Assembly (NCBI RefSeq): GCF_009834535.1
Contig: NC_045696.1
Location: 86,120,001 to 86,184,000, forward strand
Direction: 5' to 3'
Length of the DNA stretch: 64,000 bases
DNA from: Camelus ferus
Lineage: Eukaryota
Each line of letters begins with the position of its first letter. Positions within the stretch are counted from its first letter, which is position 1. Shown here in pieces: positions 1-64,000 of this stretch. The notes under the pieces were generated by a model, which had not been told where the DNA came from, did no database searches, and was given only the letters and a program-made list of their open reading frames with translations. Position numbers and translations under genes: made by a program.

Positions 1-269
1 CTGATATTATTATGTGGAAACTCATCTTTTGGGAGATCAAATGGGCCTTGATCTGGCTTGGAAATTAATTAAAATTTCTGGGGAAAAAATCACTTTCAGC
101 CTTTTATTTTATTACAGAAAATAAAAGTCCTCTTCAACTTTACTTTCTTCATGTGGAAAGCCAAGAAAGAGTCCATTTACCAGAAATAACAAATATTTCT
201 CCTCCAGGCACTTTCTTCCTATTCCCCCACCTCTTTCTCAAGGACCCCTAACTGACTGTTATAAAGGAG

Positions 270-780
270 CTTCTTTCCCAAGCCACATGGCCCTGCCCCT
301 GAACCACAGGAACTACCAGTTAGGACCGTGATGAGTAGCTTGATCAACCAGGCTAACTGGAGTCTCTCCCTGGAATTTGAAGATAGAACTGAATATTTCT
401 AGTGAGGCTCTATCAAGCCTGTGAATTAGAAAGTCACATAGAAGGAAGGCTGGGCCAGGTCCATAGAAAGATGGTCAGATGAAATAGAAGAAGGAAGCAG
501 ATAAAAAAGAAAAACAGAAGGGAGAAATAGAGAATGAAATTGTCTAACTCTAGAGAAGAGGAATACTGAGAGGCAGAAAGAGCCAGTAGGGGACAGCGAG
601 AACAAAGTTAAGAGTGAGAAAAGAGAGCTTTCTCTTCCTCTGGACTTGCTAGTTCCTGGAGTCAGCCTTTCCAAAACCTCACTGAGATTTACAGCATTGG
701 GTCTCATACCATATCATTCTAAAAATCTCCCTGTTGACTTTAACCTAACTTGCTTTGTCCTCTTTCTTGGAGCTGAAGGA
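270..780 (+). mobile_element. Ancient ERVL-type LTR (LTR33/LTR16-like)
   Basis: Motifs gagtctctccctggaattt, ctagttcctgga and a 3' tract typical of these LTRs; highly diverged. Confidence 0.35.
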
Positions 781-1859
781 GCCTCATACGAAGAAACAAA
801 AATGCAAATACACACTGAATTCAGTTCTGAAAAGTCACAAGATGAATGAGTTTTATATTTTTGGAAATACTAATTTTATTGTACTTAGGAAACTGTAAAC
901 TGCATTTTACCACAGATTGCACTGGCTATATTCTGCTCAATATGCTTAGTTTATATTTCCCAATTGACATGAGAAAACATCTATGTAGATTCAGCTTACT
1001 CACATATAATCTGGTAATTATAACACCTTAATACAAAATCTGAAATAAATTACAAAAAGCAGTTTCCACAATAATTGGAAAAAATGCTCATGCATATTTA
1101 TTACTCTGAGTTCCTCAAAGATTATTCTTTTCACATATCCCCTCTTCATGGAAACTATGAAATCTGAAGGATAAAAACAAAAACATCAAGCATGCAAATG
1201 TGTAGTGGTGCTATAAACACGCTCTTGTTTTTTCCTAACACTTCACTTTCTATCCTTTTCCAGAGAAGCAATCAACTGACATATATAATATTCCAATACA
1301 CTTTACCCACTGAAATGTTGGTATATTTGGCACTCAACTGTGTCAGATTTCACCAGCATCCAGATTTTTAAATGCATGACTGACAAATGATTTTCAGGAA
1401 ACAGTCCACTCATATAAATTGTGTTGATTTAATAGTATAAAATAAGTAAGGTGAACAGGCTTGGGTTTTGGAAATATTTGGGAGTTCATTTTAAGAACCA
1501 ACAATTATTTAGTTTTTTAATTCCTGACATATATAGTGAAAAGTGTTGAAGATACTATGAAAAAAATGAAGACATCATATCAGGTAGCTATGTTAAAATA
1601 AACTCCTAACTTTCTCTGCTGGAGATATCAGACCTCAAGAAATAGAATAAAAATTTTAAAAAAAGAAATAGAATAAAAAATCAGTAACGTTGGAGTTGAA
1701 ATAAATTGTAAATCAGTTTTATATGACAATATGATAATAAATAGAGCATCTATTCAAATCAGATGATGAACATCTCCGTGGATCAAAACTGCCTGTCTGT
1801 CCAGCATCATTGCTTCTCTTAAACTTGGCAATCCTGCTGCACAGAATGGCTCAGAGTTC

Positions 1860-2160
1860 TCTGCACACAGGGCACGCTGTCTAGGGACTGTGCCTGTGCT
1901 CATAGTGCCATCTTTCTCGGGACATTCTTCCAGAAGTCCTTCTTCAATATATCCACCAACACTTCCCTAACATGTAGGCAATGTACTTTTCCTCCACTTT
2001 CCCTTAATATGCCTTACCACATCAGATAATATAATAACATAATAATGCTTTTATGTGCCTATTTCATCTGAATGTCTCGTAGGTCTTTGAAGTGATGGGT
2101 TATTTTCTGCTCAGTCTTGTAATCCCTACAAATCCCTGGGTTTCTACTGATCAGTGCTGT
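1860..2160 (+). mobile_element. L2 3' fragment
   Basis: Diverged match to the L2 3' end (gtaggtctttgaagtgatgggttattttctgctcagtcttgtaatccct). Confidence 0.4.
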
Positions 2161-3244
2161 GGTATGACAGAAAAACTGCACCCCACTTCTTTCCTGCATT
2201 CCTGGTATAGGTAACAGCCTCCACTATCCCAAAGTCGGCTCCTAGCTGGAGGAGAAGGAAGAATGGCTTCTCTTTTGCTGCCATCTCTTGAGAGTAATCA
2301 CACTAGACATCATCTCCTTTCTTGAGCTTTCTTTCCTTGTCATGAGTTTTCTAGACATAGTTAACAGCTGGTTCTGCACTCTGACCTCTACCCAATGGCC
2401 CTCCGCCCAGAGCACCAAAGAAACCTTCATAGTCACTTGCCTCATGGTTAAATTTATTGGTGACTCCATGAGTATTTGAGGTTTTTAGACATAAATATTG
2501 ATGCTCTTTTAAATGTTAAGCTTTCACTTGGTCAGCAAACTCACTCTTCTATTTGTATTCTCTCGTATTGGAAGGAAAGGTAAAAAGATGAGAAGATCTG
2601 CTACCTTCTTAACCAGTACTGGAAGATAACCAAAGCCTTCTAAGATTATGGAAAAACATCTCTGGGGGCCTTCTGAAAAAAAGGGATGTCAGCACTGTCA
2701 TCATTGACTAGCAGAATGTGTTGTCATCCACATATCACTCAGAGACTTCAATCTAAGTGCCTATTCAAAAAGACTCGGTCCCAGTTTTCCCAGTTGACAG
2801 GTACTATCACATATATAGGAGAGTAGATATATCTGGAGAATTTATCGCCAAGTAGTATAAGATGCAGAGGAATGGAGAAAGCAAAAAAATGTCATTTTGG
2901 CCATCTGTCTGAAGAATACACTGCTGGAACTGTCAGTTTAGCCAAATTAAGGGATCTGATGATCCTTTTTTAATCCTAGAGGATTGAAATGAGGTGGTCT
3001 AATATGAACATTTTGCCAGATTTTGCTTTCAGAAATAGTGCTATGAGAGTTTGGTTAGATATTTTAATATACCACTTGGGTTGGTGAGTAAGACCCCGAC
3101 TGCTTTGTGAAATACATGAGTCTAATGAACTCTGATATATTCAGCTTGCTAAATGGGTTACAAAGTTTCAGTCCACAGAAAAATTACTTGAGATAAGAAA
3201 AAAATAGATTGAACTTCAAAAATAGACTACCATTTAATGCTCAC

Positions 3245-5130
3245 CAAAATACTGGTCAAGTGTGTAACAGAATGTCCTTCAATTTGGGTTTATAACATGT
3301 TTTGTTATTAGACTTGGATTATAAACTTTTGTGAAGAATACTTTCTCATATATTAGGAAATACATGATATCAATACAACATTATTTGTGATGAAAATTTT
3401 GATCTTTTATTAAGGGGCAATCTGGTTTCTCCAATGTAAAATTTAAAATTTTTCCATGCCATACTCCATTCATTAGAAGCAAGTCACTAAGTCAACTTAT
3501 ATTCAAGAAAAGGGTAATTCTCTACCTCTTGGAAGGAGTATCAAGGAATTTGTAGATATATGTTAAAACTGTTATACTAATTAATATGTATTTGGAGGGA
3601 GATACTTTGAAGCTCTACAAATACCTTGTTTCTCCTTAAATTTTTATTCACTAGTTTTAGCATTTACCAATGTATTTTACTGGCAGGGATTGTTACTATG
3701 TTGGATAATAATTATTTTTCCATTTACCTCATTACTTCTATATTTATTAATGAAAATTATTATGTAGGGAACATTTGTTCCTTCACCCATTTGTTTACTT
3801 ATTCAGTTATTTCTTTATATCATATGGACTCATTGGCGTTTATTTTATTCTTTGGGTTATAAGCCAATACTATCATTATTAATTTATTTATTTATTTATT
3901 TATTTATTTACTCAAATTATTCCTTCTTAAGCCAACAACGGCTCTTTCATGTTGGTGCCAATGTCCCTTTGACATGACACCATTTGTTTGTTTGCTTGTT
4001 GGTTTATTTTGCCCTGACATAGTTTGGTAGTACAAAATGCTCCAGCCTCATTTTATATTTCTCCTACCTCTGTCCTAGAACCAAGACTGTCTTCCTTTTG
4101 GGAACTATAATATTAGAAACCTAGAGCTAGGTACTGGATGTGATCATATCTACTGGGGAGTCTAATTTCATGTCCTTTTCAACAGACAAAGCTAGGAAAT
4201 ATATATATGTTATGTACATTAATTTATGTTAATTTATGTATTTTATGTATTTCCTAGGCTTGTTGTATATAATAAATATGTAAATACCTGCTCTCTCTCT
4301 CACTAAATGTATGTATATATAATACCCATGTATACATATATGTCCATGTTTATTAGTCTGTCCATCTAATATCTCACTTTACTCCATAAATACAAGATTC
4401 ATCTATCCTTCCTGCCTGGATTATTATAACTTTTTCTTTACAGTGAGAAATCTGTCCTTCATTGTTACACAATATATATGTGTATTTATTCAACCCTAGT
4501 GTACATGTGAAGTAGTTTCAAATGCTCACCTGTACCACTATGAGAAACACATTTGTCAACTATAGGACAGTATTTATGTACAGTTTTGTTTGTTTTTTGC
4601 CTTACAATGTCTAGCCCAAACACAGTCTTCCTAAGTAACTTAATTCAGCTTCCTTCTCCCCCTTTGCTAAGGTTTTCAAACACATTTCATCAAACACATT
4701 TGTAATACAGTTAGTTGCATTTGTTATAGTCTGTGTTCCATACTGTTTCCTCCCACATTGTAGTTGATTTTTCAATATTTGCCTACATTATGGTTAAATC
4801 TTTGTGACATATACTTACACAGGTTTTGACAAAACCAAGGAGATGTGTCTACCGCAACTGCCTTACAGAACAATTTCATCAAACTAAAAATTCCCTTGTG
4901 CAGCTCCTTTATAATCAAATTCTCCCCCTCCCCCAGCCTCTTACAACTGCTGGTATATTTTCCATCCAAGAGTTTTGACTTTTGTAGAAAGTCATATGAA
5001 TGTAATCACACAATTTGTAGTGTTCTGGTCTGGCTTCTTATAGTTGGCAAAATGCATTTAAGAATCATACATATTGTTGCATGAATTAATAATTAGTTGC
5101 TATTTCTTGCTAAGTTATATTCCATTAAAA
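3245..5130 (-). mobile_element. Old L1 (L1MC3/4-like) 3' UTR
   Basis: agaatgtccttcaatttgggttt, ggagggagatactttgaag, and the L1 3' antisense signature tctggcttctta...atccatattgttgcatg-like. Confidence 0.75.
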
Positions 5131-5139
5131 TGGTTTTTA

Positions 5140-6460
5140 TTCCTAGTTTACAGAGAGTGTTTATTGTGACTGAATATCAAAAGCTTTTTCTGTATCCACT
5201 GAGTTTTATAAATATGGTGAATTAATTGGCTGTTTTTTGATTGTTAGCCAGCTTTGAAATCTTAGGGTAAAACTCACTGGTCATGATGTATAATTATATA
5301 CATCATAAAATATATATACATATCATTATATGCTTCTAAGCTCACTTAGGTTGTTGGTAGAATTTATTGCCTAGTGGTTATAGTTCTGAGGGCACCAGCT
5401 TCTTGGAGACAGTAGCTGAGGCAGTGCTCAGGTTCCAGAGACCACCTCCACTTCACAGAGGCTGTCTGCAGTTTCTTTCCATGTGGGATTCCTCAACATG
5501 GCCACTTACTTCATCAAGCCAACAAGGAGAGTTCCTACCAGTAAGACAGAGACACACACAATGTGATATAATCATGGGACTGACATTCCAATATTTTTTT
5601 CCATATTCTGTTGTTAGAAGCAAATTTTAGGTCCCACATATATGCAAAGGGAGAGAACACAGGAGTCAGTAATCATGGGGGTCACTCAAGAGTCTTTCTG
5701 CCACAGTCAGTCTGACTGGAGATTTATCAATTCATTGATCTTCTCAAGGTACTAGTTTTTGGTTTTATTGATTCTTTTTCTATTATTGTATTCAATTTCA
5801 TTTGTTTCTGTTCTAATGTTTTTTATTGTCTTCCTCATATTCTCTTCATGTTTTATTTGCTCTTATGTCTCTAGTTTCTTAAGAAGGAAGCTTAGGGTAC
5901 TTACCCTAGGTTTTTCTTACTTTCTATTGTAAGCCTTTACTGCTACAGTTTCCCTCTAAGTTCTACTTTAGCTATATCCCACAAATTTTATGTTGTGTTT
6001 TCATTTTTTATTCAGTTCAACTTTAAAAATTTCTTTTCAAATGTATTCTTTAACTCATGGATTATGTAGAAATGTGAATCTCAATTTGAGTATCTTTTTG
6101 GTATTGATTTTTGTTTGACTCTGTTATCAACTGAGAATGTACTTTGTATTATTTATATTCTTTTACTTTTCTAAAGGTTTGTATTATGACCCAGAATATG
6201 GTCTGCACTGGTGAATGTTGTGTATGCTATTGACAAGAACATATATTATGTTGTTGGCTGAAGTGTTTTATAAATGTTAGTTAGGTGGAGTTGACTGATA
6301 CTGCAGTTCAAGAGGTCTATATACTTACTGATTTTTTCCCTCTACTTTTTCTGTCAATTACTGAGAAAGAAATATCAAAGCCTCCAAATATAATTGTGAA
6401 TTTGCCCACTTATTCTATGAAATCTGTTACTTACTGCCTCATGTATTTTGAAGCTGTAGC
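5140..6460 (-). mobile_element. L1 ORF2 remnants, interrupted by an MLT1 LTR
   Basis: Antisense ORF2 signatures such as tatgacccagaatatggtct and ttccctctaagttctactttagctatatcccac. Confidence 0.75.
5340..5705 (-). mobile_element. MaLR LTR (MLT1 family), partial
   Basis: gttgttggtagaattt, acttacttcatcaagcc, tattctgttgttagaagca; ends ctgccaca (TG on the minus strand). Confidence 0.75.
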
Positions 6461-7714
6461 TATATATGCCATTTTGAAGTCTAGCATAAAAAAATCTGTA
6501 AATTTTCTAGGTAGCAATAATTATTTGAAAATTTGATATCTCCCAGAAATGAAAGTAAGTGTGAACTTCATCCTATAGCAAATGAAGTAGAATCATGAAA
6601 AAAAATATGTAGACTCATGGAATAAGATAGAACTTAATTTTTTAAATAACAGTGAAGAGCATGTAGATTCTCTCACTAATATCACTCCAGTATCTAGTAT
6701 CACTGGAATTTTGTTTTCTGTTTCTTATTAGGTGATATATTGAAAGAATATTGGCTCTAACATTAGACTATATGGTCCCTGAAGAATTGTTTTATAACTC
6801 AGCCTCCCATATTACATTCTTATTTTATATTAGGCTACTAGTCTCTTCCAAGAGCCATGACCTATAAGTAGTAACTGGTTTCCTTTGAGGCCCTACACGG
6901 CTTTATTCACAATGCTAGTTATAACACAAATTTTGGCTAACTCACTTCTGAATCCAGCATCATTTCCTCAGAACTCCAGACTATCATTACATTTGTTGGA
7001 TTAAACAACTTTTGACCTCTGGGATAGCATTTAGTACACTAGAGCAGACTTTCTGTATTAGACTAATGATGCACTAAATGGCACATTGATGACCTGAAAG
7101 AATAAATGTGTCTCCTTGAGAACAGGACTTCTAACCAGGGAGAAGCTTGGACATTAGGAAAAAAGATGACTCATTAATGCTTAACCATCAGCTGCGTAAT
7201 CAATAATCTAAGAACCCAGAAGGTCTCTTTATGTAGTGAGGTATTAATATATTATTAATACTCTTTTTAAACATTGATAAGGCACAGCTTGTCAGCTAAT
7301 TAAAACACTGTTTCTCCTAGATTAATACAAGAGAAAGAGTAAATTTCCAGTATATTCCTGTCAATTGATTAGCTTATAGACTGACTTACTAGGATTATAT
7401 TTCATTAAAGCCCTATTTATTACCAGCAAAAAACAAGTTCTGTTTGTCAGCATTAGTTTGCTTTTACAATCCTCCTTTTCCCCTCAAAAATCTCTCTCTA
7501 TAAAAAGGTCAGTTACCCTCACTTTGAAAGTTTATACTCATACACACGTATTTAAAGTTTGTAGTTAAATTGCATGAAACTGTAAATTCATGTTTCCTTG
7601 CTGAAGTTAGAGTTTTTCTTTTAATTTCTCAATTAAGAAGGTAGTCAGATTAACAGGGTTATAATTATACCAATTATTGAGTATGTACTATATGAATAAG
7701 CTATTTAACTTTTC

Positions 7715-8005
7715 ATTGTTAATCATTATAGACTCACAAGAATTGCACAAATAGTACATAAATATTTTTGCACCTTTAACCTAGATTCCCCCAGTGGAGA
7801 TATATAACTAGTACAAAATCAAAACCAAGAAATTGACATTGATATATTGGTATACTGTTACCTAGACTACAGACGTTATTCGGTTTCATAATTTTTTAAA
7901 GCTTTCATTTATTTGTGTGTGTGTGTGTAAGTGTGTGTATAGGTGTAAATAATTCTATTCACTTCTATTTCATGTGAAATTTTGTGTAACCACACCACAG
8001 TCAAT
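7715..8005 (-). mobile_element. Old L1 3' end fragment
   Basis: tagactcacaagaattgcacaaatagtaca...aaaccaagaaattgacattg. Confidence 0.6.
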
Positions 8006-8354
8006 CTCTTTTAAGAAATGTAGAGAGACTGAATTTGATATTAAAACTAAGAATTTTTATTCAAAATCTACATTAGAAAGAGATTAAGATACAAAAAATA
8101 AAGCAATTTAATTACTGTGGAAAATTAGTAAAAACTGATCTTGTTACATAGTATTATAATAAGAACCAGGTTATATGGCAACTGTCTCAAAAAATCAGAG
8201 GAAGAATATGCTTGAAAAAACATGTTCAAATATAATAGAAAATACAAGTTAATGGCAAAATAAGATTTGCTATATATATCAGAAATTATTTTGGTAATAA
8301 TATATCATGTATGTTTAAAGTACAAAGTTTTTAGTGACAAATAATTTTATAATT

Positions 8355-8772
8355 TTTAATAGGCTATTTTTTTTCAGAGCAGTTTCAGGGTCCATAGCAA
8401 AACTGAGCAGAAGGTAAGAGATTTCCTTATACTCCCTGCTGTCACACATGCATAGCCTCTTCATTACCAACATCCTCCACCAGAGTGGTACATTTAGTAC
8501 AACTGCTGTATCTACATTGACATCATTAACACCCAGAGTCCATAGCCTAAACTCGATTTTACTCTTAGTATTGTACATGCTATTGGTTTGGACAAACATA
8601 AAATGATATGTATACACCATTATAATACCATACAGAATAGTTACACTACACTACAGATCCTCTGTTCTCAGCCTATTCATTTGACCCTTTCCTCTAACCA
8701 CCCCCTCCAACCTCTAACCCCTCTAATCAGCAACCACTGATATTATTGTCTTCCTAGTTTTGCCTTTTCCAG
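8355..8772 (-). mobile_element. L1MC1/2-like 3' end
   Basis: agagcagtttcagggtccatagcaaaactgagcagaagg...caccagagtggtacattt...ttttgccttttccagaa. Confidence 0.8.
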
Positions 8773-9297
8773 AAAACCTAGATATCCTAGTATTTGGTAG
8801 TGACTTTTTAGATATAACACCAAGTCACAATCCATGAAAGAAATAATTGATAAACTGAACTTCATTGAAATTAAAAATTTCTGATTTGCAAAAGATACTG
8901 TCAAGAGAATTAGAAGACAAGCCACAGACTGGGGGAAAAAATTTGCAAAAAACACAGAAGATAAAGAGCTGTTATCCAAAATATACAAAAAACTCTTAAA
9001 CCTCAATAAGAAGAACACAAGCAACCCAATTAAAAAAATAAGCCAATGACCTAAAAAAGACATCTCACCAAGGAAGACACAGAAATGGCAAATAAGCACT
9101 TGAAAAGATGCTCCACATCATATGTCACCAGGGAAGTGCAAATTAAAACAACAAAGAGATACCACTATATACTTTTTAGAATGGCCAAAATTAGGAACAG
9201 TGACAACACCAAATGCTGGAGAGGATATAGAGCAATAAGAGCTCTCATTTATTTCTGGTGGGAATGCGAAATGGTACAGCCACGCTGAAAGATAGTT
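8773..9297 (+). mobile_element. L1 ORF2 C-terminal fragment, inverted relative to the adjoining 3' end
   Basis: ORF 9085-9288 MANKHLKRCSTSYVTREVQIKTTKRYHY...KCW matches the L1 ORF2 C-terminus. Confidence 0.85.
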
Positions 9298-10096
9298 TTT
9301 GTTAGAAGTTATGAATGTAAGTGAATATTGACTTTAAAACAATGAAAGGAAAAGTTTCCCTCTTCTCTCCCCAGTTCGCATTTGATGACAACAAGATGTT
9401 CCTGTCTAGAACTAATTAAAATTATATATGCCAAAAGACTAAACATAAAAGTTAAAGTTACACCATTATAGAAGAAGACTATCTCTTTAGAAGAGTCATT
9501 GACATGAGAATATCCTACAAGGGAAGTCACAAAGTCAGGCATCATAAATCAGCTGAATAAGAGGTTAGAAATATCATTGGATTGTAAAAAGAAAGCAATA
9601 TTCCTAGAAAGACTTTATTTGAATGATCTTTTTATTTTTTCCTAGTTTTCTTGCCTTCACCATACATAAATTTGATTATTTCTGTTACATCTGGATATCC
9701 TTTTACTTTTTATGAGGAATCAAAAAATAGATTTGATATATAGTTGGGAACTGAAGTGTAGGGATAAAGAGCATTAATTAACACAGTGAAAGTAAAGAAT
9801 TTTCTCTGACTCAAGTGGGATCATGCTTATTGCCTTTAGAGGAAAAAAAATTTGTTTATATTGTGACAATATAGTTAATGAAATGTACATAAGACCGCAC
9901 TCAATTTGATAAATGGTTCAGTTCAGGCTATGTTAACTACAGCAAAAATGTGTTTTCCAGAAAGAAACTGTCATCTATCTTAACTTCCACGAAACTTATT
10001 CACTATCTGTTCTGATAGAAAGTTATAAGAAACTATTCATTTATATGGCAGCATAACAAATGATAAGAACCTTGGCTTAAAACAACAAACATTTAG

Positions 10097-10900
10097 CAGA
10101 ATGGCCATCATTCAAAAGTCCACAAACAATAATGCTGGAGAGGGTGTGGAGAAAAGGGAACCTTCTTACACTGTTATTGGGAATGTAGTTTGGTGCAGCC
10201 ACTATGGAAAACAGTATGGAGATTCCTCAAAAAACTAAAAATAGACTTACCATATGATCCAGCAATCCCACTCCTGGCCATATATCCAGAGGGAACCTTA
10301 ATTCAAAAAGATACCTGCACCCCAGTGTTCATAGCAGCACTATTTACAGTAGTCAAGACATGGAAACAATCTAAATGTCCATTGACAGATGACTGGATGA
10401 AGAAGTTGTGGTATATTTATACAATGAAATACTCCTCAGCCATAAAAAATAATGAAATAATGCCATTTGCAGCAACATGGATGGACCTGGAGATTGTCAT
10501 TCTAAGTGAAGTAAGTCAGAAAGAGAAAGAAAAATACCATATGTTATCACTTATATGTGGAATCTAAAAAAAACAAAAGACATTTATTTACAACACAGAA
10601 ACAAACTTACAGACATAGAAAACAAACTTATGGTTACTGGGGAGGGGAAGGAGGTAGGAAGGGATAAATTGGGAGTTCGAGATTTGCAGATACTAACTAC
10701 TATATATAAAATAGATAAACAACAAGTTTCTATTGTATAGCATAAGGAACTATATTCAATATCCTGTAGTAACTTATGGTTAAAAAGAATATGAAAATGA
10801 ATATATGTATGTTCCTATATGACTGAAGTATTTTGCTGTACACCAGAAATTGTCACAACATTGTAAACTGACTATATTTCAATAAAAATATTTTAAAAAA
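10097..10900 (+). mobile_element. Relatively young 5'-truncated L1 (camelid L1_Vpa-like): ORF2 C-terminus, 3' UTR and A tail
   Basis: ORF 10190-10567 [28 protein letters not shown]...MPFAATWMDLE. AATAAA at 10881 followed by an A-rich tail. Preceded by a ~55 bp MLT1 end. Confidence 0.95.
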
Positions 10901-11745
10901 TGAAATTTAGACTTACACAAAGCTGATCTCTATGAAGAGTTAAATATTTTAGAAAAAATATTCCTTGAGAATTATTAAATCTAGTTGTATTAAACTTATA
11001 TTTCTAAATAATGTATCAGAAAATTTCCTTAGTGTCACAGCCTATACGATACTCTTAACAGACTAAAAAGTTACACCAGCAGAAAGATCTTTTTCAAAAT
11101 GAAAAATTAGCCAAATTATTTGCAATAATGTATTAGCCAAGAGTGAGTGATGCTGCTTTCAATAATATAGATTGAAAATGAAGTCACTAAAAATACACAT
11201 TTTGATGAATTAATAAATGAACTTGCAGAGAAGTGAGTCAGAAAAATCTATTAAGAAATAACCTTAGTAAAATACAGTTGACCCTTGAATGACATGGGAA
11301 TTAGGAGCCCTGAACCTCCATGCAGTTGAAAATCTGCATATAATTTAAAGTTGTCCCTCCGTATCCATGTTTCTACATCTGTGGATTCAAGCAACTACAG
11401 ATAATGTAGTACTATAGTATATACTATTGAAAAAATACCCACATAGAAGTGGGCCTGCACAGTTCAAATCCATGTTTGTTCAAGGGTCAACTATATTATT
11501 ATTAATTTTATTAAATGAAATTGTAGTACCAAAATAAGATTTTCTTGCAATTTTTAAGTTTATGTTGTTACAGTATTACAAAATAGCAGTATTACTCCAA
11601 TTATATTTATAAGTAATAAAAGTATTTTTATGGGGGAGAGTTTTATATTTTAGCACATTTAACAGTGCTTTTCATCTGTGCTGGGAACAAGGAGCCTTGA
11701 ATTTTCATTTTATTCTGGGCACTGCAGTATATATAATTAGCCCTG
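10901..11745 (+). mobile_element. hAT-Tip100 (Zaphod-like) transposon 3' part with transposase dimerisation-domain remnant
   Basis: Translates AYTILLT..AERSFSK and IENEVTKNTHFDELINELAEK*VRK. Ends gaacaaggagcc...ttttcatttt...tgggcactgca...gccctg. Confidence 0.8.
11275..11493 (+). mobile_element. MER8-like Tigger MITE nested in Zaphod
   Basis: TIRs CAGTTGACCCTTGAA / TTCAAGGGTCAACTA, flanked by TA. Confidence 0.9.
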
Positions 11746-11849
11746 TCAATGGTTTACAACCCATTACTACCACTATTTATTTTGATACTTAAATTGTCCA
11801 AAATGTGGGAGCCCCTCCAAGCAGGCTTCTGAATGCTTTGACATGTGGA

Positions 11850-12093
11850 CAGTAGGCAAATACAAAGAGACTCAAAATAGACTACTGGTAGCCTAAGACT
11901 GGTGGCCAAGAGGGAGCAAGAATGGGAGTGAATGCTAATGGATGGGGGGTTTCTTTGGGAGTGATGAAAATATTCTATAATTAGATAGTTATGATGTTTG
12001 CAGAACTCTGTGAACATACTGTAGTCCCACTGAATTATACACTTCAAAATGGTTAAGTATACAGTTTATGAATCATGTCTTAATAAAGCTATT
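11850..12093 (+). mobile_element. L1MB-like 3' end
   Basis: tttctttgggagtgatgaaaatattct...cactgaattatacactt...aataaagct. Confidence 0.75.
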
Positions 12094-12149
12094 ACAATTA
12101 ATTTTGCACTTAGTAAGATTGCTTAATATTATAATAAAAGGTCTGCTTA

Positions 12150-12890
12150 GTTCTAGCACCCCACTAGGCGTCTCCACACCCTTTATACATGCTCTCCTCA
12201 CCCCACTGGGGTCTGACATCCTGCTCTGACTCACTGTAAATTTTGTGTACACTCTCTGTTCCTGTACATAAATACATAGGCCTGCTAAGTCAGTTTTTCA
12301 GGCTCTGCCAAAATATAATTCTATATAATCTCTTTACTATGAAACTATGAGTTGGTGGCAGTATCTGCAACATTAACAACTCAATAGTCATTTAAGTTTC
12401 CTCTATTTTCTTAATATAAATCCCCTTCTCCACTCTGCTCACTGCAGACATTGATTTCATACAAGACATTTATGAAAAGTACATATTTTGAGGAACTGAG
12501 AGCCAAGTCTATTACTGCCAGTGAAGGGAGAGACAAATATGAAAACAGAGAAGACTAGAATGAATACTGAGGTGTTATATTGCTTGACTCCAGTACTCAT
12601 ATCAGACCCCGCTCACACCCTGTATGCATGCTGTCCTTGTCCCACTGAGCCTCTTTGGGTCACCCTGCTTCGGGTCACCCTAAATACCACCACCCCTCAT
12701 GTATACTCTCCTCACCCTGCCTAGGCTTCATTACCATGTCCAAAGCTGCCTCCTTGAGGACTGCCCTCCTCACCCCGCGGGGGCTGTGCTGGCAGGGGCT
12801 CCCCTCTGCCTATACTCTCCTCATTTCACTCTGGCTCCACCATCCGCAGTGGGCTCTGTATTTCTCCCTACCCCACTGCCATGTGGTCCA
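12150..12890 (-). mobile_element. Old L1 (L1MC/L1ME) 3' UTR with degenerate C-rich repeat units
   Basis: Recurrent ctc(t)cctcaccc... units near 12193, 12707, 12765 and 12815. Confidence 0.5.
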
Positions 12891-14049
12891 GGGTGGTTTT
12901 AAAAGTGGAGTCTTGATTATGGAAGTCTTGGCATAAATGAGAGTCAGAATCAGAAAGTATGGTTGGAAAGGGGGGATTTAATTAATGACTTTGGAAGATA
13001 TACAGCTACTGCTGGTAATGATAAAATCCAGAACATGAGCAGGAGTGTTGAGACCATAATGGAGAGCAGATGCTTTTGCCTTTAAAACTGTTAGAACAAC
13101 AGGTATATAAACAAGCCAAATGCAGTTTCAGAGGAAAGTTATCAAAGTCGTTAAGAATATCAGTTGTCTGTAAAGATTTATCTGTATTGTCTTTGACCAT
13201 TGAACTCACTATTGAAGCCAAAAAAAGATATTAAGCAATCATTTGAGGCAAAATATTTGATTTTGTCTCAATTTCTGAAACACTTACATATATTACAGAA
13301 ATTACAAAACATGCCTTGCGTGTTAATTAATCACACAGTTGCAAAACAATCAGACTATACACCAAGGACTTAAAATAGACTACTATAATCAACACGCAGT
13401 TTTTAATGGTCTGTTGATTACTCTTTTGAATGTAATTTAAATATAATAAAAATGAGAAACATAAAAACTAATTCCATTAGAATGTGAGTTTGGAATTGTA
13501 CTTTTTAATGGTTGAGTCCACACTGACGATAAATAATATCATGCTGTTTAATTACTTGGAGAAACTCTAGCTATTTAAAATAGATATTTCATGACACTGA
13601 TAATTACAACAGAGCAAATATATTTTAGGATTGTTTAATTTAGTCATTTTTTTTGCAGATAAAATTAGATTATATTTATATATATGGTGGAGTGAGATAC
13701 AGAAAGAGGTAGAGGTAGAGACAGAGACAGAGACAGGTTTAGATATAGTGAGTTTAGAAATAGACCTATTCTAGACTGACCTAGCAAAGACCTAGATTCC
13801 TTGACAGGATTTAGTTTAAAAATAAATTTAAAATATTGTAAAAATATTTTGACAAAGTTCCTAAACATCGGCATTTCAACAAAAAGAAAACATACGCAGA
13901 GATTTATTTCGCCCTTTTAAAAAATATATAAATTGAATGATTCTATATAGAGATGTTGCAGATACCTTTAATCCTACCTGTTAATCTTACCTTTAATCCT
14001 AAGTGTTTAATATTTTGGTGCTCCTGTGAACAATCATTTTTTTCTTTTT

Positions 14050-14660
14050 TTTAAATCATTTTCCATTTGTTCATTGATAATACTAGAAATACAGTACATT
14101 TTGTATATTAATTTTTAGCTGTGATATTGCAAAATTCACTTGTTCATTCTAGTTTTTTTTTTGGTAAATTACTCAATATATTCTAAATGCACAAAAATGT
14201 TTTCTATGAATAAATGCACTTTTACTTTCCTTTACAATTATTAATTCTTATATTTATTTTTCTTCTCTTTTCTTACTGCCTGGGAAGTCAGTAAGATGCT
14301 TACTACTATGATGAAAGCAGAAATCCTTGCCTTATTTCAGATTCTAAAGAAAAACATTTAGATGTTCATTACTGTGTATGATGTTATCTCATTTTAGTAG
14401 ATGCCCTTTACTAAACTGCAGAATTTTTTCCTCTTCCTCTTTTTGAAAGTTTTATCTTAATACAGTGTTGAATTTTGCCAAATGCCTTTTCTGTAACTAT
14501 TGAGGTGTTTACATGATTTTTAGCCTTTATTTTATTAACAGGGTGAGTTATTTTGTTGATTTTAAAATAGTCAAAAATGTACTGTATATTTGGGAGGTAT
14601 AACTACTTGTTCTACATGTGTTTTTTTAGTATTATTACTCGATTTGTTTTATAAACTCAT
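14050..14660 (-). mobile_element. Old L1 ORF2 fragment
   Basis: gtgttgaattttgccaaatgcctttt, tagtagatgcccttt. Confidence 0.7.
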
Positions 14661-14674
14661 CTCACTGGATATGC

Positions 14675-15011
14675 CTTTGTCTCTTTGGGCTGCTATAATA
14701 AAGTACCACAGACTGGGTAGCTTATTAACAACAGAAATTTATTTCTTACAATTCTGTAAGCTGGAAGTCTGAGATGAGGGTGCCAGCTGGTGGGGTAAGG
14801 GCACTCCAGGTCAGACTTCTAGTTGAATGCTCTAGTTGAATGCTAGGATGCTTTCTTAGGCCACTTTTATAAGGGCACTAATCCTATTCGTGAAGGATAT
14901 ACCCTAATGACCTAATCACCTCTCAAAGGTCCTACATCTAACACCATCACCCCCAGGGTGATGTTACAACATATAAATTTGGTAGGAACACAAACATTCA
15001 GACCATATCAA
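14675..15011 (-). mobile_element. MaLR LTR (MLT1A-like)
   Basis: gggctgctataataaagtaccacagactgggtagctta...cacaaacattcagaccata. Confidence 0.85.
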
Positions 15012-16389
15012 CACATTTAAATACTTACAAGTTATGCAGCACTTTTAAAAAATAAAGAAAACAAATAAAACATTAGAAAGAGGATGCACATCTTGTATAA
15101 GAAGCAAGTGTCATAAATACAAAAGTAGGTGATCAATTTACCCTGAGAGTCAGGTAAAATAATATGAAACAAGTGGTATTTAAAGAGCTTTTGAAATAAT
15201 TTTAGCAGAGTATATTTGGAGAAACTGGTAAATAGAACAGCATGAATAGGTTCATGTCCAAATAAAAGGTAGTGAGAATAATCAGGCTTACCTGAAGCAG
15301 AAAACTTTTGTACTGGAATAATAGATTTGGTGGAAAAGTTAAATAATGACCAGGTTTTAAAGGTTATTTAATAACTTACTACAAAGTTTGAGTTCATCCT
15401 CTAGATAGTTGGGAAACATTTTTAAGCATTATATGTTAATAATTAGTAAACGTTTTAAGAATATTGGCAATTTTAATAGGAAACATTATTAGAGGAGGAT
15501 AAGACCACCTAGGGAAGATACAGTTTGAAGACTATTACAGCAAGACCCAGAAAGCCATGGAAAGAAAGCAATATATGCAAGACATATTGTAGTAGACTCA
15601 ACAAAATACAGTAACCATGGATTTAGAGAAAGAAGAAGCGGGTAGCTAAGTTTTTTTTTTTCTCAAAATTTTGAAACTGATTGAAAAGGTAAATGGTGAA
15701 ACCTATTTCAAACAAAAAGTAAGATGGCAGAGAAATGGCTTGTTATTTAGGGGAAACAGTGTTTAATTAAACAGCTAGATGGAACTTATGATAATCAGAT
15801 ACAATTACCCACCAACAATGGAAAAGTATGTTGAGAAGGGGGCCATGACTAGAGATTAATGATCCTCAAGGAAATAAAGGTGAAGAATTTCCAGATATAT
15901 TGGACATGGTTTAAGAGTTGCAAATCTTACAGTCCAATTGATTACTTGAAAATTAGCTTTGTAAAATTCATTTAGGAAAGTATTATTTATGTGGAAAGAC
16001 TCTGTGGTTGTTTTAAGCTCTGTTTAGAGGTCTTTTTAGTGATATGGGAAAATTCAAATAGCAATTAAAAAGTTTAGAACAGAAACTGAAAATCTACTTC
16101 TACCATCTCATCCAAATCATCACCAGCCCCAGAGAGTTTTATAAATACAGACCTTCAGCCGTGTATTGTTCATATTTATTTCTCCCTCATACCACATGGC
16201 ATGTATATAGTAGATACTCAAATATTCTTGTGTGATTTTTTAATGGGGAATAAAACAGAGAAAGAGAAAGGAGATGTGTGCCATGATCGATAGGGTATAA
16301 TGGAACTGGGACAATTACTTATCAAATAGGGAGCAGAGATTCCTAGCTATGCTATACATGCTAAACTATGTTACCTATACATGCTAAAA

Positions 16390-17400
16390 CACTTAAAATG
16401 GTAAAAAAAAAAAAATCAAAGATGTAAAATTATTAGACAGTTACGAGAATTACTATGGTATTGGTATAATAAAAGATTTTAAAATGAAACACAAAGTAAA
16501 AATACCCAGAAAAAAATTATAAATTCTGTTACATCAAAGTACAAAAATTTTAGTACAAAAGATATGTTAAGTAAATTTTAAAACATGCTACAAACTGGGA
16601 AGAGATATTTTCACTTCAAAAGCCAGAGAAATATTGTTATCTATAAAATGTAATAACGCTACTGTTCTAATTCTTAAAATAACAACAACCAACAAGGACA
16701 AATCAAACAATTCAAAAGATAAAAATGGGAAAGCCTATCAACATGAAATTGACAGAAAAATAAAAACAAGGGGCCCATAAAGCTGTGAAAAGATGCATCA
16801 TTACGTTAGTAATCAGAGAACTGTAAACTAACCATTACTTTTTATTCTGGCATTTCTAAACTGTCATATTAGCAAACAGTAACATCTGATAGCCCCGAGT
16901 TTTTCTAAGGGTATGGGGCAAACAGAGCAGTTTATGTATTCCTGTTAGAAATATAAGTGTTTACAACCACATTGGGAATCAATTTTCTGTTTAAGTTTCT
17001 ATCCTAGAGATACTCCAGCACATAAGTAAAAAAGTTATATGGCCAAGGTGGGTCACTATTTATTATTTATAATGGTGAAAAAGTGGAAACAGATTCATAA
17101 GGCAATTGCTATATTTTATCCAAATAATGGAACTTTTCTATAGATAACTAAATCTGCATATATTCACATGAATAAAGGTAAAAATACAAAACATAGGAAG
17201 AAAAAACAATTTGCAAAAGTTTGTATATGATATGCAACCATTCAAATAAAATCTAAAACAATACATTGTTATATTAATTCATAATTATGAGCCACATTTT
17301 TCTAATATGTGGGAATAATACAAACATCAAACTTCAGGAGAGAGCAGATATTTCTGCAAGAGAGGGAAAAGATACAGGGAATAAATAAAGCAGAGAGCTA
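16390..17400 (+). mobile_element. Old L1 (L1ME-like) ORF2 3' end and UTR
   Basis: caaactgggaagagatattt, aaaagatgcatcattacgttagtaatcagagaa. Confidence 0.6.
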
Positions 17401-17421
17401 AGTCAATGTTTAGTTGGCTTA

Positions 17422-17549
17422 TTTTTTAAAATTCTTTTAGTGGGGATGTTTGTTTATTTGTCTGTTTATCTAAATAGAAGTACTGGGGTTTGAACCCAGG
17501 GCTTTGTGCATGCCAAGAATGCACTCTACCACTGAGCTATACCCTTCCC
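17422..17549 (-). mobile_element. tRNA-derived camelid-type SINE (Vic-1-like)
   Basis: Minus strand GGGAAGGGTATAGCTCAGTGGTAGAGTGCA...GGGTTCAAACCCCAGTAC (A and B boxes), A-rich tail, imperfect TSD ttagttggctta/ttagttattctta. Confidence 0.85.
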
Positions 17550-18773
17550 TCTTAGTTATTCTTAATAGTGAATACTTAAGTATCTATTATGTTCTTATCC
17601 ACATAATATTTCAAAATTAAAATTAATCATTTCAAAATAAATAGTAAAGGTGAATGGTGTCTTCTTCCTACGATTTGGGTAAGCTGGATTTAAATATCTG
17701 TTCCCTAAAAGGATTGTTCTCTCTATAGGGAAGCTTCAGAAAGCCCAAATTCTTTGCAGATCCAAAGCATGACTAGAGTTTTCAGTATGCAAAAAAAGAG
17801 AAACTTCCCTGATTAAAACTGATAAAGTCTCTAAAGAGCAACTACATATAAAATTTCTTTTTGATTCATCTTTGGCCCAATTAGAAAGGGCTATATTAAA
17901 ATTTAAGCATGGCTTCTAAGCCATACACATACCATTAAATTTGCAGGAATAATGAAGCCAACCAATTTTATTCCTCTTTAATAATGCATTCCTATATTTG
18001 CTCTTAAGGTAAGGTTAGCATTTATTTATTGATCATGATACATTATCTACATAGTGGAAACTACTAAGCAGTTTTCATCTCCTGCGATATTTCTAAATAA
18101 TTCAGAAAGTAATGTCTGTTTTCTTTTTCTCATTAAAGTTTGTCTCTTTTAAATGTAGAAAATTTAAGTGACCTATGGCTTAGTTTGTTTCTATATTGCC
18201 CAGATGGCACAAGCACATAAAGTAGCCAAATAGAATTTGCAGACGTCCTTATCCCCTATAGTTTCATCTTCTTCTGCATTAGAGCCTTTCCTCTCCAAGT
18301 ATTTAGGAACAAAGCAAACCAAAATAATAAAAGAATGTACCCTTTTTTCAATTCTGCCTCTCCATCTAAGCGCTGCAGTCTCCTTCATGCTGTTAAAAGC
18401 CAGATATTTTTAAATGCCCAAATGTTCTTGCTTCTTATCAACTCTTAAAATATTAGAAACATTCCATTCTAAATCCATAAAACTTATCTTGCTAATAACT
18501 ACAGCTGTCTTTCTGTATTTATCTTATTTGACCTCTGCCTAGAGGGTGGTTGTATGGACTATCTCATTTCTCCATGGAGATAATACTTGAGAATAAGTTG
18601 CGACTTTGAAAGACAGAGGCAAAGTATACCTTAAGATTGAAGAATAATATAGATTCATGAACAGTTGAAAGAAGATTGAGTTTTCTGACCCACTAATTCC
18701 ATACTTCACAGCTCATACCTATAAATTACATTAGCTATTGAGTTTTGGTTTCCTGAAAGTCATTTCTTAAATA

Positions 18774-18983
18774 CAGTTAACCTTTGAACAACACTGTTTG
18801 AACTGGGTGTGTCCACTTATATGTGGATTTTTTTTCACTAAATACTACCATAGTACATGGTCAGCATTTGGTTGAATCTGCAGATGCAGAATCCGGATAT
18901 GAAGGGCTGATTATAAAGTTATACCTGGATTTTCCACTGCAGGTTTGGCACCCCTAACCCACCCAGGGTCCCAGGGTTAACTG
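18774..18983 (-). mobile_element. MER8-like Tigger MITE
   Basis: TA|CAGTTAACCTTTGAA ... CAGGGTTAACTG|TA. Confidence 0.85.
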
Positions 18984-19034
18984 TATACTCTCTTTCCATT
19001 TCAACCCATATCTCAGCTTTTTTTCTTTTTTACA

Positions 19035-20100
19035 TCTGAGCGTATATAATTAGATTTGCCCTGACTAAGCAATGTGACTTCTGTAAAGTAACAACATCTC
19101 TCAGTGGCCCAGTTTCTTCAACTATAATATGAAGTTACTGACGGTACCTATTTATTGTGTTTTTGCAAGGATTATGTTACTTAATTTCTGAAAAGTAGTT
19201 AAAACAATGCATAGACAAAATGACCAAAGGAATAAAATAGAGCCTAGCAACAAATTCCTACGTGTATTATCGACTGACTTAACTGCAAATGCAAGAATGA
19301 AGTCATAAGCAGAAATCTTGATCTTTTCAACAAATGTCTGGGTTAGTTGGATAACCATACAGGTGGAACATAGCTTGATCAAAGCATGTATAACACCATA
19401 AACACAGAACGATTTCAAATATATTGGTCTAAATGTTGAAAGTTAAGCAAAAAAGCTTTTAAAAGAACACATAGGACATCTTTATGACTTTGGTCTAGAC
19501 AAACATTTGTTAAGCACACGACATACACACAGTGCAATCAAAAAGCAAAAATAAAAAATTAAATCAGGTATACTGAGATTTAGAAATAGGTTTACCAAAA
19601 GTAGCCAGTAAGAAAATAAAAAGGCAAGCCACCGAGTGGGAAAAGATACCCACAATACACATATCAAACAAAACAAAACAAAAAAACCCTTATATCCAGT
19701 ATATATAAAGGATTCATATATATCCAAAAAATAGATAACCCAACAGTTAAAAAAAAATGGCAAAAAAACTTAGACATACATTTTAAAAAGATGATAGCCA
19801 AACAAAAACAAGTAAAGCCAATTTACACAGTTGGATAGCAATGGTTATCTTTGTGAGGGCGGAGGTGAAGTTAGGTGGCAACAGAAAGGGAGGACAAGGG
19901 ACACTTGTGGGGGCTTGGCAATGTCCAGTATGTCTGCACCCTGACTACATGAGTGCTTTCAGTTTGCAAAAAATAATCAAGCTTTAGGCTAATGATAGGT
20001 TTATATATATTTATATAAAAATTGCATAAATAACACCACAATTTATATAAAGCACCTGGCCTGGCACGTAGTAAATACTGCGCATATGTTCACTGTTATT
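19035..20100 (+). mobile_element. MIR split by an L1 insertion (~19190-20000, plus strand)
   Basis: MIR core tgtgacttctgtaaag...cagtttcttcaactataa; MIR tail aaagcacctggcctggcacgtagtaa after L1 ORF2 sequence (cttttcaacaaatg...aggcaagccaccgagtgggaaaagata). Confidence 0.7.
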
Positions 20101-21239
20101 ATTATTACTATGATTCCTATTACAATTGTTATTGAAGCAGTGGTCACAGTTTCTTATATCTTACTATGAACATGACAGACTGCTTCTCTGTTTGCTTTAG
20201 AAAATAGTTGTTAGAAGTAAGCTTTTCTTCCAATTCTTTTTTCAGAGTAATACTCTCCTGTTCCTTATGGTGCAGAATTTTTATAGACCTCATGTTGATT
20301 TTTTTCCTGTTTGCTCATCCTTGAACAAAGGAACATCTGCTAGGCTGGGCTCTAGCCAGCAGCAGGGTGTACCAACTGCACTTGACCCCCACTTACTGTC
20401 CACATGAACGTTTGTAGACTCTCCCACATGGATGTAAAACAGAGAGCAGGTTGACCCAGCTTCTGCTTTAATTTTTGGAGTCTAGTAGAGATTCATATAG
20501 TGCATTTCTATCAAAGTGAAGGGCATCGGTTTCTGCTCTGCTACCCTATTTTCTGAAACACAAGGAAAAGAATATATGTCCAATATCAAAAGCTTTGTAA
20601 AGTGTACTCCTCTAAGGCAGGGTGAAGTGTCAATTCAAAAGAGGTCCTGAACATTTTTATTGTATAGATGGGAAATTTTACATTAGATTTGATTTGATAT
20701 AAAACTAAAGAATATAGTAATTTCTAAAAATGGTTTCAAAAGGAATACTTTATAGATAATGTAAATTCTGTAGATAATATAGGTAATATAAACTTTGATG
20801 AGTTCCAGTGCATGAAAGCCTGCAGTACCTCCCCACCCCACCTCCAAACACACCCATGTATGCACTGCTCAAAGTGCGTTCCAGTCATTTCAAAACTATC
20901 ATCTTAGGAAATAAATATGTTTCCAAATTTATACCTTTTTTATCTTCAGATACCCAGTAAGCTGTGGCCTTGAAATAGTTACAGCTGGGGAAGTCATGAT
21001 GCAGTTGAGGGGGAAGCAGCTGGTTGGTCATCTCAGGATAATCTCATGGCATTAGGCTGGTAGCCACCTTTCTGGTTGGTGTAGACACCAAGTTTCTGGA
21101 CTGTGGAGAAGAAATAGGAAGAAGATGAAGGAAAAGGAGGAGATGAACAGAGAGAAGAGGAATTATAGCTGTATTTGTGATTTAATGAAGTGTAGCTAAT
21201 AGGTATAGACTGGTTGTTATGTGTCTGATGGTAGGTTGA

Positions 21240-21400
21240 GTGCCTTATATGTACTGATTACCTCAGTTATTTTTATGACACTCCTATGAGATAAGTATGC
21301 TAATCTCCACTTTACATAAAAGGGAATTGAGAATTAAAATTGATAAGTAATTTATTCAAGACTACACACCAAGAAGGTAGAAAAATCCAGACAGTCTTCA
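21240..21400 (-). mobile_element. MIR
   Basis: ctcctatgagataagtatgctaatctccactttacataaaagggaattgag. Confidence 0.6.
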
Positions 21401-21979
21401 TTCAAATGTTTACCTTTTTTGTGTCTGGTTGTGATCTTTTTAACAGAAAGTTTTAAAAGTACATAATAGATGTGTTGGTATTCTGATCAAATAAAACAAT
21501 ATTAGAATCAATACTGCCATAGTTTGAAGAGAGTCACTAAACAGTGAGTCAATGTTATTATAAATTAATTTAACATATGTATGATATAAATGATATATAG
21601 TCAGTAGTATTGCTAAATGTAATTGTAATATTCTATATATATATATCACTCTCATTTGAAGGACTATGAAAAAAATTGAAAATAAACATTCAACCTCTAT
21701 TAACATTGCAAATATCATACATACGAAAATAATTTTTTAAATGTAGGAAAAACGGATGTGATAGATGAAGGACCATTTCTTATTCATTAAAAAAATTTTA
21801 TCACCCAACTCAAGATTTAACCCATCATACTACTTAGTAAATACTTGTTGAACAAATGTACTATTTTTATAATTTAGAATTTATAAAGTACTCATATGCA
21901 TTGGATCAAATGGCCCTCACACAGACACTGAGGCATGTTCAGAAATGTCTCCACAGCTGTGAGTTCCTTTCGCTTGAAA

Positions 21980-22760
21980 TTCTTCTATACACACATTTAC
22001 TTTTTCTGATCTCTTGCTCAACCATTTGAATACTGCTGTCCACAGAATGAGTATTTCATTTAATAGGTAATTAAAAATGAGCGCAAATCGCCATACATTT
22101 GGTAGAGCATTTTAGATAGTTCATCCATAAAGGACTCAACCAAGTGTAAACGTAAATATACCATGATCCTTACTATGGTGATCACCTTCTTTTTCAAATC
22201 TGTTCTTCCCTCCACGTTATCTAACTGCGCAGGGTGAATGGTGTGCCCTGGGATACTGCAGTGTGAAGGCCCTGCGTCAGTCACATCTAGACATGTGTCC
22301 TGGAGTCATCTTTATATACTGCTTTTGTCACTTATGATTCAGTTGCCATGTCAGTTTTCATCTGAAACAGCTCTGCTGTCTGTCAGCATCACTCCATTGT
22401 CATTCATTCATTACATCAGGCTTTTGTTAGCATACGTCTGCATTACAGCTTCCTAACTCACCTTAGAGAATTTCTCCCTCTCTTCAACTCTGTTGCCACA
22501 CAACAGGAGAGCAACTGCATCACTCATAAATCCCCAGTGCTGTGATGGCCAGAGAAGACAATCTAGACTTCTATCCTTGACTCTGAAGGCCCTTCACAGT
22601 CTAGTCCAACCAGCTTAAATCTCACTTCTGCTCACTGTGCACGTTCTCCTCGGGTCAGATCCGACTAATTTCACTCACCACATGCCACATGTTTCCCAGA
22701 TGTGAGATTTTGAGTACACCTCATCTTTCTCCCTGGAGAATCCTTCCAGATATTCACATT
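21980..22760 (+). mobile_element. L2 fragments
   Basis: Pyrimidine-rich L2-like segments (gaaggcccttcacagtctagtccaacc, ctccctggagaatccttcc). Confidence 0.4.
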
Positions 22761-23769
22761 TTCATAAGCTTGTTATATTTTAGGGAATAGTTCAATTGCC
22801 ATCTATTCCAATGTTAAGTTTTCCTCCTCTCAATGTCCCGAGCATTTTATATGATCTTTTTTTTTCTTAAATTACACTAAAAACATGGCACAATAGTAGT
22901 AGATACCCATTGTCTTATACTACGTGCTCCAGTAGTTACTACAAAATTTGACATGTGACTGTAACCCTAAATTTAAATTCTCAATATAGATTGTAGGATA
23001 CTTGAATATTATAGATCAAAAGTATTTCTCTTCCTTTTTCACATTTTTGCCTAAAAAAAAAACACTATTTAGTAATTTATCTTTAAAATTCTCTCATATT
23101 CTAGCATTTTCCTCTATCAGTCCCAGAAAAAGAATATTTAGTCTCTGAAATTTTCTTCTTTGGCCAATCTGACCAAATAGCAAGGATAATGCCAACAAAT
23201 TTGGACCTATAATATTTTTTTTCAATTTTTTCCTTCCATAAAATAGCAAATGCAGCTTTTAAAAAAGAAAACATCAAAAATGTGTAAGAGGACAAGAGCA
23301 AAAATAGACAACCTGCTGAAAAGTCTCATGTGTATCTACAGACTTGCACATGGCTCTAGAAAGGTTATGACAATGGCTTCTCTACTAAGAAAATTGTGCT
23401 CCAAAGGGATTATACTCATGAAATATCTAAATTCCCTATAAATAGCATTACAAAATACCAAATAACTTTGTTTAATGATTAGAATCACAAATCAATAGTG
23501 AGAGGGAATCATTCTGTGATGTTCAGTCTGTGAATTCACAGTTCTGGGCATTAAGAGAAGCTGATGACATCAAGACTGTTCATTCTCACCAGTCCTTCAT
23601 GCACCCCTCTCAAGGATGAGATGCTACTGCCTCCATAGATGGACACTTTTCCAATGTGGTTTTCTTACTGTTTATTTTTAAATACTGTAAGTTAATCAAA
23701 TCTATAAGTATTGTAAATCCTAATGTTAATCAATTTAAAATTATTTCCAGAATATAAGACTTTTATTAT

Positions 23770-24240
23770 TCTCTGCATTCAGCTGGCCAGCAAGTGTGAT
23801 TCAGGCCCTTTCATTTATTATCTGCGTTCCTGTAGCTACCCCTGATTGGTCTCACTGCCTCTAGTCTTACATGCCCCAGACTTCTTTCATGGTGATATTT
23901 ATAAATGGCAAAACTGATGAGGAATTCCTTACTTTAATAGCTACCTATTCTTTTCAAGGTAGATTCAAGATTTTGACCACATTGTGCTAGACCTTTTATG
24001 ACCTGATGCCTATTCATTTTCCTTCCCAATTTCAGTGTCTTCTCCAAATGCAGACCTACTCTAATAAAGCTCTCTTAGTTTGCAGGGAGCTCCATCCTCC
24101 CCCTTGTTCTGATTTTGTGATAGATTTTCACTCTGCGTACCCTATTCATGCCCCATTTTCCTTTACACTTGGCTACCTTCTTACTTCATTTCATGGTTCT
24201 TTTCATGTGTTACCTCCAAGAAGTATTCCCTGACCAATCC
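23770..24240 (+). mobile_element. L2 fragment
   Basis: ctgattggtctcactgcctctagtct...ttacctccaagaagtattccctgacc. Confidence 0.5.
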
Positions 24241-24599
24241 AGGCATTCAATATATGGGTAAGTCAGATTCATGCTTCTGTTTACCTAATGCAGTGTTGCT
24301 TAAGGATTTCAGCTGTTTTAAACTGTTTCAACCCAATTCATTTTTTCTACATCCTCAAATCCATTGAAATCAGTAGAAGGAAAGTTTTTCTTTTTCCTCT
24401 CTCTTTCAAGATTTGTCTGAATATCAGTTGTGAAAATACTTTGAAGAAATACTGGTTCTATCCAAACAGAAGTCAGAAGGTATCAACATAATCTTTATCA
24501 TCACTGTCATCATCAAACATCAGCATGTAGTCATAAAGAGATCAGCTGACCTTAGAGTGGCCCTTGTTGCTTGAAGAATTAAAAGGAGGAGATACTAAT

Positions 24600-24790
24600 T
24601 GGGTTAGGAAGAGTTTAATATACCCTGGGCACCTTTCTAATCAGTATACATGAATTAATTCTCACATTAATGCTATCAGGTTGGTAATATTTTCTCCACT
24701 TTATAGGTGAAGTATAGAGAGATTAAGTAACTTGCCAAATGTCATAAAATGAATAAATGCGAGCCAAGATACAGAAGCAGGCAGTCTCTT
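24600..24790 (-). mobile_element. MIR
   Basis: ctccactttataggtgaag...gagattaagtaacttgccaaatgtcata. Confidence 0.7.
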
Positions 24791-27700
24791 TAACATTATA
24801 TCATTCTGACTTTTAAAATTCTTTCTTTCTATAAGGAAAATACATTGAGAATGTATCCTTAACTTGTGAAACACACACAAAACAAATAATATTAACAAGA
24901 AATGTATTATTCAAAGGAACAAAAACTATATTATTTCCCAAAGTTATCCTAGAAGTGATCAGGATAAGCTGATGAGGTGTTTGTTAATTCTTATAAGTTA
25001 AAAGTGGAGATAGCCTACACTACTAGCCTTTGTTACACCTAAAATATTCAGAAACATCTTATTGATTATACACCATAATTTAAATGTGAGAATTTTGTTA
25101 CTAACTTATTTTTGTTTTCTTCTGTCAAAATAGAATTTGGCCATCTGAGAGAGTTCAGTGGAGACATTCAAACAGAGTTGTGGCTATTACTATTCAATGA
25201 TCTTTTACAGGGATTCATGTCTTGAGTGAAGAATTGGACTAAATGATTTCTACACTGTCTTCTGAATAGGATATAGTATGATTCTTCCATGCTTCACTGC
25301 TTGCTTTAAGGATCTTTCTAAAAGAACTTGCCCTGGGCTTAGAGCATGTACTGTCAATAAATTGCCTGTGATCACATCCCAAACCAAGCTCCCAACCCTC
25401 ACCTCCACATTAACATAGACTCAGTTCTTTAAGACTGTCCACATCCAATTCCAAAATGACCAACTAAAAATTTACACTGATGAAAAATTTATTTGCTGAA
25501 AAGCCCTTTGAGACTGGTGAATCTCATTGGTAAATCATCTGATGTTACTGGAGGCAAACTTGCCAGGAAAAGGACAGCACATAAAATTAATAAGATACTA
25601 AGTTGGAGCAGTTTTCTTCCCAGCACTATTTATGCACTTAAAAGAAAAGAAGGGAGGGAGGGAGAGAAAAGGAGGGAGGGAGAACTTAACTTTAAAGCTT
25701 TGATTAACTTTAAAATCTTAGTGTAGCTAACTGGCCAACCTGGAAATTTTGAATTCTCTTTGCAATTCGATCACTTTAAAAGTGCTGAGAGCCAGACTTC
25801 TTAAAACTATTTTAGACATACTTGAGATCCATCGATCATGTACAACTTCCTTTTACTTTTTAATTTCTGGAAGGCATTCATTATTAGTGTCAAATCAGCA
25901 AAGTTGTTCTTTCAGGCTCCTAGGCAAGCTAGTTACTCAGAAATGCAGATGTAGTAATTGGATGGGCCCTAACGTAACCTTGATAGTTTTGCTTCTCCCA
26001 ACTATCCTGTGCATGAGAATGTCCTTGGAAAGCTTCTGATGCTTAGTGATAACGCAGAGGTAGTCTGATGATGGTGGTCTTGTGCAGCAGTGGCCTGGAG
26101 AAGTAAAACACCAAGAGCCAAAAGATGTACTTTTCAGTTTCATTAAAATTCTTACACTGTGATGCCTGCTTCTTGGAGTCAGAGGTTGAGCCTGTAGGTT
26201 TTTGTTCATTGCCATGACTTTTCCACAGTTTCAGAAGGCTTTTTAATATTTATAGTGAATCATTTTATTTTGTTACTAATGGATGAGTAAATTACCTGTG
26301 TACACCTACAATTCGTGCTTACATCATTCTCCTCCTTTTCATTCCCTCAATATCTTCAGTCTCAAGAAACAAACAGGGCATAGGGAAGGTATTCTACCAG
26401 CACTTGAGTTGTGGCTCATCACAACTGTGGACAGTTGTCCTTGATTAATTTTTGAAAGGAGAGTGTCTTACAGTTTCATGGTAATCAATGGCAGTAGTCA
26501 TTGAATCAATTACTTCCCATTTTTCTCTTTTGACAATGTCTCTATGTCAAGAAAGTATTGCTTAGAGAGATACTATATTAACAAACAACATGAATGTGTG
26601 AAAGAGAAGGAAGAAAGTATAATTTTAAAATTGTTTAAAAAGCAATGTTTATTACATGTGAATACTATGTTACTTTATTTTCAGATGCTGGAGTTAAAAG
26701 CCTAGACATAAAATAGAATGTGTCGTTTCAAGATACCTACTCATTTTTACTATTTGTGCCTTTTGTGTTTATTTATTGAAAACATAGCATATTTTAAATA
26801 AAAGCATAAAAGGGCAGTGTGGTGCTAGTGAAATATTAGCCATCTTATGGGCTATACCAATTGGGCTAATTATTTGATCATGTAAAAAGTCACTTAGGAA
26901 GAGCTCCCCTCTCCGCAGGCTCTATTGTCTGGATCCATTAACTTCTTCCAGTATTTTCTGAAACTGGAATATACCCAAGCTTCTTAGAGCTGATCATAAG
27001 GGATATGATTAAAGATACCACCAACTAGGCATCCACTGAGCACTTTCTAGAACCAACAATTTCAGTATGGAATTTTTGTTGCTCAGGAAAAATATCTGTA
27101 TTGCTTGGAGACCTGATGCCTAAAATTTCCAGTGTACCTCCATATTTTGAAACACATTCATGCTAAAAATGTTTTAGAATGCCTCTGCCCCACCGCAGTG
27201 AATCTGCCCCTCCTCCCACCCTCAGCATCTGCTGAGCAGCCATTTCGGTACAAAGCCCCTGCTTTCTCAGCTCAGTCCCTAAGACCAAAGTTGGGCACCT
27301 AATTCCACCCCTTCCATCCACAAGAGGCTGGCATTCTATGTCATGTGGGGACCTGAGACAATCAACATCCTCTCTGGAAAGCGGAATTGGGAAATTGAGG
27401 GACTATTGCTCAGAGAACTGTGAGGAGCTGAGCTGAACATCGTGTAAAGTCCAGGGCTAAGGAAGCTGCCTTGAGCTGTCAGCAGAGAAGCCAACTGCAG
27501 GAAGGAAATGGAACAGGTTTAATACATTTCTGTCTGCATGTCCTGACATTCACTAAACATACATAGATTAATGTTCATTAGTAAGAGGTAGGTAGTCAAA
27601 TGCCATTGAATCCCTCTATTACCACAACTATTTTCAGCCAGAAAGAGGGCTGGGCATTGAGATACAATTTCTCTAATTATGTCAAGAAATTATGACTAGA

Positions 27701-28118
27701 ATATGATCCATCTTTCCGAACATCATCCCTAAGACAGACAGCTTTGGAAACAAAGCAGAAGATAGGGTATTGAAGACAGAGAAAGATGAGGTAGTTTTCT
27801 TGCGTCACTACTTCTGTAGCTGACAGACCAGGAAGCCTGTGGCTCACTCAGTGACTGAGGAGTCATCCAGGCCTAGCCCTGGGGGAAGATGAAGGCACAG
27901 AAATGGCTTTTGTGTTTTCTTCTCTGATCATCACGTCCATATAAATAGACTTTTTTTTTTTTAAGAGCATAGCTATCCGATATTGTTTGCTTGAATTCAC
28001 ACTGTCCAGGTTAGGAAGAAATTTAGAAATCCTAATGAGTGTGAACCTTCCAACCTGTGTCATTAATGTCACAGGAAAAGGAAAAATGACAAAGGAATAA
28101 CTCCATATAACAGCTCAC

Positions 28119-28150
28119 CTGTTACAACCTGCCTCCTCTGGGGAGGTATG
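28119..28150 (-). pseudogene. Micro-exon L, 32 nt, phase 1>0
   Basis: TACTAAC branch point, catttaccttttatgtccag| ... CAG|gtgagc. Reads AYLPRGGRL*Q. Confidence 0.55.
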
Positions 28151-28204
28151 CTGGACATAAAAGGTAAATGCTGTATGTTAGTAATGAATTCAGCTGAGAG
28201 TAGG

Positions 28205-28430
28205 CTAATGTGATGCATGATCCCTCTGGAGTCAGAGGTCTAGATTCCCCTTCCAGGTTGCCAGAGAGAAGGTTAAGAAAGTGTTTACTTAGGAAAGTCA
28301 GTTACCCTCGGAATCTCAGGGTTCTCTTTCTTAAAGAGATGATACAGATGCTTGGCTGGGTTGCTGCACGAATTAAGACAGAAAATGTTTCTGGCCTGTA
28401 GTAAATATCCAAAAAGGATAGTTATTAATC
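28205..28430 (+). mobile_element. MIR
   Basis: ctctggagtcagaggtctagatt...cttaggaaagtcagttaccctcggaatctcaggg. Confidence 0.55.
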
Positions 28431-28906
28431 TCATCATCACTTTTAATATCTATTCCTCTGCCTGACTCCAAGGCCACTGAGTCGGGCACATGTCTTATTC
28501 CTCTTTGTATTTGCAGAATCTCACACGAGACCTGGAACCAAATAGATACTGCCTAATTATTTGCTGCTTTTAATAGAACTGCCCTAGACAAAACTAGGAA
28601 TGTCAGTGAAGTGAGAGTAATAGGCCAGATGGGAGAGGTCTGTGGAATTAGGTGTCTTAAGGAAATACCAGTCACACACAAAGCAGCAGGCAAGTACAGA
28701 AAATTCATATGCACACATATCGCATGCTATCTAGAAGAAGCCATCCATAGAGAATGGAAGTAATAAACTTATATGAATAAGTGAGTACCAGAAAGGGGAC
28801 ACTAGGTAAGTGCATTTCAACAGGCTAGGAAAACCTGACCTCTGATAGCTGTCAACATGTGACACACAAGCAAGTAGTGACAGCACTGGGGAAATCTTTG
28901 AGAAGT

Positions 28907-29145
28907 TAGGGTAGAATTCCCAGATCAAATACAGGATGCCAAGTTAAATTTGAGTTTCACATAAATGACAATTATTTTAGCATAGGAATGTCTCATGCAA
29001 CATACATCATCTCTCTGTATTTTTGCAACAATCTTGCCAAGCATGCGTAACTACAATTGAGATTCTAAGAAAAAAATGACTGTCGCTTATCCGAAATTCA
29101 AATTTAATTGGTGTTCTATAGTTTATTTGCTCATCTGGTAAGCTC
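28907..29145. mobile_element. MER53-like palindromic MITE
   Basis: ccagatcaaatacaggatgccaagttaaatttgagtttca and inverted arm tccgaaattcaaatttaattgg...atctggtaa. Confidence 0.75.
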
Positions 29146-29505
29146 AAATTAGTCTGTGAAGGTTAGGATGCCAGCCTAAAGCAGGACCCACATATAGCAG
29201 AAAACTGGATTTTATTGCTAGACAATAAAAGCAAGGCAAACAAATGGCCAAGATAAAGGCAAGATGCTGGAATTCAAGCTAAGTTAAAAAGTGACTGACT
29301 CTCCAGGAAGTAATGCTAAGAATATCTTCTTGGAGTTTCTGTTAATTTAGTAAGGCTGCCTCTGATGGCTGAGCACATCGTTCCTTCAGGAATCCAGGAT
29401 TTTCTTATTTCCTTCTGAGTAGGAGCTGAATTAATGAATGATTAACACCTGGGTTAGGGACAAACCTGAAACTGTGGAAATGGGAGGGAACAGGGCCAGA
29501 AATCC

Positions 29506-29561
29506 AAGCAGATTTTCAATTTTTCTGTTTTCAAAGCAGATTTTCAATTTTTCTGTTTTCA
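29506..29561. repeat. Perfect 28-bp tandem duplication
   Basis: aagcagattttcaatttttctgttttca x2. Confidence 0.95.
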
Positions 29562-31639
29562 TGTTTCCTATTGTATTTAATTCTGTAAGCTACCTCAAAT
29601 CCCTTTAGGACAGAAGCTCAGGTAAATCCTAAAAGAATGAATAAATAAATAAGCAAAACTCTGCCCAGCCCAAGGCAATTATAGGAAAACCAAGATAAGG
29701 AGACCAGCCACAATCTAAGAAGCAGCTTTTCTTCCTACCTCACTTAGCAGCCTCTTGTCTCTCTGCTCCTTTAAATTAACCCATTAATTTCCTTGGCAAA
29801 TTAAATTTACAGTTTCTTTTTGGAGCTTTTGAATAGACTCTGGGGGATAAGCATTCCAAATACTAGCTGGAATTACTGTAAATAAATCAAATTTGGCAAA
29901 GATGTTAATTGGAGCCACGTTTTTGGAAGCAGTGTTCAAGGCTGGCAGTTTTTAGTACTTAAACTTTTTTCTGCTTAGCTTTTACAGTCATAAATGCTTG
30001 TCCATACAAGATAATATGATTGAATCCCTCAATATTTCCTGGGAGTGAGGTGGGAGAATCACTTTAACGGAATGTTCTAAAAGAATATCATTATTTTTTA
30101 AGGTTTAGAACCTTTTATAAGGTGATGGAAGAAAAGGCTATTAGCCACTCCCTAGGTTCAGTGCTATACAGCTTAGGCTTATAACAAATGCTGTTATTCT
30201 TAAGTGACACGCAGTGAAAAGCTTAACTGAGTTCAATCTGTTATTACTCCCATCAGCTATACTTTAGATCTGTTGCCCCTAAAACAAAATCTTTTACTTA
30301 TATTTTTTTATGACTTCCATTATGTACATTTTTTCTATTGTAATAGGTTTCTATATATGTTATCTGACCCCTATCCTAGAGGCCCATATAGAGATTGGCC
30401 TTGGGAAATCTGAGGAACATCTCAATGGGGACAGGAAAGGAGTGTTAGAGCAGGAATGTGTTAGCACAGCATTCTCCTTGGGTCCTTACAAGGAATTATA
30501 GTAGACTTAGAGATAAAAAATTATGGCTATGAAAATTTAGGATCTTTTTACTACCTAAAGATGTAAGTATTAAGCCAATTCACACACTAAAAGAATGAAA
30601 GAAAATGTGATACCTTCATCACTTTCTGCTCCGTCTCTATTCTGTCCAAGATTTGTTCATCCCTTTTGATTTTCTATTTGAAATACATTGAAACTCTAGA
30701 TAAAACTCAGATACTGTGATCCTTTTCAAGAAGACGAAGTCACCCAAATTGTTTGCCTTCCCTGAAAAACTACGGAATAGAGATCCCTGATTCTCCCTTT
30801 ATAGTTTAGAAAAGAACAGATTCATTTGTAATGTGGCTTTAGTAAGGAAGAAGGGAAAAAGAGGTTGTTTCTTTCTTTTCCTGTGAAAAACTTCTCTTAC
30901 TATTATTAATCAATTTATCGGTAAGCGATTATCTGCATATCAGAAGGACTTGAGTACAGTGGAGGTGGAGACAATTCCCAACTACCCAAGACTACAAACA
31001 GCTAAGTACCAAATTAGAGGTCTGTCTCATTCATCTCTTCCTTCTGGTATCCCCCTAGTGGTGTTGACTATAAAAAGTTCTTATTCACAACAGACTCAGA
31101 AGTTTCCCCTTTTCAAAAACAGAAAAATATAAAATACATAAAATAAAGTGTTTTCTTCATTGAATTGATCACTGTTCAGCTGCAAAAAATGGAATTCACT
31201 CCGACTAGTTCAAGCACAAGGGATCTATTAACAGATATTAAATTGCTTATAGAGTGAATTTGGAAGTTGAAGGATGATGGCAGACTAAGCTTTTAGTGAT
31301 GGTTTCAAAAGCTATACTATAGGAGTTGGTTACCAAGGGAACTACAAGTTTCTTCTACAGTCATGAAGCAATCAGATCAGCAAATAATCCAAAATCAAAA
31401 AGTTTACTCTAGAAATGCAAGCACTTCTAAGATCAAGTTTATCAACAGAGGCTGCAGAAGTATCAGAAAATGTGGCTTTCGTGTACAATATCTCACACAA
31501 CTATATCTAGTTAATGAAGATAAAGTATATTCATCTAGGTGTAAGGAACTCTGGGAAATACGGTTTTTAGCTTTTCATACTTTGCAGTATGTGCAGTTCA
31601 CTAGAGGGGAACTGATGCTGAGTGTTACACACCACCCTG

Positions 31640-32800
31640 CCCATCTGGCACTGCATAGTCCCACACACCTTCTATCCATGTTTAAACTTCCAAGCAACAA
31701 CATTAGCAACAGGAATATGTTACCATTCAACATAATGCAGCTATGCCCTATAAACATGAAGAAGAACCCTCTACCCGACAAGAGGCAAACCAACAGTCCA
31801 ACTGTCACCAAACCCATTTCTGGGTGATTTCATCTCTTTTGTAATTAAATCAATTATTCCCACCTTTATATACTGTAAACTATGATATAAATTAAAAAGT
31901 TATCTACCACCAAAAACTACTTAAAGTATTAAAAAGAAAAGGAAATAAGAACCTGTATAAGATAGGTATAGATAGAGAGGAGAAAGATAGATGACAGATG
32001 GAAGAATATGTTACGAATAGCTAGTAAAATCCTTGTTTCTGCAGTAAGCCACAAGGGTGTAGTTAGGACTTCTGATTTCTTTCTTTTACTGCACAATTCA
32101 TGTGTCCTTTGATTTTGGTAAAACCTCAGTTGTTTGTGATTCCTCAAATGAGATAAACCAGTGATTTATTCCTGAATAATTCAAAACCTGGAAGTCCTAG
32201 TATTGAATCATAATAGTATAATACTAATTTTCCTCAGGAAATATGGTAGTTGGAGCCACTTTGGAGGATCCCAGACATACTCATCCATGTCACCATTGTA
32301 TAAGGGTTTCTTGAAACTCTGGATCAATTCTCTCAGCATTGTCTTTGTTTACCTATTGGTTCTGGAAGAGCCCCAGATGGTCAGGTCTAGTCTTAATTTT
32401 AAGATCCATGGAATCATCATTGTGTCTCCCAGTAAATAATTTCTGCTGTTGTGCACTAAGACCTCTAAACCAGTAGAGGTTAAAAGCTGGAAGACAGGAA
32501 GTAAACATTTCCCTACTAAGTCATTTAGTGTAATGGTGAGAGTTGTCATTCCTAGCTCCACTTTTTGCCTTTAGGCTCCATGTTTCCTACAGGAGAAATG
32601 ATAAACTTACAATTCCCTACTATACTCCCCATCCACAAAAACCTTTCCCTCCCAAATATACCCACTTACCCGACTCCTGTCATCCTTCAAACCTTACCAC
32701 TGAATGTAATTTCCCTCAGGCAATCTACAGTGACCTCTAACATGTGGGAAAGGTGATGTCTCATGGAGTCCTATAGCATCTTGTCCCTCCACATGTTATC
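31640..32800 (-). mobile_element. ERVL/MaLR internal region remnant
   Basis: ORF 32349-32561 LTITLNDLVGKCLLPV...GLEVLV...GDTMMIPWILKLRL resembles the ERVL pol/dUTPase region. Confidence 0.75.
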
Positions 32801-35552
32801 TCCACATTGTAACAACCTCTTCACTCAAATTTATGTCTCATTACACTTTTTGACATAAGGTTAATGGAACAGGCATTAGTCATATTCATAATTAGAAATC
32901 TGAACTTCATGCAACTTTGTAATACCAAATGTTTTTTTTAATTAAAATATTTTAAATTAGTATTCATGTGCATGAAGTATGAACAATCATGATGTATAGC
33001 AGCATTTGTCTTCAAGTTAAAAATCTTAAAGGTAGTATTTCCTTACAAATAACAGTTTCAATTTTATGGGATATTTCAGGTAAACTTTAATTGACAACTC
33101 AGGCAATCAGTGACTGGGATGGTTACCTGTTTGAATAATAGTGCTTTAAGGCAGACTAGAAACACCCACATTGGAGCAGAATACCAGTGTGAAAATAGAT
33201 GCCTCATCCATTTGCTGACAAAATAGCTTACAAGCAATATCAAAATAAAATGAAACCCAACAATCCTCAGCATATCAAGATTTAAATCAAAACTTTGACT
33301 CATTGAGGAGATTTTTATTTTAATATGTTGTTTTCTCTACATCAAGTGGTTTGGATTATGGAAAAAGTTGGGGGCTAACCAATCCAAAACATGTAGAAAG
33401 CTTAAGTTGTCCACATTCCATTGAAATTAAAGATGAATAGGAATAATTCTCAGTAGGTTTTGCTCCGATAACTTTCATAAGAGTTTTAGATGGCTTGAAT
33501 GTTGTTTGAGAGAAAGTAAGAGATTGAAAATACTAGAGGGATTTGATATAAATTTCTATCCATTTCTTAGAATTAAAACAGTGCTTAAATTTTGTTTCCT
33601 TGGTCTGTCAATTAGAACAAGTAAATGTTATCTACTAAGTTTCTACATTAAAAAAAAGTATTCTGGTGAAGCATTAAAATAACAATCAATGTATGCAAAA
33701 TGTGATGAGATGATTCAATAAAATTGATTTTTTTCTACAAGATTCACTTTATAATTATATTTGCTACCATTTTATAACTATAAATTAATGTGTACCTGTA
33801 TTTTTAAATTTTATAAAGGGATTTATTAATTATAGTGGTGGAGATTAAGAGTACTATTTTATCAAATTTTTTCTACACCAGAATTTATCTTATGCCTGAA
33901 AGCACTTTTCCAAAGATTGTACATATTTGACATCATGGACATATGTTAAAATAGCACCAAAACTAATATGCTCTATGCAAACATTCAAATATATTATTAA
34001 ATAGGTATTAACATCTGCTCTTCTATCCCTTGAACTTTGGATGCAGATACAAGTCTTGTGCACAAAACTAGGATAATTAATATGTCATTTTGGCATTAAA
34101 CAATTTATAGCTCCCTGAAAAAAAAATTATTCCAAAGAAACTGTTCACACTAATAGTGAATCATAATATTATTCTTGCATCAAAATAAAAGAAAAAAGGC
34201 ATCATTTTGTAGTGTGTACTCATGTTTATGGCTAAATTAGGTGTTGAACTCATTTTGGAAGTAGTACAAACACTAGAGTAAAACTCCTTAACATATGTTC
34301 TATGTAATTTAGGGATCAGTTGAAAATCAGTTGAATTCAGTTGAAAATCATCACTATTACGGTACATAAGCTTCCATAGTAAGATACTGAAAAGTAAATC
34401 TAAAAATACAACAACCAAAATCAAACCAACTAACAAAAAACAAAATTACAGAAACAAAATAATAACTGGGAAAAAATGGGGAATTTAATAAACAAATATA
34501 AACTGGCAATATACTTTTCCCCCCCACTAATCAGAAATATATACAAGGAACAGGTAGTTCTCTAAGCAGTACGATTTGCAGTGTTCTAAAAAGACTGCCC
34601 ATGACCTAAACATCTCCTACAACATTAAAGACCTTAAATTTTAAAGAGGAGGTCTCCATATTAAGCATGCAAATAAATTCATTGGGTTGTGGCATTAAAT
34701 CAGCCTCACAAAAATTTAAAATAACGCCTGCGGTAGACTGCTCATACAGAAGTAGAAGATGTTAAAGGTAAATGTAAGAAGGGAGCCCTAATTGGGTGGT
34801 ACATCTGGAGTGCTTGGCAGGAGGCCTTGGTTGGTGCTGGCCAAAGACAACAAAGTAAGAGACTGTTGGAGAAAGTCTTCCCCAAATCATAAAGTCCAGC
34901 TCTGCTTATTTCAGTGTGTCCTGCGTTTGGCCTTTTTCCCATGACCCCCAGTACAAAAAGCCCAGGCAAGTTCTCTCATCTCCAAGGCAAGGGTATAGTT
35001 AGAGTTCTGTCACTATACTATCTTTGTTATAGCTCTCCATTAACTGAAAAATCATTAGAACTGACTCTGTTTGTATTATAATGTGCACTTTAAAATGCTG
35101 TATATCTAAAGAATTATAAAGAGTTTTATGAACGGACTTGGAAATGAAATAAGAGAGGAGAATATTAGATTTGGATTTAGGTAGATATTAGACAAATTCT
35201 GATTCTCTCTCTTAGTAATTAATCTAGTAAACTTAATATTTCTAAATTCAGTTTCCTTATTTGTTGGATAGAGAATGCAGTATTTTCCTTGGAGGTTTTC
35301 TTTGTCTGTTTGATGAAGACTGAATAATAGTAAGATAATTTATTTTAAATGATTTACACATAATTCCTCAGCCTCCTGAAAGAGAGATATTATTATTACT
35401 AGGTCATTCAAAATTAAAGATAAAAGTTTAATTAAAGTTCAATGAATACAGAAAATGTCTGGCAGTTCAAGAAATGTGTATGATAGTAGATAGTGGAAGA
35501 GGGAAATTTTTAACTATCAACATAATTACAGATAAAAATAAAAGCAGCTCAC

Positions 35553-35583
35553 CATAGATAAAATCATTATGTTTTTCTCTTTC
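35553..35583 (-). pseudogene. Micro-exon K, 31 nt, phase 0>1
   Basis: Branch point TACTAAC (35603-35609), A-rich weak acceptor ttaaag|, donor ATG|gtgagc. Reads EREKHNDFIY. Confidence 0.45.
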
Positions 35584-37544
35584 CTTTAATTTTTTTTTAA
35601 CAGTTAGTAAAACATGAGTCCTTTTCCAGGCAAGTTAAAAAAGAGAAATAAGAAAAATACACCCTGGTGAGAAATTATAAATCTTTAAAATTGATACTAC
35701 TAATATCTGGAAAGTTAAAAATATGGAAATTGTGTTATTTTACAATATTGAAGTTCCTAAAGTAGTAAAAGATACCCATAGCAACATTAAAACATTAAAA
35801 AGCCAAATAATTACTTTCTGTCACTGTATAGCAGTGTTGGCAAATCTTCAAAAAAAACTATGTTTGTTAAAAATTAGTATTTGCCATTAATTGCTAATTT
35901 ACTAGTATGTGCACATTATTTTTAGTAATCATGGTTAAAATTAATTTCCCTAATTATCTCATTGCCTAATTAATATATTTTATTAACTGGAATACTACAT
36001 CCTCTGATAATATAATAGAATTTTCTATTTATATATATAAAACATATATCTCAATTTTTAGCTTCGGAAATGTGCCACTGTTAGATAATTCTTGGCAGTT
36101 AATACCTAACTGGATTAAGAATTCTTACTTTGAACATCTGGGGATATTTGCTGCCAGAAATTGTCCTTGGCTTGTCCCCATCTCAACCATTATTGTTTAA
36201 ATATCATCTAATTATGAGGATTTTTTTTAAGTGTAAATCCAGTATAAGAACTATAAACAGTTATCAGTATATATAATCATTAAAGCTTCCACACTTTTAT
36301 ATATTTCAACATGATGTATTATGTAAATATGCAAAGAATAAAGAAATTCATTATTTGATGTATTGTACAAAAAATTTGATTTAATCTCTGATAACTCTCT
36401 TGGAGAGTTCCCCCCCCTCAAATTGCTTTATAGCCTAATCAGATTCTAAATCACATGTTTTTTTGGATTTTTTAAAGAAATATTTTATTTATTAGAGTTG
36501 TCATATAAAATTTAATTGAAAAGCTAATATTATTTTGACCTTATTAACAGCTTAAATACATAATATTTGATCCTTGTTAAACTATTTTATTACATGTTGA
36601 CTGTGCATATTTTATATTCATTGTAATTTTATTATAAAATGTTGAGATATAGACTGTATTTTCCAAATTGTTTATTACACACACACAATCATGCACTGTG
36701 TACAAATAGAAAAAAAGAAAATGTAAAGCATGTTCATAGATCACTACAAGACAAAGTAGAATGTGTCAGCAAAAGATGACACACTGTAATATAGTAATAC
36801 AGATGAGGGAAAAAAAATCCTTTCTGGAAGAAACTAGGTATCCTAATATTCTTAAAGCTCTCAAGAAGTAATTACACAGTTTTGAGAAGGTAGAAAAATA
36901 TATACCCCTAACGTCCCAATTCTTCAAATGTTTTCTGTGCTTTATTACAGCCTCAGGTTTATATGTGCCTCAAGAGCCAATGAGGCTATTAGAGGCAACA
37001 GCATTACCAGATTCCTCCAGAACTTTCTCCCTATATTTGTTAAAGAAAAAAAAAAGTTTTAGTCTCTTAAGCCTTAAGCAAAAGTAACACAACTCACAGT
37101 TCTTAACTGTGGGGAGGGAAAATGGTGAGTACATTCCAAAACTTTACAGAAGTCTTTCTTTTGATTTTTATTGAAGCCGTGGAGTACTCTTTCAGTCCTG
37201 ATTCTGATGAAATAATCATAGTTCTAATTAATTTCTAAAAGTACATCCATTTTAGATTTTCTTTCCCTAAAAGTAGTGGAATTGAGGCAAGAAGTAACCA
37301 ATAGAGCATTTTTTTTCCAGTAGAGCATTTTTATGAACCTCTTCTTAATAATTCTTTCTACAAAGAAAATTAAATTTGTCCAGTGACAGTTTTTTATTTG
37401 TGCATTACATTCTTAAAGGGAACTTTTGTCAGCTAATCTGTACCTACAATAAAGTTCAAAAATACTTGCAAGGGACCTTCTAGTTTACCTTATGAAAACA
37501 CAAAGGAGCAACTTTTTCAGCTGCAGAATCACAATGGCCTGCCT

Positions 37545-40500
37545 ATTCTAAACATTTCATATTGGTTGAAATGATATATGATCTTTTGTGACTGGCTTCC
37601 TGAATGTTTTCAGGATTTGTCCATGTTGTAGCATGTATCAGCACTTCATTATTTTTATTTGCATAATGCAGTTCAAGCGTATGTATATATTATGATTTAC
37701 CTATTAATTCATCAGTTAATGGACTTTTGAGTTATTTGCAATTTTAGTCTATTATGAATATTACTGCTAAGAACATTCACGTATATGTTGTGTGGATGTG
37801 TTTGCATGACTCAGAAAGTGGAATATCTGAGTCATGTTTTTACTCTTTGACTAACAATTTGAGGAACTAGGAATCTGAATTCCAAAGTGGCTGTACCATC
37901 TTAAAAACCCACTAGCAATGTATGCAAGTTGAGATATCTCAAAATTCTTAATAACATATTATTTTGGTTTTTTTTTCAGTTATTCTGGTGAGTGTGAAGT
38001 GATCTCTAATATGGTTTTGATTTGCATTTCCCTAATGACTAATAATTTTGATCATCTTTTCATGGCCATTTGCTGTATTTGAAGAACTGTCTATTCAAAA
38101 TACGTTGTCTACTTTATAATTAGGTTATTTGACATTTTACTTTTGAGTTGTGTTATTAATTTATAAATCTTGGGTACAAGTCCTTTATCAGATATGTGAT
38201 TTGAAGATAATATTCTCTTATCTTGTGTTATCTTTGCAATTGCTTAATTTGCTATTTGGAGGACAAAGGTTTTTTTGCTTGGATTAAGTCCTTTTTATTT
38301 ACTTTCTGTATGTCTATATTTTCTTCTAAGAGTTTTCATCATTTTAACTTACACTTAGGTCTTATAATCATATTGAGTTAATTTTGTGTATGACATGAGG
38401 TAGGGACACAATTAATTTACTTTTGCCTATGGATATCTAATTTTCCAGCATTATTTTTTGAAAAGATTCCTTTTCCATAGAATGGTCTTGGTACTCTTGT
38501 CAAAACTCAACTGAGCATAGAAGCATGGGTTTATGTCTGGACTGTCAGTTCAATTCCATTAATTTACATGTCCATCCTTATCCTTATCCACACTGTTTTG
38601 ATTACTGTAGGTTTGTAGTAAGTAAAGCAGTTGAGGTCTATAAGTCCTCCATCTCTGTTATTCTTCAAGATTGTTTTGGTTATTCAAGATCCTTTGCAAT
38701 TTTATTTGAATTTTAGCAATAGCTTGTCCATTTATAACAAAAAAAATGGAATTTTGATAGGAATTTCATTAAATCTGTAGAGCAATTTGGGAAGTATTTC
38801 CAGCCTAACAATATTAAGTTTCCCAATCTATGAACATGGGATTTCTTTCTATTTATATGGTCTACTTTATTTTTTTTAACAATGTTTTATAGTTTTCAGT
38901 ATACACATCTTACACTTCTTTGTTAAATTTGTTTTTAAATACTTTATTCTTTTGGATCTATTTAATGAATTTGTTTCCTGAATTTCATTTTCAGAATATT
39001 CATTGCTAATCTGTAGACATGCAAATTACTTTTGTATATTGATTTTGTATCCTACAATCTTGCTGAACTTGTTTCTTACTTTGAATAGTTTTTAGTGGAT
39101 TCATTTTGAGTTATTATGTATAAAATCATGCTGTCTACACATAAAGGTGGTGTTCCTTCTTCCTTTACAGCGTGGATGCTATTTCTTCATTTTTCTTGCC
39201 TTATTGTTGAATGTAACCTTCTGTGCAATGCTAAACAGAAATGATGAGAGTAAACATCTTTGTTTAATCTAAGGGGAAAAAAGCATTAATTCTTTCACCA
39301 TTAAGTATGACATTAGCTATTATTTTTGGTAGATGTTCTTTATCATGTTGAGGAATGTCCCTTCTATTCCTAGATTATTGAGTTTTTTTTAAATGACATT
39401 TGGCAAGTTTTCAGCCATTCTTACTTGGAGTATTTTTTTCTGACCCCTCTTCTCTCTTTTATCCTTTGTTACTCCCATTGCATATATTGGTGTGATTAAT
39501 GATGTCTCCATTGTTCTAAGGCTCAGCTTATTTTCTTATATGCTTTATTCTTGCTGTTTTTCAAACTGTGTAATCTCTATATCAATCTATTTTCAAATTT
39601 GCTGAGTCTTTCTTATGCCATCTCCAATCTACTGTTCACCTCCTCTAGTAAATGTTTTACTTTGGTTATTTTAACTTTCACCTCTGGAATTTCCATTATA
39701 AAATAATTCCTAACTCCTTAATAATATTTCTCTTTGATGATTCATTATCATTGTACCAACTTTAATCCTTTAACTATGATTTTCTTTAGTAATTTGAACA
39801 TATTTATATTGGCTACTTTGAAGTCATTTTCTACAAAGTGTAACATCTATGATCCCTCAAAAATAGTTTATGTTTCCTGTTTTTGTTCCTGTGTATGGGT
39901 CATATTTTCCTGGTTCTCTGCATGTTTATTCTTTTTAATTAAAAGTGGAAATTTTTGATAATATATTATAGCAACTCTGGATACGAATCCCTCCCTTAGG
40001 GCTTTTGATTGTTGGTGGTGGTTTATTTGCTTGTTCATTTGTTAATAAGTTGGTTAGCCTAATCTTGTAAAGTTTATTTTCCCTCTAATATGTAGCCTCT
40101 GATGTTCATGATATGATTGCTTTTTTTCTTGTTTTTATCTTTAACCATGACTTTTTAGAGTTGATCCTGAGTCAGCATTGTTTCTTGGTCAACTACTGAT
40201 TGGTCAGAGTTGTGTTTAAGCCGCATGAGTTAGTAACACTTTCACCCTATACTGTTGAAACTGTGAGTGGCTTGGACACTGTTTTCACAGTTTAGGGGGT
40301 TTGCAAGTTAGATCTTCAATCACCAAGAACTATTAGCTGGTAAGTTCTCTCTCTGGTTAGTTTTGAAAGAGTATGTGTGTCTAAGGCACAGGCCCAGTCT
40401 TCTAGACCACTAGGGATTACTGTGATTTTTAACAGGGTCCTCTTTGATGATCTATTTCCCTGATCTCCCAGCTAAACTTGCTGGTCTGCCTCTACTTGTA

Positions 40501-41250
40501 TCATAACAAGCTGTTGTCCCCCAGTGATTGCTAGTTGATTACTCTGTTGTTTTCATCAAAACACCTTGGTGCATAATTTGTTCCAAATAGAGTTGCTCCC
40601 CTCAGATAGAGCATTACCACTCTGTGAGGACTATTCCCCTAACATGCTCCCCACCTCTTCCCTTACAGTAAAGAACAGCTGGTCTATCAAGCAGGTGTTA
40701 AAGGTGGAATTTACTTTTCACAACAGGATCCTATCTAGGGAGTAAGACCTGTCTACGTGAGAGGAAGAACTGGCATTACCACCCAACTATCCATCTCCCA
40801 CCAGGAGAGATCATCCCCAACTTAGAACTGTGGGGACTCAGGGGAATATACTCTTTACCAGCTGCCTTGTCAGACTTTTACTGAGAGAGTTGCAGTTAGG
40901 GGTGGGAAATGAGACCATTGTCTACCTGCCATCATCCACTGAATATTGATTTTCTGCAGGGTAGAGCTGGGGAAAATGGGACCTACCATTGGTTTCTCAG
41001 CATGCTGGGGTAGTTTTTCAACACCGTGAATCTCAATAAGAATGGATGCAGCCCCAACTTGACAAATGCCTTTCACACTTATTACTAAACTCCAGAGGTC
41101 TTGTAGAATAAATGCTTTTCAGTTTGTGGTAAGTCAATTTCCAGAGACTATAAATGATTGTCTTTACTAATTTTGACCAATTTATAGATCTCTCTCCAGG
41201 TGAGACCTTTTGCCAAGCTGCTCATGCTGCCATTCTATTAAATTCCACCT
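37545..41250 (-). mobile_element. Old L1 with internal deletions: 3' ORF2 (~37545-39390) joined to ORF1/5' region (~39395-41250)
   Basis: ttttgatttgcatttccctaatgact, tctttcaccattaagtatga, tttggcaagttttcagccatt. Confidence 0.85.
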
Positions 41251-41540
41251 GGGTATTTCTTTGTAGTTTCAAATGCCAAATTAGATCAAATTATGATGTT
41301 TAAAATATCTACAATCTGCCATAAATGAGAAGAAGGATCTCTAAATAACCTTTAAATAGTTGACAAAGGTGGGCAGGTAGGAGGTTGTAAATAAAGTATA
41401 GTATTTTTTATGACCGTTAGTCTTCTTCCACAAAAAAATCAGAATTATTCACTAGCTCTTTTTTTCTTTTTGAAGGAACAGGGTGTTAATTTCTCAAATT
41501 TCTTGCAGTAAAAATAAAATCTTTTAGGTTTCCAACTTAC

Positions 41541-41571
41541 TTCATTTAAAAATTTTCCCTTTTCTTGGTCC
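41541..41571 (-). pseudogene. Micro-exon J, 31 nt, phase 2>0
   Basis: ttttcaatttaag| ... GAA|gtaagt. Reads DQEKGKFLNE with no stop. Confidence 0.55.
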
Positions 41572-42884
41572 CTTAAATTGAAAATTAATAAAGTTTTATT
41601 TTTAATATTATAATGTATACCTATAGCACTTCTTCATAAAATATGTCCTTATTAGAATCATCCAGTGTTTTCATTAGAAATTTAGCTTTTTTAACTTATG
41701 AATACTCTTTTTGTTCAGTAAAATATAGTAAAAAAAAATTAAACTAGACTATTTTATATCTTAATTCATATTTGAACTCTGAAGTAAGGAGATTTTGTTT
41801 TTATTGATTGTATGGCATTAATCTTTATGGTTGAGAGTTAAGCCCTTTTCATTACTCTAAATAATTCAGAAAATAATCCCACTTTCACTCTTCTATCAGT
41901 CCTCTAATTATAACAATTTAATTTAAAAAAAATTGTCTCCAAATGCCTACTATGTGTGAAGTCCTAAGCTAATTAAAAAGTAATGCAGTATAGCCCCTGC
42001 TGTAGTCATTTGTGCTACCTAAGAAGTATGTAAATTAATTTAAAATAAAATTAATATGATAGTGCCAATGGACATTGAACATAAAACACTGTGACATTTC
42101 AAAATAGGGAAAGGTCAGATCAGGAGGCTCAAGACAAAAACTCATAGTATATGTGATATGTATTATTCATCCATCATTCAGCTCCTGGTGGGTAGCAGGG
42201 TATAAAATACACAGAGAGAGATCAGAGAGAGAGATAACATGCAAGATCACATTTGATACTTCAGAGTAAGAACATTCAGACATACTTTTATTAGGTTAAG
42301 TTGGAAAAGAAGAGCTTTGCAGAGGAAATTCTAACAACATACAAGTTAAAGCACTGAGTCCAAGGAGGGTGTCACAAGCTACTGTGCCCTTGGAACCCAG
42401 TGGGTTAATGTAATTAAATGGAGTGGGCTGATTATAACATAACAGAGAGGGATTGGCATGTGCCCTCCAAGGAGCAAGGACAGAGGCTTTGCTCTTTCCA
42501 GACAACTATTTTCATGAAGTAAATATGTATGGTTATAAGACACATATTCAGATCCTAGTTAGTGACTTCCCATTGATCATCTTCAAGAGTCAACAGAGTT
42601 TTCATGAAAACATTGTTCAGTTGTTTCTATCCATTGGCCCCTCTAGTTTTCTGTATAAAAATCTATGACAGTGAGTGTCTTGTAAATATTTGAGAAAAGT
42701 TTGTGTTTGTTTTTTATTTTGGTAAATCATATGGTTAAGAAAAATCAGTTCAAACATTTGCAAATTTAAGAGAGAAAAAAACTGTTCTTACAAAGCTCTT
42801 GCAATGTGAAAAGCAACCTAGTAATGAACAAAGTGTTGACGTGAATGTGTCTGTGTCATAATAGTTTATAAAACACAAGTTTAC

Positions 42885-42982
42885 CTTGAGTCATTACGTC
42901 TCAACACTGTAGACACTCGATCTTGATTCTCAGTATTTTCAAGACAAATTTCCGGCTACCATTCTTATTCTTCCAGTCTCAC
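42885..42982 (-). pseudogene. Exon I, 98 nt, phase 0>2 (putative cytoplasmic)
   Basis: gtttttgttttgtttttttgtttag| ... CAAG|gtaaac. Reads VRLEE*EW*PEICLENTENQDRVSTVLRRNDSR. Confidence 0.65.
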
Positions 42983-44064
42983 CTAAACAAAAAAACAAAA
43001 CAAAAACCTGCTGGATCAAAGAAGATTCTCTAACCATATGCGAGGTTAAATTCTAAAATGAATTCATATGTTTAATATTTTTCCATTTCACAAAACATTT
43101 AATAATAAACTTATGTTTCATAACTTTTCCATATTAAAATTTTAAGTGATGAAAATTATCTGAATCTTTGTAGTATTAAATATCTGAAGGCCTTCAGCTG
43201 GTTGAAATTTATCGAGATTTGTGTAACTTAAAAAAATTATAACATATTCAATATATTCATGGTAAATACTCAGTATTATATTGTCAATTAATGAATGAGA
43301 CTATTTAATATTTTGTTATCTTGAGGATACATATATATTTGAATATTGCACATAATTCATATTTTCATAAGGCAATGATACAGTATTTAAATCTGGAAAG
43401 ACCAAATTATAGAGACTCTCTAATTGTTTCCAGTGCCTAATTACAAGGTATTGTTAGATATGTGATATCTCAAAAAATGCCTATTAATTCCCCAAAAAGT
43501 AATATATTAAAACTTATCAATGACATGACAAAAATAGTCAATTTTGTATACATAATAACAGATTTGTTAAAAAACAAGTTAAACAGGTTTTGAAGATTTG
43601 ATACTTTTAGAACAGAATGCAAAGTTAAATACTTTATTTTTAAAATCCTAAGGACTAAAGTGCTCAAAGAAATGTATGTATTTTTTTAAAAGGCATCATC
43701 TTGGACAATATGCCTAAACCTGCCTATTTCTTAAAAGAGTGATTTAAAACTGAGAATAACTCTAAATATGGAACATTAACTAACACATTTAGAGGGGGAC
43801 TACTGATGAAAGGTGACATTTCTGTTTCGTGTTTCTTCCAGTGGGAACAATGGATTACTACGCTTCCTAACTAAGGTCATCATGACCATAAAATTGTTAT
43901 GCCACAGTTATTGAAAAATCAATACCTCATAGTAAATGTTCACTATAGTTGCAGTTGCATTCACTTAGCACTATTCTTCAAAGTACCTTTAGTTGTTTGT
44001 AGTTGTTGCTGTTTTGTTTTGGTTTTTTTTTTTTTGCTTGGCAAAGTTGTTTCATAGTTGCTAT

Positions 44065-44715
44065 TGTTGAAGAAACATAATCAAAAACAAAATCTCCTCC
44101 CAAAACAGGAAATCCTCTTCACAAATGTAGTAGAGAAAGAAAATAGTTTTATTATTGAATAAGCCCTAAGACAGAATGTGCTGTGCGTCACAGCAATCTC
44201 AAGAGATTTTGCAAGGATAAAAGAAATCTCACCCTTTAGAGTGCCAAGCAGAAACCGCCCATTTACATACATGTTCTTAAGATAAACAATAACGAGTCCT
44301 CAGGTAAGAGAACCTGACAGCACCATTGGTCACACATACTTCATCCTGATAACTAAATTGACCTTCTGTGTTAGCTAATTGGCTTTTTCCCTGAGGAAGA
44401 CAAAATTCTCATAAATTTATGAGGAGGTAGTTCTGCAACTTGAAACGAGGTGCCCACTCCCACCATCCCACAGAAACTAGGAGACGGGGTGCTATTTCCC
44501 TTGATGTTTTCAGATTTTTGAGAAAGGCATTCTTTGTTCATGAAGCTGACAAAAAGTCTAATTTTCAAAAGAGTTTACTTAATCAAAAAGAGGAGAAAAT
44601 ACTTATAATTTTAAGTTTTCTAAAGTAAATATTCTGATAAAAAGGAAGTGATCTCTTCCCTTACTTTCAAGAGAGAGAATTAGGCATCTTATTTTTAATT
44701 TTTATTTGACCTTCT
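44065..44715 (-). mobile_element. Solo LTR, ERV1 class (MER34/MER39-like)
   Basis: Begins TGTTGAAGAAA with ttttattattgaataagc (antisense poly(A) signal) and LTR-like body. Lies in the intron between exons H and I. Confidence 0.55.
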
Positions 44716-45045
44716 ACTATATAATGAAAATACTTTACAAATATTTTCTGCAGGCTTAAAATGTACACTTAAATAAAAATCATATATCCCATTATTACTG
44801 CACAATGAAATCATAAAAATAACAATGATAAATATTTTCAATACAAATATTTTTTTTTCTTTTCTCCAAGAACTGATCGACATCACTGATTTGCCAAAAT
44901 TCTTTAGTCTTTATGCAATGTGTGTTAATTTTAAAACTACGTTTTTATGAAATCACTAACAGTTCTGATAATTCTAAGAATAGTAAAGCCCTGGAGATGC
45001 AAAAGGCCATTTAAAAATTTGGCATTTATAAAACAAATTATTTAC

Positions 45046-45390
45046 CATTGACATTGAGATTAAAATATAGTTTTCTTTCTTTTAAAAAATCATACAGGCC
45101 CAATTAACAGTCAAAATGTAAGTATAGTTGAGCTGTATTATGTTTTGAATAGGTTTCCCCTTGAGAAAGTCATTGTAATACAGTTTCCAAGAAGAAGTGT
45201 GGTTTGGGGTACATGGCAGGAATGACACAAATGTGGAGACAGATTAGCATCTCATTTTTTTCAGATGCCAGCTCCTCTTCAGTAACTGACCTAGGAACAT
45301 GTGAGAAGGGAATAAGGGTATTAGCTTGAACAGTTCTTTTCCTTTTTTGCAACACTGTCTTGGCTCTGATGTCTGTAATTTTAGTACTTG
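45046..45390 (-). pseudogene. Exon H, 345 nt, phase 0>0; Cys-rich motif plus putative transmembrane segment
   Basis: ttgtgtgtttctag| ... CAATG|gtaaat. 115 codons with 2 stops: QVLKLQTSEPRQCCKKGKELF...MRC*SVSTFVSFLPCTPNHTS...IIQLNYTYILTVNWACMIF*KKENYILISMSM. Confidence 0.6.
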
Positions 45391-45498
45391 CTAGAAACAC
45401 ACAAGTTATGTTTGCTGTTATAAATTTTAACCTATATTTTCTTTTCCAGAGATATACATTACTAACAACAACAACAAAAAAAGTGTTTTAAGACTTAC

Positions 45499-45512
45499 TC
45501 TTCCATCATTCA
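45499..45512 (-). pseudogene. Micro-exon G, 14 nt, phase 1>0
   Basis: gtctgctttttttaaag|TGAATGATGGAAGA|gtaagt. Reads (M)NDGR. Confidence 0.5.
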
Positions 45513-45867
45513 CTTTAAAAAAAGCAGACAACAAAAACTGTATTATATTAGGGACCAATCTTTTTAGATTCTCTAGCATAGAGTCTGCATTCTGACATAT
45601 TTATTTGCTTGCTTAATTTATGCTGTTCTTGTTCCACAATGGTATCATTGTATAAAATACTAGATTTACTGTGTTCATGTGAACTTAACTAAATGTTCAG
45701 GGTTAACTCAAATATGCATTAATTTAATATGTCTTATGACTTAACAATTTTATTATGTGAAAATGAAATATTTGTCAATTTTAGAAAATATCTTTCACTG
45801 TTACAGTAGTTTAAATTTCTTGAGGCAGCTAAGTTGGTCCAATAAAACAAAAATTGACAAGTTTTAC

Positions 45868-46149
45868 TGATCTTCGAGCTTTATAGATTATTCAGGGAGA
45901 AACTGATCTTAATCAAGGACAATGGCCAATTAGTTGATATCTTGTTGGAACATTCCAACTGTAACAAATTAATTCATATATCCAAAGGCCAACAGTATTT
46001 TTTTTGTTTCATGCCATTTCTGGGTTCTACTCGAAGACAGAATATTTATCAACATAGAAAGACTCAGAGGCATATTCCATCGAACCTATTATTTTCTTGG
46101 CTCTATACTCTCACATTTGTGAAATGTATTTCAACAGTCACAATAGTTT
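45868..46149 (-). pseudogene. Exon F, 282 nt, phase 1>1
   Basis: tgttttcttttgtttag| ... GATCA|gtaaaa (weak donor). Reads ETIVTVEIHFTNVRV*SQENNRFDGICL*VFLC**IFCLRVEPRNGMKQKKYCWPLDI*INLLQLECSNKISTNWPLSLIKISFSLNNL*SSKI. Confidence 0.5.
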
Positions 46150-48587
46150 CTAAACAAAAGAAAACATAATGCCATGTTTGTCAATGGTAGATTAGCCATT
46201 TCACTCATATTCATTGCACTCAGTATATTACACTAGGGAAATAGTTTAAAAAGAGCAGAAACATAAGACTCAATTAAAAAATAAATATGTGTTAGATAAA
46301 TAGACAATACTTTAAAAAAATTATGTAAGCTATGTTTTCTTGATTATGGATTTTATTGTGATATTTAATATCCCATTCTATAAATTATACTTTTGATTCA
46401 GTAACAATCATAATTCCCATAAAGTATGTTTATCCAGGATTTACTACAAGTCATTATTGCCAGAATTCTCTGAAAGAATTCAAAATGTAGTGAATTAAGG
46501 TTAATTCCTTACTGAATAGGGTTTGAAGATTCTAATTAAAATTCAGGGAAAGCAGCCAACATTTTTGGCATACAATCCACAGAAATACATCCACATTATT
46601 GTTAAGTAAAGGGGTATTAATTTTTTGTATTATAATGAAGATGAGATTCAATTGAAAATAAAGCCAGTCATATAGAGAGGATAATCTTATCAAATATTTC
46701 TTTAACATTTCTATTTCATTAATGCTAGCATTTTCCTATTTCTTCTGTTCCAATAGAAAATTAAGTTCTTATTCATCTGTGTTAATTATAGCAACAGCTA
46801 AATTTGAGAACTAATGGCTAAGATGCTTAACCTTGAGCTTAATATGACAGACTTTCTGTTTAAGTCTATATGTGAGAACAGTATGGTTCTATGACTGTCA
46901 GGCTCATGAATTGGTAGAATCCAAGTATTATGCTAATTTGACATCCATATCTTATCCAAATATGTTTTATTCTCTTAGAATACTAAAACTGAAGGTAAAA
47001 ACCCATCATTTTAAGAAAAGCTAAAAACTTCAAACACAGGCCAACAATCCATTTTTACCTAAATTTTAAAATGTAAAAACATTTGTCAAAATAGGTTTGA
47101 ACACTTCTATTGTGCTTAATAGACAATTTGTTAATTCAGAAGCTTGCGTGCCCATGCAGTGTTAGTTCCAAACGTATAATGGTCTAGCTGTATTTATTTT
47201 TATGAAAGGTAGGCTGAGTTAACTGCAAAACATGCAAGCTAGACATTTCAGATTCTAGAAATAATAGCAAACAGAAACTAATCATACTATTTTAATAGTG
47301 ACAAGTAGAACTCCAAAGTAGTGATTCTGTACTTTCCCCCACAATATTTCTCTAGTGTATCCTTCTCCGGTTTCTATCATGGCTTCTCTTCACTTGGATT
47401 CCTAAGACCCTACTCTCCCATCTCCCTACACTTACTAGTCCTGAGGTCACACATTCGAAGTTTTAAAGATCACGGCCATTGTTAATGATTTCCAAGAAAT
47501 CCAACTGTTCTAAGTTCCTACTTGTCACATTTACAGGAATTTCTAGAAGACTGTAAAAAATCAATTATATTTCCTTCTGCTTCAAAGATAACACAAGCAA
47601 AACTTATGAATGCTTCTTAACATACTGCCTTCCACTCCACAGTTCTTATGGTTCTGTAAAGGGCTTCACCATTCTTTATGTTTGCCCTTCCTTTGACAAC
47701 CCTTACTTTTAGTATTTCATCATATCTCGCTTTTTCTTTCTAATAAATTCATCCTTCCATTTCTCTTTTTACTACTGCCACCGACTCTCTAGGTCCACTG
47801 CACCCTCGACTTTCAAAATTGCTTTGCAGAATATTACCTTTTTTTCTCTCTTAACTATCCAACATGCATTATTAAAAAAAAAAAGAAACTTTATAGAAGA
47901 CTATTTTCTTTCTTTGTTCTTCTGTTCAGAAAGTTAAAAATAATATTAATCATAGCAATAAAAATACCATTTACCAAATCATTATATTTCAGACACTGTG
48001 GTGGCTATTTAAAATACATTATCATATTTAGTCCAACCTTTTGAACTAAGTATCCTTATTGAAACTTACAGAGAAATTTTTAGCAGCTCAGAGAAGTTAA
48101 ACAACCTACAAAAGTCGAGTAGCATACATCAGGGCCCAGCTAGTAATGTAGGTCTTCTGTTAAACACTCTCCCATATTGTACACGATCAAAGGGCTTTTG
48201 ATTTCCAGCTCTAACAAATTCAGCTTCTGCTTATTAGTAAAGTGTGATTTTTTCAAGAAGAAACTTATGACTTTTAAGAAAATGTCAAAAATTTTGTTTA
48301 ACTCATTAACTAATGAAATCAGTAAGATGTCATGACTAGCTCAAGGAACATCTAAGAAGTTAGAGTACCAAGACAACTCAACAAAGAAAAGTTAGAACAT
48401 AATTTCTGAGTTAGATATGAAAAAATTCAATGTCCGCAAGGCCGTATCTCTTTAGGGTTACCTGTTCCACTGAACTGAAATTACTTGCATCTCTATTGAA
48501 CAAACATCTAGAAGTTAGCAAGTAACTTCAAAAAGCCTAGGACCTTTAATCAACAGTAATTGATGACATGAACTAAGGACATTCCCC

Positions 48588-48895
48588 TAGACCACCATAG
48601 TGCAGTAGAAATGCAATGTAAGCTATACACAGAATTTTTATTTTTAGTAGACTAAAAATTAAGAGATAAAATTAATTTTAGTAGTATATGTTATTTAACC
48701 TAATATATCCAAAATATTGTTACTTCCAACACTGAATCAATGTAAAAACTTAAGAAGGTATTTTGAATTTTTTTCACACTAAGTCTTAGGAACCTGGCTT
48801 ATATTTTCACTAACAGTATCCTTAATTCAGACAAGTCATAAGTTAAGTGCACAATAGTCACATGTGGCTGTGCTATCTTACTGGACAGTGTGGCC
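48588..48895. mobile_element. MER33/MER3-like hAT-Charlie MITE
   Basis: aagtgcacaatagtcacatgtggctg...tactggacagtg; ttatttaacctaatatatccaaaatatt. Confidence 0.75.
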
Positions 48896-49139
48896 TTGGA
48901 TAATCTTTGGGTGGCCTGTTTCCCTGTATGATATGTCACCCACATTTTATGGCCTTATTTACAAGTTTCAGACAGTTTTCTGACAAGGTAAACTTTAAAT
49001 ACCATCCATGAGGTAGAAAATCATCTCTCTCCAGGAATTACTTACCACCCTTAAAACTCAAGTCCACTAAACTGACTCATCGCACAAGGTTGGCCATTTC
49101 TTACCAAACTTTCATCACTTGCATGATTGTTTTGTTACA

Positions 49140-49350
49140 CAAGGTGCATTTTTGTTGTGTGCTAATTTCTCTATACACATCACTTCATTTAATCCTTAGA
49201 ATCATCCCAAGAACTAGGTACAATATTATTCCTATTTTATAGATGAAAAACCCAAAGGCATGGCTGGTTAAAAAACTTGGCCAAGGTCACAAAGGTAGTC
49301 CATGGCAGAGCTGGGATGTCAGCCCAGGCACTGTGTCTGCAAGGCTGTTC
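49140..49350 (-). mobile_element. MIR
   Basis: attattcctattttatagatgaaaaa...acttggccaaggtcaca...ggcagagctgggat...cccaggc. Confidence 0.8.
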
Positions 49351-49672
49351 TCTGAATGTTTTCTATCTTGCTGTAATATTTTAGTATACCAGTCCAGCCA
49401 ATATTAATAGGTAGTTTCCAGGGGCTCCATGTGTGTTTAAAATGAGTGCCACATAATTTAGCATTTATTTTTAGGTAATCATTATAGATAAACCATTTGT
49501 TTTCCATGGTTTATTATAAACTCTACAAGGACTAAGGTTATGATGTGTTTTCACCAACAGCATGCATTGCATAGTGAATCTGCTGAACAAGTAATTGATA
49601 CCCATTATGCTTACAGCCCCTTATTGTCTCCTTTATAACTGATGTTTATCTTGCCTACATAAAAAGCAAAAT

Positions 49673-49704
49673 GGCCTATAATGAAAAAGAATATGAAAAG
49701 GAAT

Positions 49705-49754
<50 letters not shown>

Positions 49755-49860
49755 GAATCACTGTGCTGTACATCAGAAATTAACACAACATTGTAAATCA
49801 ACTATACTTCAATAAAAAATGCACCCATTAAAAATAAAACAAAAACAAACAAACAAAAAA
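49673..49860 (+). mobile_element. Very short 5'-truncated L1 3' end containing a (GATA)~12 microsatellite, with TSD
   Basis: Matches the 3' end of the L1 at 10.8 kb. TSD aaaaagcaaaat (49661-49672) / aaaaagccaaat (49856-49867). Confidence 0.9.
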
Positions 49861-51799
49861 GCCAAATTATATAACTTCTCACTAGACTAAAAACTATGAT
49901 CAGGGAAAATACATCCTACAAGAAAAATAGGATGTAATAGGTAAATCAGTGGTCATGAAGTTGCTCCAAAAGGTTTTCAGGAAAAAGAAATCGAGTTTAT
50001 CGAGAACACCAGAACTTGGTGGAAACATTTTTCTCCTTGCTTTTGGACCTATCCTTGAATTCTGATTGGCTAGTGATGGAAAATGGTTGTCAAGTGTGGC
50101 TTACTAGACAAGGGTGGTAAAGAAAATCAATGACTATGTAAATAAAGTGATTAAACTGAAACACGATTTATCATTTAGCCATTAACTTTGAAAATCTGCA
50201 CTGCTTCCCTCAGGTTCCACAATTTACTTCCTGCCTAGAGAACACTGACTACATTTTATAGTACGAATGAGTTTGTCAAAACAGGCAACTCCTGGCTTTC
50301 CAATATCTTCTACTGACTTAAAGTAAATTAGTAGTAAAAGGAAAATTGTAATATAAAAATTTTGGCAAATATATTTTAGCCAGCTACTCTAGGTAAACAT
50401 AGATGATATGTTGTTTAGTAATACATCTAGAAAAAAGTGGGACAACGTGCTAAATGATTTATCCTTTGGTATTGCTAATATAGTTTAGGGGGCCCAATAC
50501 CCAAGGTCAGTGTTTCTAGAAGTCTTTATTCTTTTAGAAACTTGGTAAGTCAGTTCCCAGAAAATCTAAATTTAAATATTTTTGTTCAAAGGCTTACATA
50601 GGTGTCTTGCCCAGATTAGTCAACAATTTATTAGATAAGAATGTTTTAAAAATAAATTATTGAAGTAAACATTTTTGCTTGAATGTTTTTACTGAAAAAT
50701 GAATTTGTTAGGGTTCTAGAAAGTAACATCTTGTGAAAATTAGACTTTAAATTCTTTTTTAAAGAATCTTTCCAGTGACAATTAGACCCTTCAGACACAA
50801 GAGTAGTTTACTTTCAAACTACTACTTTTCTGAGTTTGTGCCTCTTTAGCTGGCTTCCAAGGCTAGTATATTAATTTTATATTTCTAAGTTTTTAATTTT
50901 TTCCACAGTGTGAGTTATATTAAATTAATGAAATACTAAAAAACTGAATATTCTTTGGCAGTGGTTTAAAAATGGTAGTTTTCATGCAGAACCATGCCCT
51001 TAGCCTAAAGTTTTCTTTATTTTCTCCAGCTAATGACTTTTGTTTTAGAGACTGTATCTGAGATGATGATGCGAACTGCTTAATAGTTGACCTTCCTATT
51101 ATCTTACAAATCTTGGATCACAAGTGTTCTTGTTTTTCCAATTCTGAATACTCAGTTTGTCATGGCTTAGACAGCATCATTTGAAATATTTAACACCTAG
51201 ATAAAGCAAAGGAATATAGGAGAACAAAATGAATTATACATAGAAACTTGCTTATTGACTTGAGATTTTTGTGAAGGTTTCCAATATGACCTTCTCTGTA
51301 AATGTAAAAAAGTAACTCTCACAAGTTTGAAATAGTTTTTATTTCAAGGGAGACCTGTTAAAGAACAGCATGTGCAACATTTAGCATGATTTTTGAAAAT
51401 CTTACAAAGTTTCAAAGTTACAGATTTCAAGGAATAATCTATTTTTGGTCTACTCTTCTTCAATCTGATGTATTCTGTTTTTCAGAGTTGTGCATATATG
51501 CTGCATATCAGATTTTAACTTTCAATTAAGAGGAAATGCTTGATCATTTTATTTTAATTGTGAAGAATAGTTTAGTTGTTAAAGTTTTTATTAAAATAGG
51601 TGGTCTTATTAAACTTGCTTCTTTTTTAAAGGAAAATAACTTTATTATTTATGATTTTTATATACACATTTCCTACTCCCTTAATTCCTTTTTCCAAAGT
51701 TGTGAATATAAGAAACTAAATGCCCAGAGAAACTAAATGTTGAACTATAATTCTACATTTTAAAACAACTTACCATAATTTAATTTGATTGCACCTTAC

Positions 51800-51812
51800 C
51801 ATGAAGTTTGAG
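51800..51812 (-). pseudogene. Micro-exon E, 13 nt, phase 0>1 (alternative donor would extend it to 51774, 39 nt)
   Basis: cattgttttcaaag|CTCAAACTTCATG|gtaagg; second donor ATG|gtaagt at 51774. Reads LKLH. Confidence 0.35.
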
Positions 51813-52005
51813 CTTTGAAAACAATGTTTTTAAAATTATAGAAATAGTCATAATTCCACGTGTTTTTTAAAGTGGAATTCTTTTGTCTAGCAATGGCTTA
51901 TGTTTTTAAATTCTTTGGTATCACAAACACATTCATAAGAGTTATGAATGTCAAAGTGAGGAATATTTTTAAGAGATGGTTAGTACAATCTTTATTTAGA
52001 GTAAC

Positions 52006-52216
52006 CTGTCTCACTATAATTTCACTCTGCATCTGTTGAGAATGTGATCATTCAAGTTGTTTTGTTTATAAGACAAAGTGTTGGGCATTGAAGTGAGATG
52101 CATTGAGATTTCAAAATTTAAAACCCTTTTAAATTAAACAAATAAAAGTATTTAGAGTGACTCATGCCTTTTCACAGACTGAGTTTATGTGTTAGAGAAA
52201 AATATGGGTAATATTC
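52006..52216 (-). pseudogene. Exon D, 211 nt, phase 2>0
   Basis: Strong acceptor ttttatgtctttggtctttcacag; weak donor CAG|gttact. Reads NITHIFL*HINSVCEKA*VTLNTFICLI*KGFKF*NLNASHFNAQHFVL*TKQLE*SHSQQMQSEIIVRQ; six stops, so the frame is uncertain. Confidence 0.45.
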
Positions 52217-52686
52217 CTGTGAAAGACCAAAGACATAAAATCAGAAAACAATGTGGGAAGTAACTTTATACTCACTTGGGTGTGATATATATGAGCTATA
52301 TTTATATGTATATATACATGTTGTACCTAGGAATTTTTATATGTATAGATATATAAATAGCCAGTTTCATTTACATCACTTAAAAGCAAAAAACAACAAA
52401 AAACCAAAACAGCTGAAAAGAATATTTTGCATTTATCTTAATGGTTAAAACCTAAAGAGTATAATTTAGTTCATGATCTAAGTTATAACATTGAAAATAT
52501 TTAGAGAAACAACATAAAATAAATTCTGATGAGAATAAAATTCTAATACCATCACTTTATACAGTGGGCTAATTATTATCTGAATAAGTTACGTTAGGCT
52601 ATTGTAAAATTTGTAACAGTTGAATAAACATTTTGTTTTGGATTAAAAAATACAAGCAGAAAAGTCAGTCTTGGCTCAAACATTTA

Positions 52687-52885
52687 CAGTTGAACCTTGA
52701 ACAACATGGGTTTGAACAGCACGGGTCCACTTACATGCAGATTTTTTCAATAAATACTACAGTAGTACTACATATCCATAGTTGGTTGAATGCACTTATA
52801 TAGGGGCTGACTATAAAGTTACAGGTGAATTTTCCACTATGAAGGCAGCAGCACCCCTAACCCTGGAGTTGGCAAGAGTCAACTG
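52687..52885 (-). mobile_element. MER8-like Tigger MITE
   Basis: TA|CAGTTGAACCTTGAA ... CAAGAGTCAACTG|TA. Confidence 0.85.
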
Positions 52886-53169
52886 TATTTGCAGTGTGAC
52901 GTGGTCAAGTCACAGAACATTTTCAGTCTCACTTTTATCACAAGAAAAATGACAATAATAGTTCCACTTACTTGTGATACATATCTATTAAGCCAGGACC
53001 TTGGCGTGGCAGGGTGGGGCATAAAAGCCCTGTAGGTGTCTTTTGCTTCCAATGATTGTAAGCACCATTACAGAATGCCTTTCTGTACACTATGTTTTGT
53101 ATATACACTAACTCTAATCTTATGATGTAAGTTTTATTAGTATCATTATAATATTATATTACGACTAAA

Positions 53170-53398
53170 TCAGGGTTTCTCAAGAGTGGCGTAATAGACA
53201 TTTTGGACAGAAGTCTTTTTGGTGCAGGGCCATTCTCTGCACCATAGAATGTTTAGTAGCATCTTTGGCCTCTGCCCACAAGATACCAATAGCACATATC
53301 CATTCGCCCCCCACTGCCCTAGTATGACAAACAAAACTGTCCCCAGATATTGCCAAACATCCCCTGGTAGGCAAAACTGACTGCAGCTGAGACCCATG
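53170..53398. mobile_element. MER20 (hAT-Charlie)
   Basis: cagggtttctcaa...tagaatgtttagtagcatctttggcctctgcccacaagatacca...cagatattgccaaacatcccctgg. Confidence 0.85.
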
Positions 53399-53413
53399 GA
53401 GTGTACTGGAATT

Positions 53414-54578
53414 CTAGGGGCCTGTCTAGTGATGACTGTGGGCTCTGTAGTCTTTCGGCAGCCTCTCTGCTGCTGATGGGTGGGGCTCTTTGCCCATACA
53501 GGTCGACCTCAGGTGTCCCAGCACAATCTCAGAAGGACTGCTCAAGTCAATGAGTTGCTTGCAGTTCCTCATCTGAAAACGATCCCAAATCTTAGAACAT
53601 TCACCACAAGTTTTCCTTGTAGTTATTCTCAGAGTCTTGGTAAGCATCCAAACTTGGTAGGCAAACCAAGATTCTTTTCCTTTGCGCTTCTGATAAAGTC
53701 AGCACATACCTTCTCCAAAGACTTCCAATTGAGGCTAATTAGGGTGATTCTAATCCGGTGAGTCGCCGCCTCTGGCTCCTTGGGAGTCTTTCCAGTATCT
53801 TTAAAAGCCATGCCTGCGGCGGGGCTTCCTGACCGACTTGCTCCTCAGCCAGAGCAAATAGAGGGAATCAGGAGCAGGAGTGGGCGGGACGAGGCTCTGC
53901 TGCAGCCACTACTGTCTCTTCCTCAAAGAGTTAATGGGTGGGGCCAGGTTTTAGCGCTAAAGAACCAAGATTTCAGCCGCCAGCCTCAGCAGTGCTACCA
54001 CAGCTGAATGTTCTCCAGTATGTCTGACACCAGGGTCTACGTCCCCAAGGTGAGCCGCAGCCAATCCCCCGCCTCCCAGGAGACTCTCTAAGACCAGCAG
54101 GTAGATCTGGCCCAGACTCCTATCAAATTACTGCTTTTACCCTGGGTCCTGGCACACTTGAGATTTTGTGTGGCTCTTTAAGAGTGAGGTCCCTATTTCC
54201 TCCAGTCCTGCGGGGCTCCTGCAACTAAGCCCCACTGGCCTTCAAAGCCAAGTGATGTGGCGGATCGCCAACCAAGGTTAGGAAACCTGATGTGAGACTC
54301 AGGACTCTCTCACTCCTGTGAGAGAACTTCTGCCATATAATTATTCTCCAGTTTGTGCGTCGCCAACCCCAAGGACGTTCAGATTTGATTATACTGCGAG
54401 TCCACCCCTCCTAGCGGTCTCCTTAAGGTTCCTTCTTTAGATCTAGTTGTGGAAGATCTTTTCTGGTAGATGCTAGTATTTTTCATCAGTGGAGGTTCTA
54501 CAGATGGATGTGATTTTGGTGTGCTGGTGAGAGGAGGGGAGCTGAGGGTCTTCTGCTCTGCGGTCTTGGCCACTCTCT
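53414..54578 (-). mobile_element. L1 5' UTR fragment (laurasiatherian type), interrupted by the RPS20 retrocopy
   Basis: Starts GGCCAAGACCGCAGAGCAGAAGACCCTCAGCTCCCCTCCTCTCACCAGCACACCAAAATCACA, typical of an L1 5' end with a decayed YY1 site. GC-rich. Resumes after RPS20 with GTGCTGGGACACC...CCCCACCCATCAGCAG. Confidence 0.75.
53522..53930 (-). pseudogene. RPS20: Processed pseudogene of 40S ribosomal protein S20; 5' UTR complete, frameshifted, 3'-truncated
   Basis: ORFs [48 protein letters not shown] and (M)[41 protein letters not shown] match RPS20 with no introns. The 5' UTR starts CTCTTTGAGGAAGA (TOP-like). ATG at 53811. Confidence 0.97.
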
Positions 54579-55024
54579 ATGTTGCAATGCTAAAGTGTTC
54601 CAGAGATCTGTTGGATTTTGATGGTGTAATATATTAAGATCCAAACATATATATATTTTTAAAAATTCAGTAGAACACAACAAGAACAAGCTTAATAATA
54701 CTTTTCTTTAAACCAGATCAAAATTAAATTGAATAATAATTACTTTTAAGGAAATAAAATTGAAACAAATTTTAAAAGAGGGAAAAGAGATACAGGATTT
54801 TTTAAAGTGAACCAGGCTACATCTACTTGTGTTCAAATGATTAGGCAAGTTGTCACCATCAACATTTACCTCAAAGATGCTAAACGTTCAACATTTGATG
54901 ACACAGACATGAAGCTCAGGGCAAAAACAAGTCACTTTAAAGGCCTGACCAATTTTCTAAGACTGAGGCCCCAAAACTTTCTTGGGCCTACAAATTGCCT
55001 ACAAACCATTTTATGTACATAAAC

Positions 55025-55146
55025 TCCCAGGTGTCAATGTCAGAGATTCAGACTCAGTAGGTCTAATCTAGGACTCAGAAATTTGCATTTTATTGGTACC
55101 CTAGAAAATCTTGATGCAGCGAATTTACCACACTTTGAGAAACTCT
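55025..55146. mobile_element. MER5A-like fragment
   Basis: cagagattcagactcagtaggtct...aatttgcatttt...accacactttgagaaac. Confidence 0.7.
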
Positions 55147-56653
55147 GGAATTTCATCTGAAAAAATTCTGACCCTAGAATTTCTTGGTGACATTCCATTA
55201 ATACCACCTTAAGGCTGAAACTGAACATCTGTTCCCCAAGATCAAAATGGAGCATGGTTAGGGTTTTGGCCACCATAAACTTAGAGAAAAAGGACTTGTG
55301 AATCTATGTGTGTGCTTATATGGAGTGTTATGATTTCAATTACTTAATTACTTTTGTGGAGAAAATTACTTTTCAGTAGAAAATTATACATTTTCTATAG
55401 TATTCAGTATGGATTAATCAGATTCATTATCTTTGCAACTGTGTCCTGTGATATTAATTTAACTGTGCACACCCCCACCCCCAGTCCCGGTGGGAAGTCT
55501 GTTTTGTCTCCATTTGCAATTTATTCAAAATTTCTTTATTTCATATAAATATGTGCTATTTTGACTTTTCTTTTTAACTTGTTATAATTTCTGCCTGGTT
55601 TCTTGATATCATATGAGTAAAATTAATTCCTCATTTTTATATCTGTATAGGCATCATAATTTTACCTTTTCCTGAAAATTACCTTTTAACATTTTTGAAA
55701 ATTTGCTTCATCATTTTGTAATACCATGAGTTGATGTTATTTTATTTCAATATTTGGGACTTCTTTAGCTGCAAAAGTTGGTTCAAAAGAAGCATACCTT
55801 TAGATGGAAGAATCTGATTGTTGGCTATCTTAAGTTATAATATTTAATTTTTAATCTGATCCATAAATTATTTAAAAATTTTATTGAATTCCAGCTAGTA
55901 AATTTTTGTGTCCATTGCTTCGAATCAGTTGATCTCACAAACTAAATAGATAATTAGCATTTCCATATTTTTGAGAAAATCAAAATCAACTGAACTTTTC
56001 TTTTGTAAGACCTTTACACAGATTAGAGACTTTCATTTAAATTTTTTTAACTTTATGAGAGTTTTATAGGTGACTTTTTTTCATATGAAAATCAGACTTA
56101 TGGAAACACTTCTAAATATTTTTTATAAGGTTCCCCAATAAAATGATCAAATACAATTGGTATTTCCATTTCAGGTAATGGCAGAAAAGTAATTTAGACT
56201 AGCCCTTTCACTGAGAACAACCAGCAGTGGTAGAATAAGGTTTCAGAAAGGTAAACAAAGACGCACTTTGTAGTCTAAAAAAAAAAAACAAAGTAAGCAC
56301 TGACAGTGTTTAACTATCAAGCTAATAGTGGACAAAAAAAAAAATGAGTAACAATAAAATATACCATGAAAAATTCAAAATCTAAAAGAAGGAAAATGAA
56401 GTAAGGCTTGGCGGAGTAGCAGAACCACATCAGGAGTCTCAGAAAAGAGAATAAAAGTGAAAAGGATAGAATGGATGGGATCAGACAGAGAACAGATTCA
56501 TACTTCCTCAAGAATTTGATTACTGTAATAATAAATGTTTTTAAGTTGAATGGAAAGATTATCTAAAACACTGACCCCTCATACAGAGATTTTCAGTTAG
56601 TTCCAGTTCTAGCAGATAAATAGATGATACATGTAGCCTGCCTAGGGCTTAGG

Positions 56654-56806
56654 TTTCTTTTTCTTATCTTTTCCTTTTTCTTTTCTTTTCTTTCCTTTCC
56701 TTTCATTTCCTTTTCCTTTTCCTTTCTTTTCCTTCCCTTTCTTTTCCTTTCCTCCCTTTCTTTCTCTTTCTTTCTTTCTTTCCTTCTTTCCTTCTCTTTC
56801 TTTCTT
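56654..56806. repeat. Polypyrimidine (TTTC/TTCC) low-complexity tract
   Basis: ~150 nt almost entirely C/T. Explains the F/S/L-rich ORF 56624-56878. Confidence 0.95.
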
Positions 56807-57086
56807 GGTGAGAACCTAGTCAGTTTCCTTTCTACTGCACAATTTCTTCATCTATTTCTACTCCCTGCCTGTTTCTGAGTTACTGCTCCATCCCTCATCT
56901 GATAATTGTTAGAAAGATGATTATTTCTATCTCTGAGTTTTGTAATCCTAATAATACTGTTTTTCTCTCTTTTCCTTCCTATAAAGTCAAGATATAAATG
57001 AGTGGATCTACAGTGTTTATCTCATGGAAAATAGTCATCAAAGAATTGTAGAACAGTGAGAAAGCAGAATGCAGCACCTTGCTTAC

Positions 57087-57343
57087 CCTCTAAGTGAAAT
57101 TTTTACTAATTAGAGTCCACAATAGGAGCTATAAGCTATTATATTTATTTGTCTTTCAATTCTCTTTAATAATCTGTCAAAACAGATTTGACAATGGATG
57201 CCACTGAGTATCGATCGGGAAACCATCAGTTTAAATTGGCAAAAATTTTACCCACAGGTCCAGTTAGAGAAAACATGTTTCCTTTTGAATGTAACTCTTA
57301 AAGCTTTGCAAGTATCTTATACTGTACCTGATTATCTGTACAA
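57087..57343 (-). pseudogene. Exon C, 257 nt, phase 2 start; one indel needed to end in phase 2
   Basis: cc(t)ncag| ... GAGG|gtaagc. Reads CTDNQVQYKILAKL*ELHSKGNMFSLTGPVGKIFANLN*WFPDRYSVASIVKSV, then after a frameshift RLLKRIERQINIIAYSSYCGL*LVKISLRG. Confidence 0.6.
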
Positions 57344-58777
57344 CTGAAAAAAAAAAAAAAGGTGGACTTAGTCTTATCTAAAATTACTGCTCAGACTGGA
57401 CAGAAATTTTTTGGCAAAAAAAAGTAAATAAAACAACAAAGCTAAAACTTTATCTCAGCATAGTTTTTGCAATACTCTATTAATGTATTTAAAGAAATAT
57501 TTAACAATTATGCATGCATGAAACTAATAGCTAATAAAAGATCAAATATTTATGACTTATAAGAAACAAAAGTTATAGAAATCTTTTTATCATCATCATC
57601 ATTACTGTTATTGTTAATGTTGCTGATTAATATTTATGTTCTAAGTACCATGCTGTCCTATTATTAAAGGAACAACAGGAAGAAATTGCCTATTTTTATA
57701 TTCCCATAAAAAGACAGTCTTTTGTGTGTCTAAACCAAGTAACCAATTAAATTATATGTTCACTAATTTGGACTTAAATATATTTAAATAATAAATATAA
57801 CCTGTCAGAGTGAAAACAGCAAAGGTTTTGGGAGTCCCATAGCCCACGTTTTGTGACAAGCTCAGATCACACATTTGTTCCATCATAGGCAAGATAGTTA
57901 ATAGTCTTTCACAGATAAAAGAAATTGTAGATAATAATATTGGGGATAATAAAGTTCCCATCTACTTATAAGGCTGCATAAAGGCTTAGTCATTAAAGTA
58001 TACTTAAAAGTATTTTACAAATAGAATGTAGAAATTAAATTTTATTTTATTTTTCTAGTGAATTCTAAGTTTATGCTAACTGAAAAAAAAGAAAAAAAAA
58101 AAAAGAAATGACTCTTACTGCTACATACGTTTTTGCATTATCAGCTAAGCCCAAAGCTGTGAATTTTTTTGTTTTCTTTTTCCTTGTCCCTAAATGTTAG
58201 TAACCAGCATTAGGTCTCACCTCATTAGTGATTTGACTATAAGGCCTTTCAATTACCTACTTCACATTATTATCTTTACCCCAGTGAAACATAATATTAA
58301 AAACAATGTAATATTTTAATATAAGACTGTTTTGAAGAAAATACTTTTATTACATGGCTGCACTTTTTATATAGCAAAATTAATGTGCTTTTGTGTGAAT
58401 ATTGTTGAGAAAGTCACTAAAACATTTTAGGGGTGGGTATTAATAATATGGTTAGAAGTAAAAATAAAAAATAAAAAAAAAATAGAAATAAAAGACCAGG
58501 AGGCAGTGTTCTGGATAATCTGCAAGAGAACTATGCTGGATTATAGGTCTACATAAGAAAGTTTGCAATAATCTATAAAAAAAAAACAAAGGTTGAACTA
58601 GGTAAGTAGAGATTTTAGAATTGGAAGATTTAGAATACAAACATATACCTAAAGAATAACTATTAGCACAAAACTTAGCTATATGAATATAACACTTTGT
58701 ATTTCATTCAAAGATTATTAATCTTTGACCTAAAAATACATTCAAAGATTATAAACATTCCAGAAGACAATAAGAAT

Positions 58778-58782
<5 letters not shown>

Positions 58783-58840
<58 letters not shown>
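58783..58840. repeat. (TA)~21 followed by a poly-T run
   Basis: Seen directly. Confidence 0.95.
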
Positions 58841-60477
58841 AAGAAAGAAGAAAAATGAGGTTTCACAAAAAGGGAATTTTTAAAAACTCAGGAATTCCTC
58901 TATTTTGAAAGATTAGCAACTTAGAATTCATTAAGGAAAATTCTCATGAGTGACTTTTAGTATTTTTTCTTCACTGAATCTTTTATCCTCTAAAACCTTC
59001 CTCAGCTGCTTAGATAAAGACTTAGCATCTGGAGAAACTTAAATCTGAAAATCAAATTACAGATTTGACTTTTGACTAAAAAAACTAAGTATGAAGTGAT
59101 TCATAGAATTCTATGTTCCATGACAAATTAAATAGTCTTAAGATACAGGCATATTTGTCATGAGGAGTTGAAAAACTGCTCAATTTTATATTCGTGGGTA
59201 AAGGTTAATGATCTTATTCAGTCTAAAGGATCATAGAAGCATAATACAATTATAAAAGGAATTACATATTAAATACTTATACCATTTACCTACCTACACT
59301 CAAATGTGTATCTCTACGTCATACCTATATCCATATCTATATCTCTGTATTTAGACAGTTAATTTGCAATTAATCTCTATGAGGCTAATGTTGTAGATGA
59401 GGAAACTGATGTTTCTAGGCTATGAACTTTTTCCAAAGTCATACAGTAATGAACGACAGAAGCATACTTTGAATCTTAGATGAGTTTGCTTTGGAAATCC
59501 TTCATTCATTCAGCACATTTGTTGCATGCCCTCCATGTCCTGAGTACTTTTTATTCTAGAGGTAAACTGGAGAAGAGGAGAAATCTGTCCCACCCAGCCT
59601 GCATGCCCCTTCTCTACCTAGTTTCCTGAAGACTGGTTAAAATGTGCTGTCCAATCTGCTTCCTCACTTGTTCTGGCAAGGGCACTCTCAGCCCTTGCCA
59701 CACAGACACCCGGCATTGCAGCTCGTGGCTGAGGCCTTTCCTCTTGATTCCCAGTTTACAGGTCCTTTTTACCACACCACAATCTGATAATGCAGGCCTT
59801 AGTGTGTTTTTAACGTTCTCTTAATTCACTTAGTATATAACTTAGGCTTCCAAACAGGTACATTTACTTTTCCAAGCCTCTAGGACACCCCTGTGCTGCC
59901 TCTGAAATGTGAGGAGAAATGCAGTTCCTACCTCATCGCAGCTGCCGTCACAAAGGATACAAATCACTGCTGTCAAATTGTCCTTGATGCAGCACTCATG
60001 GATTTTTAAGACACTTAGAATAAAGACATCACCCGTGCTGTGCTCAGTTAATTCTGCATGTATAGACAAGATGCCTTATAGAATCCAGGGATTAGTTTAC
60101 AGCTGGTTTAATTAAAGGACAGCACGTGTAGGAACAGAGTTCCTATTTGATTCACATAAAAAAAGAAGACACACAGCCAGTTAAAACATCACAGTATTGC
60201 CTGAAATCTCAGTATTATCTCTTGCAAATGAGACACAGTGAGGAAGAAACAACAAGCAAAACATTGCAAGTAAAGGATTTACTGACATTGGAAAAGGGAG
60301 TTGTAACAAACATTTCACAGTTATGCTTATTTGAACCTAACAACCAGCTTGAAATTCTTGGATATAGTAAAGAATATTAGTTATTAGAATATTTTAAGAA
60401 GAAAAGCAACTTTGAAAGCACACACCTGAAAAGTGATTCCATTTGTTTTTATTTCTATGTTGAACTCCCTCCCTTAC

Positions 60478-60641
60478 CCTGATAGCTTTGCAATTGTAAC
60501 ATTCACGGAGAACAAAATTGGCCATGAAGTTAAAATGAGATAGTGCATCTAAAAGGCCCACAGCTCCTACAGAACAGGTGTACACTTTATGTCAGAACTT
60601 TCACATTTTCTGTTATCATTAAAATTTGGTGATTTTTATAC
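60478..60641 (-). pseudogene. Exon B, 164 nt, phase 0>2
   Basis: tttgttcttgttag| ... CAGG|gtaagg. Reads V*KSPNFNDNRKCESSDIKCTPVL*ELWAF*MHYLILTSWPILFSVNVTIAKLSG. Confidence 0.55.
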
Positions 60642-61269
60642 CTAACAAGAACAAATTTGGTTCATCATGTTATAAAATTTCAAAGTAAGGGAAATGGAGC
60701 CACTTAAATAAAGAGAAACCACTAATCCTGGCGGTTTAAATCAAATTCTAACCTAAAGCAAAATATTGGCATATATTATACTCTGTGCAGAAAACATGAC
60801 TACTTCTCAGTAAGAATTCAGGGATGCAAGTATAGAAATTTAAATGTTTTGCTAGCAATTAAAAAAGTAGAAAAAAGAAAACATGATAGTTGCTATTATA
60901 ATAAATCAAAGCATATGTAAAAAAATGAAATATGTATATATAATGTAACAAAAATGTAATGACCTTTTCCATAAAGAGTATTTCAATTTTATGGCACCCA
61001 AGTTTACTTCACTTAAACATGGGTAAAGAGTAAAGGAATTCTTTTAAAATATACCAGTACTGGGACTAGGTAGCATTGATTCCTATAGTGAATCTTGACC
61101 TGTAAGTAGGTAGAAATATTGTATTCATTTTAGCATGTTTATGTAACTATAATGCTTGCACCTATTTTTTCTGATATGAGTTATAGATTACTTTAATTGT
61201 ATTTCCTAAAAAGATGAGCAATATTTCATATTTTTTCTTTCAGAGTTTTTTTTGGGTTTGGGTAGTTAG

Positions 61270-61620
61270 ATTCCTAGAGTTGCCATAACAAAATACCACA
61301 GACTGGGTGGTTAAACAGCAGGCACTTCTTGTCTGTAAGTTCTGGGTGCTGAACGCTCAGGGAAAGTTACCAGCAGGGTTAATTTCTCCTAAGGCTTCTT
61401 TCCTTGGCTTGAAGATGTCCACCTTCTTCCTGTATCCAGACATGGCCTTTTCTCATGGCCTTTTCATTCATCTCTGGTGTCTCTTTCTCTTCTTATAATG
61501 ACATCAGTCATATGGAATTAGGGCCCACCCTTTCTACTTTATTTAATCCTAATTACCTCTATCTCCAAATACAGTGACATTTGGGATTAGGCGAATTTTG
61601 AAGGGGACACAATTCAGTAC
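61270..61620 (-). mobile_element. MaLR LTR (MLT1B/C-like)
   Basis: gttgccataacaaaataccacagactgggtggttaaa...tctccaaatacagtgacatt...ggggacacaattcag. Confidence 0.85.
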
Positions 61621-61683
61621 CCCAGGACTCTCTTTCACTAGGAAAGGGAGGAGCAATTACATTTTAAAATGTTAATGGTTGGG

Positions 61684-63000
61684 TGTGCAGTAAAAGATTA
61701 TCCTTACTTAAAGAAAGGTTGGATCAGTAAAAGATTATCCTTACTTAAAGAAAGGTTGGATCCTTGACCAGATCCTGGGAGGTAACTTTTAAGCCCTTTT
61801 AATCTCCTGCCTACTAAGAGTGTCTTTGTTTACCAGAAGACCTTGGAATGTGCCAGAGAGTCCCGGATGCCGTTGTGATTAATGGTGGAGGCCTTGGACC
61901 ATGTGGTATCAACTTGACCTCTTGAGGGGCTGGAGAACTACAATACAAAGGAGTTTAGCCAAAATTGAAATTAAGGGCATAGTTTTCAAGACTGTCTAGT
62001 CTGCCCAAGTCTTCTGACCCAAATTGTAAGTTTAGGGCTTTCTCAGAACCATCTTTGGATCCAGTACTTTGCTAGCTTCACAGAACTCACTGAAAACTGT
62101 TATACTAATGGTCACATTTATTACAGGGAAAAGATACAAAGTAGAAATAATCAAAGGAAGAGACGAAAATGGAGAAATCTCCTCTGAGGGTTACAAATGC
62201 AGTTTCCACCCTTCTCCAGGATGCAGCACCATCTAGAATTAATGTGTGGCAATACGCATAGATTATTGACAACTCGGAAAGCTTACCCAAGCTTTAGTAT
62301 CGAGTTTGTTTATTGAGAGTTAATACATAGATATAATTGTTTGATTTGCTCAAGTGACTGAACTTAATCTAAAGCCCACTCCAACACCTTCCCCAGGTGA
62401 GATAGATGTCACAAGACCCAAAGCCTCAGCCCTCTAATCACATGATTGGTCTTTCTTCCCTGGTCAGCCCCCACCCTGACTCATCTTTTTCCCATAAACT
62501 ATTAGATGTGATCTAAGGGGCCCACCATGAGTAACAATGACACTCTTAGCACTCAGGAAATTACAAGAGTTTTAGAGGTTACTTCCTAGAAACCCAAACA
62601 AAGGCAAAACCTCTCTTTAGGGTACATATTCCTTGCAATACATAGACTGGCCACATGGGCAGTCAACCATGTCTAAGTGACCAACTCCTAATAAAAATCC
62701 TGGACCCCAAAACTCAAGTGAGTTTCCCTGATGGGCAATGCTCATTTCACATTGCCAAATATGGGGCTCAAAGGAGTAAGTACTGTCTGTCTGCACACTC
62801 CACTGGGAAGGACAACAGATAAATCCACACCTGGTCTTCCTGGACCCTGCCTTATGTATTCTTCCCTTTGATGATTTTAAACTGTATTATCTTATACATT
62901 TTTAATAAAATGTAATTTTGAATGTGATGGCTTTTCTGAATTCTGTGAGTTCTTTAAATGAGTCATTGAGCCAGAAGGTGGTCATGAGGACCTCCCAAAC
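61684..63000 (+). mobile_element. MER21-like ERVL LTR with a nested opposite-strand LTR (~61940-62642, MER77/MER21-like)
   Basis: cctgggaggtaactttaagccc-like motif, aataaaaatcctggacccc, gagttct...ttgagccagaaggtggtcatgaggacctccc; nested part has cacagaactcactgaaaactgttatact. Confidence 0.65.
61688..61761. repeat. Perfect 37-bp tandem duplication
   Basis: cagtaaaagattatccttacttaaagaaaggttggat x2. Confidence 0.95.
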
Positions 63001-63089
63001 AGAGCAGTGAACATGTGATCTGAGGTATGTCTTTCTCATGGCTTGATTTTGAGGATGGGGAAGAAGATGAGAACTATCACTGTACAGTG

Positions 63090-63416
63090 ATTCTTTTGGT
63101 TTATCTAGGAGTTATAGAAGCTATAATTCCACTAATTATTTTATTGTATCATGATGACACAGAAGGTAATTCATTGTCCTGAATGACAATGCAAACTCTC
63201 ATATTTCCCTTTTAGAAGTGATATAGGAGAACCAAATCAATCTGATAAACCTCCGAAGGTTTAGTTTTGGCAAACTGCGGATATTTGATTTGCTCACTGT
63301 CCAGTGAAATTTAATGACAACACACATTTTCTACCATTCCTTAGCAATAACAAGAACATTCGAGTCAGAGATATCAGGATTTTTCCTCATAGATATACCA
63401 AAGAATGTTTCCTAAA
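63090..63416 (-). pseudogene. Exon A remnant (Ig-like); donor not identified, so lower boundary is approximate
   Basis: Acceptor ttttctctctcctttcgtgtttatag. Reads ETFFGISMRKNPDISDSNVLVIAKEW*KMCVVIKFHWTV, then after a frame change DLVLLYHF*KGNMRVCIVIQDN: C, W and L-x-L...C spacing resembling an Ig fold. Confidence 0.5.
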
Positions 63417-64000
63417 CTATAAACACGAAAGGAGAGAGAAAATTTAAGCCTAACCTAAAAAATATGGTAGATGTGAAAACACAGACGATATTAATTTAGC
63501 TTCATCATATTATAAGTCCATATATCTATGTTATCTATAAATATACAAATAGGTACACATAAAATAGTGTTTGTTATAAATATATACATATAAGTAATAC
63601 CTTATACCTATACACACACCTTTTAAGCACTTCACATATATTGATTTATTTACTCCACACAATAATCCTATGCATTAAGCTCTATTATTATAAAGCTTAT
63701 AAAAATAAGCCTTGTTTTATAGAAAAGATAAACATAGAGGTTAAATAATTTATCTCATTATTTCATGATACACAGATTATTAAGTCATAATGTTGCAATT
63801 TAGTTTAAATCTTGCCAGCTTGGCCCCAGAGTATAAAATAACCATGTTATGGTGAAAAAATATACATATATATAATTTGTAAAAGCAGTAGCATGAAAAT
63901 TAAAAACAGGGCTCTGAATTCAGAGAAATGCTTGTTTGTAGTTGGAGCTAGGTGATTCTGAGGTATATGTTTTGGGAAATGATAACAACCTCACCATTTC

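Follow-up and report, generated by a model that had tools for sequence, protein, structure and literature searches.

Exon-shaped fragments in a gene-poor stretch of the Camelus ferus genome: a possible remnant of a ZPBP-related gene

RESULTS

Candidate exons on the minus strand

The window analysed here, a 64,000-nucleotide stretch of Camelus ferus contig NC_045696.1 (positions 86,120,001 to 86,184,000), is gene-poor and carries exon-shaped fragments on its minus strand between 45868 and 63416 (Table 1). An initial annotation had read these fragments as decayed exons of a repeated, ZPBP-type Ig plus alpha/beta module, and all eight of the peptide pieces that it quoted were located on the minus strand. 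They do not form one continuous reading as presented, since their frames differ (KFHWT and LVLLYHF, for example), and the candidate exons are dense in stops and frame changes. The gene model assembled from them depends on some ten gaps or shifts of frame, whose positions were chosen by eye.

Table 1. Candidate exons and quoted peptides, in window coordinates
Feature	Position	Strand	Description
Exon A	63276..63416	-	Putative Ig domain, first half; L*LECS at 63370, FHW at 63309
Exon B	60478..60641	-	Putative Ig domain, second half; VYTCSV, in a frame other than that of the initial annotation
Exon C	57087..57262	-	Putative alpha/beta domain, first strands and helix; FDRLLKRI
Exon X	52006..52216	-	Putative alpha/beta domain, second helix and last strand; VCEKA, AQHFV
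Exon Y	50228..50316	-	Cys-rich, stop-free; CSQCSLG
Exon D	45868..46149	-	Cys-rich start, then putative second Ig domain, first half; LQLECS at 45964
Exon E	42885..42982	-	Outside the annotated interval; putative second Ig domain, second half
KFHWT	63312	-	Quoted peptide
LVLLYHF	63235	-	Quoted peptide
KGNMRV	63211	-	Quoted peptide
CTPVL	60584	-	Quoted peptide
ELWAF	60566	-	Quoted peptide
MHYLI	60548	-	Quoted peptide
QINIIAY	57151	-	Quoted peptide
IFCLRVEPRNG	46045	-	Quoted peptide

The reading of exon A, whose domain role we presume from the spacing in Ig domains and ZPBP, requires two frame changes. It has an alternative donor at 63298; the short form of the exon pairs a 6.2-bit acceptor with a 5.9-bit donor, and the long form, whose donor is weak, ends in phase 1. 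Exon B has an acceptor of 7.0 bits and a donor of about 10 bits, and with frameshifts allowed it scores 27 against the E-F motif of the initial annotation, which is not significant. The original placement of that motif at 63235 was rejected, since it scores 13 there and reaches 27 and 32 in exons B and E, respectively; the splice sites flanking the LVLLYHF site are poor, being equalled by those of 87% of 4000 random points. Exon C has a 9.8-bit donor, a presumed acceptor that lacks AG, and two stops in 57 codons. In exon X, ILNRCR reads in the frame next to that of VCEKA and AQHFV; its 11.5-bit acceptor is the highest among the candidates, its phase is compatible with exon C, and it was absent from the quoted peptides, its sequons excepted. 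The alpha/beta roles given to exons C and X are our assumption from an apparent resemblance. Exon Y follows this putative alpha/beta part, is compatible in phase with exon D (acceptor 8.7 bits) and holds the sole C..C..G site across the six frames. Exon E (acceptor 9.1 bits, donor 7.0 bits) is likewise compatible in phase with exon D. It contains the window's top acceptor-plus-motif site for the E-F motif, at 42949, which 50 of 300 controls equal, and it ranks highest in coding composition, at a level that none of 45 random stretches of matching GC attains.

Signals of an exon structure and their chance expectation

Modest signs point to true exon remnants. GC content exceeds that of the flanks in seven of seven candidate exons, by a mean of 0.061 (null -0.001, sd 0.058), which corresponds to a P of about 0.004 for exons that were chosen by eye. 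The C-X, Y-D and D-E junctions are all in phase when the motif-holding frames are used, an outcome expected once in 27 if the junctions are independent and if one sets aside that sites and frames were also selected by eye.

These two observations stand against the proposal that there is no gene here at all, and that AT-rich non-coding DNA and transposon debris yielded chance patterns once frames, frameshifts and splice sites could be chosen at will. We regard that proposal as a real possibility, if on the doubtful side, and much of the remaining evidence is in keeping with it. Stops are not depleted relative to a random frame (20 in 339 codons, with 22.4 expected), and splice-like sites occur about once per 380 nt on either strand, favouring neither (168 donors and 166 acceptors on the minus strand, 169 and 206 on the plus strand). 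Coding composition gives no signal in exons A to D, where 19-44% of random stretches equal or exceed the observed values.

All formal motif tests also came out at chance level. Four of the five pairings that had been drawn with ZPBP motifs were scored, the CTPVL pairing being left out, and equal or better six-frame sites numbered 131, 2210, 614 and 1014 of about 128,000, evenly between strands, so that the pairings carry no evidential weight. Sequons and spaced cysteines, which had been taken as signs of an extracellular protein, are not enriched and add nothing to the case. The sequon frequency is 0.56 per 100 codons on either strand (352 sites on the plus strand, 362 on the minus strand), and the 931 codons of exons A to D in three frames contain four; NIT and NAS are absent from the four quoted segments, and both lie in the separate segment 52216-52006. 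Cysteine makes up 3.2% of six-frame codons overall and 36 of the 931 codons in exons A to D. The B-strand Cys, C-strand Trp and F-strand Tyr-x-Cys of an Ig domain can be found in exons A and B once frame changes are allowed, and the minus strand has 18 such Cys...Trp sites, the plus strand 12 and the controls 20.6. When pairs were ranked by the two Ig motifs of the initial annotation together with splice sites, A plus B came 319th of 16,835 minus-strand pairs. On the side of a gene, an ordered chain of four patterns, shaped post hoc on this sequence, was found 31 times on the minus strand, never on the plus strand and in two of 40 controls.

A short motif repeated at matching distance

The pattern L.LECS has exactly two six-frame sites in the window, one in exon A and one in exon D, and the distance from its Cys to the exon end is 83 nt in the former and 85 nt in the latter. 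This coincidence, with its matching distance to the donor, also counts against an absence of any gene. The candidate exons that follow A and D are alike in starting at ag|GT and in containing VY[TS].

L.LECS, an Ig-type cysteine motif, is the one element that recurs, and the comparisons made did not reveal a repeat of a whole Ig plus alpha/beta module. Comparison of 13 candidates with the window by tblastn and blastn gave no internal homology below E 0.016. Frameshift-aware alignment was not significant for A against D (358 peaks equal; anchored rank 1336 of 2283) or for B against E (713 peaks equal; anchored rank 166 of 1478). A 5-of-6 word is common to A and D, as it is to about 8% of random pairs (118 of about 1500).

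Profile, database and structure searches

Pfam matches to Ig, SEA and the two models that we take to represent the ZPBP family, Sp38 (PF07354) and EGF_Sp38_C, were absent from all 101 references, and the remaining matches were sub-threshold. An empty profile search had been named as grounds for giving up the family assignment, and the outcome goes against it, in a test that is weak: the references were single frames with X at stops, on the minus strand they spanned about 9.4 kb of an annotated interval of 17.5 kb, and power is low for frameshifted pieces of 30-70 aa. The same scan gave the correct family for none of 12 references that evidently lie in decayed LINE-1 ORF2 sequence, a part for which Pfam possibly has no model. 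Exon Y gave a weak match, below the cut-off, to BaffR-Tall_bind (TNFR-type; E 0.006), its sole match and the sole extracellular family among Pfam matches on the candidate exons of the interval. Because irrelevant Pfam matches on such DNA reach E 0.001-0.06, this match is unremarkable among the 101 references, a point in keeping with the absence of a gene.

Protein word searches, with candidates limited to at most 2000 aa, confirmed none of three candidates for exon C, none of 360 for a mixed profile that combined B and C with the two halves of D, and none of 103 for another that combined X and Y with the originally annotated frames of A and B. A phmmer search of one frame of exon D against 1.84 billion representatives returned no matches. 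Across these protein-database searches no orthologue was found, with power falling steeply under 60% identity. At 50% identity the exon D phmmer search recovered simulated relatives in 4 of 60 trials and the mixed profile in 34 of 60; at 40% identity the figures were none and 8 of 60. Negative homology searches have little power under about 55-60% identity. The uniformly empty database searches favour the absence of a gene; given these recovery rates, they are also what would be expected of a gene so decayed.

Among PDB sequences the best match had an E of 0.4 and was unrelated; exon B gave a 6-bit match, below significance, to a strand of an antibody light-chain constant domain, and exon C gave none. 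The ESM Atlas offered no usable match (top value 0.86 for a stop-free part of B, none for Y), and AlphaFold modelled one frame of exon D alone at a pLDDT of 42. One of 454 metagenome stretches was confirmed as matching exon B and was rejected, being a bacterial gene of 62% GC with one common 8-mer; by its motifs we read it as probably subtilase-like. Rfam returned a single tRNA-like match, outside the annotated interval. Two RNA runs contained about 0.48 of the words of the 56-64 kb part, from about 835 million contig letters against about 2000 million in the DNA runs, and their word content is consistent with genomic background.

DISCUSSION

The exon-level signs described here, modest as they are (GC contrast, phases and the doubled L.LECS), lend some support to the initial annotation's view of these fragments as decayed exons; the link to ZPBP is presumptive. 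In frames other than those first proposed, the candidates run in what we take to be the ZPBP order (Ig, alpha/beta, Cys-rich), followed by a second Ig domain. The Cys-to-Trp spacing of the putative Ig domain is presumably similar to that of ZPBP, as is the splitting of the domain by a phase-1 intron. The top acceptor between exons C and D begins the segment that best extends this presumed order, a further point against chance patterns in non-coding DNA. Compared with ZPBP1 and ZPBP2, the locus has all of its frames broken and lacks a Pfam Sp38 signal, and the model has an extra Ig domain behind the Cys-rich part.

The signs of exon structure are independent of family, and they would serve as well for a decayed multi-exon gene of another extracellular family, such as an Ig-superfamily or TNFR-type Cys-rich receptor, whose likeness to ZPBP would be that of any Ig domain. 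The hints from the tools are generic in just this way, with a TNFR-type model on exon Y and an antibody constant-domain strand on exon B. Both hints fall under significance, however, and the presumed resemblance goes past the Ig domain into C, X and Y in ZPBP order; we consider this origin unlikely.

The interpretation that we put forward, tentatively and as something just short of an even proposition, is that the locus is an ancient pseudogene of the unitary type, derived from a gene for a ZPBP-related protein. According to this interpretation, a minus-strand gene of several exons would have been lost in the distant past, probably early in the radiation of placental mammals or before it, and would now be decaying neutrally with no protein made. 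Its ancestral product may have been an extracellular, ZPBP-related protein, in which A and B would form an Ig domain, C and X an alpha/beta domain, Y and the start of D a Cys-rich linker, and the end of D with E a second Ig domain; the frames, the domain roles and the age are our reconstruction, and the likeness to ZPBP is presumptive. The 5' end of the gene, with its signal peptide, would fall outside the window. No clear membrane anchor of the kind suggested by the initial annotation emerged in the window: a candidate at 33.1-33.5 kb has a hydropathy of 2.2-2.5, and 10% of 1278 random frames of 94 codons reach the nearby value of 2.0.

ZPBP1 adjoins IKZF1 and ZPBP2 adjoins IKZF3. An early idea that the locus was an ohnologue beside IKZF2/VWC2L was dropped, the window lying on a different chromosome segment. 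The literature searched yielded no account of such a locus, and the term 'ZPBP-like' appears in two papers as the title of a 2003 paper cited for ZPBP2. The eutherian unitary pseudogenes of gamete-interaction genes are, as the present locus may be, lost single-copy reproductive genes with broken exons. They were recognised by their resemblance to a known gene in the syntenic position (PMC3434135), whereas the protein-database searches made here gave no orthologue.

ZPBP1 (sp38/IAM38) and ZPBP2 are described as acrosomal zona-pellucida-binding proteins (PMC7827414, PMC13641138), and ZPBP1 knockout mice as infertile (PMC7827414). Provided that the family assignment is right, the ancestral protein most likely acted in the manner of ZPBP1/2, binding glycans or matrix at the sperm acrosome or a cell surface. 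A more specific scenario, which we consider rather improbable, takes the locus for the remains of a third ZPBP-family gene of vertebrates, encoding two Ig domains and, further downstream, a membrane anchor. This gene would descend directly from an invertebrate membrane-bound ZPBP-like receptor and would have been kept in non-placental vertebrates and lost in placental mammals, while the soluble ZPBP1/2 survived.

Should the gene prove not to be real, the locus shows how easily Ig-like motifs arise from AT-rich DNA under free frame changes. If it is real, an undescribed lost member would be added to a small family needed in acrosome formation and zona binding, and the locus would lead to an orthologue still alive in marsupials, monotremes or reptiles, as a candidate gamete-surface receptor.

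Results

GC content across the window is 30-40%, as in mammalian DNA, and no intact gene was recognised within the 64 kb. Seven segments delimited by AG and GT (C without its AG) were picked by eye as candidate exons of the proposed ZPBP relative.

Candidate exons and their boundaries
Exon	Coordinates	Strand	Description
A	63416-63276	-	AG/GT-bounded candidate exon
B	60641-60478	-	AG/GT-bounded candidate exon
C	57262-57087	-	candidate exon, AG absent
X	52216-52006	-	AG/GT-bounded candidate exon
Y	50316-50228	-	AG/GT-bounded candidate exon
D	46149-45868	-	AG/GT-bounded candidate exon
E	42982-42885	-	AG/GT-bounded candidate exon

Each of the seven exceeds its flanks in GC content (mean difference +0.061, P ~0.004 in a comparison with random AG..GT segments), a pattern that choice by eye may favour. 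For the motif-carrying frames, junctions C-X, Y-D and D-E are in phase. Exactly two six-frame sites carry L-x-L-E-C-S, one in A and one in D, lying 83 and 85 nt from the respective exon ends, and in both cases the following candidate exon (B or E) begins ag|GT and contains VY[TS]. In A+B and again in D+E, the predicted plan is an Ig domain interrupted by a phase-1 intron. Among the window's acceptor-plus-motif sites for the originally proposed Ig E-F-strand motif, E ranks first, with a score reached by 50 of 300 controls. The runner-up (37110-36930 (-), score 27-30), which follows a strong acceptor at 37106, may represent a third half-exon of an Ig domain, or chance.

The initial annotation had ZPBP-like motifs occurring more than once; the Ig-type motif L-x-L-E-C-S recurs, but no formal repeat test was significant. 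The comparison of A with D was equalled by 358 peaks and that of B with E by 713, and the anchored ranks were 1336/2283 and 166/1478, respectively. About 8% of random pairs have a 5-of-6 word in common, and A+B ranks 319th of 16,835 on the two Ig motifs originally proposed. A four-pattern chain occurs on the minus strand only, its patterns having been shaped after the fact.

The peptides first quoted as ZPBP-like are present on the minus strand, but in frames unrelated to each other. BLOSUM62 scoring in all six frames, applied to four of the five pairings, found them equalled or bettered at 131, 2210, 614 and 1014 of ~128,000 sites, with the same frequency on either strand. Sequons and cysteines, read earlier as an extracellular sign, have background density. 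Splice-like sites show no strand bias in the window, stops are not depleted (20 in the 339 codons of the six-candidate-exon chain versus 22.4 for a random frame), and A-D give no coding signal, their frameshift-tolerant composition score being that of ordinary stretches. Because all of these measures lie at background, the evidence in its original form is chance-level. That the whole consists of chance patterns, with no gene behind them, is a reading we take seriously while rather doubting it.

Much of 45.9-63.4 kb is, judged by eye, presumably repeat debris, including what we take to be LTR pieces (61.3-63.0 kb), DNA-transposon pieces (52.7-53.4 kb) and an L1 5' end or GC-rich 5' UTR-like segment (53400-54600). 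This last interval has the highest coding-composition score of the scan, on both strands. A perfect 37-nt tandem duplication (61688-61762) adjoins LTR-like sequence, and a second, of 28 nt, lies at 29506-29561. An inverted pair (11373-11495/52685-52803; 77% identity, 124 nt) presumably represents two relic copies of a Tigger-type DNA transposon. Elsewhere are a young L1 3' end at 10100-10900 (+), one frame of which resembles the ORF2 C-terminus (1 stop in 153 codons), and a tRNA-like Rfam match (17475-17546 (-), 38 bits), presumably the head of a camelid SINE.

The Pfam scan took in 101 single-frame references with X at stops; together they comprised ~9.4 of the region's 17.5 kb (minus strand), downstream candidates and 12 LINE-1 controls. 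None of the 101 matched Sp38, Ig or SEA; the scan had low power, and this negative is weak because no LINE-1 control found its correct family and irrelevant matches reached E 0.001. Three GC-richer segments behind good acceptors (26094-25975, stop-free for 40 codons, 21100-20960 and 20552-20230, all minus strand) gave no significant Pfam match. Word-index protein searches scored 0/3, 0/360 and 0/103 candidates as relatives, phmmer with D returned no match, and PDB, Atlas and AlphaFold yielded no usable result for the candidate exons. The sole metagenome match was ruled out as a relative, being a bacterial gene. The 2895-aa bacterial protein at L001 694-9381 (+), unrelated to the region, has many repeats and, as we read it, a subtilase-like N-terminal domain. 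In simulations of the scoring step alone, D recovered 38/60 relatives at 60% identity and 4/60 at 50%, and the first mixed profile 59/60, 34/60 and 8/60 at 60, 50 and 40%. It is therefore unlikely that other mammals carry a close orthologue in intact form, but a gene lost near the placental root would be compatible with the empty searches.

Discussion

ZPBP runs from an Ig domain through a helix to a second helix with the last strand and first cysteine, and then a Cys-rich piece. The preferred frames of A, B, C, X and Y appear to us to follow this order: A and B seem to carry Ig residues, C presumably a basic amphipathic helix (FDRLLKRI), X what we take to be a second helix, then the final strand and the first cysteine (VCEKA, AQHFV, ILNRCR), and Y presumably the Cys-rich piece (CSQCSLG). 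These anchors differ from those first proposed, and X was selected for its acceptor and sequons before its ZPBP likeness was seen. The reading requires some ten gaps or changes of frame, and the putative likeness is a lead. The suggested membrane anchor stays hypothetical, hydrophobic stretches as strong as that at 33.1-33.5 kb being common in the window. At 33460-33100 (-), a frame with 1 stop in ~110 codons and a hydrophobic stretch has a low coding score and no Pfam match; it is a possible membrane-anchor exon.

Overall, the original observation holds in part, and its interpretation is supported in part and unproven. We tentatively favour a ZPBP-related unitary pseudogene, a reading that falls just short of probable; a decayed gene of another family is unlikely. 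Given the outcome of the profile search, we leave the segments out of the Sp38 family. Two RNA runs contain about half of the 56-64 kb words, the genomic background expected from their contig total. If the stretch is such a pseudogene, it would make no product today, its exons decaying neutrally, and its loss would be very old because stop density is near random. The ancestor may have been an extracellular protein, ZPBP1/2-like in action; ZPBP1/2 are acrosomal proteins that attach to the zona pellucida (PMC7827414, PMC13641138).
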